NCBI GenBank assembly: GCA_965645245.1
Contig: OZ287079.1
Coordinates: 372,001-436,000 of the forward strand
From: Massalongia carnosa
Taxonomy: Eukaryota
Length of the DNA: 64,000 nucleotides
Reading direction: 5' to 3'
This document shows positions 1 through 64,000 of this stretch, piece by piece (positions within the stretch are counted from its first letter, which is position 1; each line of letters begins with the position of its first letter). Position numbers and translations under genes: made by a program. Below the pieces are notes generated by a model. The model did not search any database, was not told where the DNA came from, and saw only the letters and a program-made list of their open reading frames with translations.

Positions 1-47
1 TCAACCGCCATTTAACACTCCCCCTGCGGTGTGATATTCATTCTCCT

Positions 48-3000
48 TCACAATCTTTGCAGCCCCAATTGATCGATGAAGCGTTTGAAGATAGGCTTGT
101 TCAAAGGCTTGGTTAGCCCGTCAGCAATCATTTCTCCGCTTGGTACATAGTCGACATGAATTCGATTTCGCTTGTGTAGATCTCGAATATGATGGTATGT
201 CACGTCTATATGCTTAGACCTATCATGAATGTGAGCGTCTTTAGCCAACTGGATGGCAGCCTGATTATCTCCCTTCAGCTGTATTGGAGAGTCAACCTGA
301 TGCTTGCCGTTTTCGCGAATGTTGACACTGGGATCGAAGTATTTAGCAAAGCCTATATCCTTCATTAGCTGAACGAGCCAAATGCCCTCTTTAGCACATG
401 TGGATAGAGCCATGTATTCTGCTTCGGTGGTTGAAGTAGCAACCGACTTCTGCTTTCTGCTCATCCATGATATAGGCCCTCCTCCTAACATGAATACATA
501 TCCTAAAATCGACTTTCTCTCAAGTCTATCGGCCGCGTAATCCGAATCGGAGTATCCAATAAGACTATGATTTCTCTCTGTTCCGTAGAGTATGCCAAGA
601 TCGATGGTGGATCGAACATATCGAAGAAGTGCCTTGAGCGCATGACCGTGATGAATAGCAGGATCGCTTAAATATTGGCTTAGCCTTCCAAGAGCGAATG
701 CTATATCTGGTCGTGTGTGAATCGCTGCGTACATGAGACTTCCAACGATTTGCTGATACTCCTTTTGATCTATGCGTTTGTCGTCTTTTCCAGCTGGTCG
801 CAGTGAATCGTAGCCATTCATGGGAATTTCGGTAGGCCTATGCTTGTCAGCGCTCATGTGCGCTCTTTCCATCACATCTTTGAGATAGTGCGTTTGATCC
901 ATTCGGAGTATGCGATTCTTGCGATCTCGGGTGACTCGAATGCCTAGAACTTTTGACACTTCTCCTAGATCTTTGATGCTGACGGCAGTGTTGAATTCTC
1001 GTTTGAACCAGTTGATTTCCTTCGTCATCTTGGCGGCTATCACTAAGTCATCTACGTGCATGAATATAATGATACCTTTGACAGGATGAGTGAATAAGCA
1101 TGGATCGGAAGGGCATTGTGCGAAGCCTAGCTTGATCAGCTCATTGGTGCAGCGGCTATGCCATTCTCTGGCAGATTGCTTTAGACCGTAGAGACTTTGC
1201 AGAATCTGAAGAGCTCTACCGGGGGCGACCTTGACTCCTTCCGGTGCAGTCATGTAGATGGTATCCTTTAGGGATGACTGAGTGAATGCGTTATTCACAT
1301 CTACTTGATGGCATTCCAAATCCTCCAGGGCTACTATAGCGAGTACTGTGCGTAGAGTGTCTGATCTTACCGTGGGAGCAAAAGTGTCTTCATAGTCGAT
1401 GCCGTATTTCTGGGTAAATCCACGGGCGACTAATCTTGCCTTTAACTTCTCCAACGAGCCATCGATATTCAGTTTGACCTTGAATACCCATTTGCAAGTG
1501 ACAATATTCGTTTTTGGAGGTGGGACAACTTCTTTCCATGTCTTATTGCTAATCAGCGCGTTGATCTCGGTGTCCACTGCTTCCTTCCATAACTCCCCCC
1601 ACACTGGATCATTCACCGCTTCGCGATAAGATCTAGGTGTTGGTATGTTCTTTCCTGACGAAAACGTATTTGCGGACATGGCAGACTCCCATTTGAGATG
1701 TCCATCTTCGTCATTGTCATTGTCATCAGCGAATAATGCCAGGAAGGCGCGAGGTATTTTGAAAGCCGGTTCCTCGGGAGCTAAATCTTCATTAGATCGT
1801 TTGCGCTTAGGGATCGCCACATGTGAGAATATGGGTGCGGTTGCGGCAGGAGCTGATGTGGCTGCAGCGGGAGCTGGGTCATTCGTGATTGGGGCTGGAT
1901 CGGGAATTGATATTGGTGATGCGTCTTGGGTGACATCATTGTTTGGATTTGATTGATCAGGAGCTTCATGTGTTGGTTGATCTTCGTTGCTAGGAATCTC
2001 CACATGTGAAAATCTTTCCACGATTTTGGCAGCAGGTTCACTGTTTTTCATCTCCTTTTGTGGTCTTCCTACTGGGCGTCTTTCGGGTAACATGTTGAGA
2101 GTCTGCTTTCGCAGCTTCAAATCCATATCGCCACCTTTCAGATTTTCATCAAACTTCACCACATGACTTCTGATAACTCTCCCTAGATCAGGTGCCCAGA
2201 GACGATACTGCTTGGTAGTCTCTTCTTCGTACCTCATGAACACTCCTACCCTTCCTCTATCCATGAACTTCTCCCGTCTTCCTCCTGCAGGCAGCGATTT
2301 GGGGTCGACGTATGAGTAGCATTTGCAGCCCCAGACGCGGATGTGATCAATGGATGGCTTGATGCCGGTGAAAGCCTCCTCTGGTGTGCTTGTATTGCCG
2401 TCGAGAATTGGTCCACATCCCGTACGATTGCGAAGATATGCGTCCGCTTCCATAGCCTCCTTCCAGAATTCGATAGGGAGTCCTGCGTCCTTTGTCATGG
2501 CTCGCACCGAGTTCTCGGTGGTGCGGATGGCCCGCTCGGCGACTCCGTTTTGAATGGACATATGGGGTACGGTGTATTGTGGGACGATGCCGATTGAAGA
2601 GCACCATTCGTCCAATGTGGCCTTCAATTCGGTGGCATTATCGCTTCGTACAGCCAGCAATCGTTGTCCGCTTTGCAGCTCGACCTTTAGCCTCCATTTT
2701 CGCAGTTCTCCTGGTGCTTCTTCTCGTTTCTTGAGCGGAATGGACCATATCTTTCTGGAATAGTTATCCACAATTTCCAGGAAATATATGTATCCTTCTC
2801 GAGAAGCAGGCAAAGGGCCGCAGATGTCGATAGAGACTAACGCCAAGAGAGAGGTTTTTCGTTCGGTTCTCTTGCCTCTTTTATTGGTGAGCTTAGTGAG
2901 GGCGCATACCTCGCAGACGTAATCTTCATCTTTGCTGATTGGAATGGGCTTTTCTAGAGTGGTCACTTTGTGCAGATTGCGCAGCTTTTCTCAACCTAAG

Positions 3001-4643
3001 TGGGCAAATCTTCGGTGCCATAGCCTGTACGTTTCGAGGATCTTGTCAGCCTTGTTTGGAGTGGGTGTTGACGCTGTTTCGATATTCATTTGATCATGTG
3101 GCAGTGACGTTGAATCCGTGCGGCGCGGTTTTACCTGATCCTGCATGCTTGGAAAGGCAGTGTCACGATGCATGGATGCGATTAAAGCAAATTCGTCGAG
3201 ATCTTTTGCTATTCTCTCGACAATATATACTCCCCCTCGCTGTCGTGCTTCCAAGATTTCCTTACCTTGCTTATCATGCATTCGTAGCCCATGCTGATTG
3301 AAACTTCCAATGAGACCCTTCTCACACATTCGCCTGCCAGATAGAAGATTAACCCCCAACTTGGGGACGTAGAGAACAGAAGTAAGAAATCCTCGATTGC
3401 CATGCTTGTCCTTAATCACACATGTGCCGCGATGATGAGCATATAGCTCTCCTCCGCCGACCTTTATCTTTCGTCTTCTGATTCTGGTCAGAGGTCCACT
3501 AAAGAGTTGGAGAGCGTCAGTCATATGAGACGATGCACCGGAGTCAGCTACCCATTTTGATCTAGGGATCTTACTGACTGCTTCTCCAGAGAGAGCCGCA
3601 GTTTCTTCGGGGTCATCATCATTGCTTGATGCGAAATCTTCTTCTTCGTCTTCCTCTTCTGATTCGTCGGCGAGATAGCTTCGATGGCGCTTGGCGGATT
3701 GCTTGGCGATTCTCTTCTTCCTCTTTGCCAGGTCTTTAGCATGCGAACGTGCGCTCTCTAGGAAGTCACATTCTCTCATTCGATGAGACTCGTCCCCGCA
3801 GATGAAGCAGCCCTTTCTTGATTCTTCTTTGTCCTTTGCTCCTCTTCTTGAGCTCGTGGAGCTATCGCGCTTGGGCTGTTTGGATGTGCTGTGGCTTCTT
3901 GATGAATTGAACGGCCTTCGCTCTCGCTTTTGCTTTGCGAGCAGAGCTTCTTCGATCTTTGATTGTGTCAGCTGCATTTCCTTGTCTTCCAGTCTTTTTA
4001 TGCCGATTTCGGCATCTACCCCTCCAATCGCGTCAATTCCGTCTCTGATGACGGCGTATTCAGCCGGGAGCGATTGTAGAAGCAGTTGAAAGAGTTGCTG
4101 AGTGGAAAATGCATCGCGAAGTTTGGGCGTGGCCATGATGACCTTGTCTCTCAACAACAGAAGTTTCCCCCATGCCTCCTGAATGGTGGTATTTTGTTCC
4201 ATCTTGTATGACACCAGCTCTTGGAGATATTGTCTTCCTGATGTGGGAAGTATGTTGCTGTATTTGTTGAACAGCGAGGTCCATTTCTCTGCTGCTGTTT
4301 TCATTGCCCGTACGCGTTCTTGATCGAACTGACCTAAGCAGATGGTAATGAGATAACATGCCTTTGCGTTATCCTTTTTCCAATTTTCTGATTCCACGAT
4401 TGGGGTACCTGGAGTGAGAGGAGTGCTTGTCTTCTCCTTTCCTTTTCCATCAATGCTCAGTTTGTCCATTTGCTGCTGGAGAAGTGCTGTTGGGTTGAGG
4501 TTTGGCTGTGGGTCGCTGATGGTGTGGAAGATGCCCTCCGCCTCGAAGTGCATTTCGGCTAGTTCGAACCATCTTTGATAGTTTTCCCTAATTAAAATGG
4601 GCAAAGGTCTTCTTTTAGCTAGATCGTCTGCAATTGTTGTCAT
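48..4643 (-). pseudogene. Copia-A gag-pol polyprotein with one in-frame TGA at 2991-2993
   Basis: ORF 2991-4679 (zinc knuckle CFICGDESHRMREC, protease ADSGASSHM, WHRRFAH) and ORF 48-2966 (integrase RSDN/QNGVAER, RT HVDD, RNase H GYSDSD/GDNQAA) are in one frame: FAHLG*EKLRNLHKVTT. Confidence 0.92.
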
Positions 4644-4679
4644 TTTGTAACTTGTACTTGTTGTTTTCCTTCGTATCAA

Positions 4680-4871
4680 GCTGCCGAAAGTGCCTGTGCT
4701 GATTTTCCCTACCTAAGGGAATCGTAATGAGCTGCCGCGATGCTGATTCTTCCTACCTAAAGGAATCGTAGTCGAGCTGCCGAGGTGCTGGTTTATCCTA
4801 CCATAGGAATCGTAAGGAGCTGCCGAGGTGCTGATTCTTCCTACCTAAAGGAATCGTAGTCGAGCTGCCGA
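4680..4871. repeat. about 4 tandem copies of a ~44-bp unit in the Copia-A 5' leader
   Basis: Repeated GAGCTGCCGAGGTGCTGATTCTTCCTACCTAAAGGAATCGTA-like unit. Confidence 0.85.
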
Positions 4872-5266
4872 GATAGCGATTTGCGAAGAGCTATATCCTT
4901 TTCTGATGTTCGGAAGCTTGTTGCTGACCGGGCTCATAACCAGTTAAAAGGAGACTCTTCTTACAGGTGATCGCATTGACTATGTAGTTATCTAGAATAG
5001 GTTTATTGAACATTTGACATGTTCAATGAACAAGGCTTAGCGCCATCTAAGCGACACCCAATCCCAGCTGTACAAATCAACCGCCATTTAACATATTCAA
5101 TGATTTTTAAGTGATGTTTACCGCTACGCGGCGAAAAAAAGCGGTAAAAGTTTGGATGTTCGCGACTCAGCCTTACGGTAAGAAACTAAGCCTATTTAAG
5201 GTGGCTGCCATCTGGCCAGACGAAGGGATAATCGCTGCACGTACGTACTAGCAACTACACCTACGC

Positions 5267-6533
5267 CGGGGGGTTATTTGTTAGGGAGGTACAAAGCAGG
5301 GGGGGGGAGACAGGGGGGAAGACAGGGATTATTTTAGATCGGGCGCAATAAAGTTGACCAATCAAACTTTTTTAAAATTTGGTATGCTTTCCTTCGGCAT
5401 CAATAACTGCCTGACATCGCTCCATCATGGACTCGATCAGCTCATTTAACTGATCAGCACCGACCGCATCCCATGCCTCCCTCACTGCCTGACGTAGTTG
5501 ATCGTAGGACAGTTTGTCTTCATTTCCATAGTGCATCTGAATCCAATTTTTCATGATTTCCCATACAGTTTCTATAGGGTTCAAGTCAGGCGAGAATGGG
5601 AGCCATAGAATAGTCGAAATATCGCGTTATTGAAGTTCCTGAATAGTAAAATTTGCTGCATGGCCAGGCGCGTTGTCTTGCATGAATTGTAGCTCCGGAT
5701 GCATACGTATCCAACCATGTACAAGAGGCACTATACGCTCGCAGTATGATTCCTTATTGATAGTCCCCCAATCCTTCTCCCAAAAGAGACATGGCCCTTT
5801 TTGTATGCCCGCAAAGCAGCCCCAAAACATCCATCCGCCTTGTCGTCTCAAACGAGGAACAATACAGGTAGGGTCCAACTCTTCATGAGCTCGTCTGGTT
5901 ACCCATACGCGTTGATGACGCGTGCCGTTGACCCAAGTCTCGTCGCTCCACAGTATAAAATTCCATTGCTCTTTCGTCCAGTTTAAATGCTCCAATGACC
6001 ATTCCAATCGTCGCAGGCGATTTACTTCGGAAATCGGAGGTTTGCTACGAGCAATGCGTCTCGAAAATCCTTCTTTTTTCAATGCTTTTCGTATAACATC
6101 TTCAGAGACATTCCAACCAAGCTTCCAAGCTAGTTGAGCGTAAGAAAGTCGCCTGTTTTCTGCAGAAGCGCATACGAAATTGATTAACATTTGACGAGCA
6201 TCGTCACTAATAATGCTGCGTGGGCCGCAATTTTTTTTCTGCGGAGTAGGGCGACCGGCGGTGCAGGAGTATTGGACTTGACGAATGGTAATGCCCAAAT
6301 GTTTAGCAATTTGCTCGTATGACCATCCAATTTCTCTTAATGTGGTGACCTGAATACGCTGGTCTCGCGTTAAATCAGACTGCTTTTTGGGCGTTGAGGG
6401 GGGGGGCACTGTTGCTTCCATTCTGAATGATCGAAATGAATTTTCTTTTTGGGATGAGATGCCTAAGAAGTAAACCTCAAAAGGTTAGCGGATTTTTACC
6501 CCTGCATGTACACCACTAACAAATAACCCCCCG
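5267..6533 (-). mobile_element. Tc1-like DD34E DNA transposon; transposase has one in-frame TAA at 5627-5629
   Basis: ~35-bp imperfect TIRs CGGGGGGTTATTTGTTAG at both ends; ORFs 5627-6421 and 5372-5584 are in frame; motifs WSDET, MQDNAPGH, SPDLNPIE with 34 residues between the second D and E; no TA duplication visible. Confidence 0.92.
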
Positions 6534-7312
6534 AAGAACATTACTAAACAGGCATCATGCTTCCTCTTCAATAAATTGAAGTCACCCATGAAGATCAATC
6601 CACAACTTGGATTCGTTACTTCTACGTTGCCCCCCAGTTGCTAATGTCAGGACTCGGGTGTAATGGGCTACGAGACCAGTAAGCTTATCACGAGCGACAC
6701 TGATCTCGAAAGGGGAAATGCTCAGCGTGAGAGGAGGAAGATAGCTACTACGTGCTAGTCTCCGAGAGTATACGTGATCCAAAGAACTAATGGATGTGGA
6801 AGTGCTTAGACCAAGAGATCTCGTCCGAGACCCAAACGTAGGTTGTTCATAGAATAAAGACTAATTGCTAACGAATACTACAAGATTCGTTCTGATATTT
6901 ATCCTACTCACCCCAAGCCTATAGCCTTGGGAGCCTTGGAACCTTAGGAGCCTTGCAAGCCTTGGGAGTCTTGCGAGCATTACAGCCTTGCAATCCACAT
7001 CCGACTTTATCGCATTACATCCAACCATCCCTCAGGATCCATCCACGAACTCGGCGTTCGCTGGATCATCTAGTCAGCCTCGAGCAGCCTTCTAGACCTT
7101 CCCTTGCAAGGTAGAACAATTCTACCCCCGGCTAGATCCCTCACTTCATGCCTCAGGCTATGTAGCTTCATTTCGCCGTCACCACTACCTAGTGATGGAA
7201 GGTTACCTCCGACTGAATACCTCGCTACACTGCGGACCTGCCTCTAGACACAAGGTCTAGACAACGAGGTCATGTAGGTTCATTCAGCCGACATCACTAC
7301 CAACGTAGTAAT

Positions 7313-10300
7313 TGTTGCGGAGGCTACGGATTATAGGGGTGGAAGTAGGAAACAACAGCAAAAAGTACGTGCGATGATCAAGCTGATCCAATGGCAGGCT
7401 ACTAATGATTGATTGAAAATGACTGAGGCTATCTATGGGGGCATATAGCCCATTATATACCGCTGCCTGCCTTGAGCACGATTCTCCCACTTTCTATGTG
7501 ATCGGTCAGTCAAATGCTGATATGTAAGCTCGTCTTTGTCGGAGTTCCAAAGCTGACATATTTGCCTCATTATCAATCCACTGTAGAATGTTCGAATGTC
7601 TCCTAGAATATCAGACGCGGGATGTTGATGATAAATCCCAAGGTGGCCAATCCAAATACTTCCAATAGCTAGTGCGCATTGGGGTTAGTGCCATTTTCTA
7701 TAAGCAGACATCTCGGCTATCCTCAACACTCCCACTCCGAGAATGTCTGAATAACTTCATGCCCTCGCATATCCTCGACTATCCGTGTCGTCTCCGGGGC
7801 CCGTCCCCAGGACCATGGGCCAAATGACCGATGTATGTTCCCCCCTCATTTCTAACCAATAATCTCTAGTCCCAGCCCGGCTCGGAGCATTCAATAACGG
7901 CCCTCCGGGCCAGTCCTCGAAGAATTCGGGGGCCGCATGCCAGCCGATTTTCTTCGTAACGGGGTTATAGACTCGATACTGTTTCGACGAATGATAACCA
8001 ACAAAAATTCCCTGAAATGACACGACATCCATTTTATCCCTTTTTTCACTGGGGATACGGGCATGCACCAAGCATCCGTAGGTTCGTATGTGATTCAGGT
8101 CCGGTTTTCGGCCATACCAGGCCTCATACGGGGTCATTTTTCCCCCGTGAGTATTCGTTGGTAGCCGATTTCTTAAATAATTGGCTACCATCAGGGCCTC
8201 CCCCCAAAATTCTCTGGGTAATCCGGCCCATAATTGCATGGCCCTAACCATTTGCATTAGTGTCCGATTCATCCGCTCAGCGACCCCGTTTTGCTCGGGA
8301 GTGTACGGATCAGTAAATTCCATCAGAATGCCTTCATTCAAAAGGTCTTTTTTCAGAGCATGATATTCCTTGGCATTGTCGCTCCTAATCAGGGCCAGTT
8401 TTTCCCCTGTCTCGGCTTCGAATTTCGCTTTGTATCGATAGAAATTCTCCCTCAGGCTTGATCTGGGCCCGAAATACACCTCTGACCGACGCGTGTAGTC
8501 GTCAATGAATGATAAAAAATACTGGGACCCCTGTAAATTCATTACTTTGTACGGGCCCGAATAGTCCGAGTATGTACGTTCCCCCCGGCGTGTGGCTTTT
8601 AATGGGGGCATTCGACTGATTATTTTCGTCATTTTGGTGTATTTGCAGGTGACGCATTTTTCGCCATCATGCTGATGCTTTATTGAATTTCCGACTCCGG
8701 TGGTCAGAAATGGGAGCTTTTCAAGCCTCCCTGGTCCGACATGACCCATTCGGGCATGCCACAAAAGATATCCGTCCCGATTCGGATTCGGAATATGCTT
8801 TTTCTTCGTCGTTATCATGTCGGTGACTAGGGCCACATCTTCTCTGGCAGGCCTCAATAAGTACGACGATCCAATCAGGACTCCCGTGGCCAGTAAGGCA
8901 TCCCCTCGGGTTATTTCGACTCCATTCAGACCAAAGCGGACAGAAATTCCCTTTGTCTGAAGAGCTCGTATGGACAGAAGATTGGTGTCGAGCTCGGGGA
9001 CGTATAACACCTCGGTTAATCGTATTTTCTCCCCGTTTCTCATCCGAATGAGAATATCTCCTCGACCAATTGACGAGATGACCGTTCCGTCGGCCACACG
9101 CACTGTCGTTCTAATCAACATCATGTTGACGAATATTCCCCTATCAGGGGTCATATGTCGACTCGCTCCGGAGTCAATAACCCATTCCTTGAGTTTTTCG
9201 AGTGGGACCGCGTCATCGTTTCGAGTCACCAGGGCAAATTCTTCCTGAGCAGGGACCGCGTCCTTATTTTGAGCCATCAGGCCAAAATCTTCGACTTCGG
9301 TAGCCGCACGGGCGTATTCCGAGTCGCTTTCTTCAGATCGGGCATCATTCTCCTGGGTCAGTCGTGCTTCGTCCGATTTCTTCGTTTTTCGGCCCCGACT
9401 CCCTGATGATTTCCCCCGCCTCTTACTATCATTGGTTTGATAAGCATTTTCATTTTTCCGCTTGTGCTCTCGGCCCTCATCCGTTTTCAACCATTGAAAA
9501 CAGTCCGTTTTTATGTGGCCAGCCTTATCACAATAGAAACATTTTCCAGTGAATTTTCGGCTAGATGAGGCCTTATTAGCAATTTCCGGGGTGCTTATCT
9601 CATCTTTATTTCTTGATTCCACCTCCTTATACTTTTCTATAACCATGGTCATGGTTATTTCTCCTTTGTCTTCCAACAGGGCCCTAGCCATGGCGTACGG
9701 GGTCCCGTCAATTGAATCCATCAATATTCGAGCTAGAAGAAACTCCGACGGTTCCTCCCCGGGTCGAATTTCGGCCATTACAGCAGCAATGGTTCGTAGC
9801 TCCGAAGCTATTTGCTCAACGGAGTCTGATGGGCCGGCTTTGTAACCACAAAGCCGTCTAGAAAGAGGTATAAGGCGTGTCAGTCCGATATCCCTATGAA
9901 TACGATTTAGTGTCTCCCACTGATCGTTGGCTGTGTCCAATCGGATGATGTGTTGAAGCTGTCTGTCATCTACGGCCGTCATGATGTATGTCATGGCCGT
10001 AGCATTGTTAAATTCCCATGCTTCCAGATCACTGGGCCGAGTCTCGTCCGGGCATACTATTCGTCCAATGACGATGCTCCAGAGCTTTTTACCTATCAGG
10101 TTATTCTTCATTATCTTACTCCATGTACGATAATTTTCCTCGGTTAGTTTGGGAACTTTAACATCCCTTACCCCTGCTCCGGACGTGATCCGACCGTCGG
10201 CCCCATCTGATCTATCCTTGACCACGATTTCGGGGCCGGGCGTTTGTTGAGGGGTGGATGAAGACATTTCGAGTCGATTTTCAGACTGTTTTTCCTATTG

Positions 10301-10735
10301 GCTGACCGGGCTCATAACCTGTTGCGGAGGCTACGGATTATAGGGGTGGAAGTAGGAAACAACAGCAAAAAGTACGTGCGATGATCAAGCTGATCCAATG
10401 GCAGGCTACTAATGATTGATTGAAAATGACTGAGGCTATCTATGGGGGCATATAGCCCATTATATACCGCTGCCTGCCTTGAGCACGATTCTCCCACTTT
10501 CTATGTGATCGGTCAGTCAAATGCTGATATGTAAGCTCGTCTTTGTCGGAGTTCCAAAGCTGACATATTTGCCTCATTATCAATCCACTGTAGAATGTTC
10601 GAATGTCTCCTAGAATATCAGACGCGGGATGTTGATGATAAATCCCAAGGTGGCCAATCCAAATACTTCCAATAGCTAGTGCGCATTGGGGTTAGTGCCA
10701 TTTTCTATAAGCAGACATCTCGGCTATCCTCAACA
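7313..10735 (-). mobile_element. Non-autonomous Ty1/copia element (Copia-B) lacking RT and RNase H
   Basis: 416-bp LTRs at 7313-7728 and 10320-10735, identical by eye; TSD GTAAT at 7308-7312 and 10736-10740; PBS at 10306-10319; PPT at 7729-7740. Confidence 0.95.
7757..10267 (-). CDS. Copia-B gag-protease-integrase polyprotein, 836 aa, no RT
   Basis: Zinc knuckle CFYCDKAGHIKTDC, protease IDSGASRHM, WHARMGH, integrase IRSDN and QNGVAER, GIFVGY; the stop is directly before the PPT. Confidence 0.9.
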   Translation of the reverse strand: MSSSTPQQTPGPEIVVKDRSDGADGRITSGAGVRDVKVPKLTEENYRTWSKIMKNNLIGKKLWSIVIGRIVCPDETRPSDLEAWEFNNATAMTYIMTAVDDRQLQHIIRLDTANDQWETLNRIHRDIGLTRLIPLSRRLCGYKAGPSDSVEQIASELRTIAAVMAEIRPGEEPSEFLLARILMDSIDGTPYAMARALLEDKGEITMTMVIEKYKEVESRNKDEISTPEIANKASSSRKFTGKCFYCDKAGHIKTDCFQWLKTDEGREHKRKNENAYQTNDSKRRGKSSGSRGRKTKKSDEARLTQENDARSEESDSEYARAATEVEDFGLMAQNKDAVPAQEEFALVTRNDDAVPLEKLKEWVIDSGASRHMTPDRGIFVNMMLIRTTVRVADGTVISSIGRGDILIRMRNGEKIRLTEVLYVPELDTNLLSIRALQTKGISVRFGLNGVEITRGDALLATGVLIGSSYLLRPAREDVALVTDMITTKKKHIPNPNRDGYLLWHARMGHVGPGRLEKLPFLTTGVGNSIKHQHDGEKCVTCKYTKMTKIISRMPPLKATRRGERTYSDYSGPYKVMNLQGSQYFLSFIDDYTRRSEVYFGPRSSLRENFYRYKAKFEAETGEKLALIRSDNAKEYHALKKDLLNEGILMEFTDPYTPEQNGVAERMNRTLMQMVRAMQLWAGLPREFWGEALMVANYLRNRLPTNTHGGKMTPYEAWYGRKPDLNHIRTYGCLVHARIPSEKRDKMDVVSFQGIFVGYHSSKQYRVYNPVTKKIGWHAAPEFFEDWPGGPLLNAPSRAGTRDYWLEMRGEHTSVIWPMVLGTGPGDDTDSRGYARA

Positions 10736-11588
10736 GTAATAAAGGTTGAAGCTGAAGTTTACACCGGGGAGCCTAGCTCAAGCTGCGTCCAGCGAGCCGT
10801 GCCTCCTGCTACCTCTCTTGAACCATCAAGAGATCCAGTAGCTCCGAGTAGGCCAGTAGATCCCATATAGAGTTCCTTGGCGTCTCCACAGGAGTCCGCC
10901 TTACACTCCATGGCAATCTACCACCACGGCCTCGACAGGTGTTTGATCTGTAAGTAGTCAAGAACGTGATAACAATAACTCCGAAGTTTCGGGGCAAGAT
11001 GGCAGTGTGTCAGCCTCGACGGCTTATGCGACTTCGTACTACGGCATGGTCCACGCTAGTTAATCCCGCAACCGCCATAGGCGATCACGTATCCCTCTAG
11101 CGCCATCCGTATTACATCGGGTGTGGGAGCGCTAAATCCAACGGCTCTTTCCGACCGAAGCTTCGGAGATAAGCTTCTAGAGCCGGATGGAAACTTCGAG
11201 AAGAAGGGCAAACGGGCATATAGATTTCACATTCTTCTTTGTAGATAGATTTCTCTTCTTCATGCTTAGTCTCTTAGGTAGCTGACTACTATTCGTCTTC
11301 CCTGGATAGTGGTTCTTACATTAGACTAAGCATCTTCTTTAACCCTTGCTATCCTGAACACGATATTAAACCGTTCAACCAGGAAAATTAGAAGAAGAAC
11401 CCGGAACTTAGACTAGAACCAGATCATAGGACCTTAGAAGCAAGGATTTCTAGGCCACCAGAATTACCAGAATCAAAAGAAGAACTCAGACCCAGAAGAA
11501 CCAGAACCCAGGATCGTAGAAACCAGGATTTCTCGGCCATCGAATAGAAGATCACAAGATAAGAACACCCCCAAGAAAGAAAGAAGAA

Positions 11589-12883
11589 ATGCCCCGAGTA
11601 ATCAGCGAGCCTCGAAGGAGTAGGCTCACTATGGACGAACCCATGGAGGGCCGACGTGAGTCCATTGTCCCTAATATTATCGATGATGACTCCCCATATA
11701 GCATCGACTCCGTGGATAGACTGAATGAATTTGTCCGCCAGGACCCCCAGCGGGTGGTGGAAATGATAACTGAGTTGAAGACGGAGTCCCGAACGAAGAC
11801 CCACCTATTGAACAAGGTGGCCGAAAGATTCAATGAAACGTTAGAGATAGCCCGGACCCTTCGCGATGAGCGGGACTCGGCCCAAGAGGAATTGGATAAA
11901 GCTAAGGTGATAATCCAATTTCTTCAAAACACCAACATATCGTCCGCAAGCACCGTATCGGCCGAGAATGTGCATACACACACGACCACTACCGCGTCAA
12001 CACCTGCCCCCGAAGGAGTTGGCAAATCTTCCAAGCTTCCTGACCCACCCATTCTCGAAAATAATAAAGACGACAACTTCGAGGACTGGCTATCTAGCAT
12101 GCGAAATAAGCTAGAAGGCAATGCGGATTAGTACCCTACCGAGGCCATGAAAAGGCATACGTACGGACTCGGGTTGGTGGTGAGGCAGTCAAGCATATAG
12201 CCTCTAGATTTAGAAAGGAGTCTACCAAACCATTTACCACTGCTGAAGAGATTTTCGATGATTTAAACCGAGTATATGGTGACCCTCACAAGGAACAAAC
12301 AGCACTGCGAGAATTCCGCGACCTTAAACAAGTGGGTAAATATCGAGAAGTCCATGCCTTCTGGTCAGAATTCCAACGCTTAGCCAACGAACTTGAATAT
12401 TCCGAAAAGACCCTACTGAATGAGCTCCGCAACAAGATGAACTTTGAGCTCCAGAAGATGCTAGCCGTCGAGGCCTACAAGGCCACCGATTTGTATGAAT
12501 TCGCACGCCTATGCATGCATACTGATCAGACCATCCGCGAGGTTGAGACCAAGACGAAAGGCTATCGAAAGAACTTTGTTGGCCCCTCAGTACCTATCGC
12601 AAGCACGGCCGGTGGGACCACCTCCATCGTAAAGGCCTCCACCCCCGCATTAACCCGTACTCCCGCAATGCCTTCCGCCACCAGCAGCCGATCTTCAACG
12701 CCCTTTATGGCCCGAGCCCCCCATCCCGATCCAATCATGGAGAAAAGAATGAAGGAAGGAAGATGTTTTAACTGCAATCTGACCGGGCATATGGCCAAAG
12801 ACTGCCCTCAGCCTAGAAAGGGACGGGTTAGCGAGATGAGCGCAGAAGCAGAAGATTCGGGAAAAGACGCACCTCCGTCATAG
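11589..12883 (+). pseudogene. Gypsy-A gag (in-frame TAG at 12129-12131 plus a frameshift)
   Basis: KLPDPP and NAD*YPT gag motifs; C-terminal zinc knuckle CFNCNLTGHMAKDC. Confidence 0.85.
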
Positions 12884-12903
12884 ACGCGGCGGGGGTAGAT
12901 GAG

Positions 12904-15900
12904 TTGGTTATCACATCTTTCTTTATGGAGGATGATTTATTCGATGACCATCCAGTAATGGAAGATTGTATCGTAGGAAATAAATTTAATACGAGAGCGA
13001 TGATTGATACTGGATCTACTGGTTATTGTTTTGTTGATAGACTAACTGCGCAGGAAATATGTGAAAAGGCTAATATCTCACCGGTGACGTTAAATAGACG
13101 GAAAGAGATAAAGGCATATGATGGAAGAAAAGGCAAGCCTATTACCCAGGCCATTTATCCATCTCTGAAAATTGGAAATCATACCGAGAGCTCAACACCA
13201 ATGTTGATCACCGAGCTGGGCCAACAAACGATTATTCTTGGCAAGCCTTGGATGCGAAAACATGGTGTTAGCTATCATGGGCATACGAATTCGATTTCTT
13301 TTCGTCCCGATCATTGCAATCATCTAGGTGCCCCTGAAAGGCCTTTCCCATCGTCGCCAATCAGGAGAGAAGAACCGGGCTCAACAAAGGACACCACGCC
13401 TATATTCCAACCAAAGAAGATATTGAAAAGAGACGAACCCGATGAAAAGAATCATAGCAACTCGAACCCGATTTCAGTTCGAAGATCAAGAAAGGAAGAT
13501 ATCTTGAAGCAAAAGTCTTGGAGAAAAGACGCCGAGAGCGAAGAAGCCCTGGATATAGCGATGATAGGTGCAGACCCATTTAATGTATTAACGAAACAAA
13601 AGGATGTCGAGATATTTGCAGTCTCGCTGAGAGATATCAACTTTGAACTAGCCAAGGGAGAAAAGCCAATCACCGATCCTAAGACCATAGTCCCCCCCGA
13701 GTATCACGATTTTCTTGATGTTTTCTCTAAGGAAAAAGCTGATGAACTGCCCCCTCATAGAAAGCATGACCATACCATCGAATTGCTAGAAGGTAAAGGA
13801 CCCGGGCATGCCCCGCTATATAATATGTCAGAGGGAGAACTCCTACTGGTCAAGAGATATTTGGAAGAAAATCTGAAGAAAGGATTTATTACAGCCAGCT
13901 CGGCCCCTTTTGCCTCGCCGATACTATTCGCCAAGAAACCGAGTGGAGGACTTCGGTTCTGCGTCGATTATCGAAAGCTAAACGAAATCACCAAAAAAAA
14001 TCGATATCCCCTACCTCTGATATCTGAGATAATGTCTCGATTGGCCAGGGCTAGATTTTTGACAAGAATAGATATTCGACATGCCTTTAACCGACTTAGG
14101 ATGAAAACCGAAAAGGACGAAGATCTCACAACCTTCCGCACGCGATTTGGGTCATATAAATCTCTAGTATTACCCTTCGGACTGACCAACGGCCCTGCTA
14201 CGTTTCAGAACTTCATCAACGATACCTTCTTAGAATATCTAGACGAATTCCTAATAGCCTATCTGGACGATCTCTTGGTTTATAGTGAAACCATGACTGA
14301 CCACCGAAAACATGTTCGAAAAGTTCTACAAAAGCTTCGAGAAGCTGGTATTCAGGCTGATGTGGATAAATGCGAATTCCATGTGACCGAAACAAAGTTC
14401 CTAGGAGTGGTAGTCGGGCGGAATGGGATCAAGATGGACCCTACCAAAATTGAGGCAGTCGTCGAATGGGCCATCCCTAGGCATCTTAAACAGGTGCAGG
14501 CCTTTCTAGGATTTATCAACTTTTATAGACGTTTTATCAAAGACTTCTCCAAAATAGCCAAACCCTTCGTACATCTAACTCGAAAAGACGAACCATTCAA
14601 TTGGACCCCAGCCTGCCAAGCAGCTTTTTCCGAATTGAAAAGACGGGTGACCGAGGCCCCGGTCCTCGCGCATTTCAGCCCAAGCCGAGAATCGTTCGTG
14701 GAATCGGATTCATCTGATTATGTGTCAGCCGGAGTATTATCGCAAAGAGGTGAAGATGGACTTATCAGACCAGTAGCCTTCTTTTCAAAGAGCCTGTTGC
14801 CAGCCGAATGCAATTATGAAATATACGATAAAGAATTGCTTGCAATAAGCAAATGTTTCGAACAATGGAGGCCTGAGCTGCAATCCACCGAGCTCCCAAT
14901 CAAAGTATTGACCGACCACAAAAGCTTGGAATATTTCATGACAACCAAAAAGCTAAATAGGCGACAGGCCAGATGGGCTGAATTTCTGGCCGATTTCAAT
15001 TTTGTCATCACATACCAAGCTGGAAAATTCCATACAAAGGCAGATGCACTAACTAGAAGACCAGGAGACAGGCCCGAATCAGAGGAAGATGACAGGCAAA
15101 GGCATCAACATCAGATAATCTTACCTCTCGAAAGCCTAGACCCTCAAATCCAAAAGGAAATGGGGTTTGAAATGAACGAGATCAACGCGGAAAAGTCGAA
15201 AGATCCGCTCGAGAATAATGCCAAACTATTTGTCCCCGAAGAAAAGAGAATGAAGCTGATACAGGAAGTTCACGATCAACCAGCCGTTGGCCATCCGGGA
15301 ATAAAGCGGACCTACGAGATGATGAAGAAATTCTTTTTTTGGCCAAAGATGAAAGGGACCATAGAACAATACATTCGAAATTGTCATACATGCAAAAGAG
15401 CAAAAGCTCCAAGGGACGGTTATTCCGGACTATTAAATCCGCTACCTATACCAGACCGGCCCTGGACAGATATATCAATGGATTTCGTAACTGGCCTACC
15501 TGAAAGCAAAGGTCATAATGCAATATTTAATGGTAGTAGACCGATTTTCCAAGATGCATCATTACATTCCATGCACCACGGACGAAGAAGGGACAACTGC
15601 CGAAGAGACGGCCCGAATGCTAATAAAACATGTATGGAAATTGCATGGCCTACCGACCACGATAATCTCAGATAGGGGACCTCAATTCGTATCGCTAGTA
15701 TGGAAATCGCTATGCGTAATGCTGGGAATAAAAGCCAAGTTATCAACCGCATTCCATCCCGAGACCGACGGTCAAAGCGAAATATCCAATCAAGAAATGG
15801 AGCGATATCTGAGAACCTATGTCAATTATCAGCAAGATGACTGGACAGAGTGGCTATCGATGGCCGAGTTCGCATCAAATGCCTGTGTCTCAGCTTCAAG

Positions 15901-16567
15901 TGGATTATCTCCATTTCAGGTCAACTATGGGTTTGAACCGAGGATGAGCTTCTATCCGATTGACGCATCTACCGGATCGGCCAGAGAAAGAATATTGAAA
16001 ACTCGAGCAAAAAATATCGGCCAAGCAATGGAGAAAATCTGGGAATTCGGAAAAGAAAACCTAGTACGAAGCCAAGAAAGTCAGAAGAGATTCGCGGACA
16101 ATCATCGGGAGGAGGCACCAACCTATAAAGAAGGAGATGAAGTTTGGCTATCAACCAAAAATATCAAAACGGAAAGGCCTTCGAAAAAGCTAGATCATAA
16201 GATGATCGGACCGTACAAGATATTAAAAGCTTTGGGGAATAGCTATAAGTTAGATCTTCCAGCATCGATGAAAATACACGATGTTTTCCATTCATCATTA
16301 CTCCGACCAGCAAGTAAAGACCCATTGCCCGGACAAATACCCCCGCCTCCACCACCGGTAATTATTGACAACGAGGAAGAATTTGAAATTGATGATATTT
16401 TGGATTCAAGAACTTTCAACAAGAAGCTACAATACAAGGTAAAATGGAGCAATTACCCAGCGGATAACACATGGTATCCGGCCGAAGATTTTGCGAATTC
16501 AAAAGAAACTGTGGAAGAATATCATCGGAAATATCCAAAGAAGCCGCGACCGAAGCTAATCACATGA
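12904..16567 (+). pseudogene. Gypsy-A pol (PR-RT-RH-INT-chromodomain) with a frameshift near 15525
   Basis: [29 protein letters not shown] finger, ISDRG/ETDGQSE, GPY motif, chromodomain FEIDDILD..YKVKW..TW. Confidence 0.92.
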
Positions 16568-17323
16568 CAGCGATCAGGAGCTCGCTAACCAAGAGGGGGG
16601 GTAGTGTCAGGACTCGGGTGTGGGAGCGCTAAATCCAACGGCTCTTTCCGACCGAAGCTTCGGAGATAAGCTTCTAGAGCCGGATGGAAACTTCGAGAAG
16701 AAGGGCAAACGGGCATATAGATTTCACATTCTTCTTTGTAGATAGATTTCTCTTCTTCATGCTTAGTCTCTTAGGTAGCTGACTACTATTCGTCTTCCCT
16801 GGATAGTGGTTCTTACAGCTAAAGGCGCAAAACGACCCAGATAACTTCAAGCGGTTTCGAGCAAGAGATCATTATTCCGGACGTACTAGTCACGGATGCA
16901 GTTTTTAACTCTATGCTTACCCGACGTCTGCTATGGGCCTTTCCCTCTATCAGCCTTATATGCAAGGCTAGTTCTTTATTCTCCGACGATGATGTCCGAA
17001 TAAATTCGCCATGCGCAACGCCTCGACGTGGGATAAGATAGGAAACGTAAATTTAACGTGAAGGGTACATCAAGGGAGTCCTTACTGCATGACAGTGATA
17101 CAATGTGTCATAAATTTTTCCACTCACGCATCTAGGAATATGTCTCGCTACAGGTATCTATCTAACTGTTCGGAGTTTCCGATTAGTCTCTTTGATGCCC
17201 CGCGAGAAGGCATCTCTTATCTCGCTCTGTTTCAGCTTCAATTGTCTGATAAAGTCGCTTCTGAGATCCAAATATCCTGCTGGGAATTGCAGTGGCCGGA
17301 CACATTTGTTCACACCGTTCATC

Positions 17324-17815
17324 ATGTTTATTTTCATATTCCTTTACGTCTGCTGTCTCGTCAACTCTCTACCGCAGAATATCAACGACATCTCCAGTCC
17401 AACAGCCCTCGATCTGACCTCTGCTCCTATCACGGACGACCCAATCAGTCTAGCAGTGCCCGCCTGTCGTCGAGCTTTCCCGACATCATCGACCAAAACC
17501 TCCAAACTGGCGTTTGACGACCGCCTGCCGCCTCCCGGGTATCTGGATTGTCCGCCCGGGAAACACCATCACTGCTGCCGAAAGGGAAATTTCAAGATGT
17601 GCGCAAAATGGGACGAGACCGACGAGTGGTGCAGCGACGAGTCATGGATTTACTGCTGTAGAGAGGTCAGAGGCACACTCGGCTTTGAATGCGAGCAAAG
17701 TCACCAGCTTTTTCCGCTCCCCGAAGCACCAGACTGGATTGATGATCTCTTTAACTTTTTCGAACCGCCGGCACAGAACTCTTGCCCCAGCGATAACCTC
17801 AGTCCGGAATCCTGA
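17324..17815 (+). CDS. Small secreted cysteine-rich protein (163 aa), effector-like
   Basis: Hydrophobic N-terminus MFIFIFLYVCCLVNSLPQ; Cys pattern CPPGKHHHCC..C..WC..YCC..C. Confidence 0.7.
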   Translation: MFIFIFLYVCCLVNSLPQNINDISSPTALDLTSAPITDDPISLAVPACRRAFPTSSTKTSKLAFDDRLPPPGYLDCPPGKHHHCCRKGNFKMCAKWDETDEWCSDESWIYCCREVRGTLGFECEQSHQLFPLPEAPDWIDDLFNFFEPPAQNSCPSDNLSPES

Positions 17816-20169
17816 TGGTTTTTTTTTGGAAAGATCGTGGTGTCATCAATAATTGACGAGACTGTTGAGAATCATGATTTATTTTGAATGCCTTAAGGGG
17901 GTCGTTGATGGACTGAAACTCTGAAAGCATATGGATAAATGCTACGAAAGGCGGTTCTTGATTTTAGGGTTAAAAAATATTGTAGCGGACTGCAAAATTA
18001 TATATAAGCAAATCTATTCTTGAACATGAAATGCGTCTCGCTGCAGACAGGCCCTGGTTGAAATACTTGGGCGGCTGGCACTCAGAGGCCTCGTCCCTCG
18101 TCTGCTGATGGAGCCTTGTTGGGCTGTTTGATGGGACTTGAGCGTTTAGCTCAGGAGCATCAGACAATGACTATAGATGTTGGAATACTCGCTTAGCCCT
18201 GTAGGCTCCGACTGTATAAGCAGGAGCATTGGGCTAGAGCGGGACGGTGGGGCTTGTGGCGCGGCGGCAAGTCGTCACAGTGGTCTAGAGTTACGAAGGG
18301 TATCGAGGAGAAATGATGCTCTTGAAGCGGACTGCGCCACAATTGTGGCCGTCATGGAACGCGAGGGCATCTTCCAGGAGAGGCAGTATAAATGGTCATG
18401 TAAAGAAGCTGCGTGAGGTTATGTAACTAGGCTGTGTGAAAATTATTGGCTAGATACAATCTACCCAGGTACCTACGTGCACGTGAGTTGAGTAAATTAT
18501 ACGGAAGAAAACTTAGAGTTCCACTTTCAAGGTTCATACTTAACATGTCGATCAACATTGCTGAAGCCTTTAAAGTACAGAGCAACACGAATGCCTCGAC
18601 GAGAACCGCGAAATCGTTTCATTCGGCGACGAATGCAAAGCTGTAGAAGCTTCGAGCTGATCAAATTACAACTTCCAATGCACCTACCCATCAGGCTGGG
18701 GCCCATCGGACAAAGGCCCTGAATTTTAGGATCAAATGGACATCAATGTGGTCGTTCATGGCGGATCGGTGAAGTAAGAGCATTACCTTCTCGTTTTCAG
18801 CTTTCTCTCGTCGTCGTTTTATAATTCGGACACGCGAGTTACTACTAATAACTGTTCTTGACGCAGACCAACCGAAACGTTATGGGATAGAGCGTTGAAG
18901 AATCTCAGTGACGAAGATAGGCAAATCGTCAAGCCAGAAAACAATGACATGCTTTCCACACTAAAGGACCTGCTCGAGGCCGTTAATCGGAAGCGGTTGG
19001 TCTGTCTGGAGAAAAGATGGAAATATAAGAAAAGCAATGGAGAAGTGCTCATACTTCGTGATCTCTTGGAAAAGCTAGGGGTTTGGGTCAACAAATTCAA
19101 AGAGGTCGGTGATGTTGCAACACAGTATGATCCAGTCCACGCGGCTCTCCCCTGGGCTTGTATGCGTTTCTTGCTACAGGTAAGTCAACCGAATTTCTCT
19201 ACGAAAGACTGTCGAAGTGATAAAAGCAGTTGAGTATCAATGACTGTCAGACATTCGGTTCGATGCTTGAAGGAATCGAATATGTTTCCAACTTAGTTCC
19301 GCGCTGTGTTATACTCGAGCTTCTTTATCTAAAGCCTAGTTCTGCAACAACAGCTGCAACAAAAGATCAACTCACAAGGACTCTCCTCCGGCTGTACACA
19401 GCAGTGTTGCAATATCTTTCTCAAGCCAGTCGCTACTATGCTCGTGGCACCATCAGTGTGTTATACGCTTTGATAATCTTGACGTTTTGAACAAACTGAT
19501 AGGTTCTAATAGAGCGGATATTGATCAGTACTGTACAGCCTTCTTAGTTAAGCGTTGATAAATATCTCAGCAGAATATCAGCGGAGGAAAAACATGTTCA
19601 AGACTGTGCACAGCTCGTGGATACTGAATGTAAGTCTTTTGTAGAAATACCTACCTTGACCGAACCCTACTAATAGCATTTGCAGATAGTCAAATATTAT
19701 GTGATAAAGTACAGAATGTTCATTGCAGCGTAGATCAACTAACTGTCGGTGAGTAACACATATTCTGATAGAGTTATTGCTTGATGAGTTCAAGTTTCTG
19801 ATGTACATATTTGTAGAACATCAGAGTATGAATCTTGAAATGAAAACTATACATCAAAGTATTCAAACTCTTACAATCGGTCCGGCACAATCTCGGGAAC
19901 AGATTTGTGCAAGGTGAAAACTGACATTCTATGACCCTTATCGGTGCCGTTACCTTCGCTTGCGCTGGGGGGGCTTTTAATTGGATGAATTGATTTGAAT
20001 GCTTGAATTTGATTGGGCATGGGAACGACACAGGTCAGCCCGGGCAGGCCTAGGCACGTGACTCGGGGTCGGTGCTGAGGTGAGAACCTCATCTTCTAGG
20101 CCCGAGGCGTCTGCTGACGCTCAACGATCCGATAGATGATGCCCGACGGCAGTGCCCGACGGCGATGAT

Positions 20170-21333
20170 CTAGATGGAGGTGCCCGGCGGCGCTCCGGAT
20201 CGATGCCCTGGTTGACCTGTACGCCCAATGGAATGCCCAATTGAGTAGGGGTAGGAGTTTGTAGGATTCGTCTCGGCGACGACAGCACGTGGGACTGCTA
20301 GAGGGATGCCTTTTTGAAAACTGAGGTTCAAATTGAATAGTGAGGCCTGGGACGTCTGAAAGTATAGCTGAAACGCGTTTGATGACCATCTTCCGAGTCT
20401 CTGAATACTCTCATCCAGCATCCCGTGGTCGGCGGCGTGTTGTGCTGCTCCTTTTCTGAAGCTGTGTCCCGAGTATGCCGAGTCGTTGATGCCGACGGCT
20501 ATCAGTCTCTTTTTCAGGGATGCTATGACGGAGGCTCTGGTGAATGCGGTGCCGAGACGAAAAAGCGGGGATGTAGATGGCTGAGGATCATTTCTGAAAA
20601 GACGCCGTAGTGCTGTCACGGGGCAAGTGCTCTCATTGGTCGCTGCCAGCACTATCTGAACTCCTGAGTGATTTGTGTCTGTTTTGCTTCTTTTGAGACG
20701 TAATGTCGCGTATTGATCGTTCTCGGCGAATGAGATGTCACCTCGTGTAGGTTTCAATCTCTGAAAAGATGTCTTCTTACGATCAGCGACAGTGTAGGTG
20801 ATTTCCCCGAGTCTGAGGAACCCTGCCCATGCAACTTTGAATGTCGCGTCGATGTTGAGGTCTTCGGCCGAATGAGCGGGAATACTGGTGATTTTTGTCA
20901 GTAATTCTTTTGAAATGGGTAGGCGTCTTCTTTTTGTCTGAGAAAAGATCCTTTTTCCCCCTTTCAGCATCAATTGAAGTCTCGGCCCCTCGAATGGGGT
21001 GAGGCCGTATCCTCGGTCTACATGGTATGATCTGAGGCCGGCGAGGTAGCTCGCTGCCGTCTCTGGTTTTATCTTTCCCTGCTTGGGTGTGCCGCCCCCG
21101 TATAGTCGACCGGCTAGCCATTCCTCGAGGGACTCGGTTGTTGCAGGCCACGACGTGCGTCCCGTCGTCGCGCAGAATGCCTCGTATGAGTCGATCGCCG
21201 TCCCGTACCCTTTTCTCGTGTCCGCCGAGTGTCCGTGCCAGACGAGACGTTTTACCAGGGCTGACCCTGGTGTGGAGGATAGGTAGGTGGAGGGAGGTTC
21301 ATCGAATTGTATGGGTTCTGCCAATGAGGGCAA
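20170..21333 (-). CDS. Tyrosine recombinase of the YR retrotransposon
   Basis: Catalytic set FLRLGE (R), SKTD (K), GHSFRKG (HxxR), GRW..Y; overlaps the RT ORF by 82 nt. Confidence 0.93.
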   Translation of the reverse strand: MPSLAEPIQFDEPPSTYLSSTPGSALVKRLVWHGHSADTRKGYGTAIDSYEAFCATTGRTSWPATTESLEEWLAGRLYGGGTPKQGKIKPETAASYLAGLRSYHVDRGYGLTPFEGPRLQLMLKGGKRIFSQTKRRRLPISKELLTKITSIPAHSAEDLNIDATFKVAWAGFLRLGEITYTVADRKKTSFQRLKPTRGDISFAENDQYATLRLKRSKTDTNHSGVQIVLAATNESTCPVTALRRLFRNDPQPSTSPLFRLGTAFTRASVIASLKKRLIAVGINDSAYSGHSFRKGAAQHAADHGMLDESIQRLGRWSSNAFQLYFQTSQASLFNLNLSFQKGIPLAVPRAVVAETNPTNSYPYSIGHSIGRTGQPGHRSGAPPGTSI

Positions 21334-22955
21334 AAGTTAGCCAATCTTTCATCATCAAAACGTGACAGGGCATCTGCTAGTCCATTGGAAGTGCCACTGA
21401 TCCATTGACAACGTAGTACGATGTCCCACTTTGCAGCTATGGACAGTATTTCTCGTAGAGGCGCGTTGGCCGGTCCCTTGAGGGTTAGATTCGTGAATCC
21501 TGTGTATGCTGTGTTGCTGTCGGTAAAGACAAGGATCTGTCGATGTCGCCATGTCGGCGCCCATTTCTGAAGGATTAGAAGGATAGCTTCGACTTCTCGG
21601 ACGTTTATGCTCGGTGATCCTTCCTGATTGAGGACTAGGACTCGGGCCCTACATGCGTTTTTTTGATTCACGAGCTCGTTGTCTTGTTGAAAATAGCCTC
21701 CGAGACCCGTGAGGCATGCATCCGTATGCACCTTGATCGTGTCTCGTGTTGACGTCTCGAAGAAGACAATACCGTTGAAGTCCACTAGAAGTTTGTTCCA
21801 CCAGATGAGATCCTGTCTGACCCATGTGGGAATTCTTCTTTTGACCCGACGATGACTGCCCGAGAGAAATGAGGCTATAAAATTCCAGAATAATCGTAAG
21901 AAGACTCGGCCCAATTTGACTGCCTGTGCGCAGAAGCTTAGGAAGCCCGCTATTGACTGCATGTCGCCGAGGCTGATTGTCGTCTCGTTTAGTGCCTTTG
22001 TAGTGATGATTCTCGCTTTTTCCAGCTTGTCCGCTGGCAGACGAATAAGACTGTTGATGGTGTCGACCTCGAGTCCGAAGACTGTCGCTGTCGTTCCCTC
22101 GGCGTCTTTTGAGTCGTTTCTCGGGATGCCAAGAATGTCGGTGAGAATGTTGTAGGCTTTTGTTTCTTGGTGCAATCGTTCTGACGATGTCTCGGATGGG
22201 AAAATTGCAACGAAGTCGTCTAGATAGTGATGTAATCTCCATTGTAGAAAGGATTCCAAAATCCAATGAAAGCCTTCCGCAAAAAGATTGAAGATGAACG
22301 GGGCCGTCGACAGTCCGAACGAAAGGCATGTCTCGGTGTAGAATTCGTCATTCCATCCGAAACCCAGAAGCCATTGATGATGAGGTGCGACGGGAACGTT
22401 TCGAAAGGCGTCTTTGACGTCTCTTTTCACTATGACAGCACCTTTGCCCTCTGACAGAATCAATTGAATAATGTCGTCGAGTCTGGCGTATTGTAATTTG
22501 GATGCCTCTTCTGGAATGTTGTCGTTGACTGATGTTTGATTGGGATGAGACAGATGATGAATGCGTCGCCATCCTCCGTCATGTTTCGGGACCAAGCCGA
22601 GGGGGGAGGCCACAAATGGCTGACTCGGGGCGGCTATTCGTCTGACTCGGCCCTTCCTGAGGTCCTCTTGGAGCTTATTCTCGATCGTTTCCGGGTCCTC
22701 ATTCGCTGATGTCAGATTTTTTTCGATCCGAAGGATGTCTGTGGGGCCTTCGTATCCGATTTGTACTCCGAAACGAAGGATCATGGGCAGATGGACTCGG
22801 AGGGGGCCCGGATACTCTTGAAGTAGAGTTGCCCATGCGGACGGTACGAGGGGAGATGGGCTGTCTTTCAAACGCTGACGAGATGCGTCTACGAGTTGAA
22901 ACGAAGGGATTGTATTTGGTCTGATTGGTGCAGGTAAGCAGGGATGGGACGTCAT
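21252..22955 (-). CDS. DIRS-type reverse transcriptase / RNase H
   Basis: DVKDAFRNVPV, LSFGLSTAPFIF, HYLDDF; RNase H VHTDAC, REVEA, FTDSN, ADALSR. Confidence 0.93.
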   Translation of the reverse strand: MTSHPCLPAPIRPNTIPSFQLVDASRQRLKDSPSPLVPSAWATLLQEYPGPLRVHLPMILRFGVQIGYEGPTDILRIEKNLTSANEDPETIENKLQEDLRKGRVRRIAAPSQPFVASPLGLVPKHDGGWRRIHHLSHPNQTSVNDNIPEEASKLQYARLDDIIQLILSEGKGAVIVKRDVKDAFRNVPVAPHHQWLLGFGWNDEFYTETCLSFGLSTAPFIFNLFAEGFHWILESFLQWRLHHYLDDFVAIFPSETSSERLHQETKAYNILTDILGIPRNDSKDAEGTTATVFGLEVDTINSLIRLPADKLEKARIITTKALNETTISLGDMQSIAGFLSFCAQAVKLGRVFLRLFWNFIASFLSGSHRRVKRRIPTWVRQDLIWWNKLLVDFNGIVFFETSTRDTIKVHTDACLTGLGGYFQQDNELVNQKNACRARVLVLNQEGSPSINVREVEAILLILQKWAPTWRHRQILVFTDSNTAYTGFTNLTLKGPANAPLREILSIAAKWDIVLRCQWISGTSNGLADALSRFDDERLANFCPHWQNPYNSMNLPPPTYPPHQGQPW

Positions 22956-23000
22956 GAATTCAGCTATTGAAGCTATTCTACTGCCTCCTGCACCAACCCC

Positions 23001-24056
23001 CTATTTCTTCGTTGGGCATGTCTTCTGGCCATGCCCAGCCGCGCCGCACGATTTACATTTGTGCTGTCGGTAGCACGACGGCCAGGTGCAGGTGCCGCTG
23101 TTGTACTTGTCGCAGATTTCCCCCGCTGCCTTCTCGGCCCTATCGGCCCTGTCTCCTCTCGGGGTCGGTCGCCGGGACGGCGGGGATCGTGAGCGGCGAC
23201 GGCGTAGGACTGTGAGGGGGGTGCAGAATCGAGCTTGGAATTCGTCGGGCATTTTCCATTGGGATGCGTCGGATGGCTGAGACGCGATGATGTGAGTGTG
23301 GGTTTCGATGGCGAGGGGGAGGACTGCTTCCTGCCACTCGTACACCTTGGCCAGCGTGAGGATTTTTCCGTGGAATGCCGACATGGTGGCGTGAAGCTGT
23401 TGACTCGATTTCCCGAAAAGACTGACCATGATCGAGGTGTAGTTGATGAAGCTCTCGGTCCAGACGTCATGAACTGTCTTTCCGAAATCTTTGTAGGTCC
23501 CGGATGCCTTTCTCAACCTCAAGGCGCCGTCTTCGATGCCGATGCGGTCCTGATCCTTGTAGGACTCGTATTGCATGCCGTGCATGTGTCGGAGGCGGGA
23601 GAGGTTGATGGCTTTGAATTTATTTGAAAAGATCTTGATGATCTCGTCCTGTGGTAGGCCCGCGAAACGGGGTGCTATACTTCTTACTTCGAGAGGGATC
23701 TCACCTAGGTCCTCGTCGTCATCGCCGACGACACGACTCGGCTTGCCAGCAGGAATGACGGCCGCTATTCGGGCGTCAGATTCTCGGCGCATGCAGTCGA
23801 TTTCTAGCTGCATTTTTTCCACCTCCTTCTCGGCGACCAATGCCTTGGACTCGGCAATTCTGGCCTCAGCCTCGGCCGCCTTCGCTTCTGCCTCGGCTTT
23901 CTTCTTTTGTAGGGCGAAGATTTGATTGGACTGGGCCTGCGTCAATCCGACAATCTCCTGGGAGTCGGGGACTATGTCGTCCATCGGGGTGCTTTGGGAA
24001 CGGGTGTTCGTCATTGGGAAAAAGCACCGACAGCGAGGTAGGGGCACCGAGGACAA
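23001..24056 (-). CDS. gag-like ORF1 of the YR retrotransposon (ATG probably at 24014)
   Basis: Coiled coil followed by a C-terminal zinc finger CDKYNSGTCTWPSCYRQHKCKSCGAAGHGQKTC; located upstream of RT. Confidence 0.85.
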   Translation of the reverse strand: MSSVPLPRCRCFFPMTNTRSQSTPMDDIVPDSQEIVGLTQAQSNQIFALQKKKAEAEAKAAEAEARIAESKALVAEKEVEKMQLEIDCMRRESDARIAAVIPAGKPSRVVGDDDEDLGEIPLEVRSIAPRFAGLPQDEIIKIFSNKFKAINLSRLRHMHGMQYESYKDQDRIGIEDGALRLRKASGTYKDFGKTVHDVWTESFINYTSIMVSLFGKSSQQLHATMSAFHGKILTLAKVYEWQEAVLPLAIETHTHIIASQPSDASQWKMPDEFQARFCTPLTVLRRRRSRSPPSRRPTPRGDRADRAEKAAGEICDKYNSGTCTWPSCYRQHKCKSCGAAGHGQKTCPTKK

Positions 24057-24160
24057 CGTGAGGTCGACGACGAGTCAGTGAGATGGGAAAAGCAGCAAGC
24101 ACTGACAGCGAGGTAGGGGCACCGAGACAACGTGGGGTCGACGACGAGTCAGTGAGATGG
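24015..24160. repeat. Two tandem ~70-75-bp copies in the leader of the YR element
   Basis: GACAGCGAGGTAGGGGCACCGA...GTCGACGACGAGTCAGTGAGATGG occurs twice. Confidence 0.85.
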
Positions 24161-24282
24161 ATGAGGCCGAGTGAGAAGAAGTGGATGAGGAAAGAATTTT
24201 CAGAGGGTGATTCTTAATTTACTTTGACTCAGGGGCCTCACGTGACATCAGATTTGTGCAAGGTGAAAACTGACATTATATA

Positions 24283-26947
24283 TAGGGTACGGATAGAAGC
24301 ACACCCCTTTGGTTACCCACACACACCCCTCGGTTATCCACACACCCCCGGTGGTTACCCACACACCCTACCCTAAAGTAGCTTAAGTTTGAAAAGTTTC
24401 TTCGGCCACTTTCCCTTATCGGCTGACCACCTTTCCTAACTAGGTTAAGCCGTTAAACTTTTCCCCACAACCTCATATTTTACTTAATCACCTGGCACGT
24501 GCCTAGCTGAACACCCCTTGCCAGCTCTGACCCAACTTTTTCAAACGGAGTCGATTGAGACCATCTTCGTCAATCAGACCACGATTTGATTAGACTAGTC
24601 CTTTTGCAGCCTAGCTACTCCGCCTGTGGCCTGTATCCCGTGCCAGCTGATTCTGATTATCCCCCGTGCCAGCTGACTCTGATTATCCCCCCGTGCCAGC
24701 TAATTCTGATTGTCCCCCCGTGCCAGCTAATTCTGATTGTCCCCCTATGCTAGCTGATTTCGGTTGTTTCTTTCTTCCACCTTGTCCCGCCCCTTTTCCT
24801 ACACCTCGGGGTCGACCTCGTGGCCTTCCTCGTTTCCCGGGTGCTGGATCGGCTCTTTGTATAACACGTTCCACCTCTGGATCGACTATCTCGTTTATCC
24901 CAGCTGTCTCCATCTCGACACGTTCGAATTGAGAAGGTACTCGATTGGTAGAGGCCTCAAATGCTATGGTCCTTCTGTTGAGATTCTCAGCTCCTTGAGG
25001 ACGTCCTCGAGTTCTTGCCATCTCCGGTTCTTGCACCAATAGTAAGTCATTCCTCGTATTGGCAGGCATGGTTCTCTGAAACCTACAATAGTTAGTAATC
25101 GCAGGGAAACTCTGAATATATCCAATAACCTACCTCCAATATGGATGAACGTCTTCAATCAACAGACTTCCTTCCTCATACAACCTTTCCTGGATTTTAT
25201 GACTACATGGAAGTCCAGTTGTGATGGTGTAAGCATGGGTGCAAGGCCCCAAGACTATGGGTCGTCCGACCACAAGATTGTACTGAAGAAGCATCTTTCG
25301 TAGGGCATGAGGGGTGACGAATCCGGTTAATCGCTGAAACACTGGTTTTCGAAGATCCATGGGAAGTCGGTCTCTGGCTTCGTTGAATGTAATAAGATAG
25401 TTGTGAAGTTCATTGATCAATAGTAAGTTGATGCCATCCACCACCGTCTTCAGATCTCCAGTCGATGATCCCAGCTGACGTTTCAAAACTGCATGACTGC
25501 CCTCACCTCGAGATGTCGTCGTGGTATCAAAATGCAACATCTTGTCAGTGTAGCATTTGACGAAATGATGCCGAAAAGACAAATAAGTTGAGGTGATATA
25601 CTCCACGCAATTTCCAGGAATCGTACCACAAAACCGCCCCCATAGTTGCCAGAATTCCGGTTCGGTAGTGGCGTATACGATGGATTTCTATTCAGCAAAG
25701 AAGGCATCCCATGCTTCTTTGGTATCAAAGCTTTTCTTACAATTGGCTACGATGTTGTTGTTGATGTGCCAAATGCAAAGAAGATGATTAGTGTTCGGAA
25801 AAGTCTGATCAATAGCAGACATCAAACCACGTTCCATATCAGTGACGATGACGACTGGATCAGGAAGTTCGAGTTGCAAATACAATACCTTCAGATGAGA
25901 CAATACCCACGTGTAATCGGCGGTGGTTTCTGATGCCATGAAACAGAAAGCCACATAGAAATTTGTATGCAGACTGGTCTGACCACTTACAATAAGAAGA
26001 GGCATGCGATATCGATTTGTCTTGTAGGTGCAGTCCATTACCAACACCTCATAGTTTGTCTTCAGAAGAGTTTGGGAGCTTTCTCTGACGAAGAAGAGAT
26101 GAGTGATGCGATTCAGCTCATCTTTCTGCATGTGGTATGTCCAATGCCCTCGATCCAACTCTTGAATCAATGCCTGCACGGGGGTAAGCGGTCCCAGAAT
26201 GTCGCGACGTATCTGAGCTTTGTGATTATAGATATCTCGAGGTTTGAAGAGAGGATTAATAATCTGAGGATCGGCCGGATCGTCCGTGTTGACTGATCCC
26301 AAAGTGGGATCAGGAATGCGAAGACTAGATAAAACTTTGGAAGGGGCTACTTGCACTGTTAATTAACGAGATATCTCACCTTTCACTTCTGCTGTCATCG
26401 CCATTCTTCTATGAACCGGATGGGCGCCAGCGAGACTGGACGAATGATTATGTTCCTCATTTACCACCTCCAGAATCCAGGCACCTCCATCTTCTTCCAT
26501 CCGCTTGGCAGTCAGAAGAAACGGACATTCTATGCATCTACTGCTGGTATGACGTCTTTCCTGTCCCTGAGGACCTTGGGGCTTTCCTCCTCGATCACAA
26601 ATCAACCAGGCCTTTCTTCTTATTCCGAGTTTCGATTTCTTGGTCCTTAACACGATGGCATATCCTTGTGGGGCGGCATGCTCATTAACACGAATAACAA
26701 GGTCATCCAGTGATTCGAAGGATTGTCCATCTTCTGGAGGACGAAGACTCATGATGACGACGTGGCGTCAGTAATGCGGGGTATCAATGCAGAGAAAACG
26801 CAGAATGAAGATGCAGGATCAAAATTTCCTAGTTAGGAAAGATGGTCAGCCGATAAGGGAAAGTGGCCGAAGAAACTTTTCAAACTTAAGCTACTTTAGG
26901 GTAGGGTGTGTGGGTAACCAAAGGGGTGTGCTTCTATCCGTACCCTA
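24283..26947 (-). mobile_element. MULE (Mutator-like) transposon A, transposase inactivated by stops
   Basis: Long TIRs TAGGGTACGGATAGAAGCACACCCC (about 24283-24445 and 26825-26947); FAR1-like domain 26363-26752; MDCTYKTN, IVTDME, CIWH, TSRGEG; C-terminal RGRP AT-hook motifs and 21-bp repeats at 24637-24760; AT-rich flanks with an imperfect TSD. Confidence 0.92.
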
Positions 26948-29900
26948 AATATATTAGATTCCTGTCAAATTATAGGATAACTAATCCTAAACATCAGTGG
27001 TAACTCATGATGATATATCCGAAGGGTTATTCCGGCCCGACTAGACACGGGGCCTCCCCCCATTAGATAGATTCCCACTTTTCCAAAAACATACAATCAA
27101 CATCTACCCAATTCCCTGATTATGCCTTTTGACCCTTATATATTTAACAATTCCTCGTTGATTTATGATTACGTGCAACGAATAACTGCACTGCGCCGAA
27201 GGCAGGTTAAGTCCATTCAACTAGCTCCGTTGCTTTCCCTAATAGAATTCAGGGCTGATCATCAGTTACAGCACACCAAAGCTTAAGTGCCGGCATCGAA
27301 GACATCGAGGCAAGCTTGACGACTATGAGAGGTGAGCATATCATACTACTATATTCAAAACCTGAGCAATGCAGAAGAGCTCAAGAGACTTATTTACTTC
27401 ATTAAGGATGTCAAGGTGCTCGACAAAGAACGCAGAACCTAGGAAGTATCATGTCCGAATTGAAAGAACCCATCAATCGATCTGCTCCCAGATCTCGGAA
27501 ATTCATGATTCTCTAGAACGTAAGCTGATTACTCCCAAGTTGAGTTATCGATATGTCATGACGTTTTACTCTGAGTCTTTTATCATGGAGAACTCTAGTC
27601 TAATCATAGACTTGTTTCTGCATTCTGTTTCTGCATTCTGATTCCTTCATCAACTTTATAAAACTCATTCTTTTCTTTTCATGGATTTAGGTTGCAAAGC
27701 CGAAAGTTTCTAATCTAAACTTTAGGATGGAAGCGTCATGAGCTTTTCAAATGGATTTCCCAAATACCGCATAAAACTCATCACACTACTATGGGAAAAT
27801 AATGCTTTGTAACTCGGGATTATGGCTACTGCAAAAGACTGAGTTCGTTGAGTGGAGAAAATCGAGTTCTTCGTCTATATTATGGCTACATGGGATTCGT
27901 AAGTAGATCCAATGCCGATGAAAACGCCCTATTTATGTGATTTGCAAAGCTGGATCTGGTAAAAACAAATTAGTGTAGGCCCTCCATCTTCTAAGAATGT
28001 TTTATTCAACTTTGATGCTGACGCGCAAAGTTTCACGGTCATCGATTTCCTCGAGAAGGAGAGAGCCACGAGCAGAAGCAACACACCTATTGCTTACTTT
28101 TACTGTACCCGAAATGCAACGGAGCCGCAACGCGCAAACCCCGATGAAATACTGCGAAGTATATTAAAGCAGCTATCATGCTCTAAGCTCGACTGCTCCA
28201 TAAAAAAGCCAGTGATGAAGGCTTACGCTGAAAGGAAAGAAGACGCTGACGAGAATAACTGCGATCCGGAAAAGTTGACAGCAACAGAATGTGTAGAACT
28301 AATTCTTGCTATTCTAGATTATGATCCAGCGGTTATTGTTATTGACGCTCTTGATGAATGTGACCCAGCTCGGCGACATGAGTTACTTCAAGCTCTGGAT
28401 AGAATCATTCAGATCTCAGCTAGTCTTATGAAGGTATTTGTATCAAGTCGCGACGACAACGACATTTTGTGCAGCTTATCTGAATCTCCAAACGTGTACA
28501 TCCATGCAAGCGACAATGACGAAGATATTCAGCGATTTGTGCGCGCCGAAGTTAATCAAGCAGTAAAAGATCGAAGATTACTTTGTGGTGACTTATCAGA
28601 TTCTTTGAAAGATCATATTATATGTACTCTAACTCGAGGTGCTCAGGGAATGTAAGTTTTGTCATAGGTTAGGCACTCCCATTTTGACATTGATCAGGTT
28701 TCGATGGGTTAGCCTTCAGCTTGAAAATCTCTGCGACATCGAACGCATCAAGCATGAAGGCGACGTCTGGCACGAGCTCGGCCGGCTGCCAACAACTCTC
28801 AAGGAATCATATGATGTCATCTTCTCACGAGTCAAAACATTAGGGTCTCAGAGCTGGCTGATAGCTAATAGCGCCTTAAAATGGCTGTTAAGTGCACAAC
28901 GTCCCCTTAATACTGCGGAATTCATAACCGCTGTGGCGGTAGATTTCAACGGGCAAGCTATCCCTCTTTCAAAAACGCAATTACTAAATATATGCTGTAA
29001 CATGGTTGTCGTAGATGCAGAGCTTGATCTTTTCCGATTTGCACATCTGTCTGTACAAGAATATATCGAAGGCCACGATGAATATATCGATATCAACATA
29101 CACTCGCATCCGTTGGAGAGATTTCTCGCCTTGTTTGTTCACGATGTAGCCTTAAGGACTGGGAACAAGAACTGTTTTACAGCCTATGCAACCCTACATT
29201 GGCCAAGTCATTACCAGCGCATCGAACATAATCAACTCTCCAGGACTATGGAAGCCAAGTTGACACAATTTCTATTCAACGATGTCGGCGATGCCTTCGC
29301 AAAGTGGGTCTCGTCTGCAAAGCAACTAAATGAGTCAATGCAGTGGACCAACCCTAAAAAGGTCATGTTACACGAAGCCTTATGCTCGCCGCCGACAGCC
29401 CAATTTATCGCAAGTTATCTTGGGCTATTCTCAATTCTCGAACTCCTGATCGCCTCGAAGAACATTGATTGGAATCAACGGAATGAAAACGGTCATACGT
29501 CCTTGCATCTTGCAGTATTACAGGACAGTGAAAAGACGGTGCGGTTGTTGCTGAAAGAAGAAATTAATTTGGAAGTAGCAAATAACGACACTATGACAGC
29601 CCTTTCCTTGGCAGCTGCAAACGGAAGAGGACGAATTGTGCGGCTTTTAGTGGAAGCGGGAGCCTCCCTTGGAGCGCGAGATTGGAACAACAGAACAGCC
29701 CTTCACTGTGTAGCGGTGACAGGAGATTCTGACGGACATCAAGCTGTCGTGAAAACTTTGTTAGCTCACGAGGCGGATCAGTCAATCGAAGATCGACACG
29801 GAATGACAGCGTTATGGCTTGCAGCTAAGTATGGGCATAAGACGGTGTTTAAGTTCCTTTTAAATGCCGGGCCATATAGTAACGCAACAGACAAGACAGG

Positions 29901-31329
29901 TCTTACCGCACTGCATATTGCGGTAACGCTTGGTCATTATCACACGGTGAAGATATTGTTATACGCAGGAGCAACTATTCGCTCAACGAATAACGAACTT
30001 GAACATGCACCCTTGCGTAACGGAAATGGTGAACTTGACAAACTGAGGACAGAGCTACATCCTAACGAGTTCGAGGTGACACCGTTGCACCTAGCAATAT
30101 TTCATGGACATTACGCCATAGCCAATTTACTTCTGGAAAAATTGGGAGCTGCGGATGTCGAAGAATTCACAGAAGGTGAAACGCTACACCCGGCAGATTG
30201 GATGAGGGTTGAGGAAGTGGCGACAGAGCTACTGAGAGAGAAAGTGACGATAGAGCTACCGACATTGTATTTGGATGACATTTATAATCCTAAGCCGACA
30301 GCCTTGGAAGTGGCTGCCCTCGTTGGACAACTCGCCATTATGAGGATTCTGTTAGATAACGATGCAAAGGCCGATGCACGGAACCCACTGAAAGAGAAAG
30401 CGTTAATGCAGGCCGCTGGAGCAAAGCAAGATAGTGCGACGAAATTGCTATTAGAGTACGGTGCAAACGTGAATTTCAAGCGGGACACGGATAGTCAGAC
30501 AGCTTTACACTTAGCCGCCGAGAGCGGAAATTTAGTCCTAACGAAAATCCTGTTGAACAACGGCGCAGAAGTCAATTTGAGGAATAGAGACGATCAGACA
30601 CCGTTGTATCTTGCAGTCATCAACGAACACATAGAAACGATAAAACTGCTAATTGAGAGCGGTGCAAATATCGATATCAGAGACTCAAAGAGTGAAACGG
30701 CATTAGATCATGCCGTCTATTGTCAAAACGAAGAAGTAATGGAGACATTGTTGAGAAACGGCGCAGACATCGAATTAAAAGATTCGCTAGGTTATTCAGC
30801 ACTTCACGTAGAAGCTGTAATCGGGAATAGAAGATCCGTGAAATTTCTGCTAAAATACGACGCAAGCGTTGACGCAAGAACTGCATCCGGAGAGACAGCA
30901 TTGCATTTAACGGTTCAAGGCGCAATTTTAAACGAAGACGACAACGACTATTATACAGACGAAGACAGCGATTATTATACAGACGAATTTTCAAGCATAC
31001 TAAAATTACTGCTTAAATACGGGGCGGATATCAATGCGATGAATGCGAAGGGAGAAACCGCACTGGAAATCGCTGTCTTCGCAGGTGTGGTGGAGCTGGA
31101 GGTGCTGTTGTTAGAAGCTGGTGCCGATGCTGAGGATATCTACAGATTGACGAGACTCTTTTCTTGATCTGAAAATTCAATGTATCATTCATTCATTCAT
31201 TCATTCAATCATTCTAAAGTTATGATGATGTTCAACTCTTGTGTATGTGTGAGAAAGAGAGAGAGACTTTTTCTCCCGTGAGAAGAGAGAAGACGAAGGT
31301 AGAAAGATAGGCGCATATAAAAAAAGACT

Positions 31330-32898
31330 ACGGATACGTGGACACCCCTTTGGTTACCTGGACACCCCTCAGTGATACACGGACACCCCCTTCCTAGCTG
31401 TCGCTGTTCCCCCCCTGTCACCGTCCCCGCCTCCGAGTCATTTGCAGTCAGCCTATCTGTCAATCCCCTCGTTATAACCCCTCCTCTAGCCCTACCTCCC
31501 CGTCCCCGTCCCCGTCCCCGTCCCCGTCTGCCTCGTCCACGACCAGGTGCCGGGTCCGCTCGATGAACGGCTGATTGATCTGCATCCGGGTCCACCCGCT
31601 CGAAAAGGGAGGAATCACGATTAGTAGATGCCTCGAATGCTTACTGTCTTCTATTCAAATTCTCCGCACCTGAAGGTCCGCCCCTTGATCTAGCAACCTC
31701 AGGTGCCTGAACCCGAAGACAAGGATTATCAATAGCCACACGGGCTGTCCTATCAAACCTCCAATGAGGATGAATATCTTCCAATAGCAACTTTCCCCCC
31801 CCATCCCCATACAATCGTTCCTGAATCTTATGACTGCACGAAAGACCCATGGTTAAGCTGAACGTTCCAGTACAGGCCGGAATAGCTGTTGATTGACCTA
31901 CCAAACGTTCGTATTGAGGCATTATCTTTCTCAAAGCGTAGGGAGTGACGTATGGACTGATTTTCTGAAAGATAGGTTTGCGAATATCCGTAGGTAGTCG
32001 CATCTTCGCTTCATCAAGACGAATCAGATAATTGTGAAGTTCATTGATCAATAGAAGATTGATTCCGTCCATCACCGTCTTAAGATCTCCAGATGATAAC
32101 CCTAACTGTCGCTTAAGTACTGCATGCCCTCCTTCACCTCGAGAGGTAGTGATGGTTTCGAAATAAGTAATCATACTGATATAGCACTTGACAAAGCAAT
32201 GTCGGAAGGGTATGTAGATGTCGTTCAGATATTTTACACATTAATCCTGACCCTAATACTGAATCCTGAATCGCTTTCATGACTTCAAAAACTCTGGTTC
32301 TGACGAGGCATAAACCACCGTTTTCCAGTCAGCGAAGAAGGAATCTCACGCCTCTTTGATATCGAAACCCTTCGCAATTGGTCAGGAAGTTATTATTGAT
32401 GTGTCATAAGCAAAGCAGATAATTGATTGCGGGGAAAACATCCTTAATTTCAGCTATCAGACTCTTTTCCATGTTCGTGACTATGACGATCGGGTTAGGA
32501 AGCATTATTTCATCATACACACCTCGCAATTACTGCAACATTCAAGTATAATCAGACGTGGCTTCCTTGGCCATGAAGCAAAATGCCACATAGAAGTTGA
32601 TGTGTAGAACGGTTTAATCACTGATGATCAATAAGGGCATCTTATATCTGTTGATTTTGTATGTGGCGTTCATCATTAACACCTCGTAATTCGTCTTTAA
32701 TAGTCGTTGAGAACAGCCCTTAATAAAGAATAAATAAGTTATTTAATCTAGATCATCCTTTTGCATCTGATATGTTCAGTCTTCTTTATCCAGCTCTCGA
32801 ATTAATGCCTGGATCGAAGTCAATAAATCGAGTGTCTCGCGACGAAGCTGTGCTTTGACGTTGTAGATATCCCGAGATTTGAATAAGGGATTTATGAT
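31330..32898 (-). mobile_element. Degenerate, 5'-truncated MULE B related to MULE A
   Basis: TIR-like ACGGATACGTGGACACCCCTTTGGTTACC at about 31330; TSRGEGGHAVLKRQLG matches MULE A; many stops in 32180-32890. Confidence 0.85.
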
Positions 32899-32902
32899 GT
32901 AG

Positions 32903-33172
32903 TGTCAAACCGAGATGTCAGCCGATGCTCGGCATCGATCCTCGGCCCCCCTGTCTCGGCATACTCCGCTCGGACTCGTCCATTCTTCCCCATCGTTTAC
33001 CCCCTTTGTTTTATGGTGCTATGACCCCCATTTCCCATTCTATATAGGTAGCTAGATGTGGGAATTCCCACCTACAGAATAAACTCTTTTCATTCTTTCT
33101 GTGATTGGTCAGTAGAAAGGTTGAAATGCAGGGATTTTCTGAATCGTCAAAATTGATTCTCGTCGTCGGATC
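32903..33172. repeat. Possible truncated LTR fragment
   Basis: Begins TGTCA where MULE B breaks off; contains TATATA and AATAAA; no second copy in the window. Confidence 0.35.
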
Positions 33173-33503
33173 TGTTACGGTTCAACTAGGATGGAATTGG
33201 CTATCAACTAGGAAGCTATGAAACTGAAAATATCAAAGATGCAGAAAAGAAACAAGCAAAGGAAGTCCCCTCTAGGAGTCTATATAGATAATTGCTTGCC
33301 TCAACACAGCTGTTTGTCTACTTCCTTCGGAAATGTTCAGTTTGACCAAACAGTGTCTTCTACCTTTGATTCTTTCGTCCATCTGTTTGCTTCGGAAGTG
33401 TTCTTCCGAAGTGTCCCTTTCATGCCTTTGTTGCCTCTACGGTTTGTCCCTATTCGCTTTGTGATGATGATCGGGAATAAGGTTTAGCGCCGCGGAGCTT
33501 TCG
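33173..33503 (+). repeat. Truncated copy of LTR family X
   Basis: Near-identical to the reverse complement of about 48864-49190; starts TGTTACGG; cut by the MULE C TIR. Confidence 0.88.
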
Positions 33504-36500
33504 CGAGGTGCTTAGGGACAGTCCCCCCCCGACCGTCCCCCCCCCCTTGTGTAAATCTTTACTAGTAAACAGCCATTTTACTACTCATGCAGGGTGCGTA
33601 CAAGCTAGCAGTTACACTACGTATTAATAATGTTGCTGTTACTGACTAAGCGAATTCAACACCTGCAAATCTACCTATTGCGATGACTTCAACTCCAAAA
33701 ACTCGTCAGCCAATTGCGATACATCATCTTTTCTAGGCTTCATGGTTTTAGCCACCTTTCTCGCTTGAGCCCTAGCCTGTTTGACTGATTTCTCGACTCT
33801 TTGCTGAGATTCCAACTCCAACTGAGCCTTTGATTTCTTCGCCACACCCCGAGACCTTCGCGTTGTTGCAGAGGAAGTAGGGAGAATTTGACTGGCGCGC
33901 ACGTTTTGGCTAAGACTATAAAGAGATAGAGCCGGCGCTGCCTGAGGTAGGGCTTTTTGACTATGCTTGGCAAGCACATCGTCAATATCTTCGAGCGAAT
34001 CCGACGAGGCTCCTGATGTAAGAATAATATCATTTTCGTCATCCGAAGGAAGCATAGGATCCATAGAACGACCGAGAATGGGCTGAGTGCTTATATACTG
34101 CACCTCGTCATCGTCGTCGGAGACGATAGACGCGTTTTCGATTCTCTCCATAACTAAGTTTTCTCCTAAACCTATTGTACCCAATATTAGCCGACCCGAG
34201 CGCAATAACTTTGCAACATCGTGAATTTCACCTTCTGTTTCACCTTCAACCTCATCGTCGCCCCCAGCACGCAATCTATTATATCTAAGCCTCCTCCCTT
34301 GTTCAATAGAGTCCCTTCGCCTAGTACGTCGCTGTTCAGTTTCTCTAGCCTCAGCTGCCTCGCGACCAGTGTAGGCACGTCGACGACTCCCTCCTTTCTT
34401 ATACATGAGGTTTTCTTTGGGCCGAATTTCGTCGGGGAATGTGGTGGGGATGAGAGGTCTTACCAGCTCCTTCTTTTGCCATTTCTTATTGAACTTTTCA
34501 ACGATGTGAGCATGCTCGCGAGCGTACTCCTCCCTTCGATGAGAGTCTTCTATTGATTGATACAGGTCAATAGATTGATATGCCACAGAATGTAGCAAAT
34601 CAAGGCCCCCGCGGCGAAATCTATCCTCACTCAACACGCCTTCTTCGAGCTCGACCTCATCCTTATCCGCCTCAATCTCTCCTGTCCCTTCGACCTCATC
34701 GACGATCTTTTCGACCTCGGGCTCCGAGCCGCGAGCGAGATCGAAGGTCATTTGCCAAGAGACCGCATAAGGTGGGCCATCAAAAAACCAGCGGGGTTGG
34801 ATGAGGGAAACGGGAATAGGGACCGAGTCGATGATGCATTTATACAACCAGCATTTGCATGGGAGACCGTACCTTAAAGGCAACTCACAATCATAAACAC
34901 AGCTTCCACCATCAGGGATAATAGAAAGGATTCGTTCAGCTAATGATTTGGCGGCATCGAGTTCTCTTGAAACGAGGCCAATGGCATGATGCGTAATTTT
35001 CTCAATGAGTAACGTAAAAGCATTTCTATCGATCAATCTAGGATTGGGTATTCGCTGTTGATTGCACAAAATCTCCTGATCTAATTGTTTTTCCCGCACC
35101 TCATCACATATTTTCTGCACCGATTGTCTTATAGGAGTATTTCTATTGGTTACATTTTTAACCAATGAATGTAGACCTTCTGAACGCTGTGTGCTGTGTG
35201 CGCCTAAATTAGGGAGTTTAGTAGTATATGCATGCACGAATTGAATTTCTTGACGTTGATAGAAATTCATGAGATAATCCTGCGAAAGAGGTAGCGTTAG
35301 CAGTAGCCCTAACTCGCTTGAAATTTAATTTGATATATCACTACTAACCTTTTCTGCGGGATGAAGTTCATTCAGCAACTTTCTTCGTTTCTCATCCAAC
35401 TCATCAATAGTGAGGGATTTTATATAATCCCAAATCAGAGTATTCAGCTTTTTGCGCACTTCTTGGGGATATTTTCCTGCCTTGATCAGTCGTTTTTTTA
35501 TTGCCTCGGCCGCATGCCACGTGCACAGCTGCAAAACGCATCTCTCCTCGCCCGCTTTCATCGTTGATTGGTTTAGATTTTCGGCGACCTCTCTTGCAAT
35601 GGTCAATGCAGCATCGAGATCAATTGCTGGAGCTTTAGCTTTTCTTTGCATAGCTACAGTCAACCCAGCTGCAAAATCCCCGAGAATCACCCCAGGCCCG
35701 GGGCAATCATCAGGAAAAATCAACTCTTTCATACATTCGAAAATAAAAGTGAAACATTCGGCCGATTCGGAAGTTATATAGCAATAAGCGACGGGAAACA
35801 AAAGGTCGGTGTTAGTGATTCCAACCAAAACGGATAAAGGCAAGTTCAATTTATTAGTATTGAACGTTGCATCCGTTTCTAATAAAAACCCACCCACGAA
35901 ACGTCGAGCCAGCCTAATTTGCTCTGCATTGCAAAAAAAAAATTGTTCTATCACCCGTCTCTCACGCACATTATTCTTAACAATATATTTTTCCTTACAC
36001 CGTACATGAAAGCCCCTGTCTTTCAACGAGCCCGAGGCAAAAAGAAGCTCTACTTCAGGCGTGTGAGCTCCCTCCGAATGAGCGAGATTATAATAATCGC
36101 TCCTCGACAGACGGAGTCCTTGGATTCCTAATATTCTCGCTGCTTGGCCATATTGGGTTGACGATGCACGGAGACTCTTCCCTTGATCTAGGGCATCTGT
36201 TCGATCAGGGTCCCTACTATGATGTTCTCTGAATGCAAAGGGATCAGTGGTCATCTCATGATTGTGCTCGGAGTTAGTGACTATTAGTCTCCATGCATTG
36301 TCTTTGTTTTTTTTGAGACGGAGGCGATAAGAGCACTCATTGAACGAAACTTTGGTATTGGCTCGCACCCGGTCTTCCTCCTCTACTTTTCTAGTGTTTC
36401 TGACTCTTTTGTGGTGGCGTGTGCAGTCTAATACGATTAAATGGTTTTTCTTATCGTGAGTTTCTGTGACCAACGCGAAGCCTTGGGTGAAGGCATAGCC

Positions 36501-36954
36501 TTGAAGACGAGTCTTTGCCTCCTCCCAAGACGAAAATAACTCATTCTCTTGCGGAGGGAGGAGGTGAGGTGGGGGTAGAAGGGCAATGGCATGTTGCTTC
36601 CGTGCATCCAAAGAAGTGGGATCGAACTCCATCGCGATGAGGAGTAGTAAAATATATAATATGAGATGTAGCATAAGTGGAAGGGGAGATTTAGGGAGGG
36701 CAAAGGGTTAAGACAAGGGCAAGGGCAAATGGTAAGTGAGGGTGAGGGTATGCTTTATCAGACCGAGTAGGGTAATTATTAGTAGCAATAACACGTCATA
36801 CGATTTAAACCGAAAAGAGTTTAATGTGCTGTTGGCAGTTACATTACTAGCTTGTACGCACCCTGGATAAGCAGTGAAATGGCTGTTTACTAGCAAAGAT
36901 TTACACAGGGGGGGGGGGGGGACGGTCGGGGGGGGACTGTCCCTAAGCACCTCG
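33504..36954 (-). mobile_element. MULE C with ~110-bp TIRs
   Basis: TIR CGAGGTGCTTAGGGACAGTCCCCCCCCGACCG at both ends; no matching TSD. Confidence 0.92.
33675..36632 (-). CDS. MULE C transposase, two exons (intron 35280-35348), apparently intact, about 960 aa
   Basis: ETDATFNTN, LGDFAAG, CTWH, STQRSEGLH, YGLPCKC; a GTTAGT..CTAAC..CAG intron joins HPAEK to DYLMNFY in frame. Confidence 0.82.
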
Positions 36955-39900
36955 CACACGAGGCACGTTGTTAGCATGAAGTTCAAAATTATGCGGTTTT
37001 AATACCACCTGATTCTGATGTTCCAGTCTCACGTCCCCTTCTTTAGGAAGATCTCCTGATCTTCTAGTCAAAGCGTCAGGTTTTCCGCCTAATTTGCCGG
37101 GTCGATACGTGATTTTGAAGTCGAAACGTGAGAGATATTCTGCCCACCGGGCCTGTCGCCTGCTAAGCTGCTTGGTGGTGGTGAAATACTCCAGGTTTTT
37201 ATGATCGGTGATAACTTTAACCGGATATGCAGCTCCTTGAAGTTCTGGTCTCCATTCCTCAAAGGCACGTATTACAGCCAATAATTCTTTATCATAAATC
37301 TCGTAATTGCACTCTGCGGGTGACAAACGTCGCGAGAAAAAGGCTACAGGGCGAAGGACTCCATCGTCATCATACTGTGAAAGGACTCCAGCATTGACAT
37401 AGTCAGAAGAGTCAGTTTCAACTACGCTTTCTTTATCGGGGTCAAAATGCAGCAGAACAATGTCACTGGTGAACATAGCCTTCAGATCCTTGAAGGCCCT
37501 AGCGCAGTCTGCGGTCCATACGAATGGTGTCTTCTTCTTTGACATAGCAGTCAATGGTCCGGCTATACGAGAGAATCCCTTCACAAATCGACGATAGAAA
37601 TTCGCGAATCCTATGAAGGCCTGCACGTCTTTAAGATTCTCGGGGGTGTTCCAATTCTGAATAGTCTCAATTTTCTTAGGGTCCATTCTTATACCATCCT
37701 TGGATATTATCAACCCTAAGTAAATGGTCTCCGTGACGTGGAAGTCGCATTTCGAAATGTCAAGTTGTAATCCGGCCTTTTGTAAGGCCATCAGCACTTT
37801 TTCTCACATGACCCTTGTGTTCTTTCAGGGAATTGCTGTAAATCAATATATCATCGATGTACGCGGTGCAGAAGATGTCTAGATATTCACGAAGCACATC
37901 ATTAATGTACTCCTGAAACGAAGACGGGGCTCCACAGAGTCCAAACGGCATGACAAGATATTCATATAATCCATAGTGTGTTCGAAAGGCAGTCTTCCAT
38001 TCCTCCCCATGGGCTACACGGAGACGGTTGAAGGCCGCGACAATATCCAGCTTAGTAAAGATAACTGCCTTACTCAAGCGGTCCAAGGTTTCTCTGATCA
38101 AAGGTAGGGGGTATCTGTTCTTGATCGTTATCGCATTTAATGCTCTGTAATCAACACAAAAACGCAGGCCTCCGCCTGGTTTTCTAACGAACAACACCGG
38201 GGACGCAGCGGGGGAAGAACTGGACTGAATAAAACCCTTCTTCAGGTTTTCCGTCAGATACTTCTGTAGAACTAACAGTTCATCTCGACTCATGCCATAT
38301 AACGGGCCATACGTGGGTTCCTTTCCATCCATCAACGGAATTTTATGATCATAACTACTTCGCTCTGGAAGTTTATCAGCTTCTTTCTTGGAAAATATGT
38401 CAAGAAATTCATGATATTCCGACGGCAACACTGTAGTGGGATCAACTTCCGGCTTAGGGTTCAAGGCATGTTCAATGTCTCACATGTTCACACTCCTTCT
38501 TCTTCGCTAGACGGGTAAAGGGGGCTGCCCCTATCATACATATGCTCAATGGTGGATTCTTATTGGTCGGCGTCGGAATAAGCGGGAACGGAACGAACGG
38601 GGACGGAACGGGCAAGGTCGCGGGCAAGATAGGCGCGATCGCTGAATTAACGCGCCGATTTAACCGGCCGGGCCTGTCAAATCTAACCACTTCGGGGCTA
38701 GGGTCTTCGGTGATTGCCGCAGTCGAGTCGGGACTAGCGCTACTTTCAACGACGAGGGATTTTTCAGCGCGGAGTTCTGGAACATTGGTTATGCCGATGA
38801 CCGTGTTTGACTCGGAGTTGTCAAGGCAGTGCTGACGACAGTAAGGTGAGTTGAAAGTGAGAGAGTTCGTGGCCCATCGTATGCTGACGTCGTGAATTTG
38901 CAGCCATTTAATGCCGAGAACGATGGGGTAGTGGCCGAGGCTGGTGACGAGGAGGTTAGCGGGTTCGGAATGCGAGGCGATGTCAAGGTTCAAACGGGCG
39001 AGGTGGGTAAGTTTTCCAGACGACACGGGACGACCGTCTGCGAGTTCAAGAATACGGGGTTTCTTCATGGGAGCGAGGGGTATGCGATGGTGGTGCGCGA
39101 ACGAGGAATCAATAAAGGCAAATCCAGATGCTCCACAATCAATCAATGCATAAGTCTTGATTTTGATTGTTCCTATGGAAACAACAAGAGACACAACCAA
39201 ATGCCTTCCATCCAGATCTTCTTCGGATAGAGGTTCTTTGGACAAGGAAAATGCCGAGATCGAAATAGCTTCTTTTTGTCTTCGGCTGCGACTTAGGCCG
39301 AAGACTGAACTTTTCCCTCCTCTTCCGGAGTCACCGTGCTCAATTCATATGTCCTCACTCTAGGTTTCCCTTTGGAGGCTGGGCAGGAATTGGCGAAATG
39401 TCCCGACCCTCCACAGTACATGCATAGTCCTTCGTTCATGCGGCGTGATCTTTCCGCCGGAGTGATGGGACCGCGACGCCTGGAGGTCGACAGGTCCATG
39501 GCATCCGTGTCTGCAGGTGAGGTGGGAGCGGGGCGAGGGGCGAGGGGCGAGGGGCGGGAGTGCTGACGGTGGAAGAGGGTTTAGTAGTCGGAGTAGATGG
39601 AGCGGAGAAAGAGCGAGATGAACCATATGAAAATGGTTTGCGGATGGAGGCCTGGACGGAGCGAAATCGATTGTCGATTTTCTGAAGAATTTGGATGGTG
39701 TCGTCCAACGAGGTGGGTAGGTCCACTGTGATTAGGGCGGATTTTAACTCATCGCTGAGACCGTCCAGAAGAATAGAACGTTTGGCTTCATCGTCGAAGC
39801 CGGTGTCAGGAACAAGGCGTTGATAGTCGGAGAGGTATAAGTAGAACTCTTTGTTCTTTTGTCGAAGCTGTCGCAGTTCCCTTTGTGCAGTTGCTTTTCT

Positions 39901-40690
39901 ATCGGGGTCTCCGAAGGCCAACTGCAATTTGGTATAGAACGCTTCCATATCGGCAAGAGCGATGTTTCCATCTTTTTCCAGGTACGGCTGTAGTTGTTCC
40001 AATGCTCTCTCCTTCAAGCGGCTTAGTGCATAAGCGAGCTTGCTTTGTTCAGTAGGATAGTGGTCCTTGTTGATGTTCAGTTTAATTCGGAGTTGTGTCA
40101 TCCGTCCTCTCAGTTCTGCCTTATCGCCACCAAAGGAAGATGGGTCCGGATGCTTGGTGGAACGGTACGATTTAGACTGCGAGGCATCGGTCAGATTGGT
40201 GCGGAGTTCGTCCATGACTGCTTGTCCAGCGGCCATGGTGATTGCATTCTCGGACAGAGTGGCGTTAGCCTGCTCAAGGGAAGATAATGCGGATGCTTTG
40301 TCAGTCTCTAAGCTGGTGATGATTTCCTGAGCATTGACCGAGAAGTTGGTGACGCGAAGGAGGAAGTCGAGCCATGCCTGTGGCTGTTGCTGTACAGCAG
40401 TGCTAAGTTCGTCGGCGTTGGAAACTGAGGTAGGAGGGTCGAGGTTGATGGACATGATGATGATGATGCACCAGGTGAATAGGCTGGTCGAACGTAGTGT
40501 CACGGTGCGAGGTCAGGTAGGAATTCAGGTGGTGCAAACGTGTTACTTGATTGTCTAGCTAGGTGGACAAGACGTTCGACAAGGAGAAAAGAATCAGAAA
40601 ATCAAACGTGGGCGAGTATAAGACTCTGGCGAACTGAACTAGTCCCAATCCAGCTGTTGATCCAATTTCCCTCAAGTCCCTGGCATGACA
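36955..40690 (-). mobile_element. Ty3/gypsy element (Gypsy-B), truncated before integrase, with several frameshifts
   Basis: 5' LTR 40498-40690 (TGTCA..TGACA); gag 39293-40455 with CMYCGGSGHFANSC; PR LIDCGAS; RT YIDD; RNase H TDHKNL; cut by MULE C. Confidence 0.92.
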
Positions 40691-40839
40691 CTATCGCCAT
40701 GCCACTATTGACGGCCGGAACACTTACCTCTGCCCTAACTGAACCGGATTAAGCTTAGTTCCTTTCGGATCGGCTAGCCGGCTAGTGCTTCGTTCAAGCA
40801 GCTATGGTTGGTTCAATGAACTAACTGGCAGGTGCCCAG

Positions 40840-42350
40840 TCACTCCATGACAATGTATTGTGCTTTATGTATGGGATCAAGAATTTTCTGTACGATGGCC
40901 AGCTTTTTCCAAAACGAGAAGTCGTTGACGAATGTTCCTAAAGTATGACTTCTGCCCTGATCAATGCCTGGAGCTTTTTGCTGAAAATAATCCAAAATTG
41001 CCTGCTTGCTTTTTAGCACCGAGTTCAAAAGGCCTACAGTCGTACCCCATCTGGTCAAAACGTTGAGAATCAGTGATTGACGTTGATAGTATGCCTTTGA
41101 AAGTTATAAATTAGCAATGACGTTTTGATGCCGCATTGAAATTTCATTCCTACTTACCTTCATCTGAAAATTCCATAGAATGGCCAATTCTTTATTCGAT
41201 CCACGAAAAGCTATCACTATCGACTGAGCTTTTTGCATGATGTCTGCATAAAAAGGAAGCTTCAAAATGTCTCCCAAAAGAAGCTGTAAACCGTGACTGT
41301 CGCAAGGAACGAAAAAGACGTGTCTCATCTCAGGAAACTTTCGAATTTCAGACCACATGGCCTTCATAGTAGAGCAAGTATCTATTCCTATACAATTGAC
41401 TCTCCAGAGCTGATTATTGGTCGCTTCTCTACAGCCTTTTATCATCCACTCAGCTTGAACAGCTGCAGTCATCGTCTCAGCGATGCCGGCCATTGCTTTC
41501 AAATGAAAGCCTCCCCCTCGAGAGGTAGCTGATGAAGGGACATGACAACAGAGATTGATAACCCGTTCCTTCTTAACGTTGGCCGTTTCGTCGGTAAAGA
41601 AGTTGAGATAACTGCAGGCATCTAACTGCTGATTTACTTTCAGTTTAACCGTCTCATAGGCGTCGTCCAATAATTTCCCGCCAACGAGCTTATGATGTGG
41701 AGGTTTATATCCAGGATGCAGTGCTTGATGATGAGCAATCACATAGGGATTTTCGAAGTGGTTAAACGGAAGATTGGTCATAAAGACGGACATTGCAGCA
41801 GCGCGATGAGCATGCGCAACTTGGGCTTGATTTAAGGGACGAATCAGGGGGGTGATAGGCAATTGAATCAAAGATTTGCTGCTGCTAGAGGAGGTCTCTT
41901 GCTGTCTTCTTTCTTGCACTTCTTGAAAGGCATTGCATGTCTGCAAATGCTGCTGACCCCTTGTAGCAACTTTGGCAGACTGATATCCGCAATGCGTACA
42001 ACGATGCTAAGGGTATTTTATGCCTTCAATGATGATATCCACGAAATTCTCATCTACCAATGCATTTTTCGGTCGACCGCCAGAATGTCCAGATTGTCGA
42101 GACATGATCAATGTATGTATAGAGATAATAGGAAGGTACCTCAAATTAGGTAGAAATGTCTAGTAATTTCAGGTATTGATCTATGAGAAAGATAAATTTG
42201 ACATGCTTAAGTAATATTATACCAAAAAGACAGGGTCTAAGTCTGCACGTGACGTATAATACGTGTCAGTTGGCCTAACTGACGTATTTTTCCTAGCCCT
42301 ACCTGCGGGATCCGACTAGAAGGCGACCGCTTCTAGTAGGATCCAACAGG
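40840..42350 (-). mobile_element. hAT transposase relic (BED finger plus N-terminal catalytic region), 3'-truncated
   Basis: CTHCGY..HLQTC BED-like finger, FFTDETAN, PCDSHGLQL (CxxH), TRWGT; hairpin at about 42302-42350 upstream. Confidence 0.8.
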
Positions 42351-42996
42351 TAAGCGAGCCGACGATTAATTTGAAAAGATTTAATCGGACACATCTGAGA
42401 TTGTAAAGAAAACGATAAGTTATAGTAGTGAGTTAGCGGAAAAAACCTCAAGAATGATTATTTGTTTTATTGATGTCGGGAACCGATTCTCTTATACATG
42501 TTCTCTGTCAATGTCAACTTGACTAGACCTGAGCGAAGGCTACATCGTCTCTTATGTTACTTCTCTTTCTTCGATTTCTTCAAGTATGAAACGCATCCCT
42601 TTACGTCAACAAATTCGAATACTTTACAGTACGCGTTACAAAAATCCTTCATGTCGTCTCGAGAATCCGTTACTCGAGACAACATTTCGCACGTTGAAGA
42701 GTTTGACTAAACAGTTCGTGAATCATGAAACGACAAGCCGTGTTGATAAAACTAAAACGCCATGACTCCGCAATCGCCCGAAAAAGAGAGAGAGAGAGAG
42801 AGATGCTTTTTCTCTTCTACTGGCCCGAGTGAACGGGGCTGACCGGAAAACCAAAGACGCGGGGTCGGGATGTTTCGACTTCAGTACGTAATGCTATAGT
42901 TATTACAGAAAGACATGAGAACTCCGATTTCTTTTTCAGATCGGAAATCCACTTCCCCCAAATGTACTTCTCACAAATGTGCCATTGCTCGTCGAG

Positions 42997-43991
42997 ATGA
43001 AATCCCATCAGTTCTTTGCTCTTCTTGCTGTCTTGCCCTCGATCATCGCATATGTGCTTCCGCAAGAGTCGCCGGATACGAATCTATATACGGAACCGCT
43101 TGTCCCGATCACTGCCGACTCGGGTAATTTTTCTTCTTCAGAAAACGATCATTATACCTACTCACAGAAATCTAACTCGAGACCTTTACAGCAACTTTTG
43201 ACTTGACCGATGCCAGTCAGCTGTCAGTCAATCCCGCCGTGTCAATCGCCCCCTCAAACGCGATCGTCGAGAACAACCCCTCGCCTAACCCCGACGTGTT
43301 TCCCTTGTTCCCGGATACAGGCCCCATCGCAAGTTACTGTCGGGATAACGGGAAGACTCACCAGATCCGCTCGGAGAAGAAGAAGAAGAAGAAGAGTAGC
43401 CGGACGCCAAAGATGGAAGAAACCAGCGATATAGCCCTGATCGAGTCTGACGAAGAGGAAGTAGATGGCACCAGCAGGGACTCCTGCCCGGCCACGTCGG
43501 TGATATCTCCAGCAAAAAAGCCGCCAACACCGAAGCGGCCGACAACCCCGGAGCTACTCCCCGTACCGGATACTCTCGACACCACCACAGAGGAAGACAA
43601 CCAGGGTTGCAAAGCCGAACATCCCATCCGGCTCTGCTCCAAAGGCGAACCGAACTCGTATTCTCCCGCCACTGGGTATTGGAAACTTGTCTTTGACTGT
43701 TATCACTGTGAGTGATGATGGGCTCTTTGTTCTCTTTTCTTTTCTCTTTTGCTTCACGATCGTGATAATTGTGGGAAAATGGGGTCTGTTAGCTAACGGC
43801 GGGCGATTTTTGCCATTTTGGTCCAGGGACGTCTGGTTGCGCTCCGCAGAAAGACTGGTGTTGTCAGAATTATATGGTAAGTAATGCGCATTCTACTTAG
43901 ACGCTTGATCGAAAATGATGTAACTTGATCGCAGGAGAATCTGCCGTTTACGCCAGGATTGCACTGCAAAAATTATTATATTCAGTTGTGA
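42997..43991 (+). CDS. Secreted Cys-rich protein, paralog 1 (exons 42997-43123, 43192-43707, 43827-43877, 43935-43991)
   Basis: Signal peptide MKSHQFFALLAVLPSIIA; GT-AG introns keep the frame; C-terminus IRLC..DC..GCAPQKDWCCQN..HCKNYYIQL; exon structure is shared with paralog 2. Confidence 0.8.
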
Positions 43992-44028
43992 AATACATCG
44001 GCACTTCGGGAACGCAAGCCCCGGGAGC

Positions 44029-44146
44029 TCAGATAGTCGGTTGCTGGCGTCTTGGCATTGGGGATTTTCTTGATTTTCTTCTGTCGTTTTCATACTTCAT
44101 CTTTCTGATCATCTTTCCTACTCAACTGCAGTGCGCGAGGCACAGG
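44029..44146 (+). repeat. Left arm of a 118-bp inverted repeat (partner 52354-52471)
   Basis: TTTCTTGATTTTCTTCTGTCGTTTTCATACTTCATC...CTGCAGTGCGCGAGGCACAGG matches the reverse complement of the partner. Confidence 0.88.
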
Positions 44147-44214
44147 ACTATTCATTTTACCTACATACATAGCACATACATGACGCTATTCAGACATTGA
44201 TTCATCGAGGCTCT

Positions 44215-44400
44215 GCCCTCTCTAGGAGTCTCTATAGATAATCGCTTGGCCCGATCCAGCTGCTTGTGTCTTCATCAACAGTTTGGTCAAACAGTCTTTC
44301 TGCCCTTTGTCCCTTTCATCCATTTGTGTTTGCTTTAGAAGGTCGTTCCGATGCGTCCCTTTCAATCCTTTCAGACCTCCGTTGATTGCCCCTATGATTG
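44215..44400 (+). repeat. Diverged fragment related to LTR family X
   Basis: CTCTAGGAGTCTCTATAGATAAT...AGTTTGGTCAAACAG resembles about 33268-33430. Confidence 0.6.
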
Positions 44401-44401
44401 C

Positions 44402-45070
44402 TCAAAGGTAGAAGACACTGTTTGGTCAAACTGAACACTTCCGAAGGAAGTATACAAACAGCTGTGTTGAGGCAAGCAATTATATATATAGACTCCTAGT
44501 GTAATAGCGCGGCAATACAGGACTGCGCTAGCTCCTGGGATGACTTAGTTACTCAAGAAGACCGGGTGATTGATAATCCGGATGCTTAGCCATGATAAGG
44601 CGGATAGCAATACCAAGCCATCGGCAATCAGCCTTACCAGTTGGTTAGGCAGCAACTGAAGCTATTCAGATAAGCCTCGATCTCATGGGAGGCCTGGGAC
44701 GCCTAGGAGACCTCAGCTAAAGGCAACAAGGCTATCTGCTAGACCTCAGCTGAAGGCAACAAGGTTATCTGCTAGACCTCAGCTGAAGGCAACAAGGCAG
44801 ACAGGTAAGAGGACAAGTAGTTAGTAAATAGGACCCCAAGGGGTATATAGAGAGCTCGATTTCTACCTTCAAGGAATCAGCTTTTAGCTTTAGCACCTAC
44901 CAATCTATTAGCAGTCACACTGAGCATTATAACCCATAAGGACCAGTGTCTACTGTCCCTCTTATACCTAGAGGGGACTTCCTTTGCTTGTTTCTTTTCT
45001 GCATCTTTGATATTTTCAGTTTTATAGCTTCCTAGTTGATAGCCAATTACATCCTAGTTGAACCGTAACA
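44402..45070 (-). repeat. Truncated LTR family X copy interrupted by another solo LTR
   Basis: Matches about 48997-49190 once 44500-44971 is removed; ends CCGTAACA. Confidence 0.88.
44500..44966. mobile_element. Solo LTR (467 bp) with internal 33-bp tandem repeats
   Basis: TSD CCTAG at 44495-44499 and 44967-44971; ends TGTAA...TTATA (expected terminal CA reads TA). Confidence 0.85.
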
Positions 45071-45201
45071 ATGCCGTAGGGGATTATGCCGTAGGGGATT
45101 ATATGCCGTGGGGGGGTTTTATGCCGTAGGGGATTCTATGCCGTAGGGGAATTTATGCCGTGGGGGATTTTATGCCGTAGAGGATTTTTGCCGTAGGGGA
45201 T
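45071..45201. repeat. G-rich minisatellite, 8 units of ATGCCGTAGGGGATT(N0-3)
   Basis: Directly visible tandem units of 15-18 bp. Confidence 0.92.
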
Positions 45202-45520
45202 GATGATGATGATGATTCTTATTCCGATGTGGTACCGGCCGAAGGCCGGCCCATGCGGGCGAGTCTATCTAGTTGTATAGTACATGGAAAACCTTTTGAG
45301 GAAGAAAAACCATGACCTTCTGTGTCCCGCCGAGGACCCTTACAAATTACCGAAAATAAGACAAATCATGATTAGTGTCAGCTGTATAAATGTTGTGCCG
45401 CCAGCGAAAATTGTGACAACAAACCAGTCTTTATTAGTCGATATTTATTTGTTCCTATCGCATTTAGCAGAGTTTGTCTGTCGTCGTTAAGTCTGCAAAA
45501 CATGATCACATATTTTGCAG
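45202..45520 (-). mobile_element. 5'-truncated Tad-like LINE fragment
   Basis: 14-bp TSD TTGCCGTAGGGGAT at 45188-45201 and 45521-45534; minus strand encodes KTGLLSQFSLA (Tad ORF2-type C-terminus), then a GC hairpin, AATAA and an (ATC)n tail. Confidence 0.8.
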
Positions 45521-45716
45521 TTGCCGTAGGGGATAGTTATTGAATTCCGTTCATATTAATAAGCATTGTATAGATCGGGCTTAGCTTATACGTTAAGTTA
45601 GTATGTAAATAAACATCCCTCTTAGCAGCCGTACCTCAGCTACCAGAAATTTATCAACCTGGCTGGCTTAAAACGTCATCATTTCACACCCTCTTTTAAC
45701 TGAGTTATCAATTGGC

Positions 45717-48089
45717 ATGTCTTCTAGGGCTGAGGTTGAACATCTCACAAAGCTTTTGAAGGAAGCAAATCAACGCGCGGAGGAAGAGCAACAGCGAGCA
45801 GAGGAAGCAGGGCAGCGCGCGGAGGAAGAGCGACAGCGAGCAGAGGAAGCAGGGCAGCGCGCGGAGGAGGCAGTCCTGCGTGCGGAGGGAGCAGAGCGTC
45901 TTCGGGAGAAGGAGCGACAGCGCGCGGAGGAAGCAGGACAGCGCGCGAAGGAAGCAGGACAGCGCGCGGAGGAAGCAGGACAGCGCGCGGAAGAGGCAGC
46001 CTTCCGCACCCGAAAGACAACCTTTGAGGAGTATTTAAAAACTTGCCACGAACGTCTCCACAAACCTCTTTTGATTGAACTAGATAAACGGCTGACAACC
46101 AAGGGCTTTACGAGTGCTAAGAACAAGTTCTATCCCAAAACCTTGAGTCCATGGGAGGGGTTTCCTGAAATAAACCAGCAGCACTTTGATGAGATATGCG
46201 GATTCATTTATCCAGGCGATGAGTCGTCTCCGCGACTTTTTAGTCCGATCTTACATCTTGAAGAGTTAAGCCGCAAAATTCGTAGCCGAAGGCTTGCTAG
46301 TGAATCGGATTTGGAATCATATGAACGCATGGCAGTGGAAGATATGGTGACTGACGTCATCAGTCAGCTCTGTGACGTTGAGCTTGCTCGAGACCGATTT
46401 GAGCTCGGACAGGGAGTGACATTCGAGAATCACATGAACAATCTTCATGACGCTGCGGAAGAGGTTCAGGAGCGTCTAGACATACAAACTCCTCGAGCAA
46501 GACCATCCAAGAGCTCCGACTCCGATTCAGGCGCGAACCCAACTCGCACCCGTGCCAATCAATTCTGTGTCTACAAGAATATGGATGGCATCAAAAATCT
46601 GCTGTTTGTCGTCGAATATAAGCCACCTCACAAACTATCAATTGGCAATCTGAAAGCAGGTTTTCGAGAAATGAAAATTGAGGATATTCTTGGGCAAGCT
46701 ACGATTCCGACGGAGCCCGAGGCCAAACTGCAGTACAACGCTGATCAGTTGGTTTCGGCCGTGGCAACGCAGACATTTCATTACATGATCGAGAACGGAC
46801 TCAAGTATAGGTATATAACGACCGGAGAAGTATTTGTTTTTCTGCACATAAAAAAAAAGGATCCGACCACGCTCTATTATCATCTGACCGTGCCTACCGA
46901 CGACGCTACCTGTGATGCGGAGGATTTTCTGTGCTCCCAAACAGCCATTAGCCAGGTCGCAACCATGTGTCTATTGGCGTTTCGATCCAAACAACGAGAT
47001 CAGCGCTGGCGACAGAACGCCAAAAAGCACCTGAAAGAGTACATAATCGATTACGAGGAGATTCTTTTACGAATACCGGAGACGGAACGAAAGCTGACGC
47101 CATCGATAGCTCACAAAGGCCGATGGAATCTAATCAACAAGCGGTCACCATATTTAACGAGGAGCAGGGCCACATGCAATCCAGACGACATAGATGAAAA
47201 TAACGATGATGAGCAGGATGATCCTGATACACCAAGCGGTCCGAGAAGCGCAACTGTGGGCTATAAGAAAAAGGACACGGACAAAAGGAGCGATATAAAT
47301 CGCGAGGACACCAGTAAGCCAAACAGCGATGGAAGGGGACAGCGCCGGTACTGCACGCAAGCATGTCTGTTGGGTATTGCGAGGAAATCTTCGCTGGATC
47401 AGAAATGCCCAAACGCGCCTCTTCATTGTACACGCGGCAAGCAGCATGCCATTGATCTAGAGGAGTTTGTGAGGCTCGTTCGAGAACAGCTTGCGGAGGA
47501 CCTAGATCACGACTGCGAGCCGCTTGGACTTCAAGGGGCGCGGGGGGCTCTTTTCAAGATTGCATTGACTTCGCACGGCTACGTATTTGTTGGCAAGGGA
47601 ACCGTGCGAGCTTTTGTCCCTGATCTGTTGCACGAGGGTAGAGTTTATCAACAGCTGAAGGATCTTCAAGGGACAGCGGTTCCAGTGTATCTTGGAAACG
47701 TTGACCTCGTGGATTGCTACTATCTTGACGTGGGTGTGAGAATATTGCACATGCTTTTGATGTCTTGGGGAGGGGAGACCATAGCGGAAACGGTGAGTCA
47801 AAATGAGGTTCAACGAACGGTGCGAGAAGTACGACGGGCTGGAATTGATCAACAAGATTTCCGAACAGAAAATATCTTGTGGAATGAGAAAAAGAAGCGC
47901 GCCATGTTGATTGACTTTGAACGAGCGGTATATATTGAACGCTGTGCGTTCGAGGCCAATGCGCTCGCAAACGGAAAAGTGCTGCGAGAAATATCGCCAA
48001 ACACGAAGCGAAAACGAGTAGAGTCTTTAACAAGCAGGCAAGCAGTTGCCACGAGATCAACGATATGGCCGAAACAACGTAGTCGGTGA
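45717..48089 (+). CDS. Spok-family (spore-killer-like) protein: coiled-coil repeats, PD-(D/E)xK nuclease-like domain, Cys cluster, kinase-like domain
   Basis: EEAGQRA heptad repeats; TTFEEYL..CH; VVEYKPPHKL; YCTQACLLG..LDQKCPN..H; GARGALFK..GYVFVGKG; D..TENILW..LIDFER. Confidence 0.82.
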   Translation: MSSRAEVEHLTKLLKEANQRAEEEQQRAEEAGQRAEEERQRAEEAGQRAEEAVLRAEGAERLREKERQRAEEAGQRAKEAGQRAEEAGQRAEEAAFRTRKTTFEEYLKTCHERLHKPLLIELDKRLTTKGFTSAKNKFYPKTLSPWEGFPEINQQHFDEICGFIYPGDESSPRLFSPILHLEELSRKIRSRRLASESDLESYERMAVEDMVTDVISQLCDVELARDRFELGQGVTFENHMNNLHDAAEEVQERLDIQTPRARPSKSSDSDSGANPTRTRANQFCVYKNMDGIKNLLFVVEYKPPHKLSIGNLKAGFREMKIEDILGQATIPTEPEAKLQYNADQLVSAVATQTFHYMIENGLKYRYITTGEVFVFLHIKKKDPTTLYYHLTVPTDDATCDAEDFLCSQTAISQVATMCLLAFRSKQRDQRWRQNAKKHLKEYIIDYEEILLRIPETERKLTPSIAHKGRWNLINKRSPYLTRSRATCNPDDIDENNDDEQDDPDTPSGPRSATVGYKKKDTDKRSDINREDTSKPNSDGRGQRRYCTQACLLGIARKSSLDQKCPNAPLHCTRGKQHAIDLEEFVRLVREQLAEDLDHDCEPLGLQGARGALFKIALTSHGYVFVGKGTVRAFVPDLLHEGRVYQQLKDLQGTAVPVYLGNVDLVDCYYLDVGVRILHMLLMSWGGETIAETVSQNEVQRTVREVRRAGIDQQDFRTENILWNEKKKRAMLIDFERAVYIERCAFEANALANGKVLREISPNTKRKRVESLTSRQAVATRSTIWPKQRSR

Positions 48090-50300
48090 GCATCAGCGTC
48101 CCACATAACTCCCTGCAAAAGGAGATGTTCTTCGACTGCTCTCAAGCAAGTGTCATTATCACCGGCATTATCCAAAACACAGTAGCCGAGCCTACCCTTA
48201 GTTTATTAAACTTCAAGGGCCTTGACTATTAATTTTGACATATTCTCTCCACTATGGGGTCCAATAAGACGCTTCATGCCAAGAATCACTGTACGTGCTT
48301 GCCAGGAACGATCAATAAAGTGACAGCAAAGACCTAGCATAGAGAAATTTTTAGGAGACGACCATAAGTCAAAGGATATATGGACTTGGCAGTTACTTTC
48401 CACTATTAACTAAATCAATACAAGTTGACAAGCTAGAAATAGCTCTAATAGTGCAGCTTTAATCGACTTGGGGAGTGTATCATTGCCTCGTAAATACGGA
48501 CTTGAATATAAAAGCAGGTCTCGAAAAGCACGCTGCTCTACAATGGCAAAAGGAATTTGACAAATATAAAGTAATCGTAAGAGCTTTTGTCGAAAGACTT
48601 CTGGACTAAAAGGAGCAACTACTACCCCTTGTTGAAGCTGTTCAACAACAGAGACAGATGCCCTAGCAGCTGCTTTCCTTAGGTGGAACAAGATTATGGT
48701 TCTTTCGTAAGTGCTCTCCCAGTGCCGTTTGTGATCAAATACTCAGTATTAGAACTGTCACAATTCAACCACTGGCTGGTTCATTGAACTAACGAGAATA
48801 CGGCTTCTGCCGACAAGCTAACCACTCTCGTCACTTAATCCAAGATTAAGCGGGCATAAGGGACGAAAGCTCCGCGGCGCTAAACCTTATTCCCGATCAT
48901 CATCACAAAGCGAAAACGGACAAACCGTAGAGGCAACAAAGGCATGAAAGGGGCACTTCGGAAGAACACTTCCGAAGCAAACAGATGGACGAAAGAATCA
49001 AAGGTAGAAGATACTGTTTGGTCAAACTAATCACTTCCGAAGGAAGTAGACAAACAGCTGTGTTGAGGCAAGCAATTATATAGACTCCTAGAGGGGACTT
49101 CCTTTGCTTGTTTCTTTTCTGCATCTTTGATATTTTCAGTTTCATAGCTTCCTAGTTGGTAGCCAATTCCATCCTAGTTGAACCGTAACAAGAACCGTCT
49201 GCAACACCTGTAGTTAATTAGCTTTAATAATCGTTAATATAAACTAAATAGATATTGGACAAATGTATAGTACATGTCAAAATGACAAATCGATGGTTCG
49301 GTGTATATAAAATGGGCGGAATTGCACTGAATTCTATACACACTTTCATAGCAAACATAGCAAATAAGTATAAATTTGGTACTTTACATTTGTTACACAC
49401 CCAATAGGCCTTGCCCTCCCTCTCTGCCTTGGTTCCCCAATCCCATATCCAACTACGGCTCGCTCTAGCTCTCTTTTGAAGCTATTCCACTTGTAGGAGA
49501 CGCAAACCGGCCACCAATAACCCTGCCTTCAATAGAAGGTGTAGGTGACGACCTAGCAGGGCTGCTGGAACGGTCACCAGGAGCGTTCCTGTCGTCCTCA
49601 GAGTATATAGTGCCGCTCAGGGTGATATGGGGACGCTCCGTAGCTTGGGAAGACGTTGAGGGTGCAGGGGAACGTCGAGAAAAGCTCAGGGCTGACTGGG
49701 ATGGAGACCTCTGCCATACATTAATATATAAGCTTGATTAAATAAAGGATATGGATCAATACTCTTGAAGCTTTATTCCCAAGCTCTGCTGAACCAACCG
49801 TACGCTTTCTGCCACGCGTAATACGTTCAGGAACGTCGATGTCACCTGCTCCAGGAAGCTCAAATACTGATTCTGTCTCGCCAGGGTCGGGGCGGGTTGT
49901 AGTCGTATCGTCACTAATATCAGACATCACTGCAAGTACGGTTCGGGACGGATTTTGGTGGTTTCTAGTTTAAATAGAAGCAAGTTCAGTCTATAGCAAG
50001 TGATATTTGTAGGTTGACACGAATAAAAGCAGTGAAACAAGTGAAATATCACTTAAAATGTGGGAATTACCATAGCTTTAATGCCCCTGGAGCTATACCT
50101 AAAACTCCACCTATAGTTAGACCCTAATCCATTGGACTCCATGGAGTCTACTCCATTAGATAAATCCTTATTGGAGTGACTCCATTAAGCCTAAAACCTT
50201 ATTGGATGGTCTCCATTTAAAAAAAAAACCCCTTTGGAGTGGATTGGAGTAGATTAAATGGAGTGGATATCCATTAAGAATCACTCCATTGCGAACACTG
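48030..50300 (-). mobile_element. Degenerate hAT transposon (5' end present, 3' half lost)
   Basis: CAGTGTTCGC terminus at 50300 with subterminal ACTCCAT/ATGGAGT repeats at 50100-50290; WVCNKC BED finger, ISFDLWSS, LDNAGDND, RLRCFGH. Confidence 0.85.
48756..49190 (-). mobile_element. Complete solo LTR of family X (435 bp) inserted in the hAT transposase
   Basis: TG..CA ends; TSD AGAAC at 48751-48755 and 49191-49195. Confidence 0.92.
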
Positions 50301-51874
50301 GTTTAACCTACAAATCATTAGCTGATAATTCAAACTTCAAGCTGAGTCAATTATCCAACTTACCTCAGCTGTCTTTTGTCCGGCAAACACGTCCAAAGTC
50401 AGTAAACGCTTAGTAGAAGAAGAAAGGAATCCCTCAGTAGCGTATTTGTATTGCTGTCTCAACCACCGACACCTGACGATGGAATTGAAATAAGCCTTCG
50501 AATTCCATTGCACCACTACTCCTTTGTCGTATTTTGTCATCTCCTTCCTGATGCTATTGTTTTTTACCCCATCCTTGCCTTTGAAGATGAGAAGAGGTTT
50601 GCATCGAGGAATGCCGTCCGCTGAGACGTATAGCATTAGAGTAGCTTGTCTATAGTCCCAACCACTCCGATGAGTCTTGATCCAGACGGTTTTTGCACCT
50701 TTGAAGTCGTAGCAATGTCCAGATAGAAATTCGTACGCAATGGGAGTCTGATCCATGTTTCCTATGTCGCATAGTCGATATCTTCCACCTCCATGCAAAG
50801 GGGGATGATCAATAAAAGGTTGAGAATTGCGACGATTGAATTGCAACCAGCTCACAATTCGAGCCCGAAAATTCTCAGGGGCCTAATTACGTTATTTAGT
50901 GAGTAAACAAGCTAATGCATCATTCATTGTAAAACCTCATCTTTTTACCTACCATTTGCGATACTTTCGTCGCCGCTCGAACACTGATGCAATGTCGCCT
51001 TTTGAAGCCATTAAACCGTCCTTGAGAGAATGCAAATTCAGTGTACTGAGTCAATTGCTGAGAGGTTTCGATCACTCGATCCGGATGCAATTCGCCATAA
51101 ATCTTCTTTGCATAACGAATAAACCATCTTTTATTGATTTTACGTCCGACCTTCCTGACTTCATTGAATAAAGTCGTCAAACAAGCTTCCATTTCAGGCT
51201 CCTGACATGTATTATTGTTGACGCGGAATTTCCTGGTTCCTCTTGTCATGAGCTCAATATTATGTCTCTGTTTCAGCCAATCCCAAAGCATGGCTGGAGT
51301 GATGCCGAGATCTTTGGCGGCAGCGTATTTACTGATGAGTCGTTGACTTCCATCTTTTTGAGTCTTCCAAGTTGTAGTCGCATAGCTAATAGCTCCTAGT
51401 TTTTGCTCTTTAGTGTAGGAAATACGACGTCTTGTCTCTTCTTTATCTTTCTCTTCATTCACTTGATTCATTAAATCAGAGCTGTCATCAGCTTGTCTCT
51501 GTCTTTGCAGTCGAAACTGGTCAACAATCGAGTCCGATAAACCAGGCATTTGCGGTCGAGAAGACTGGGTAGACGCGTTTCGATTAACCCGGGCGGCAGC
51601 TATACTACGAAGCATGAGGGGTTTGAAAGCAGGACCAGGACGACGAGATTTGGATGGAGACATAGTATGAGGAGGTGCCATAATTGAAAGAATGAACCAA
51701 AGAGTTTGAATGTCAGAATAAATTTTTTTGCGAGGTAGCTTCTCATACAAATTTTGGTGCGTTGCTACTTAATTATTATAATTGTTGAAAATAGCGGTGT
51801 CTTAATGACTGAGATGTAAGAGATTCAATAAACCTAGCTCGCGTTTATTGAACCTGGCTCGCGTTCATTGAATA
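50301..51874 (-). mobile_element. pogo/CENP-B-type DDE transposase relic, truncated by the hAT
   Basis: HTH region ending FSQGRFNGFKRRH (50920-51750); NMDQTP and LTLDVFAGQ (50337-50855); repeated and palindromic 20-mers at 51823-51874. Confidence 0.8.
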
Positions 51875-52353
51875 TGGAAGAGGTTCATTGAGGATGTGCC
51901 ATACCCGTTTGTCATAGAATTACCTCGCACCCTTCCACGTTTCCTGATCGAGTTAGTATTTAACAGGCTCTCTTGCCGTGAAATCTGCCCTGCATGCAAG
52001 CCTACGACTGGGATTGCCCAGCAGAGAGAGATTGCTTCGGCATGAAGAAAGGTAGGACAGGTCAAAGCGATCATGATTAGGAAATTAGAACATGAATAGA
52101 GATAAGGGCAAGTCAAGAATAGAGGAGTTGGAAGCCAAGGCTATAAAACCTATGTGATTTCCCAGATGTTTGGAAATCTTTGTCGGACGTCTTGTATATT
52201 GTTCCTAGATCTAGCTTTCTAGAAACTCTTGCATATCTCCCTATCTGAACCTACTTATTAAACTCTTCGGCCTATAAAAGCTCGTTCAAATCTGACTTTT
52301 TTAGATGATTTGGCTATACCGATCCGGTTTTATTTATCAGATAATACGGTAGG

Positions 52354-52471
52354 CCTGTGCCTCGCGCACTGCAGATGAGTAGGAAAGATGATTAAAAAGA
52401 TGAAGTATGAAAACGACAGAAGAAAATCAAGAAATATCCGAACGGCAAGATGCTAGCAACCGACAACCTGA
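52354..52471 (-). repeat. Right arm of the 118-bp inverted repeat (partner 44029-44146)
   Basis: Reverse complement aligns with 44029-44146 with scattered mismatches. Confidence 0.88.
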
Positions 52472-53091
52472 CGTCATCAGCTGATATCACAACTCGACCT
52501 ATCACCTGAGGTGGAGTTCCACCCCTCCATAACGTGCACGTGATAATCGCATGATTATCGCGTGTCATATGTCATGTTTTGCTTGAATCAGATAACGTTG
52601 ATGTTTCATGATAAGATTGATAGAGAAAGCTTAATAACCCTAAATAAATAAGCGAAAAAACCGCGGAAGGATGAACTGATCCGTCTACACGTTCAGCCCT
52701 GTCGACTCGTTGTCGACCTTGTCTAACTTAGTCTTCTACAAACGAATTTGTTTTTTTATATTGCTTTTCTAACGTCTATAAACCGCATCCTATCTTGCGA
52801 GCAAACTCGGACAAATCCTGATAAAGTCTACGCTACAGAAGTACTCCTGTTTCAATAAGAATCTCCGTTATCAATGATATCACAAATCGTGCACACGACA
52901 ACTCCGCAGCCAGCAAGGGATGAAACCGTTTATATAACTCAAAGTCAAAGTTTATGTGCACACGACTGATCAAAACCAAAATGCGGGATGGTGATGTTTC
53001 AACTTATAAATCCGTGTAGAAGACATGAGAACCCCCCGATTTCTTTTCTGATCCGAAATTGCGCTTCACGCAACTGTGTCTGACTGTCGAG

Positions 53092-55454
53092 ATGAGATTC
53101 CACGTATCCTTTGCGCTTGTGATGCTGACAGTCCCGCCCTCGATCGTCGCCCATGTGCTTCCACGAGAGTCACCGGATCCGAACGCAGATACGGGACCGT
53201 TCGTCTCAAACGGTGTTAACTCAGGTTAAGTTCCTCCACTAAAAAAATGTTCATGTAACAGCTCGCAGAACGCTGACTCGGAACGCTTTGCAGAGTCTCT
53301 AGATTTGACGGATGTTGACCAGGTGCTAGCTAATCCCATTGACGCCGTTACATCAAACGCAGTCGCGTGGAATCAATCTCCCGCTTCTTCCAACGAAATG
53401 CCCTTGTTCCCGGATACAGTCTCCATCGCGACGTCCTGTCGAGATGATAAGACCAACAAGATTCACTCGAAGAAGAAACGGACGTCTGAAAACAGAAACG
53501 ATGATATATCCCTGATCGATGATGAGGATGTCATCAACGAGAATTCCTGCCCGGCGAGCTCGGTGACAGTTCCAGAAAAGCTGCCCATACCAAATCCACC
53601 GACAAGTCCTCAGCCACTTTCCGCGCCGGATTGGCTCTACCCTACCGTCTCCGACGACAAAAGCAAGGGCTGCAGGCCCCTACACCCCATACGACTCTGC
53701 TCCACCGGTGAGCCGGAATCCTTTTCTGCTACCATGGGGATATGGAGAATGGTTTATGATTATTTTACTTGTAAGTTGGTTTTTGTATTTGCTCGTCATG
53801 TCCCCCTCCCCCACTTCTTTCGTCCATTACTGAGCGATTTCGGGAACGGTCGGTGTCTAACGGTTGGCGATGGTCGTCAGGGACGCCGGGTTGCGCTCCG
53901 CAGAAAGACTGGTCACAGCGGGTGTCAAAAGTTTTTACCTAATGAGGGTAGGATTTTTAAGCGATAATCCCCTTCCTCCCCTAATCAACCATGGCACCAT
54001 CTACTCCACCACCACACGCCAAAAAATCCCCTGATGCTGATACCATCAGAAAAACCTGCTTTTTCATGCTTTTGATCATCGGCCGGAATGTCATCATCAA
54101 AGATGTCTGCGAGCAGGAGAGCATCAAGCTCGATCGAGGAAAATATTGGCTGAAGCAACGCCAGCGTCTTGAAGACGTCGCCTATCGACGACGTTCTCGT
54201 AGCGGTCGACCTAAAAAAGTGAGCATTTAGTTGATAAATCAAATGCTGAATTCACATACAAATAGCGTTCGCGATCAGCCGTACACCGTACAATTGGAGC
54301 ACTTTCATATAGATGCAACGCGACGTACACTGCAAAGAGGATTCAGTGCTCGCAAACCTCGTGCTGCTCGATTTAAAAAAGCGAAGGTGAAAACGCTCAG
54401 TCAGAAAAACGAGCGACTACGAGTTCTATACGGGAAAGAGCATGAAAATCATACTATTGAGAATTTCTGGCAGTACGTTCATTTCACGGATGAGGCTCAT
54501 TTCGACCCGTATCAAACGTACCAAGAGCAAGTTCTTCGAGAGGAAGGCACTAGATACGAGTCAGAAAACATGCAAAAGATGCCGGACATGAAGGGAGTAA
54601 AACTGCATTTGGCCGCTTCTATTTCGTGGCATCATAAAGGGCCGCTGACGTTTTACAATGACGAGCACGACGCGCCTGAAATTCAGGTTCACAAGCCCAG
54701 AAAACCACACAAGTCGAAGTATGAAACGGAGCATGATCATCGTCAGCGAATAGCTGAATGGGAGGCATCTCTACCTCACGATTTAGAAATTAAATCAAAA
54801 GGCAATAGCATGACTCAAGCTTACTTTACGGAGCGTCTGCTTCCCGGCTATATGACTGAAATTCATGAATGTCGTGTTTTTCATGATCGATTTTGCATCT
54901 TTCAAGAAGATAACGATCCTAGTCACGGCACACGATCTACAGACAATATCGTACGTAGATTTAAGGCAGCTAGCTGGATTGAAACGTTGAATCATCCTCC
55001 GCAATCCCCTGATCTCAATCCAACGGAAGGGGTATGGAATATTCTGAAACAGCGAGTTAGACGGCGACGGTGCAGCAATGTGAGAGAGTTAAAACGGGTG
55101 ATTCTAGATGAATGGAACAAAATATCTATAGATGAAATTCGGGCCCGAATTAAGGAGATGCCTGATCGATGTAAGAGGTTAATAGCGACGGAGGGCAAAG
55201 CAATAAAATCCGATCTATGGTAAATTCTGATGATTTTGGTGAGGTGCCTTGAAAATTTTGGTGAGGGGCCCTGACCCCCATTAGGTAAAAACTTTTGACA
55301 CCCACGTGGGTGTTGTCAAAATCATTTGGTAAGTGATGCGTTGGATCTAGAGTACCGCGATACAATGATCGATAATCATATTAACTTGCTCGTATAGGTC
55401 AAATTGCCGCGAACGCCAGGATTTCGCTGCAAAAATTATTTCATTCAGTTGTGA
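53092..55454 (+). pseudogene. Secreted Cys-rich protein, paralog 2, exon 3 interrupted by a Tc1-like element
   Basis: Signal peptide MRFHVSFALVML..; HPIRLCS.GEP, GCAPQKDW then insertion then CCQNHL; last exon PGFRCKNYFIQL*. Confidence 0.85.
53914..55308 (+). mobile_element. Tc1-like DD38E transposon; transposase has one in-frame TAG at 54228-54230
   Basis: TIRs GGGTGTCAAAAGTTTTTACCTAATG; FTDEAH, QEDNDPSH, SPDLNPTE; flanked by GGT at 53911-53913 and 55309-55311. Confidence 0.92.
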
Positions 55455-55652
55455 TTAAATCATTACGTTCAGTCTTGATGTGATCAGGAATTTTTTTTGG
55501 TTGTATTGAGGAAGAATGAACCCATGTCATTTACGAATTTATGGTTACCGAATCGTCGTTATTAAATATGACTTCTTCATAAAAACAGCTCATATGTTAT
55601 AGATTGATTGTTTTGTTGGAAAAAGTCCAATGGTAAATTTACAGCACAGTTA

Positions 55653-56771
55653 TCATTCAACAACTTCAAACTTTACCTCCTCTTCACAAACAAGATCAAT
55701 AGGCGGCACTGCTCCCAAAGACCCATCCCCTCTCTGTAAGGCATACCGCATAACCTCATCCACACTGTCCTCGCTCCACCATTCCCACTTCCCTTTCAGC
55801 ACCCTTAAAACATAGACACCCCCAACCCTCAGCTCCTCCAAACCACTGTATCTTCTCATAGGATCCAGGACTCTGCGCTCAATATACGGCACCTCCGAAT
55901 CAAGACGCAAAAACTCTTCCCGGCGCCAGGGTCCGTCGATGTTGCCATCGTCTATCAGGTCGGGCGCGACACGTTTCCGGGTCACGGCGTCTAGGATCTC
56001 GATGTCACTGTCGGAGAGTTTTACGCGGTCTCGCTCCGCAAGCACGGTTACAGACTTGGGGGAGTGGGACGTGAACGTAAGGGAGAATGTGAACGGGGGG
56101 TTATTGGAGCAGGAGAGGACGGTGGGTGCGGTGAGCGAGACGGAGACGCGAGGAGGCTGAGGGGCGGAAGCGCGGGTAGAGAAGGTCACGACCGTGTTGG
56201 CAGCGTCCCAAGAAATGGCCGTCGGAGGCGACGACGGAGGAGGAAGCGAGCCGTGATGCGTAGCTGCGAACTCCTGGATTTCCTCTCGCGTTGACCGATC
56301 ACCAGTCCAGTGCGTGACCAATGCGGAGGCATTGAAGCGAACAGTGTAGTTTTGGCCCGGGTGGAGAGCGGCGGGGTTGAAGAATAGTTCGTAGGTTCGC
56401 GGATTGATGGCCGTGGTGAAGGTGATGTACTCGGTTCGGTGGGGATGGAGGGTCAACAATGCACAACGACCTGCCGAGTCCGTGTCTTCATCGAAGTCGG
56501 ACGGTCTAGTTGCATTCCCCTGCTGCTGACTGTCTCCAAATACTTGAATCGATGGATCGGAATCTAGGATTTCAAGGCAGTCAAGAATGCTGACCGACTG
56601 TATGGGTCCTGACTCGGTCGAAAGTCCATGCCCATGTTTGAGAAGCGTAATTGGCGATTCGCTATCGTGAAGCGCGAGGAACAGCACGAGACTGAAGCGA
56701 GGTTCTCGAGATAGATGGCATATTCTGTCCGCTTGAAGACGGACCTCAATCCTGGGTGGTCGAGCTGGCAT
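55653..56771 (-). CDS. Hypothetical protein (372 aa)
   Basis: Long ATG-initiated ORF with coding-like composition; no motif recognised. Confidence 0.7.
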   Translation of the reverse strand: MPARPPRIEVRLQADRICHLSREPRFSLVLFLALHDSESPITLLKHGHGLSTESGPIQSVSILDCLEILDSDPSIQVFGDSQQQGNATRPSDFDEDTDSAGRCALLTLHPHRTEYITFTTAINPRTYELFFNPAALHPGQNYTVRFNASALVTHWTGDRSTREEIQEFAATHHGSLPPPSSPPTAISWDAANTVVTFSTRASAPQPPRVSVSLTAPTVLSCSNNPPFTFSLTFTSHSPKSVTVLAERDRVKLSDSDIEILDAVTRKRVAPDLIDDGNIDGPWRREEFLRLDSEVPYIERRVLDPMRRYSGLEELRVGGVYVLRVLKGKWEWWSEDSVDEVMRYALQRGDGSLGAVPPIDLVCEEEVKFEVVE

Positions 56772-57997
56772 TTTTTCGCAATTAGGTAAGGAGAAACGCC
56801 GTTGTGGTATGGGTCATTATGAGAGGAGAGCAAGTCATCGATGTTCAGGTCGATTGATGCGGCGGAGGTTGAAATAGATATAAGAGGCGTGGTATGACTT
56901 GAAAACTATAAAAAACGAGACAGTTAAACAACGATACGGATTTTTTTTAGGACGAGTTTTCACTGATATTAAATTTACACGTATATATTAATTAAAAATA
57001 AGATTAATTATATTTGAAATATTAAAATATCAAAAACCAAAAATCAAAAACCAGCAAATTAAACTCTCATACTCGTTATCTTAACTGAGTTTATCATACG
57101 CTAACAGACAAATATAAGAATCACAGTTTTTTATTCTATCATCATGTATTATTAACCGGCTCGACGGGAGACCAATTGCGTAATATGTCCTCGGCTCGCT
57201 ACAGGTATAAATTTCGCTTCCAACAAGTGCTGTACGATGCGCCCGTATTTAAACCTGAAACTGCCCCGAAGAAATTAAAGTACACTCGTAACTAACTAAG
57301 GCGAAGTAAGCTCGGAGCAAGCACGATGCGCTCGTGATTCATTTCAAGGTTTTTGAAGGTGCGGAATCGGTTCCTGAATCGATGATGTCAGTGTCAACGT
57401 TCCTGAAAGTTCCATACAATCCTGCCAGTCTAGATGTAACATTTCCCTCTCATCATGGTCAAGTAGATATGACTTGCTTCCCGCGACTGCGTTCTACACA
57501 GGTATGGAGTCGTCGAGGATTAGCCTACCTTATGCTAAAAAAAGACTAGTACATAAAGTGTTCAGCGGCTGGATGACCACCGAACATGGCACCAACATTT
57601 TTACGTGCCGCACATCGGCGCAGATCTACACTCAATATCGTGAAGAAAAAGGGTTCTTCTTTCTTTAGTCGGGGTTCAAAATCTCAACTTGCCCCATTCC
57701 AACAATGCTGCAACCGTTGGTGATAGCCTCGTGTGCAAGCCTGTAGCATGGGCTGTGTCTGCGCATTTAGGCACAGCACCAACGCAAACAGATGTCGTGC
57801 CGAGTGGGGATGAAATGATAGGCTCGCGATGTTTGTGGTTCTTGGGGGCGCAGGCTGTGGTTCCCGTCATTCTACGAGATCGTTGGAGGGTTTACATGAA
57901 TCATGACATATAAAAGGCTGCCAATCGATCCTTTGATGTTGAATATACGTTCAAAGCAGAAAGTCCCTGCACTTGATCAAGATTCCTGCTCTTTGCC

Positions 57998-59503
57998 ATG
58001 TATTTTCCCGGTTCAATCGCACTTGCACTCCCTCTGTTCGCAGCCTTCGTTTCTGCCACGCCCGTTGATCGGTGAGTCGTTGGATCAGTCTCGTTTGTGC
58101 TCGTGCTTACCATTTGGCACAGTCTATCCCCAGACCCAGTCCGTCGTGTGCCAGATCTAGTGAAACGTATCGACCCTGGACCATCTCCCTACCCCTACGG
58201 CGACGAACTCGTTAATGAATTCAAATGGCATGGCTGGGACCCCGCTGACGCCGGTCAGAGAGCCGACGCACTGAAAATCCACAACGCCTACAACGATTGG
58301 GTCAACATGATCGCCTTCGCATGGAGGGAAGCCGACCAGAAGACCGATACCTTCAAGCGCTGGTTCGACGAGAGCAACGCGCAGGACGTCAAGAATGTGT
58401 TGGAGAGAATGGTCTCGCAGTCGGGTGTTCAACAAGCGACGCCTTTAATGACGGGCTGGATTTGCGAGAGGGAAGATATCAAGGGCGGGTGCACTCCGGG
58501 CAAGAACGCGTATTCCGTCTCCAACAAGGGACAGTTCCATCTCTGCCCGCCTGCGGTCGCGCTGCCGAATGCCAATGATTTGACGTGCACCGATCTGGAT
58601 GGATATGCATCGGCGAAGTTGAAGAGCGTGGCGTTTACCATGTTGCACGAGTCCACGTAAGTGCGTTCCTAATCCAGTGGTAGTCTCGGGAGTGGAAATC
58701 ATATTGATTAACCAATTTCGTTGTGTTCTAGCCATTGGACCCAAGTCGGCGACACCGCGCTCGCGAAACACATTGGCGACAAAGCGAACGGCGCATCTGA
58801 TTGCGTCAACCTCAGCAAAGACGACAAGCTGATCAACGCGCAAAACTACGCTTTCCTTGGCGCGGTTCGTCCTCTCCCCCCTCTCTCCTTTCCCTTCATC
58901 CTCTTCACTAAACCACTCAACTAACCCCGCACCCATCCCGTCCACAGGAAGCATATTTCCAGGTCAAAGGATGCACGTTCACCGACCCACCCCCAGGCAC
59001 CCGCGGCACCGACGACACCAACGATGACACCTCCGTCTCCACGGACACCTACACCGGCGGCTGGTGCGGCATCCATGTGACCCAGTATCAAAAGAACGAG
59101 GACTCCGGCCCCGTGACCCACAGCCCGGAGTACGTGCTCAGCGTATGCGTGTTCGACGGGGCGCAAGTTTTACTCAACCAGTTCCCCGGCGAGCCGCAGG
59201 GCCAGTGCGGCCAGTTTGTCGCGCCGAACGGGTCACCGCAGCCGGTAAGTGATTTCCTATCATCCTTTTCCGAGGGAGATCCGGACGAGAAGAAGAAGCG
59301 AGGCGCTGATTTGATTTTGATCGGGTTAGATTGATACGGCACTGCCTTTCCTCGTGCACGTGACGGCCGGAGCCGTGGACGACGACCCCGTCTGGTTCGA
59401 GTATGGCGATCAGAGGTGGAACAGCAACGATCAGGCCCATCACTCCAATTTCGGGGCTTATGACAATGGGAAGAGAGAGGGGGACACGGGATTCAGTTGC
59501 TAA
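57998..59503 (+). CDS. Secreted HExxH zinc metalloprotease (deuterolysin/M35-like) with an extra C-terminal domain, multi-exon
   Basis: Signal peptide MYFPGSIALALPLFAAFVSA; KR processing site; HESTH split by an intron at about 58657-58730; NAQNY; C-terminal WCGIHVTQYQKNE...GDTGFSC. Confidence 0.8.
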
Positions 59504-60355
59504 GCTGCTCGCATTTGTATAAGGGCAAGTTATGTGGATGTTTGTAGTAATTCGATTAGGGCGAAAGATTATGTCGAGACCGAGTGGGGGCTGGTTGTGG
59601 ACGGCCGATGGAGGCCGAGGGCAAGGGTGATGTTCGAATACTCCAACAAGAAAGAAGGAAAGAGAGCATGACTCGATGATCTTTTGACAATTTTTTTCTT
59701 TCATTATCATTGATTAAAGGTTCAGAGTCAAAAGACTTCTTTTTTTTCTTTTTCCGGTTTATTCTCCTCTTGAAATGATCACATTATAATAAATGGAGTT
59801 TTTGTTTCATTCAACGATAAAAGCCCGCGGATTTTTCGTGATATATGTGTGGGTCCACCTACCTAGCACCTGACGTGGCAGCGATGGCTACGTCTTGATG
59901 CTTGGTTTGGTGGATGATGTTTTCATTCAGGCTATGGGAATGGCTATCTATGTAGGGAGCACTTGATAACCACGTGCTCGCTTATCTGGTCCCATCGATT
60001 CCATCCCCCCTTTTCTAGTGTACCAACAATATGTTTGTCTTTGTTTTTGTATCGAATTGACATTGAAAATAAGTAAACATTAAGGTGTTTCGAGCAAGTA
60101 AGATGTGAGCGCAGAATTAAGGAATAAGGAAAACGACGGAAATGTTTTTGTTTTAATTTATTCTCTGTTCTTTGCGGGTTTGAATTGATCAAAGTGTTTG
60201 AATAATCATTGAGGCCTGGAACTTTAGGAGCTGAGGATGATGATGATGAAGCTGACGACAAGAAACGGCAAAAGGAATACAGGTTAAACTTATGCGTAGT
60301 AAGATCAATACATCGGGATCTTGAGATGGGATAGATTGCTGTCATCTCATAGGCC

Positions 60356-61430
60356 CTACGGATAGAGGATATCGATGAAGTCTGGTATAGGCTCGTCGTC
60401 AATCAACTCCACCATCCCAATCTCAAAGTCAAATGACTCGGCCTTTAAAGGGTCATTGAAACCTTTTAAACTTACGTCCCTGGCCGCTGCTCCTTTGACC
60501 GGACTGGTCGTTGGAGACAATTGAATAGCTTCCCGCACTATCAGACGTAGATAGGATATAATCCAAACACCCTCACCGCCTGCAAGTCCGTAGGGGCGAC
60601 TGTGAGTCAACTAATTCCCTCAGCTTCGATAACTCATCAGTTCGAGTATCTCTTTACTTACTTGACTGGAATTATCAATTCGCCAAAAGCGAAACTCGTC
60701 TCCATCCGTGGTGACACCATAAACAACCTTGTTGATTTTTTGCAGCTCTTCTCTTTTACGATGTACCATCCCTTTCAGTTATCAGCGTCAGAAACCCCGT
60801 AATTCCGGTTGTAGTAAATTGCTCACCCATATACGCCGTTACTTGACCCTCCGCCTGGCGGAGCAAACCCTCTCTCCTGGTTTCTACAACCACCAAGTTG
60901 GTTGCCATGGATTCGTCTACGTCATACCACAGAGAATAATCGGCCAAGCCATGTAATAGGCGCTGCTCTTCTTTATACGTAACCCTGAAACTCAGCTTGG
61001 TTTCGAATTGAAGGAGCAAGGGGGCTGGCTCGATATTTGGTGTCGTGGGACGATTTGAGGATGCGGACGGGATATGCATAATACATTGATCTACAAGGGC
61101 TAACTTTTTTTCTTCGGCGATACAGCTGATAAGAATATCATTTATCTTTGCACGCGTAAGGGCTTCGTTGTATACGGAGCCGTTGGTTACAAATTCTATC
61201 TGTTTCAGCATTGAAACTAGAGTTCTTAGTGTCTTCGTAGCGACGGCCCATAAACAGGGCGGTATATACCCAGCAGCGGTGGCATCTCAAATTGCTGGGG
61301 CTTCGAGAGCGACCAGGCGTCATAGCTGGGATTGTGCTTCAGGTTAAATATTTTGCACGATTCCTTAAACGTGAGAGAACTATTGTAATTGAAGCTCTGC
61401 TGGCATAGTAAAAAGCTCACTTTTGAAACG
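60356..61430 (-). CDS. Multi-exon gene with a PD-(D/E)xK restriction-endonuclease-like domain; boundaries approximate
   Basis: NEALTR, GLADY, VVVETR, Q..AYM, YGVTTDG..FRF pattern; introns at about 61225-61270 and 60780-60825. Confidence 0.6.
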
Positions 61431-62418
61431 ATTGATATTTCTATCTACCTATCTAAGGACCGTGTTTATATAGATAGAAAAACATGCCGAAAACCGTTCT
61501 CCCTATGACTCACCTTCCTGCTTCCTAGAAATCTAAGATTGGTGATTGACTCATATCCAATTTATGACTCGATGGGAATGTTCATAGAAGTTTTGCGGTG
61601 CTTCTCGAGGTCGTTATGTGTTGCCTAATGTTCTTACCAACGCACTAATCCCAATGCGGTACTATGTGACTCTGAACACTTTACTAGGCATCAGCCGGGT
61701 GACTTTGCACATTACAACAAGAACTAGCGGCCAGCTTAACACGGATGATATCAGAGATGAAGTCGTTGACGAAGGGATTTCGGCCGAGTCACTTACCGAT
61801 TTTGGCTCTTAAAGCCTCTCCTCTATCTCTTTTTCGAAGGCGACTCGTCCTTCGGTGCTCAGTTTAGGCAACACATGTTTCTCAACCCATTCAAGCGAGA
61901 GGAACTGAGGCATCTTGACAAGTCGATGTGATGCGGGATACCGAGTGCAATAAAACACTTGTAGTGGGATAGCACTGGATTGAATGAAGGCTCGAGTCTG
62001 TATAGTAGATTGAAAAGGGAGTGATCTGAGATCGATGCAAAATGGAACAGGTTGATTCTGCACGTATAATAGTCAATGCCGGGCGTTGACCGTAGACAAT
62101 AGCAATGCAAGTGCGTAACCTTATAGGGCAAGTACGAGCCCTACGTATTCTGATTCTAGGGTTCCTGCATTAGGGTTCCCGTGTAGGGTTCCCGCCTCTG
62201 ATGATCTAATCTAATCTAATATAAACTGTACCTCCGTACTCTCAACGCTTTTACAGATGGGTAACTCGATTGGGAAGGTGTCCCTTATGGCACCCTACCT
62301 CTCCCGCTGCGCGCCCATTGCTGCGCCTCCTTGGCTCATCCGATCACTTCCTCGAAAGCCTTTAAAGCAAAGCACGCCAAAAGCACGCCAAACATTTTGT
62401 CGTCATTCATTGATCGCG

Positions 62419-63484
62419 ATGGCAGATCCCTTCAGCATACTCTATTATCAGCAGGCACAGGGTTTGCCGTCACCGCCGGAAAATTCATCGCGCAGCTCGC
62501 ATCAGTCAAGGATAATACGGGCATCATTATACAGCAGCTGAAGGTAATCACGCTGGACTGGTCGAAGCCGTGAACCTACGCCATCAAAACAGACCTTACC
62601 TGAGCGAGGCAGAGAAGCAGCGCGTGGATCGGGTGATAGAAGACACCAAGCATGCGGTGCCAAGAATCGCGAAGAATGTGGAACCCGCTCGTCGGGATGT
62701 GGCCAAAAGAGGGACAGTCAACGTGGTCGATCGATTTGACTGGGTACTCCGGAGAAGCGCTGCGGTCGAACTGTATCAACACAGTCTTGATGCGTGCCAG
62801 CGATCGCTGCAAGGTCAAATCGTGATGCTCCGGATGGCGGCTCTGGCCATCCCAACGCACATGCCTCCTCCGTATGGGGAGCTTTCGTGGAGTGATCGGG
62901 ATGCACATCCAGCCACGGAGAATCTTCTGGAGGAGGAAGGCACTCAGAAGACCCCGGTCGACGGAGAGGCTGACTCTAGTTCGGATGGAGATGGTATGTC
63001 GTGTCATGACAGAGGCGCGACTTCAAACGCTGACGCTTTTTTAGTACAAGTCGAGCATTCTCGCATGTCTCTTACTCGATCCGGAGATCCCTCCGATATT
63101 GTGGAACACAGGAACAAATTTTCTACAACAGGAACTCCTACACCGACCGTTTTGCATTCAGAGCGTATTTTGTATGAAGAGATGCAGCGGCTTCACAAAT
63201 CTCGGCGCCGAAGAGCGGGAGGGCGACTACATCCCAAGCGGGAATTGTATGAACAAATGCAATTATTTAGCAAATGCAATTATTTAGCAAGTGGAAGAAT
63301 TGATTGGTTAAAGGGTCATGGAACATTTCCACTTTCTAAAATACAAGTACGTGTATTCAAGGAGCGCCCCGAACCTGGTCTCCGCCCTTACTGCTTTCCG
63401 TCGCATAATCATCCTCCGCGTATTCTGGCTTACACAGTACCTCTGGATTTCGCAATTGCCGGCCGGAATTGTCCCCAGTTCTGA
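62419..63484 (+). pseudogene. Frameshifted gene with a fungal STAND N-terminal (HeLo-like/SesA-like) start
   Basis: MADPFSI start followed by amphipathic helices spread over three frames (62419, 62331-62573, 62570-63484); RFDWVL. Confidence 0.45.
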
Positions 63485-63857
63485 GCAAAACGGGGAAGGT
63501 CATGATTCGCCGCTTTCGTTTGACTCGTCGACCGGTTTGTTCACCGGCGCCATGTTTGGTGGCGGAGCGTTCCAGCGTCATGAACCATTCAAATTTGTAT
63601 GTTGCTGGCTGTAACAACAGCAGAACCCCAGTTTGTGCACCTTTCTTCATGATAGCCTCCAATTGAAGTTTCCGTGAAAAGCCGTCAGACCCTGGGCTCG
63701 CTAACACCGTTAACCGGTCATGCAAACTATTAACTGCATACTCAATCTGGGCTTCTCGCTCTCTTGTAACTTGCGCGCTTTCTCCCCTTTGACTTAGTCG
63801 TAGTAAACTCGCCGCATTTCGACGCAGCAAAGCGGATGCTGCAAATCGGACTGACAC
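63357..63857 (-). CDS. 3' part of a hypothetical gene that probably starts beyond the window
   Basis: Open frame without ATG; LLLQPATYKFEW..TFPVLLRTGD looks protein-like. Confidence 0.45.
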   Translation of the reverse strand: MSVRFAASALLRRNAASLLRLSQRGESAQVTREREAQIEYAVNSLHDRLTVLASPGSDGFSRKLQLEAIMKKGAQTGVLLLLQPATYKFEWFMTLERSATKHGAGEQTGRRVKRKRRIMTFPVLLRTGDNSGRQLRNPEVLCKPEYAEDDYATESSKGGDQVRGAP

Positions 63858-64000
63858 GAGTTAGTTCGGTTACTTCATCGGAATCCGCCGATTCAAGACT
63901 CACATTTCTCCGTACGATGGGAAGAAGCCATTCCCAACAGCGACACGACATCTGGTGGTAAAAACGTCACCTCCGGGTCCCCATCAAATACAATTCTCTC

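Follow-up and report, generated by a model that had tools for sequence, protein, structure and literature searches.

A Spok-family gene of the lichen fungus Massalongia carnosa with asparagine at the first catalytic aspartate column of its nuclease motif: a probable disarmed toxin-antidote gene

Within the analysed window, a stretch of 64,000 nucleotides of the M. carnosa genome, we found a complete open reading frame of 790 codons plus stop (45717..48089, + strand), with an ATG start and no interruption, which its sequence identifies as an authentic Spok-type toxin-antidote gene of full length, and in which asparagine (Asn281) occupies the column of the predicted nuclease's first catalytic Asp. 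Because Asn here replaces a catalytic Asp of the killing nuclease, the copy is probably disarmed, and we hold with moderate confidence that it would be a nuclease-dead, kinase-intact toxin-antidote gene, either a disarmed driver or a resistance-only allele. Spok drivers encode toxin and antidote in one gene, and the present case bears on how drivers of this kind are tamed or die. In a family member that is well preserved in other respects, a single catalytic residue of the killing domain has been exchanged, and the gene therefore offers a natural test of whether killing requires the first Asp and whether resistance survives without it, although its practical value is limited, as crosses of lichen fungi are hardly feasible.

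Results

The original prediction had described a stop-free 790-aa ORF of Spok architecture, with heptad repeats, an ExK motif, a CxxxC..C cluster and a kinase-like end, and every one of these features was recovered at its place. In order, the protein comprises an N-terminal coiled coil, a PD-(D/E)xK restriction-endonuclease-like domain, a Cys/His cluster and an atypical Kdo/ELK-like kinase. The coiled coil is encoded by a 21-bp tandem repeat of 11.4 copies (45760..45999, + strand), whose heptads are of the QRAEEAG type and correspond to the predicted heptad repeats; in pairwise alignment the heptad region is 28 residues longer than in the relative P0002, and a Pfam Alanine_zipper match to the N-terminal region is weak and under the cut-off (E 0.0014). 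Spok genes contain a coiled-coil repeat of variable length (Vogan 2019, PMC6660238), and a variable-repeat N-terminal coiled coil of this kind is present in the 790-aa protein.

Sequence comparison supports membership in the family of Spok-type nuclease-kinases, which is named IPR052396 in PMC12693581. We obtained 235 homologues at E ≤ 1e-3, and 2712 representatives at the same threshold, 835 of them at E ≤ 1e-30. FOXG_17087 matched with E 1.5e-140, and the Polytolypa hystricis protein P0163, which is 35% identical across residues 98-784, with E 6e-128; these matches provide the full-length similarity to SPOK-family proteins that the prediction implied. The Pfam family PF27653 occurs in all 120 matches listed, and the 790-aa protein groups with Spok homologues of Fusarium, Metarhizium and Beauveria. 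The placement rests on these other Spok homologues and not on a direct alignment with SPOK1-4, and none of the 120 matches listed for each of the queries P0001, FOXG_17087 and the Polytolypa protein bore a Podospora name. The host is an ascomycete, and the nearest database relatives of the gene come from lichen-forming Lecanoromycetes.

Asn281 is encoded by the codon AAT at 46557..46559 (+ strand; context GCC AAT), in the segment RANQFCVY that begins at residue 279, in agreement with the predicted position of about 46557. Asp is the family state of this column, as the original prediction had it: the 239 homologues have D in 232, a gap in 5, V in 1 and N in 1 (the 790-aa protein itself), and the 150 more diverse representatives (clusters at 50% identity) have D in 129, a gap in 13, N in 3, E in 2 and P, H and Y in 1 each, so Asn is abnormal for the family. 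Besides the 790-aa protein, the representatives with N are P0247 and P0344. Both closest relatives, P0002 (68% identity) and P0003 from Lobaria immixta (65% identity), read RADQFCVY. Judged from these alignments, Asn281 is not chance variation.

In PD-(D/E)xK enzymes the motif Asp binds a metal ion, and an amide in its place usually abolishes cleavage. The complete set of an active killer (Asp, Asp/Glu and Lys) is not present here, the three residues being N281, E300 and K302. N281 and K302 are 21 residues apart, exactly as are 219 and 240 in SPOK3, and N281 would accordingly stand in the column of SPOK3 D219 by D-to-K spacing and published coordinates, not by alignment; the killing-domain residues are named as D219, D238 and K240 in a legend of the 2026 preprint 10.64898/2026.10.04.756499. 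Since D219 is not among the SPOK residues given as mutated in the available text of four sources, which are only K240/K247 and D667/D680 (PMC6660238, PMC9972908, PMC12693581, 10.64898/2026.10.04.756499), the effect of the D-to-N change is deduced from general PD-(D/E)xK enzymology.

It is improbable, in our view, that the gene is a still-active toxin-antidote system in which Asn281 is tolerated, in which another acidic residue (e.g., D290 in the following hairpin) binds the metal, or in which the domain acts by binding and not by cleavage. Such activity would agree with the retention of E300, K302, H305, K306 and QxxxY, with the Asn at column 281 of P0247 and P0344, whose kinase residues are intact, and with a Spok killing mechanism that is not settled (PMC6660238, PMC9972908). 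However, the Asp is near-invariant (232/239 and 129/150), and P0247, whose branch is very long (0.659), is also without the conserved Cys and therefore looks degenerate and not like a working variant. The usual loss of PD-(D/E)xK cleavage when an amide takes the place of the metal-binding Asp likewise argues against activity.

An assembly error as the source of Asn281 is unlikely. A sequencing or assembly error at 46557, with GAT as the true codon, would involve a single-base difference, and long-read assemblies are open to systematic errors of the kind described in Fusarium Spok genes (PMC12693581). Yet the Logan contigs of X1, X2 and X4, which are public runs from two studies, one of them possibly the assembly source, and whose contigs drop rare variants, showed 0 differences over 45960-47534 or further, which makes such an error very improbable. 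Run X5 was considered as a diverged allele and rejected, its word share of 0.62 reflecting coverage, with low-depth pieces that showed no differences; runs X6-X9 contained next to none of the gene's words, which is no proof of absence.

E300-Y-K302 (46614..46622, + strand), which forms the (D/E)xK portion of the nuclease motif, is intact, with E and K each in 234/239 homologues, and it accounts for the ExK motif predicted in VVEYKPPHK, which begins at residue 298. The QxxxY motif reads Q352-T-F-H-Y356 (46770..46784, + strand; Q 239/239, Y 223/239) and is found at residues 294-298 in SPOK3 (Vogan 2019, PMC6660238). In an AlphaFold2 model of residues 100-470 (46014..47126, + strand; mean pLDDT 86.7, pTM 0.85), domains 1 and 2 are predicted to form one restriction-endonuclease-like (PD-(D/E)xK) module, with Asn281 directly before strand 183-190 and the E300/K302 motif at the end of strand 193-202 (model numbering). 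A first Asp at a strand start and (D/E)xK at the end of the next strand is the usual PD-(D/E)xK arrangement.

A wide VIA-align search with the model was headed by nuclease domains of restriction endonucleases, with BpuSI (3s1s; Z 9.0, rmsd 4.0, 156 aligned), DrdV (7lo5; Z 7.0), HsdR of EcoR124I (Z 6.5) and HsdR of V. vulnificus (Z 6.2), and nucleases of the restriction-endonuclease fold filled much of the top 50, with moderate Z values. Foldseek against the PDB returned no match at E ≤ 0.001, and a direct PDB sequence search gave only two chance-level matches (E about 0.8); VIA-align alone recognised the fold. As modelled, domain 2 is a restriction-endonuclease-like fold, as in the Spok family. 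Type IIG and type I restriction enzymes (3s1s, 7lo5, 2w00, 3h1t) have nuclease domains that share this fold with domain 2 at a sequence identity of 8-17%, and 3h1t is the HHpred match reported for SPOK3 (Vogan 2019, PMC6660238); unlike these enzymes, the 790-aa protein has no helicase or methyltransferase partner and carries a fused kinase instead.

Downstream, the residues C546, C550, C564, H570 and H577 (47352..47447, + strand) form a Cys/His cluster of the pattern C-x3-C-x13-C-x5-H-x6-H, in which C546-x3-C550-x13-C564 is the CxxxC..C cluster first noticed. The Spok pattern is C-x3-C-x13-C-x5-H-x7-H (Vogan 2019, PMC6660238), so that SPOK3 and the 790-aa protein differ in the last His spacing (x7 vs x6), and the Spok-family combination of QxxxY with a C-x3-C-x13-C-x5-H cluster is present. 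The kinase core, delimited by a Pfam Kdo match and by conservation, consists of K627, D714-x-R-x-x-N719 and D733-F-E (47595..47921, + strand). The Kdo/WaaP match (residues 696-740, E 6.2e-05) scores 23 bits against a cut-off of 21.3 and bears out the kinase-like end. K627, D714, N719 and D733 are all intact, as in the atypical kinase of the Spok family, D714 and D733 being the Asp of QQD and the DFE that had been described as kept.

Besides D281N, one further conserved residue is changed: position 725, E in 221/239 homologues (others include D, R, T, W and G), is K through the codon AAA at 47889, a charge reversal. The last 16 codons (48042..48089, + strand) lie inside a high-copy repeat, as indicated by a contig depth in X1 that rises from 464 to >12000 at the 3' end of the gene and by a repeat-family contig boundary with a loose end at 48042; similarity to P0002 in pairwise alignment stops near residue 777. 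From codon 776 onwards the native C-terminal tail appears to have been replaced by a repeat-derived one. Together with E725K, this tail could mean that the antidote side is also impaired.

Early pseudogenisation is the main rival to a disarmed gene, and we regard it as possible but doubtful. It supposes that selection ended after fixation or loss of the targets, that D281N, E725K and the 3' repeat insertion are first hits of decay, that killing and resistance are both unused, and that the time elapsed has simply been too short to break the ORF. It would account for D281N and E725K as the two conserved-column changes, each a G-to-A substitution in the first position of its codon, for the repeat boundary inside the last 16 codons, and for the high-copy repeats near the start, which reach to roughly 100-200 bp from the ATG, so that the promoter may be damaged. 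The region is rich in transposable elements and has no other conserved host genes adjoining the ORF, and pseudogenised Spok homologues are noted in Vogan 2019 (PMC6660238). Against this stand the 790 uninterrupted codons and the kinase and Cys/His residues, all intact, and variable 3' ends are normal for Spok homologues (Vogan 2019, PMC6660238). Moreover, only D281N and E725K violate the 91 columns conserved at ≥93%, a number equal to the family median, and relative-rate tests against P0002 and P0003 (outgroups P0004-P0006) revealed no acceleration (all chi-square <1.5; unique changes 51 v 64, 54 v 64, 44 v 49, 43 v 43 and 52 v 56). By this measure of its sequence, the lineage is not faster-evolving than its Asp-bearing sisters, which argues against long-term decay. 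The rival overlaps with the preferred reading, since later decay is to be expected once a driver has been disarmed.

Discussion

In Podospora, the nuclease-like domain of Spok proteins kills and the kinase protects. In the disarmed gene that we favour, D281N at the first catalytic Asp, with E300, K302, QxxxY and the catalytic residues of the kinase kept, would have removed killing, and the intact kinase motifs would have retained the antidote and thus resistance. The outcome would be a disarmed driver or a resistance-only allele, like engineered SPOK3 K240A, which does not kill and keeps resistance (Vogan 2019, PMC6660238). The analysis itself establishes the sequence, the family, the fold, how rare Asn is at this column and that the kinase motifs are intact, whereas loss of nuclease activity, retained resistance and a link to meiotic drive are what we infer; intact motifs do not guarantee activity, because three of six Fusarium homologues were without effect in yeast despite conserved catalytic residues (PMC12693581).

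By analogy, the phenotype predicted for the nuclease site here is that of K240A, non-killing with resistance kept, but K240A was engineered at the Lys and D281N is natural and at the first Asp. The 790-aa protein shares with Podospora SPOK3 the order of parts (coiled coil, PD-(D/E)xK, QxxxY, Cys/His cluster, catalytic-Asp kinase) but its identity to Spok homologues of clade II is only about 35%, and no drive is known for the lichen-fungus clade of this gene. A natural parallel is the Spok2 allele of Podospora strain A, in which mutations in the nuclease domain affect killing and leave resistance in place (Grognet 2014, as cited in Vogan 2019, PMC6660238). Both are natural changes in a conserved part of the nuclease domain, but the strain A mutations lie near catalytic residues and D281N at one, and the phenotype was measured in Spok2 only. 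For Podospora, hardly any natural resistance is described, and one strain only is mentioned (Vogan 2019, PMC6660238).

The Fusarium genes FuSpok1/2 and FOXG_14774 belong to the same family (matches P0086-P0113) and are also located in transposon-rich or accessory regions, and in Fusarium homologues a kinase-dead mutation reveals toxicity (PMC12693581, 10.64898/2026.10.04.756499). Unlike the Asn281 gene, they are reported to keep the characterised catalytic residues (PMC12693581, 10.64898/2026.10.04.756499). Some Fusarium homologues ride Starships with a DUF3435 captain, whereas a scan of 38 further ORFs of our window, out of 45 of at least 150 aa, revealed no captain, and Starships can exceed 64 kb. 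A literature search for Spok in lichens and in Lecanoromycetes turned up no relevant paper.

Across the family, 11 of 346 proteins combine a changed nuclease triad with intact kinase residues and 2 of 346 show the reverse, the 346 being those complete at seven catalytic sites once 36 incomplete rows had been removed from 382. The asymmetry gives a binomial p of 0.0026 against an expectation of 3/7, for sequences that are related, unweighted and gene predictions. A kinase-dead Spok copy is self-toxic (Vogan 2019, PMC6660238), and the toxin must therefore go first; the excess of nuclease over kinase losses fits this order and agrees with theory and experiment, but as it comes from unweighted database proteins we treat it as a lead only. 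More speculatively, and in our estimate rather unlikely in this full form, the gene would be a Spok disarmed in nature and maintained by selection for resistance alone, as a suppressor of active killers in the same lichen-fungus population, and nuclease loss with kinase retention would be the recurrent way in which Spok-type drivers die.

Concerning the surroundings, it had been noted that most transposon ORFs nearby are broken, which is only partly true: the Copia, gypsy, MULE, Tc1 and pogo-like ORFs are interrupted by stops or frameshifts, yet several of them extend over 845-980 aa. A tblastn search of the 64-kb window with the protein found only the gene itself and no paralogue. RIP was considered as the cause of both G-to-A changes and is ruled out by the window indices and the gene's own values, TpA/ApT being 0.37-1.07 with a composite index ≤0 in all 2-kb windows, and the two values being 0.58 and 1.30 in the gene. 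If the ancestral codon was GAT, the GCC AAT context would represent a CpG-to-CpA change, for which no relative's DNA close enough for a test was found. A metagenome scan returned one locus (L001, 44% identity), too distant for rate estimates, in which the Asp is kept.

An intact ORF of the Spok-type family

The Spok-type ORF (45717..48089, + strand) comprises 790 codons, starts with ATG and has zero internal stops, as the original prediction had it; a stop-free run of this length cannot arise by chance at 48% G+C, and the encoded window protein has hundreds of full-length homologues. The features foreseen along the protein are likewise present: a 21-bp tandem repeat (11.4 copies, 45760-45999, + strand) codes for the heptads, RANQFCVY starts at residue 279 with Asn281 specified by AAT at 46557-46559 (+ strand), the ExK motif VVEYKPPHK supplies E300 and K302, and the Cys cluster reads C546-x3-C550-x13-C564-x5-H570. 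The kinase-like end matches the Pfam Kdo/WaaP kinase model (E 6.2e-05), barely exceeding, at 23 bits, the cut-off of 21.3 bits. The kinase Asp (D714, in QQD) and the DFE motif (D733-F-E) said to be retained are both there, and the kinase residues K627, D714, N719 and D733 are all kept. The length of the 21-bp array is taken from the assembly alone, because the Logan contigs of all four sequencing runs break inside this coiled-coil repeat (45820-45960), making it unsizable by short-read assemblies.

The first homologue search returned 235 proteins at E<=1e-3. Among the matches listed, lichen-forming Lecanoromycetes come first (Lobaria immixta, 65% identity; Circinaria, 57%; Xylographa, 52%; Varicellaria; Diploschistes), followed by Leotiomycetes and then, at 35-40% identity, by numerous proteins of Fusarium oxysporum and F. 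poae; all homologues listed carry the precomputed domain PF27653, a model that the Pfam search did not return for the window protein. The family is large, with 2712 matches at E<=1e-3 and 835 at E<=1e-30 among 1.84 billion cluster representatives scanned. Searches from FOXG_17087 and a Polytolypa hystricis protein led to a group of Fusarium, Metarhizium rileyi, Beauveria bassiana, Pochonia, Colletotrichum, Xylariales and Polytolypa, taxa matching those in which Vogan et al. 2019 place the close Spok homologues of clades I and II (PMC6660238). The proposed Spok kinship holds in that the window protein is homologous over its full length to this group, residues 98-784 aligning with the Polytolypa protein (35% identity, E 6e-128). 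No Podospora-named protein is among the matches listed, and the fit to SPOK3 is by published coordinates, not by alignment to SPOK1-4.

Judged by the SPOK3 coordinates in the text of Vogan et al. (PMC6660238), the two proteins agree: the PD-(D/E)xK span covers 21 residues in each (219 to 240 in SPOK3, 281 to 302 in the window protein), QxxxY lies at 294-298 and at Q352...Y356, respectively, and the kinase catalytic Asp is D667 in SPOK3 and D714 here, and the Cys/His cluster of SPOK3 (C-x3-C-x13-C-x5-H-x7-H) recurs in the window protein with a final spacing of x6.

Replacement of the first catalytic Asp

The Asp that the original prediction expected at position 281 is indeed the family residue. 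In a MAFFT alignment of 239 proteins, the column holds D in 232, a gap in five, V in one and N in one, the window protein, so Asn is abnormal there; in 150 representatives (50% clustering) it holds D in 129, a gap in 13, N in three (the window protein and the homologues P0247 and P0344), E in two, and P, H and Y in one each. The Val bearer, P0093, is also without the Lys and the Cys and looks degenerate. In the nearest relatives, P0002 and P0003, the motif is RADQFCVY and the residues around it are otherwise identical, and the metagenome locus L001 (44% identity) retains the Asp. A base-call error at 46557 is unlikely, given zero differences from the window in contigs of the public runs X1 (45960-48077), X2 (45960-49079) and X4 (45960-47534), which support the call and come from two studies, one possibly the source of the assembly.

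A structure model of residues 100-470, built from a 105-sequence alignment, reached a mean pLDDT of 86.7 and a pTM of 0.85, with disorder only at a linker (model residues 142-179) and the end. It places Asn281 (model residue 182) immediately before strand 183-190, while E300 and K302 (201 and 203) close the following strand, 193-202; an Asp before one strand and (D/E)xK ending the next is the usual PD-(D/E)xK arrangement. Foldseek gave zero matches in the PDB at E<=0.001. In a wide VIA-align search, restriction-enzyme nuclease domains rank first (BpuSI, Z 9.0, rmsd 4.0, 156 aligned residues), with further matches to DrdV (Z 7.0) and HsdR of EcoR124I (Z 6.5) and Vibrio vulnificus (Z 6.2), and lower ones to SgrAI, NgoMIV, EcoRI, Hjc and others. 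Two mitoribosomal proteins reach 7.8 and 6.9, which marks these Z values as moderate, yet the prevalence of same-fold nucleases in the model comparison supports a restriction-endonuclease-like assignment. The V. vulnificus HsdR is presumably the same structure (Uyen et al. 2009) that Vogan et al. name as the best HHpred match of SPOK3 (PMC6660238).

Predicted function and family-wide pattern

With an amide in place of the first PD-(D/E)xK carboxylate, a metal ligand is lost, and cleavage should be abolished or strongly reduced. The favoured reading is that Asn281 acts in this way here, which would leave the protein harmless to cells without it, while neutralisation of related killers could persist, all kinase residues being in place. 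A 2026 preprint gives D219, D238 and K240 as the SPOK3 killing-domain residues in a figure legend (10.64898/2026.10.04.756499). As established for Podospora and Fusarium, killing requires the nuclease-like domain (SPOK3 K240A, SPOK1 K247), resistance requires the kinase Asp and is retained in K240A, and the kinase-dead protein is toxic and DNA-damaging (PMC6660238, PMC9972908, 10.64898/2026.10.04.756499). An altered nuclease with an intact kinase would be expected of a post-fixation driver or a suppressor allele, and the original interpretation as a resistant, non-killing allele or disarmed driver is reasonable but unproven. An active killer that tolerates Asn281 is possible but unlikely in view of the Asp conservation at this column.

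The family-wide pattern lends the disarmed reading support. Seven sites were compared, three in the nuclease and four in the kinase, with D accepted as canonical at the middle nuclease position; 346 of 382 proteins were complete at all of them, the 36 incomplete rows being dropped. Both sets are canonical in 332 proteins, whereas only the nuclease set is altered in 11, only the kinase set in two, and both in one (binomial p 0.0026 for the nuclease-kinase asymmetry at an expectation of 3/7, with related, unweighted sequences and possibly wrong gene models). The 11 include P0247 and P0344, with Asn at the same column, and nine with other non-canonical triads. Spok homologues throughout Pezizomycotina and pseudogenised copies are already known, as is, from the description of Spok2 of strain A, a natural nuclease-domain allele with resistance kept (PMC6660238); for lichen fungi, our searches turned up no publication on Spok genes. 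New here is an otherwise intact member of a Lecanoromycete-like clade whose first catalytic Asp is replaced, a natural mutant useful for a simple assay and of modest surprise.

Constraint on the gene and its 3' end

The main rival, which grades into the disarmed-gene reading, is an early pseudogene. It draws on repeats close to the start, on E725K and on the 3' end, where the boundary of a high-copy repeat family at 48042 (codon 776) coincides with the end of similarity to P0002 at about residue 777, P0002 extending some 26 residues further. The extreme C-terminal tail thus seems to have been swapped for repeat sequence, which would supply the last codons and the stop (48042-48089, + strand) in place of a native tail as in P0002; according to Vogan et al., Spok homologues commonly have their stop codon shifted at the 3' end (PMC6660238). 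Against long decay stand the intact ORF, conservation at the family median and an evolutionary rate equal to that of the sisters. At 91 columns conserved in at least 93% of the first 120 sequences, the window protein departs twice (D281N and E725K), and the family median is also two. E725K sits past the catalytic loop and ahead of the DFE motif, in a column with E in 221 of 239 proteins; because D, R, T, W and G occur there in otherwise intact proteins and the window protein has Glu at 724, we rate its effect on the kinase uncertain rather than inactivating. P0002 and P0003, which share 84% identity, together form the sister group of the window protein, whose lineage has no excess of unique changes over these sisters (51 v 64, 54 v 64, 44 v 49, 43 v 43 and 52 v 56, with P0004, P0005 or P0006 as outgroup), hence no sign of long-standing relaxed constraint; Asn281 is either recent or carried by a gene still constrained.

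Genomic surroundings

The window amounts to a graveyard of transposons, with pieces of copia, gypsy, other reverse transcriptases, MULE, Tc1/mariner, pogo/Tc5-like and hAT-like elements, several of whose ORFs still span 845-980 aa. Contig depth is even across the Spok gene (X1, 464; X4, 840) and 10 to 500 times greater on either side (up to ~45.6 kb and from 48042 on), which makes the gene a low-copy island amid high-copy repeats. No DUF3435 captain was found in the 38 other ORFs scanned, of 45 ORFs of at least 150 aa in the window. In spite of the dense transposon content, the RIP signature is absent across the window (TpA/ApT 0.37-1.07, composite index <=0 in 32/32 2-kb windows, G+C 0.42-0.53). 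An NLR-like gene (27963-31167, + strand) encodes an NPHP3_N NTPase (E 6e-20) ahead of an extended array of ankyrin repeats (E 4e-79), and its split over overlapping frames (27963-28655 and 28633-31167) points to an intron or a frameshift. The ORF at 58076-58660 (+ strand), with a weak Aspzincin_M35 peptidase match under the Pfam cut-off (E 3.6e-06), may be a piece of a host gene. A ~330 bp repeat flanks the Spok gene in the same orientation (44402-45071, with a 467-bp insert inside, and 48864-49190), and a third copy lies on the opposite strand at 33173-33503.
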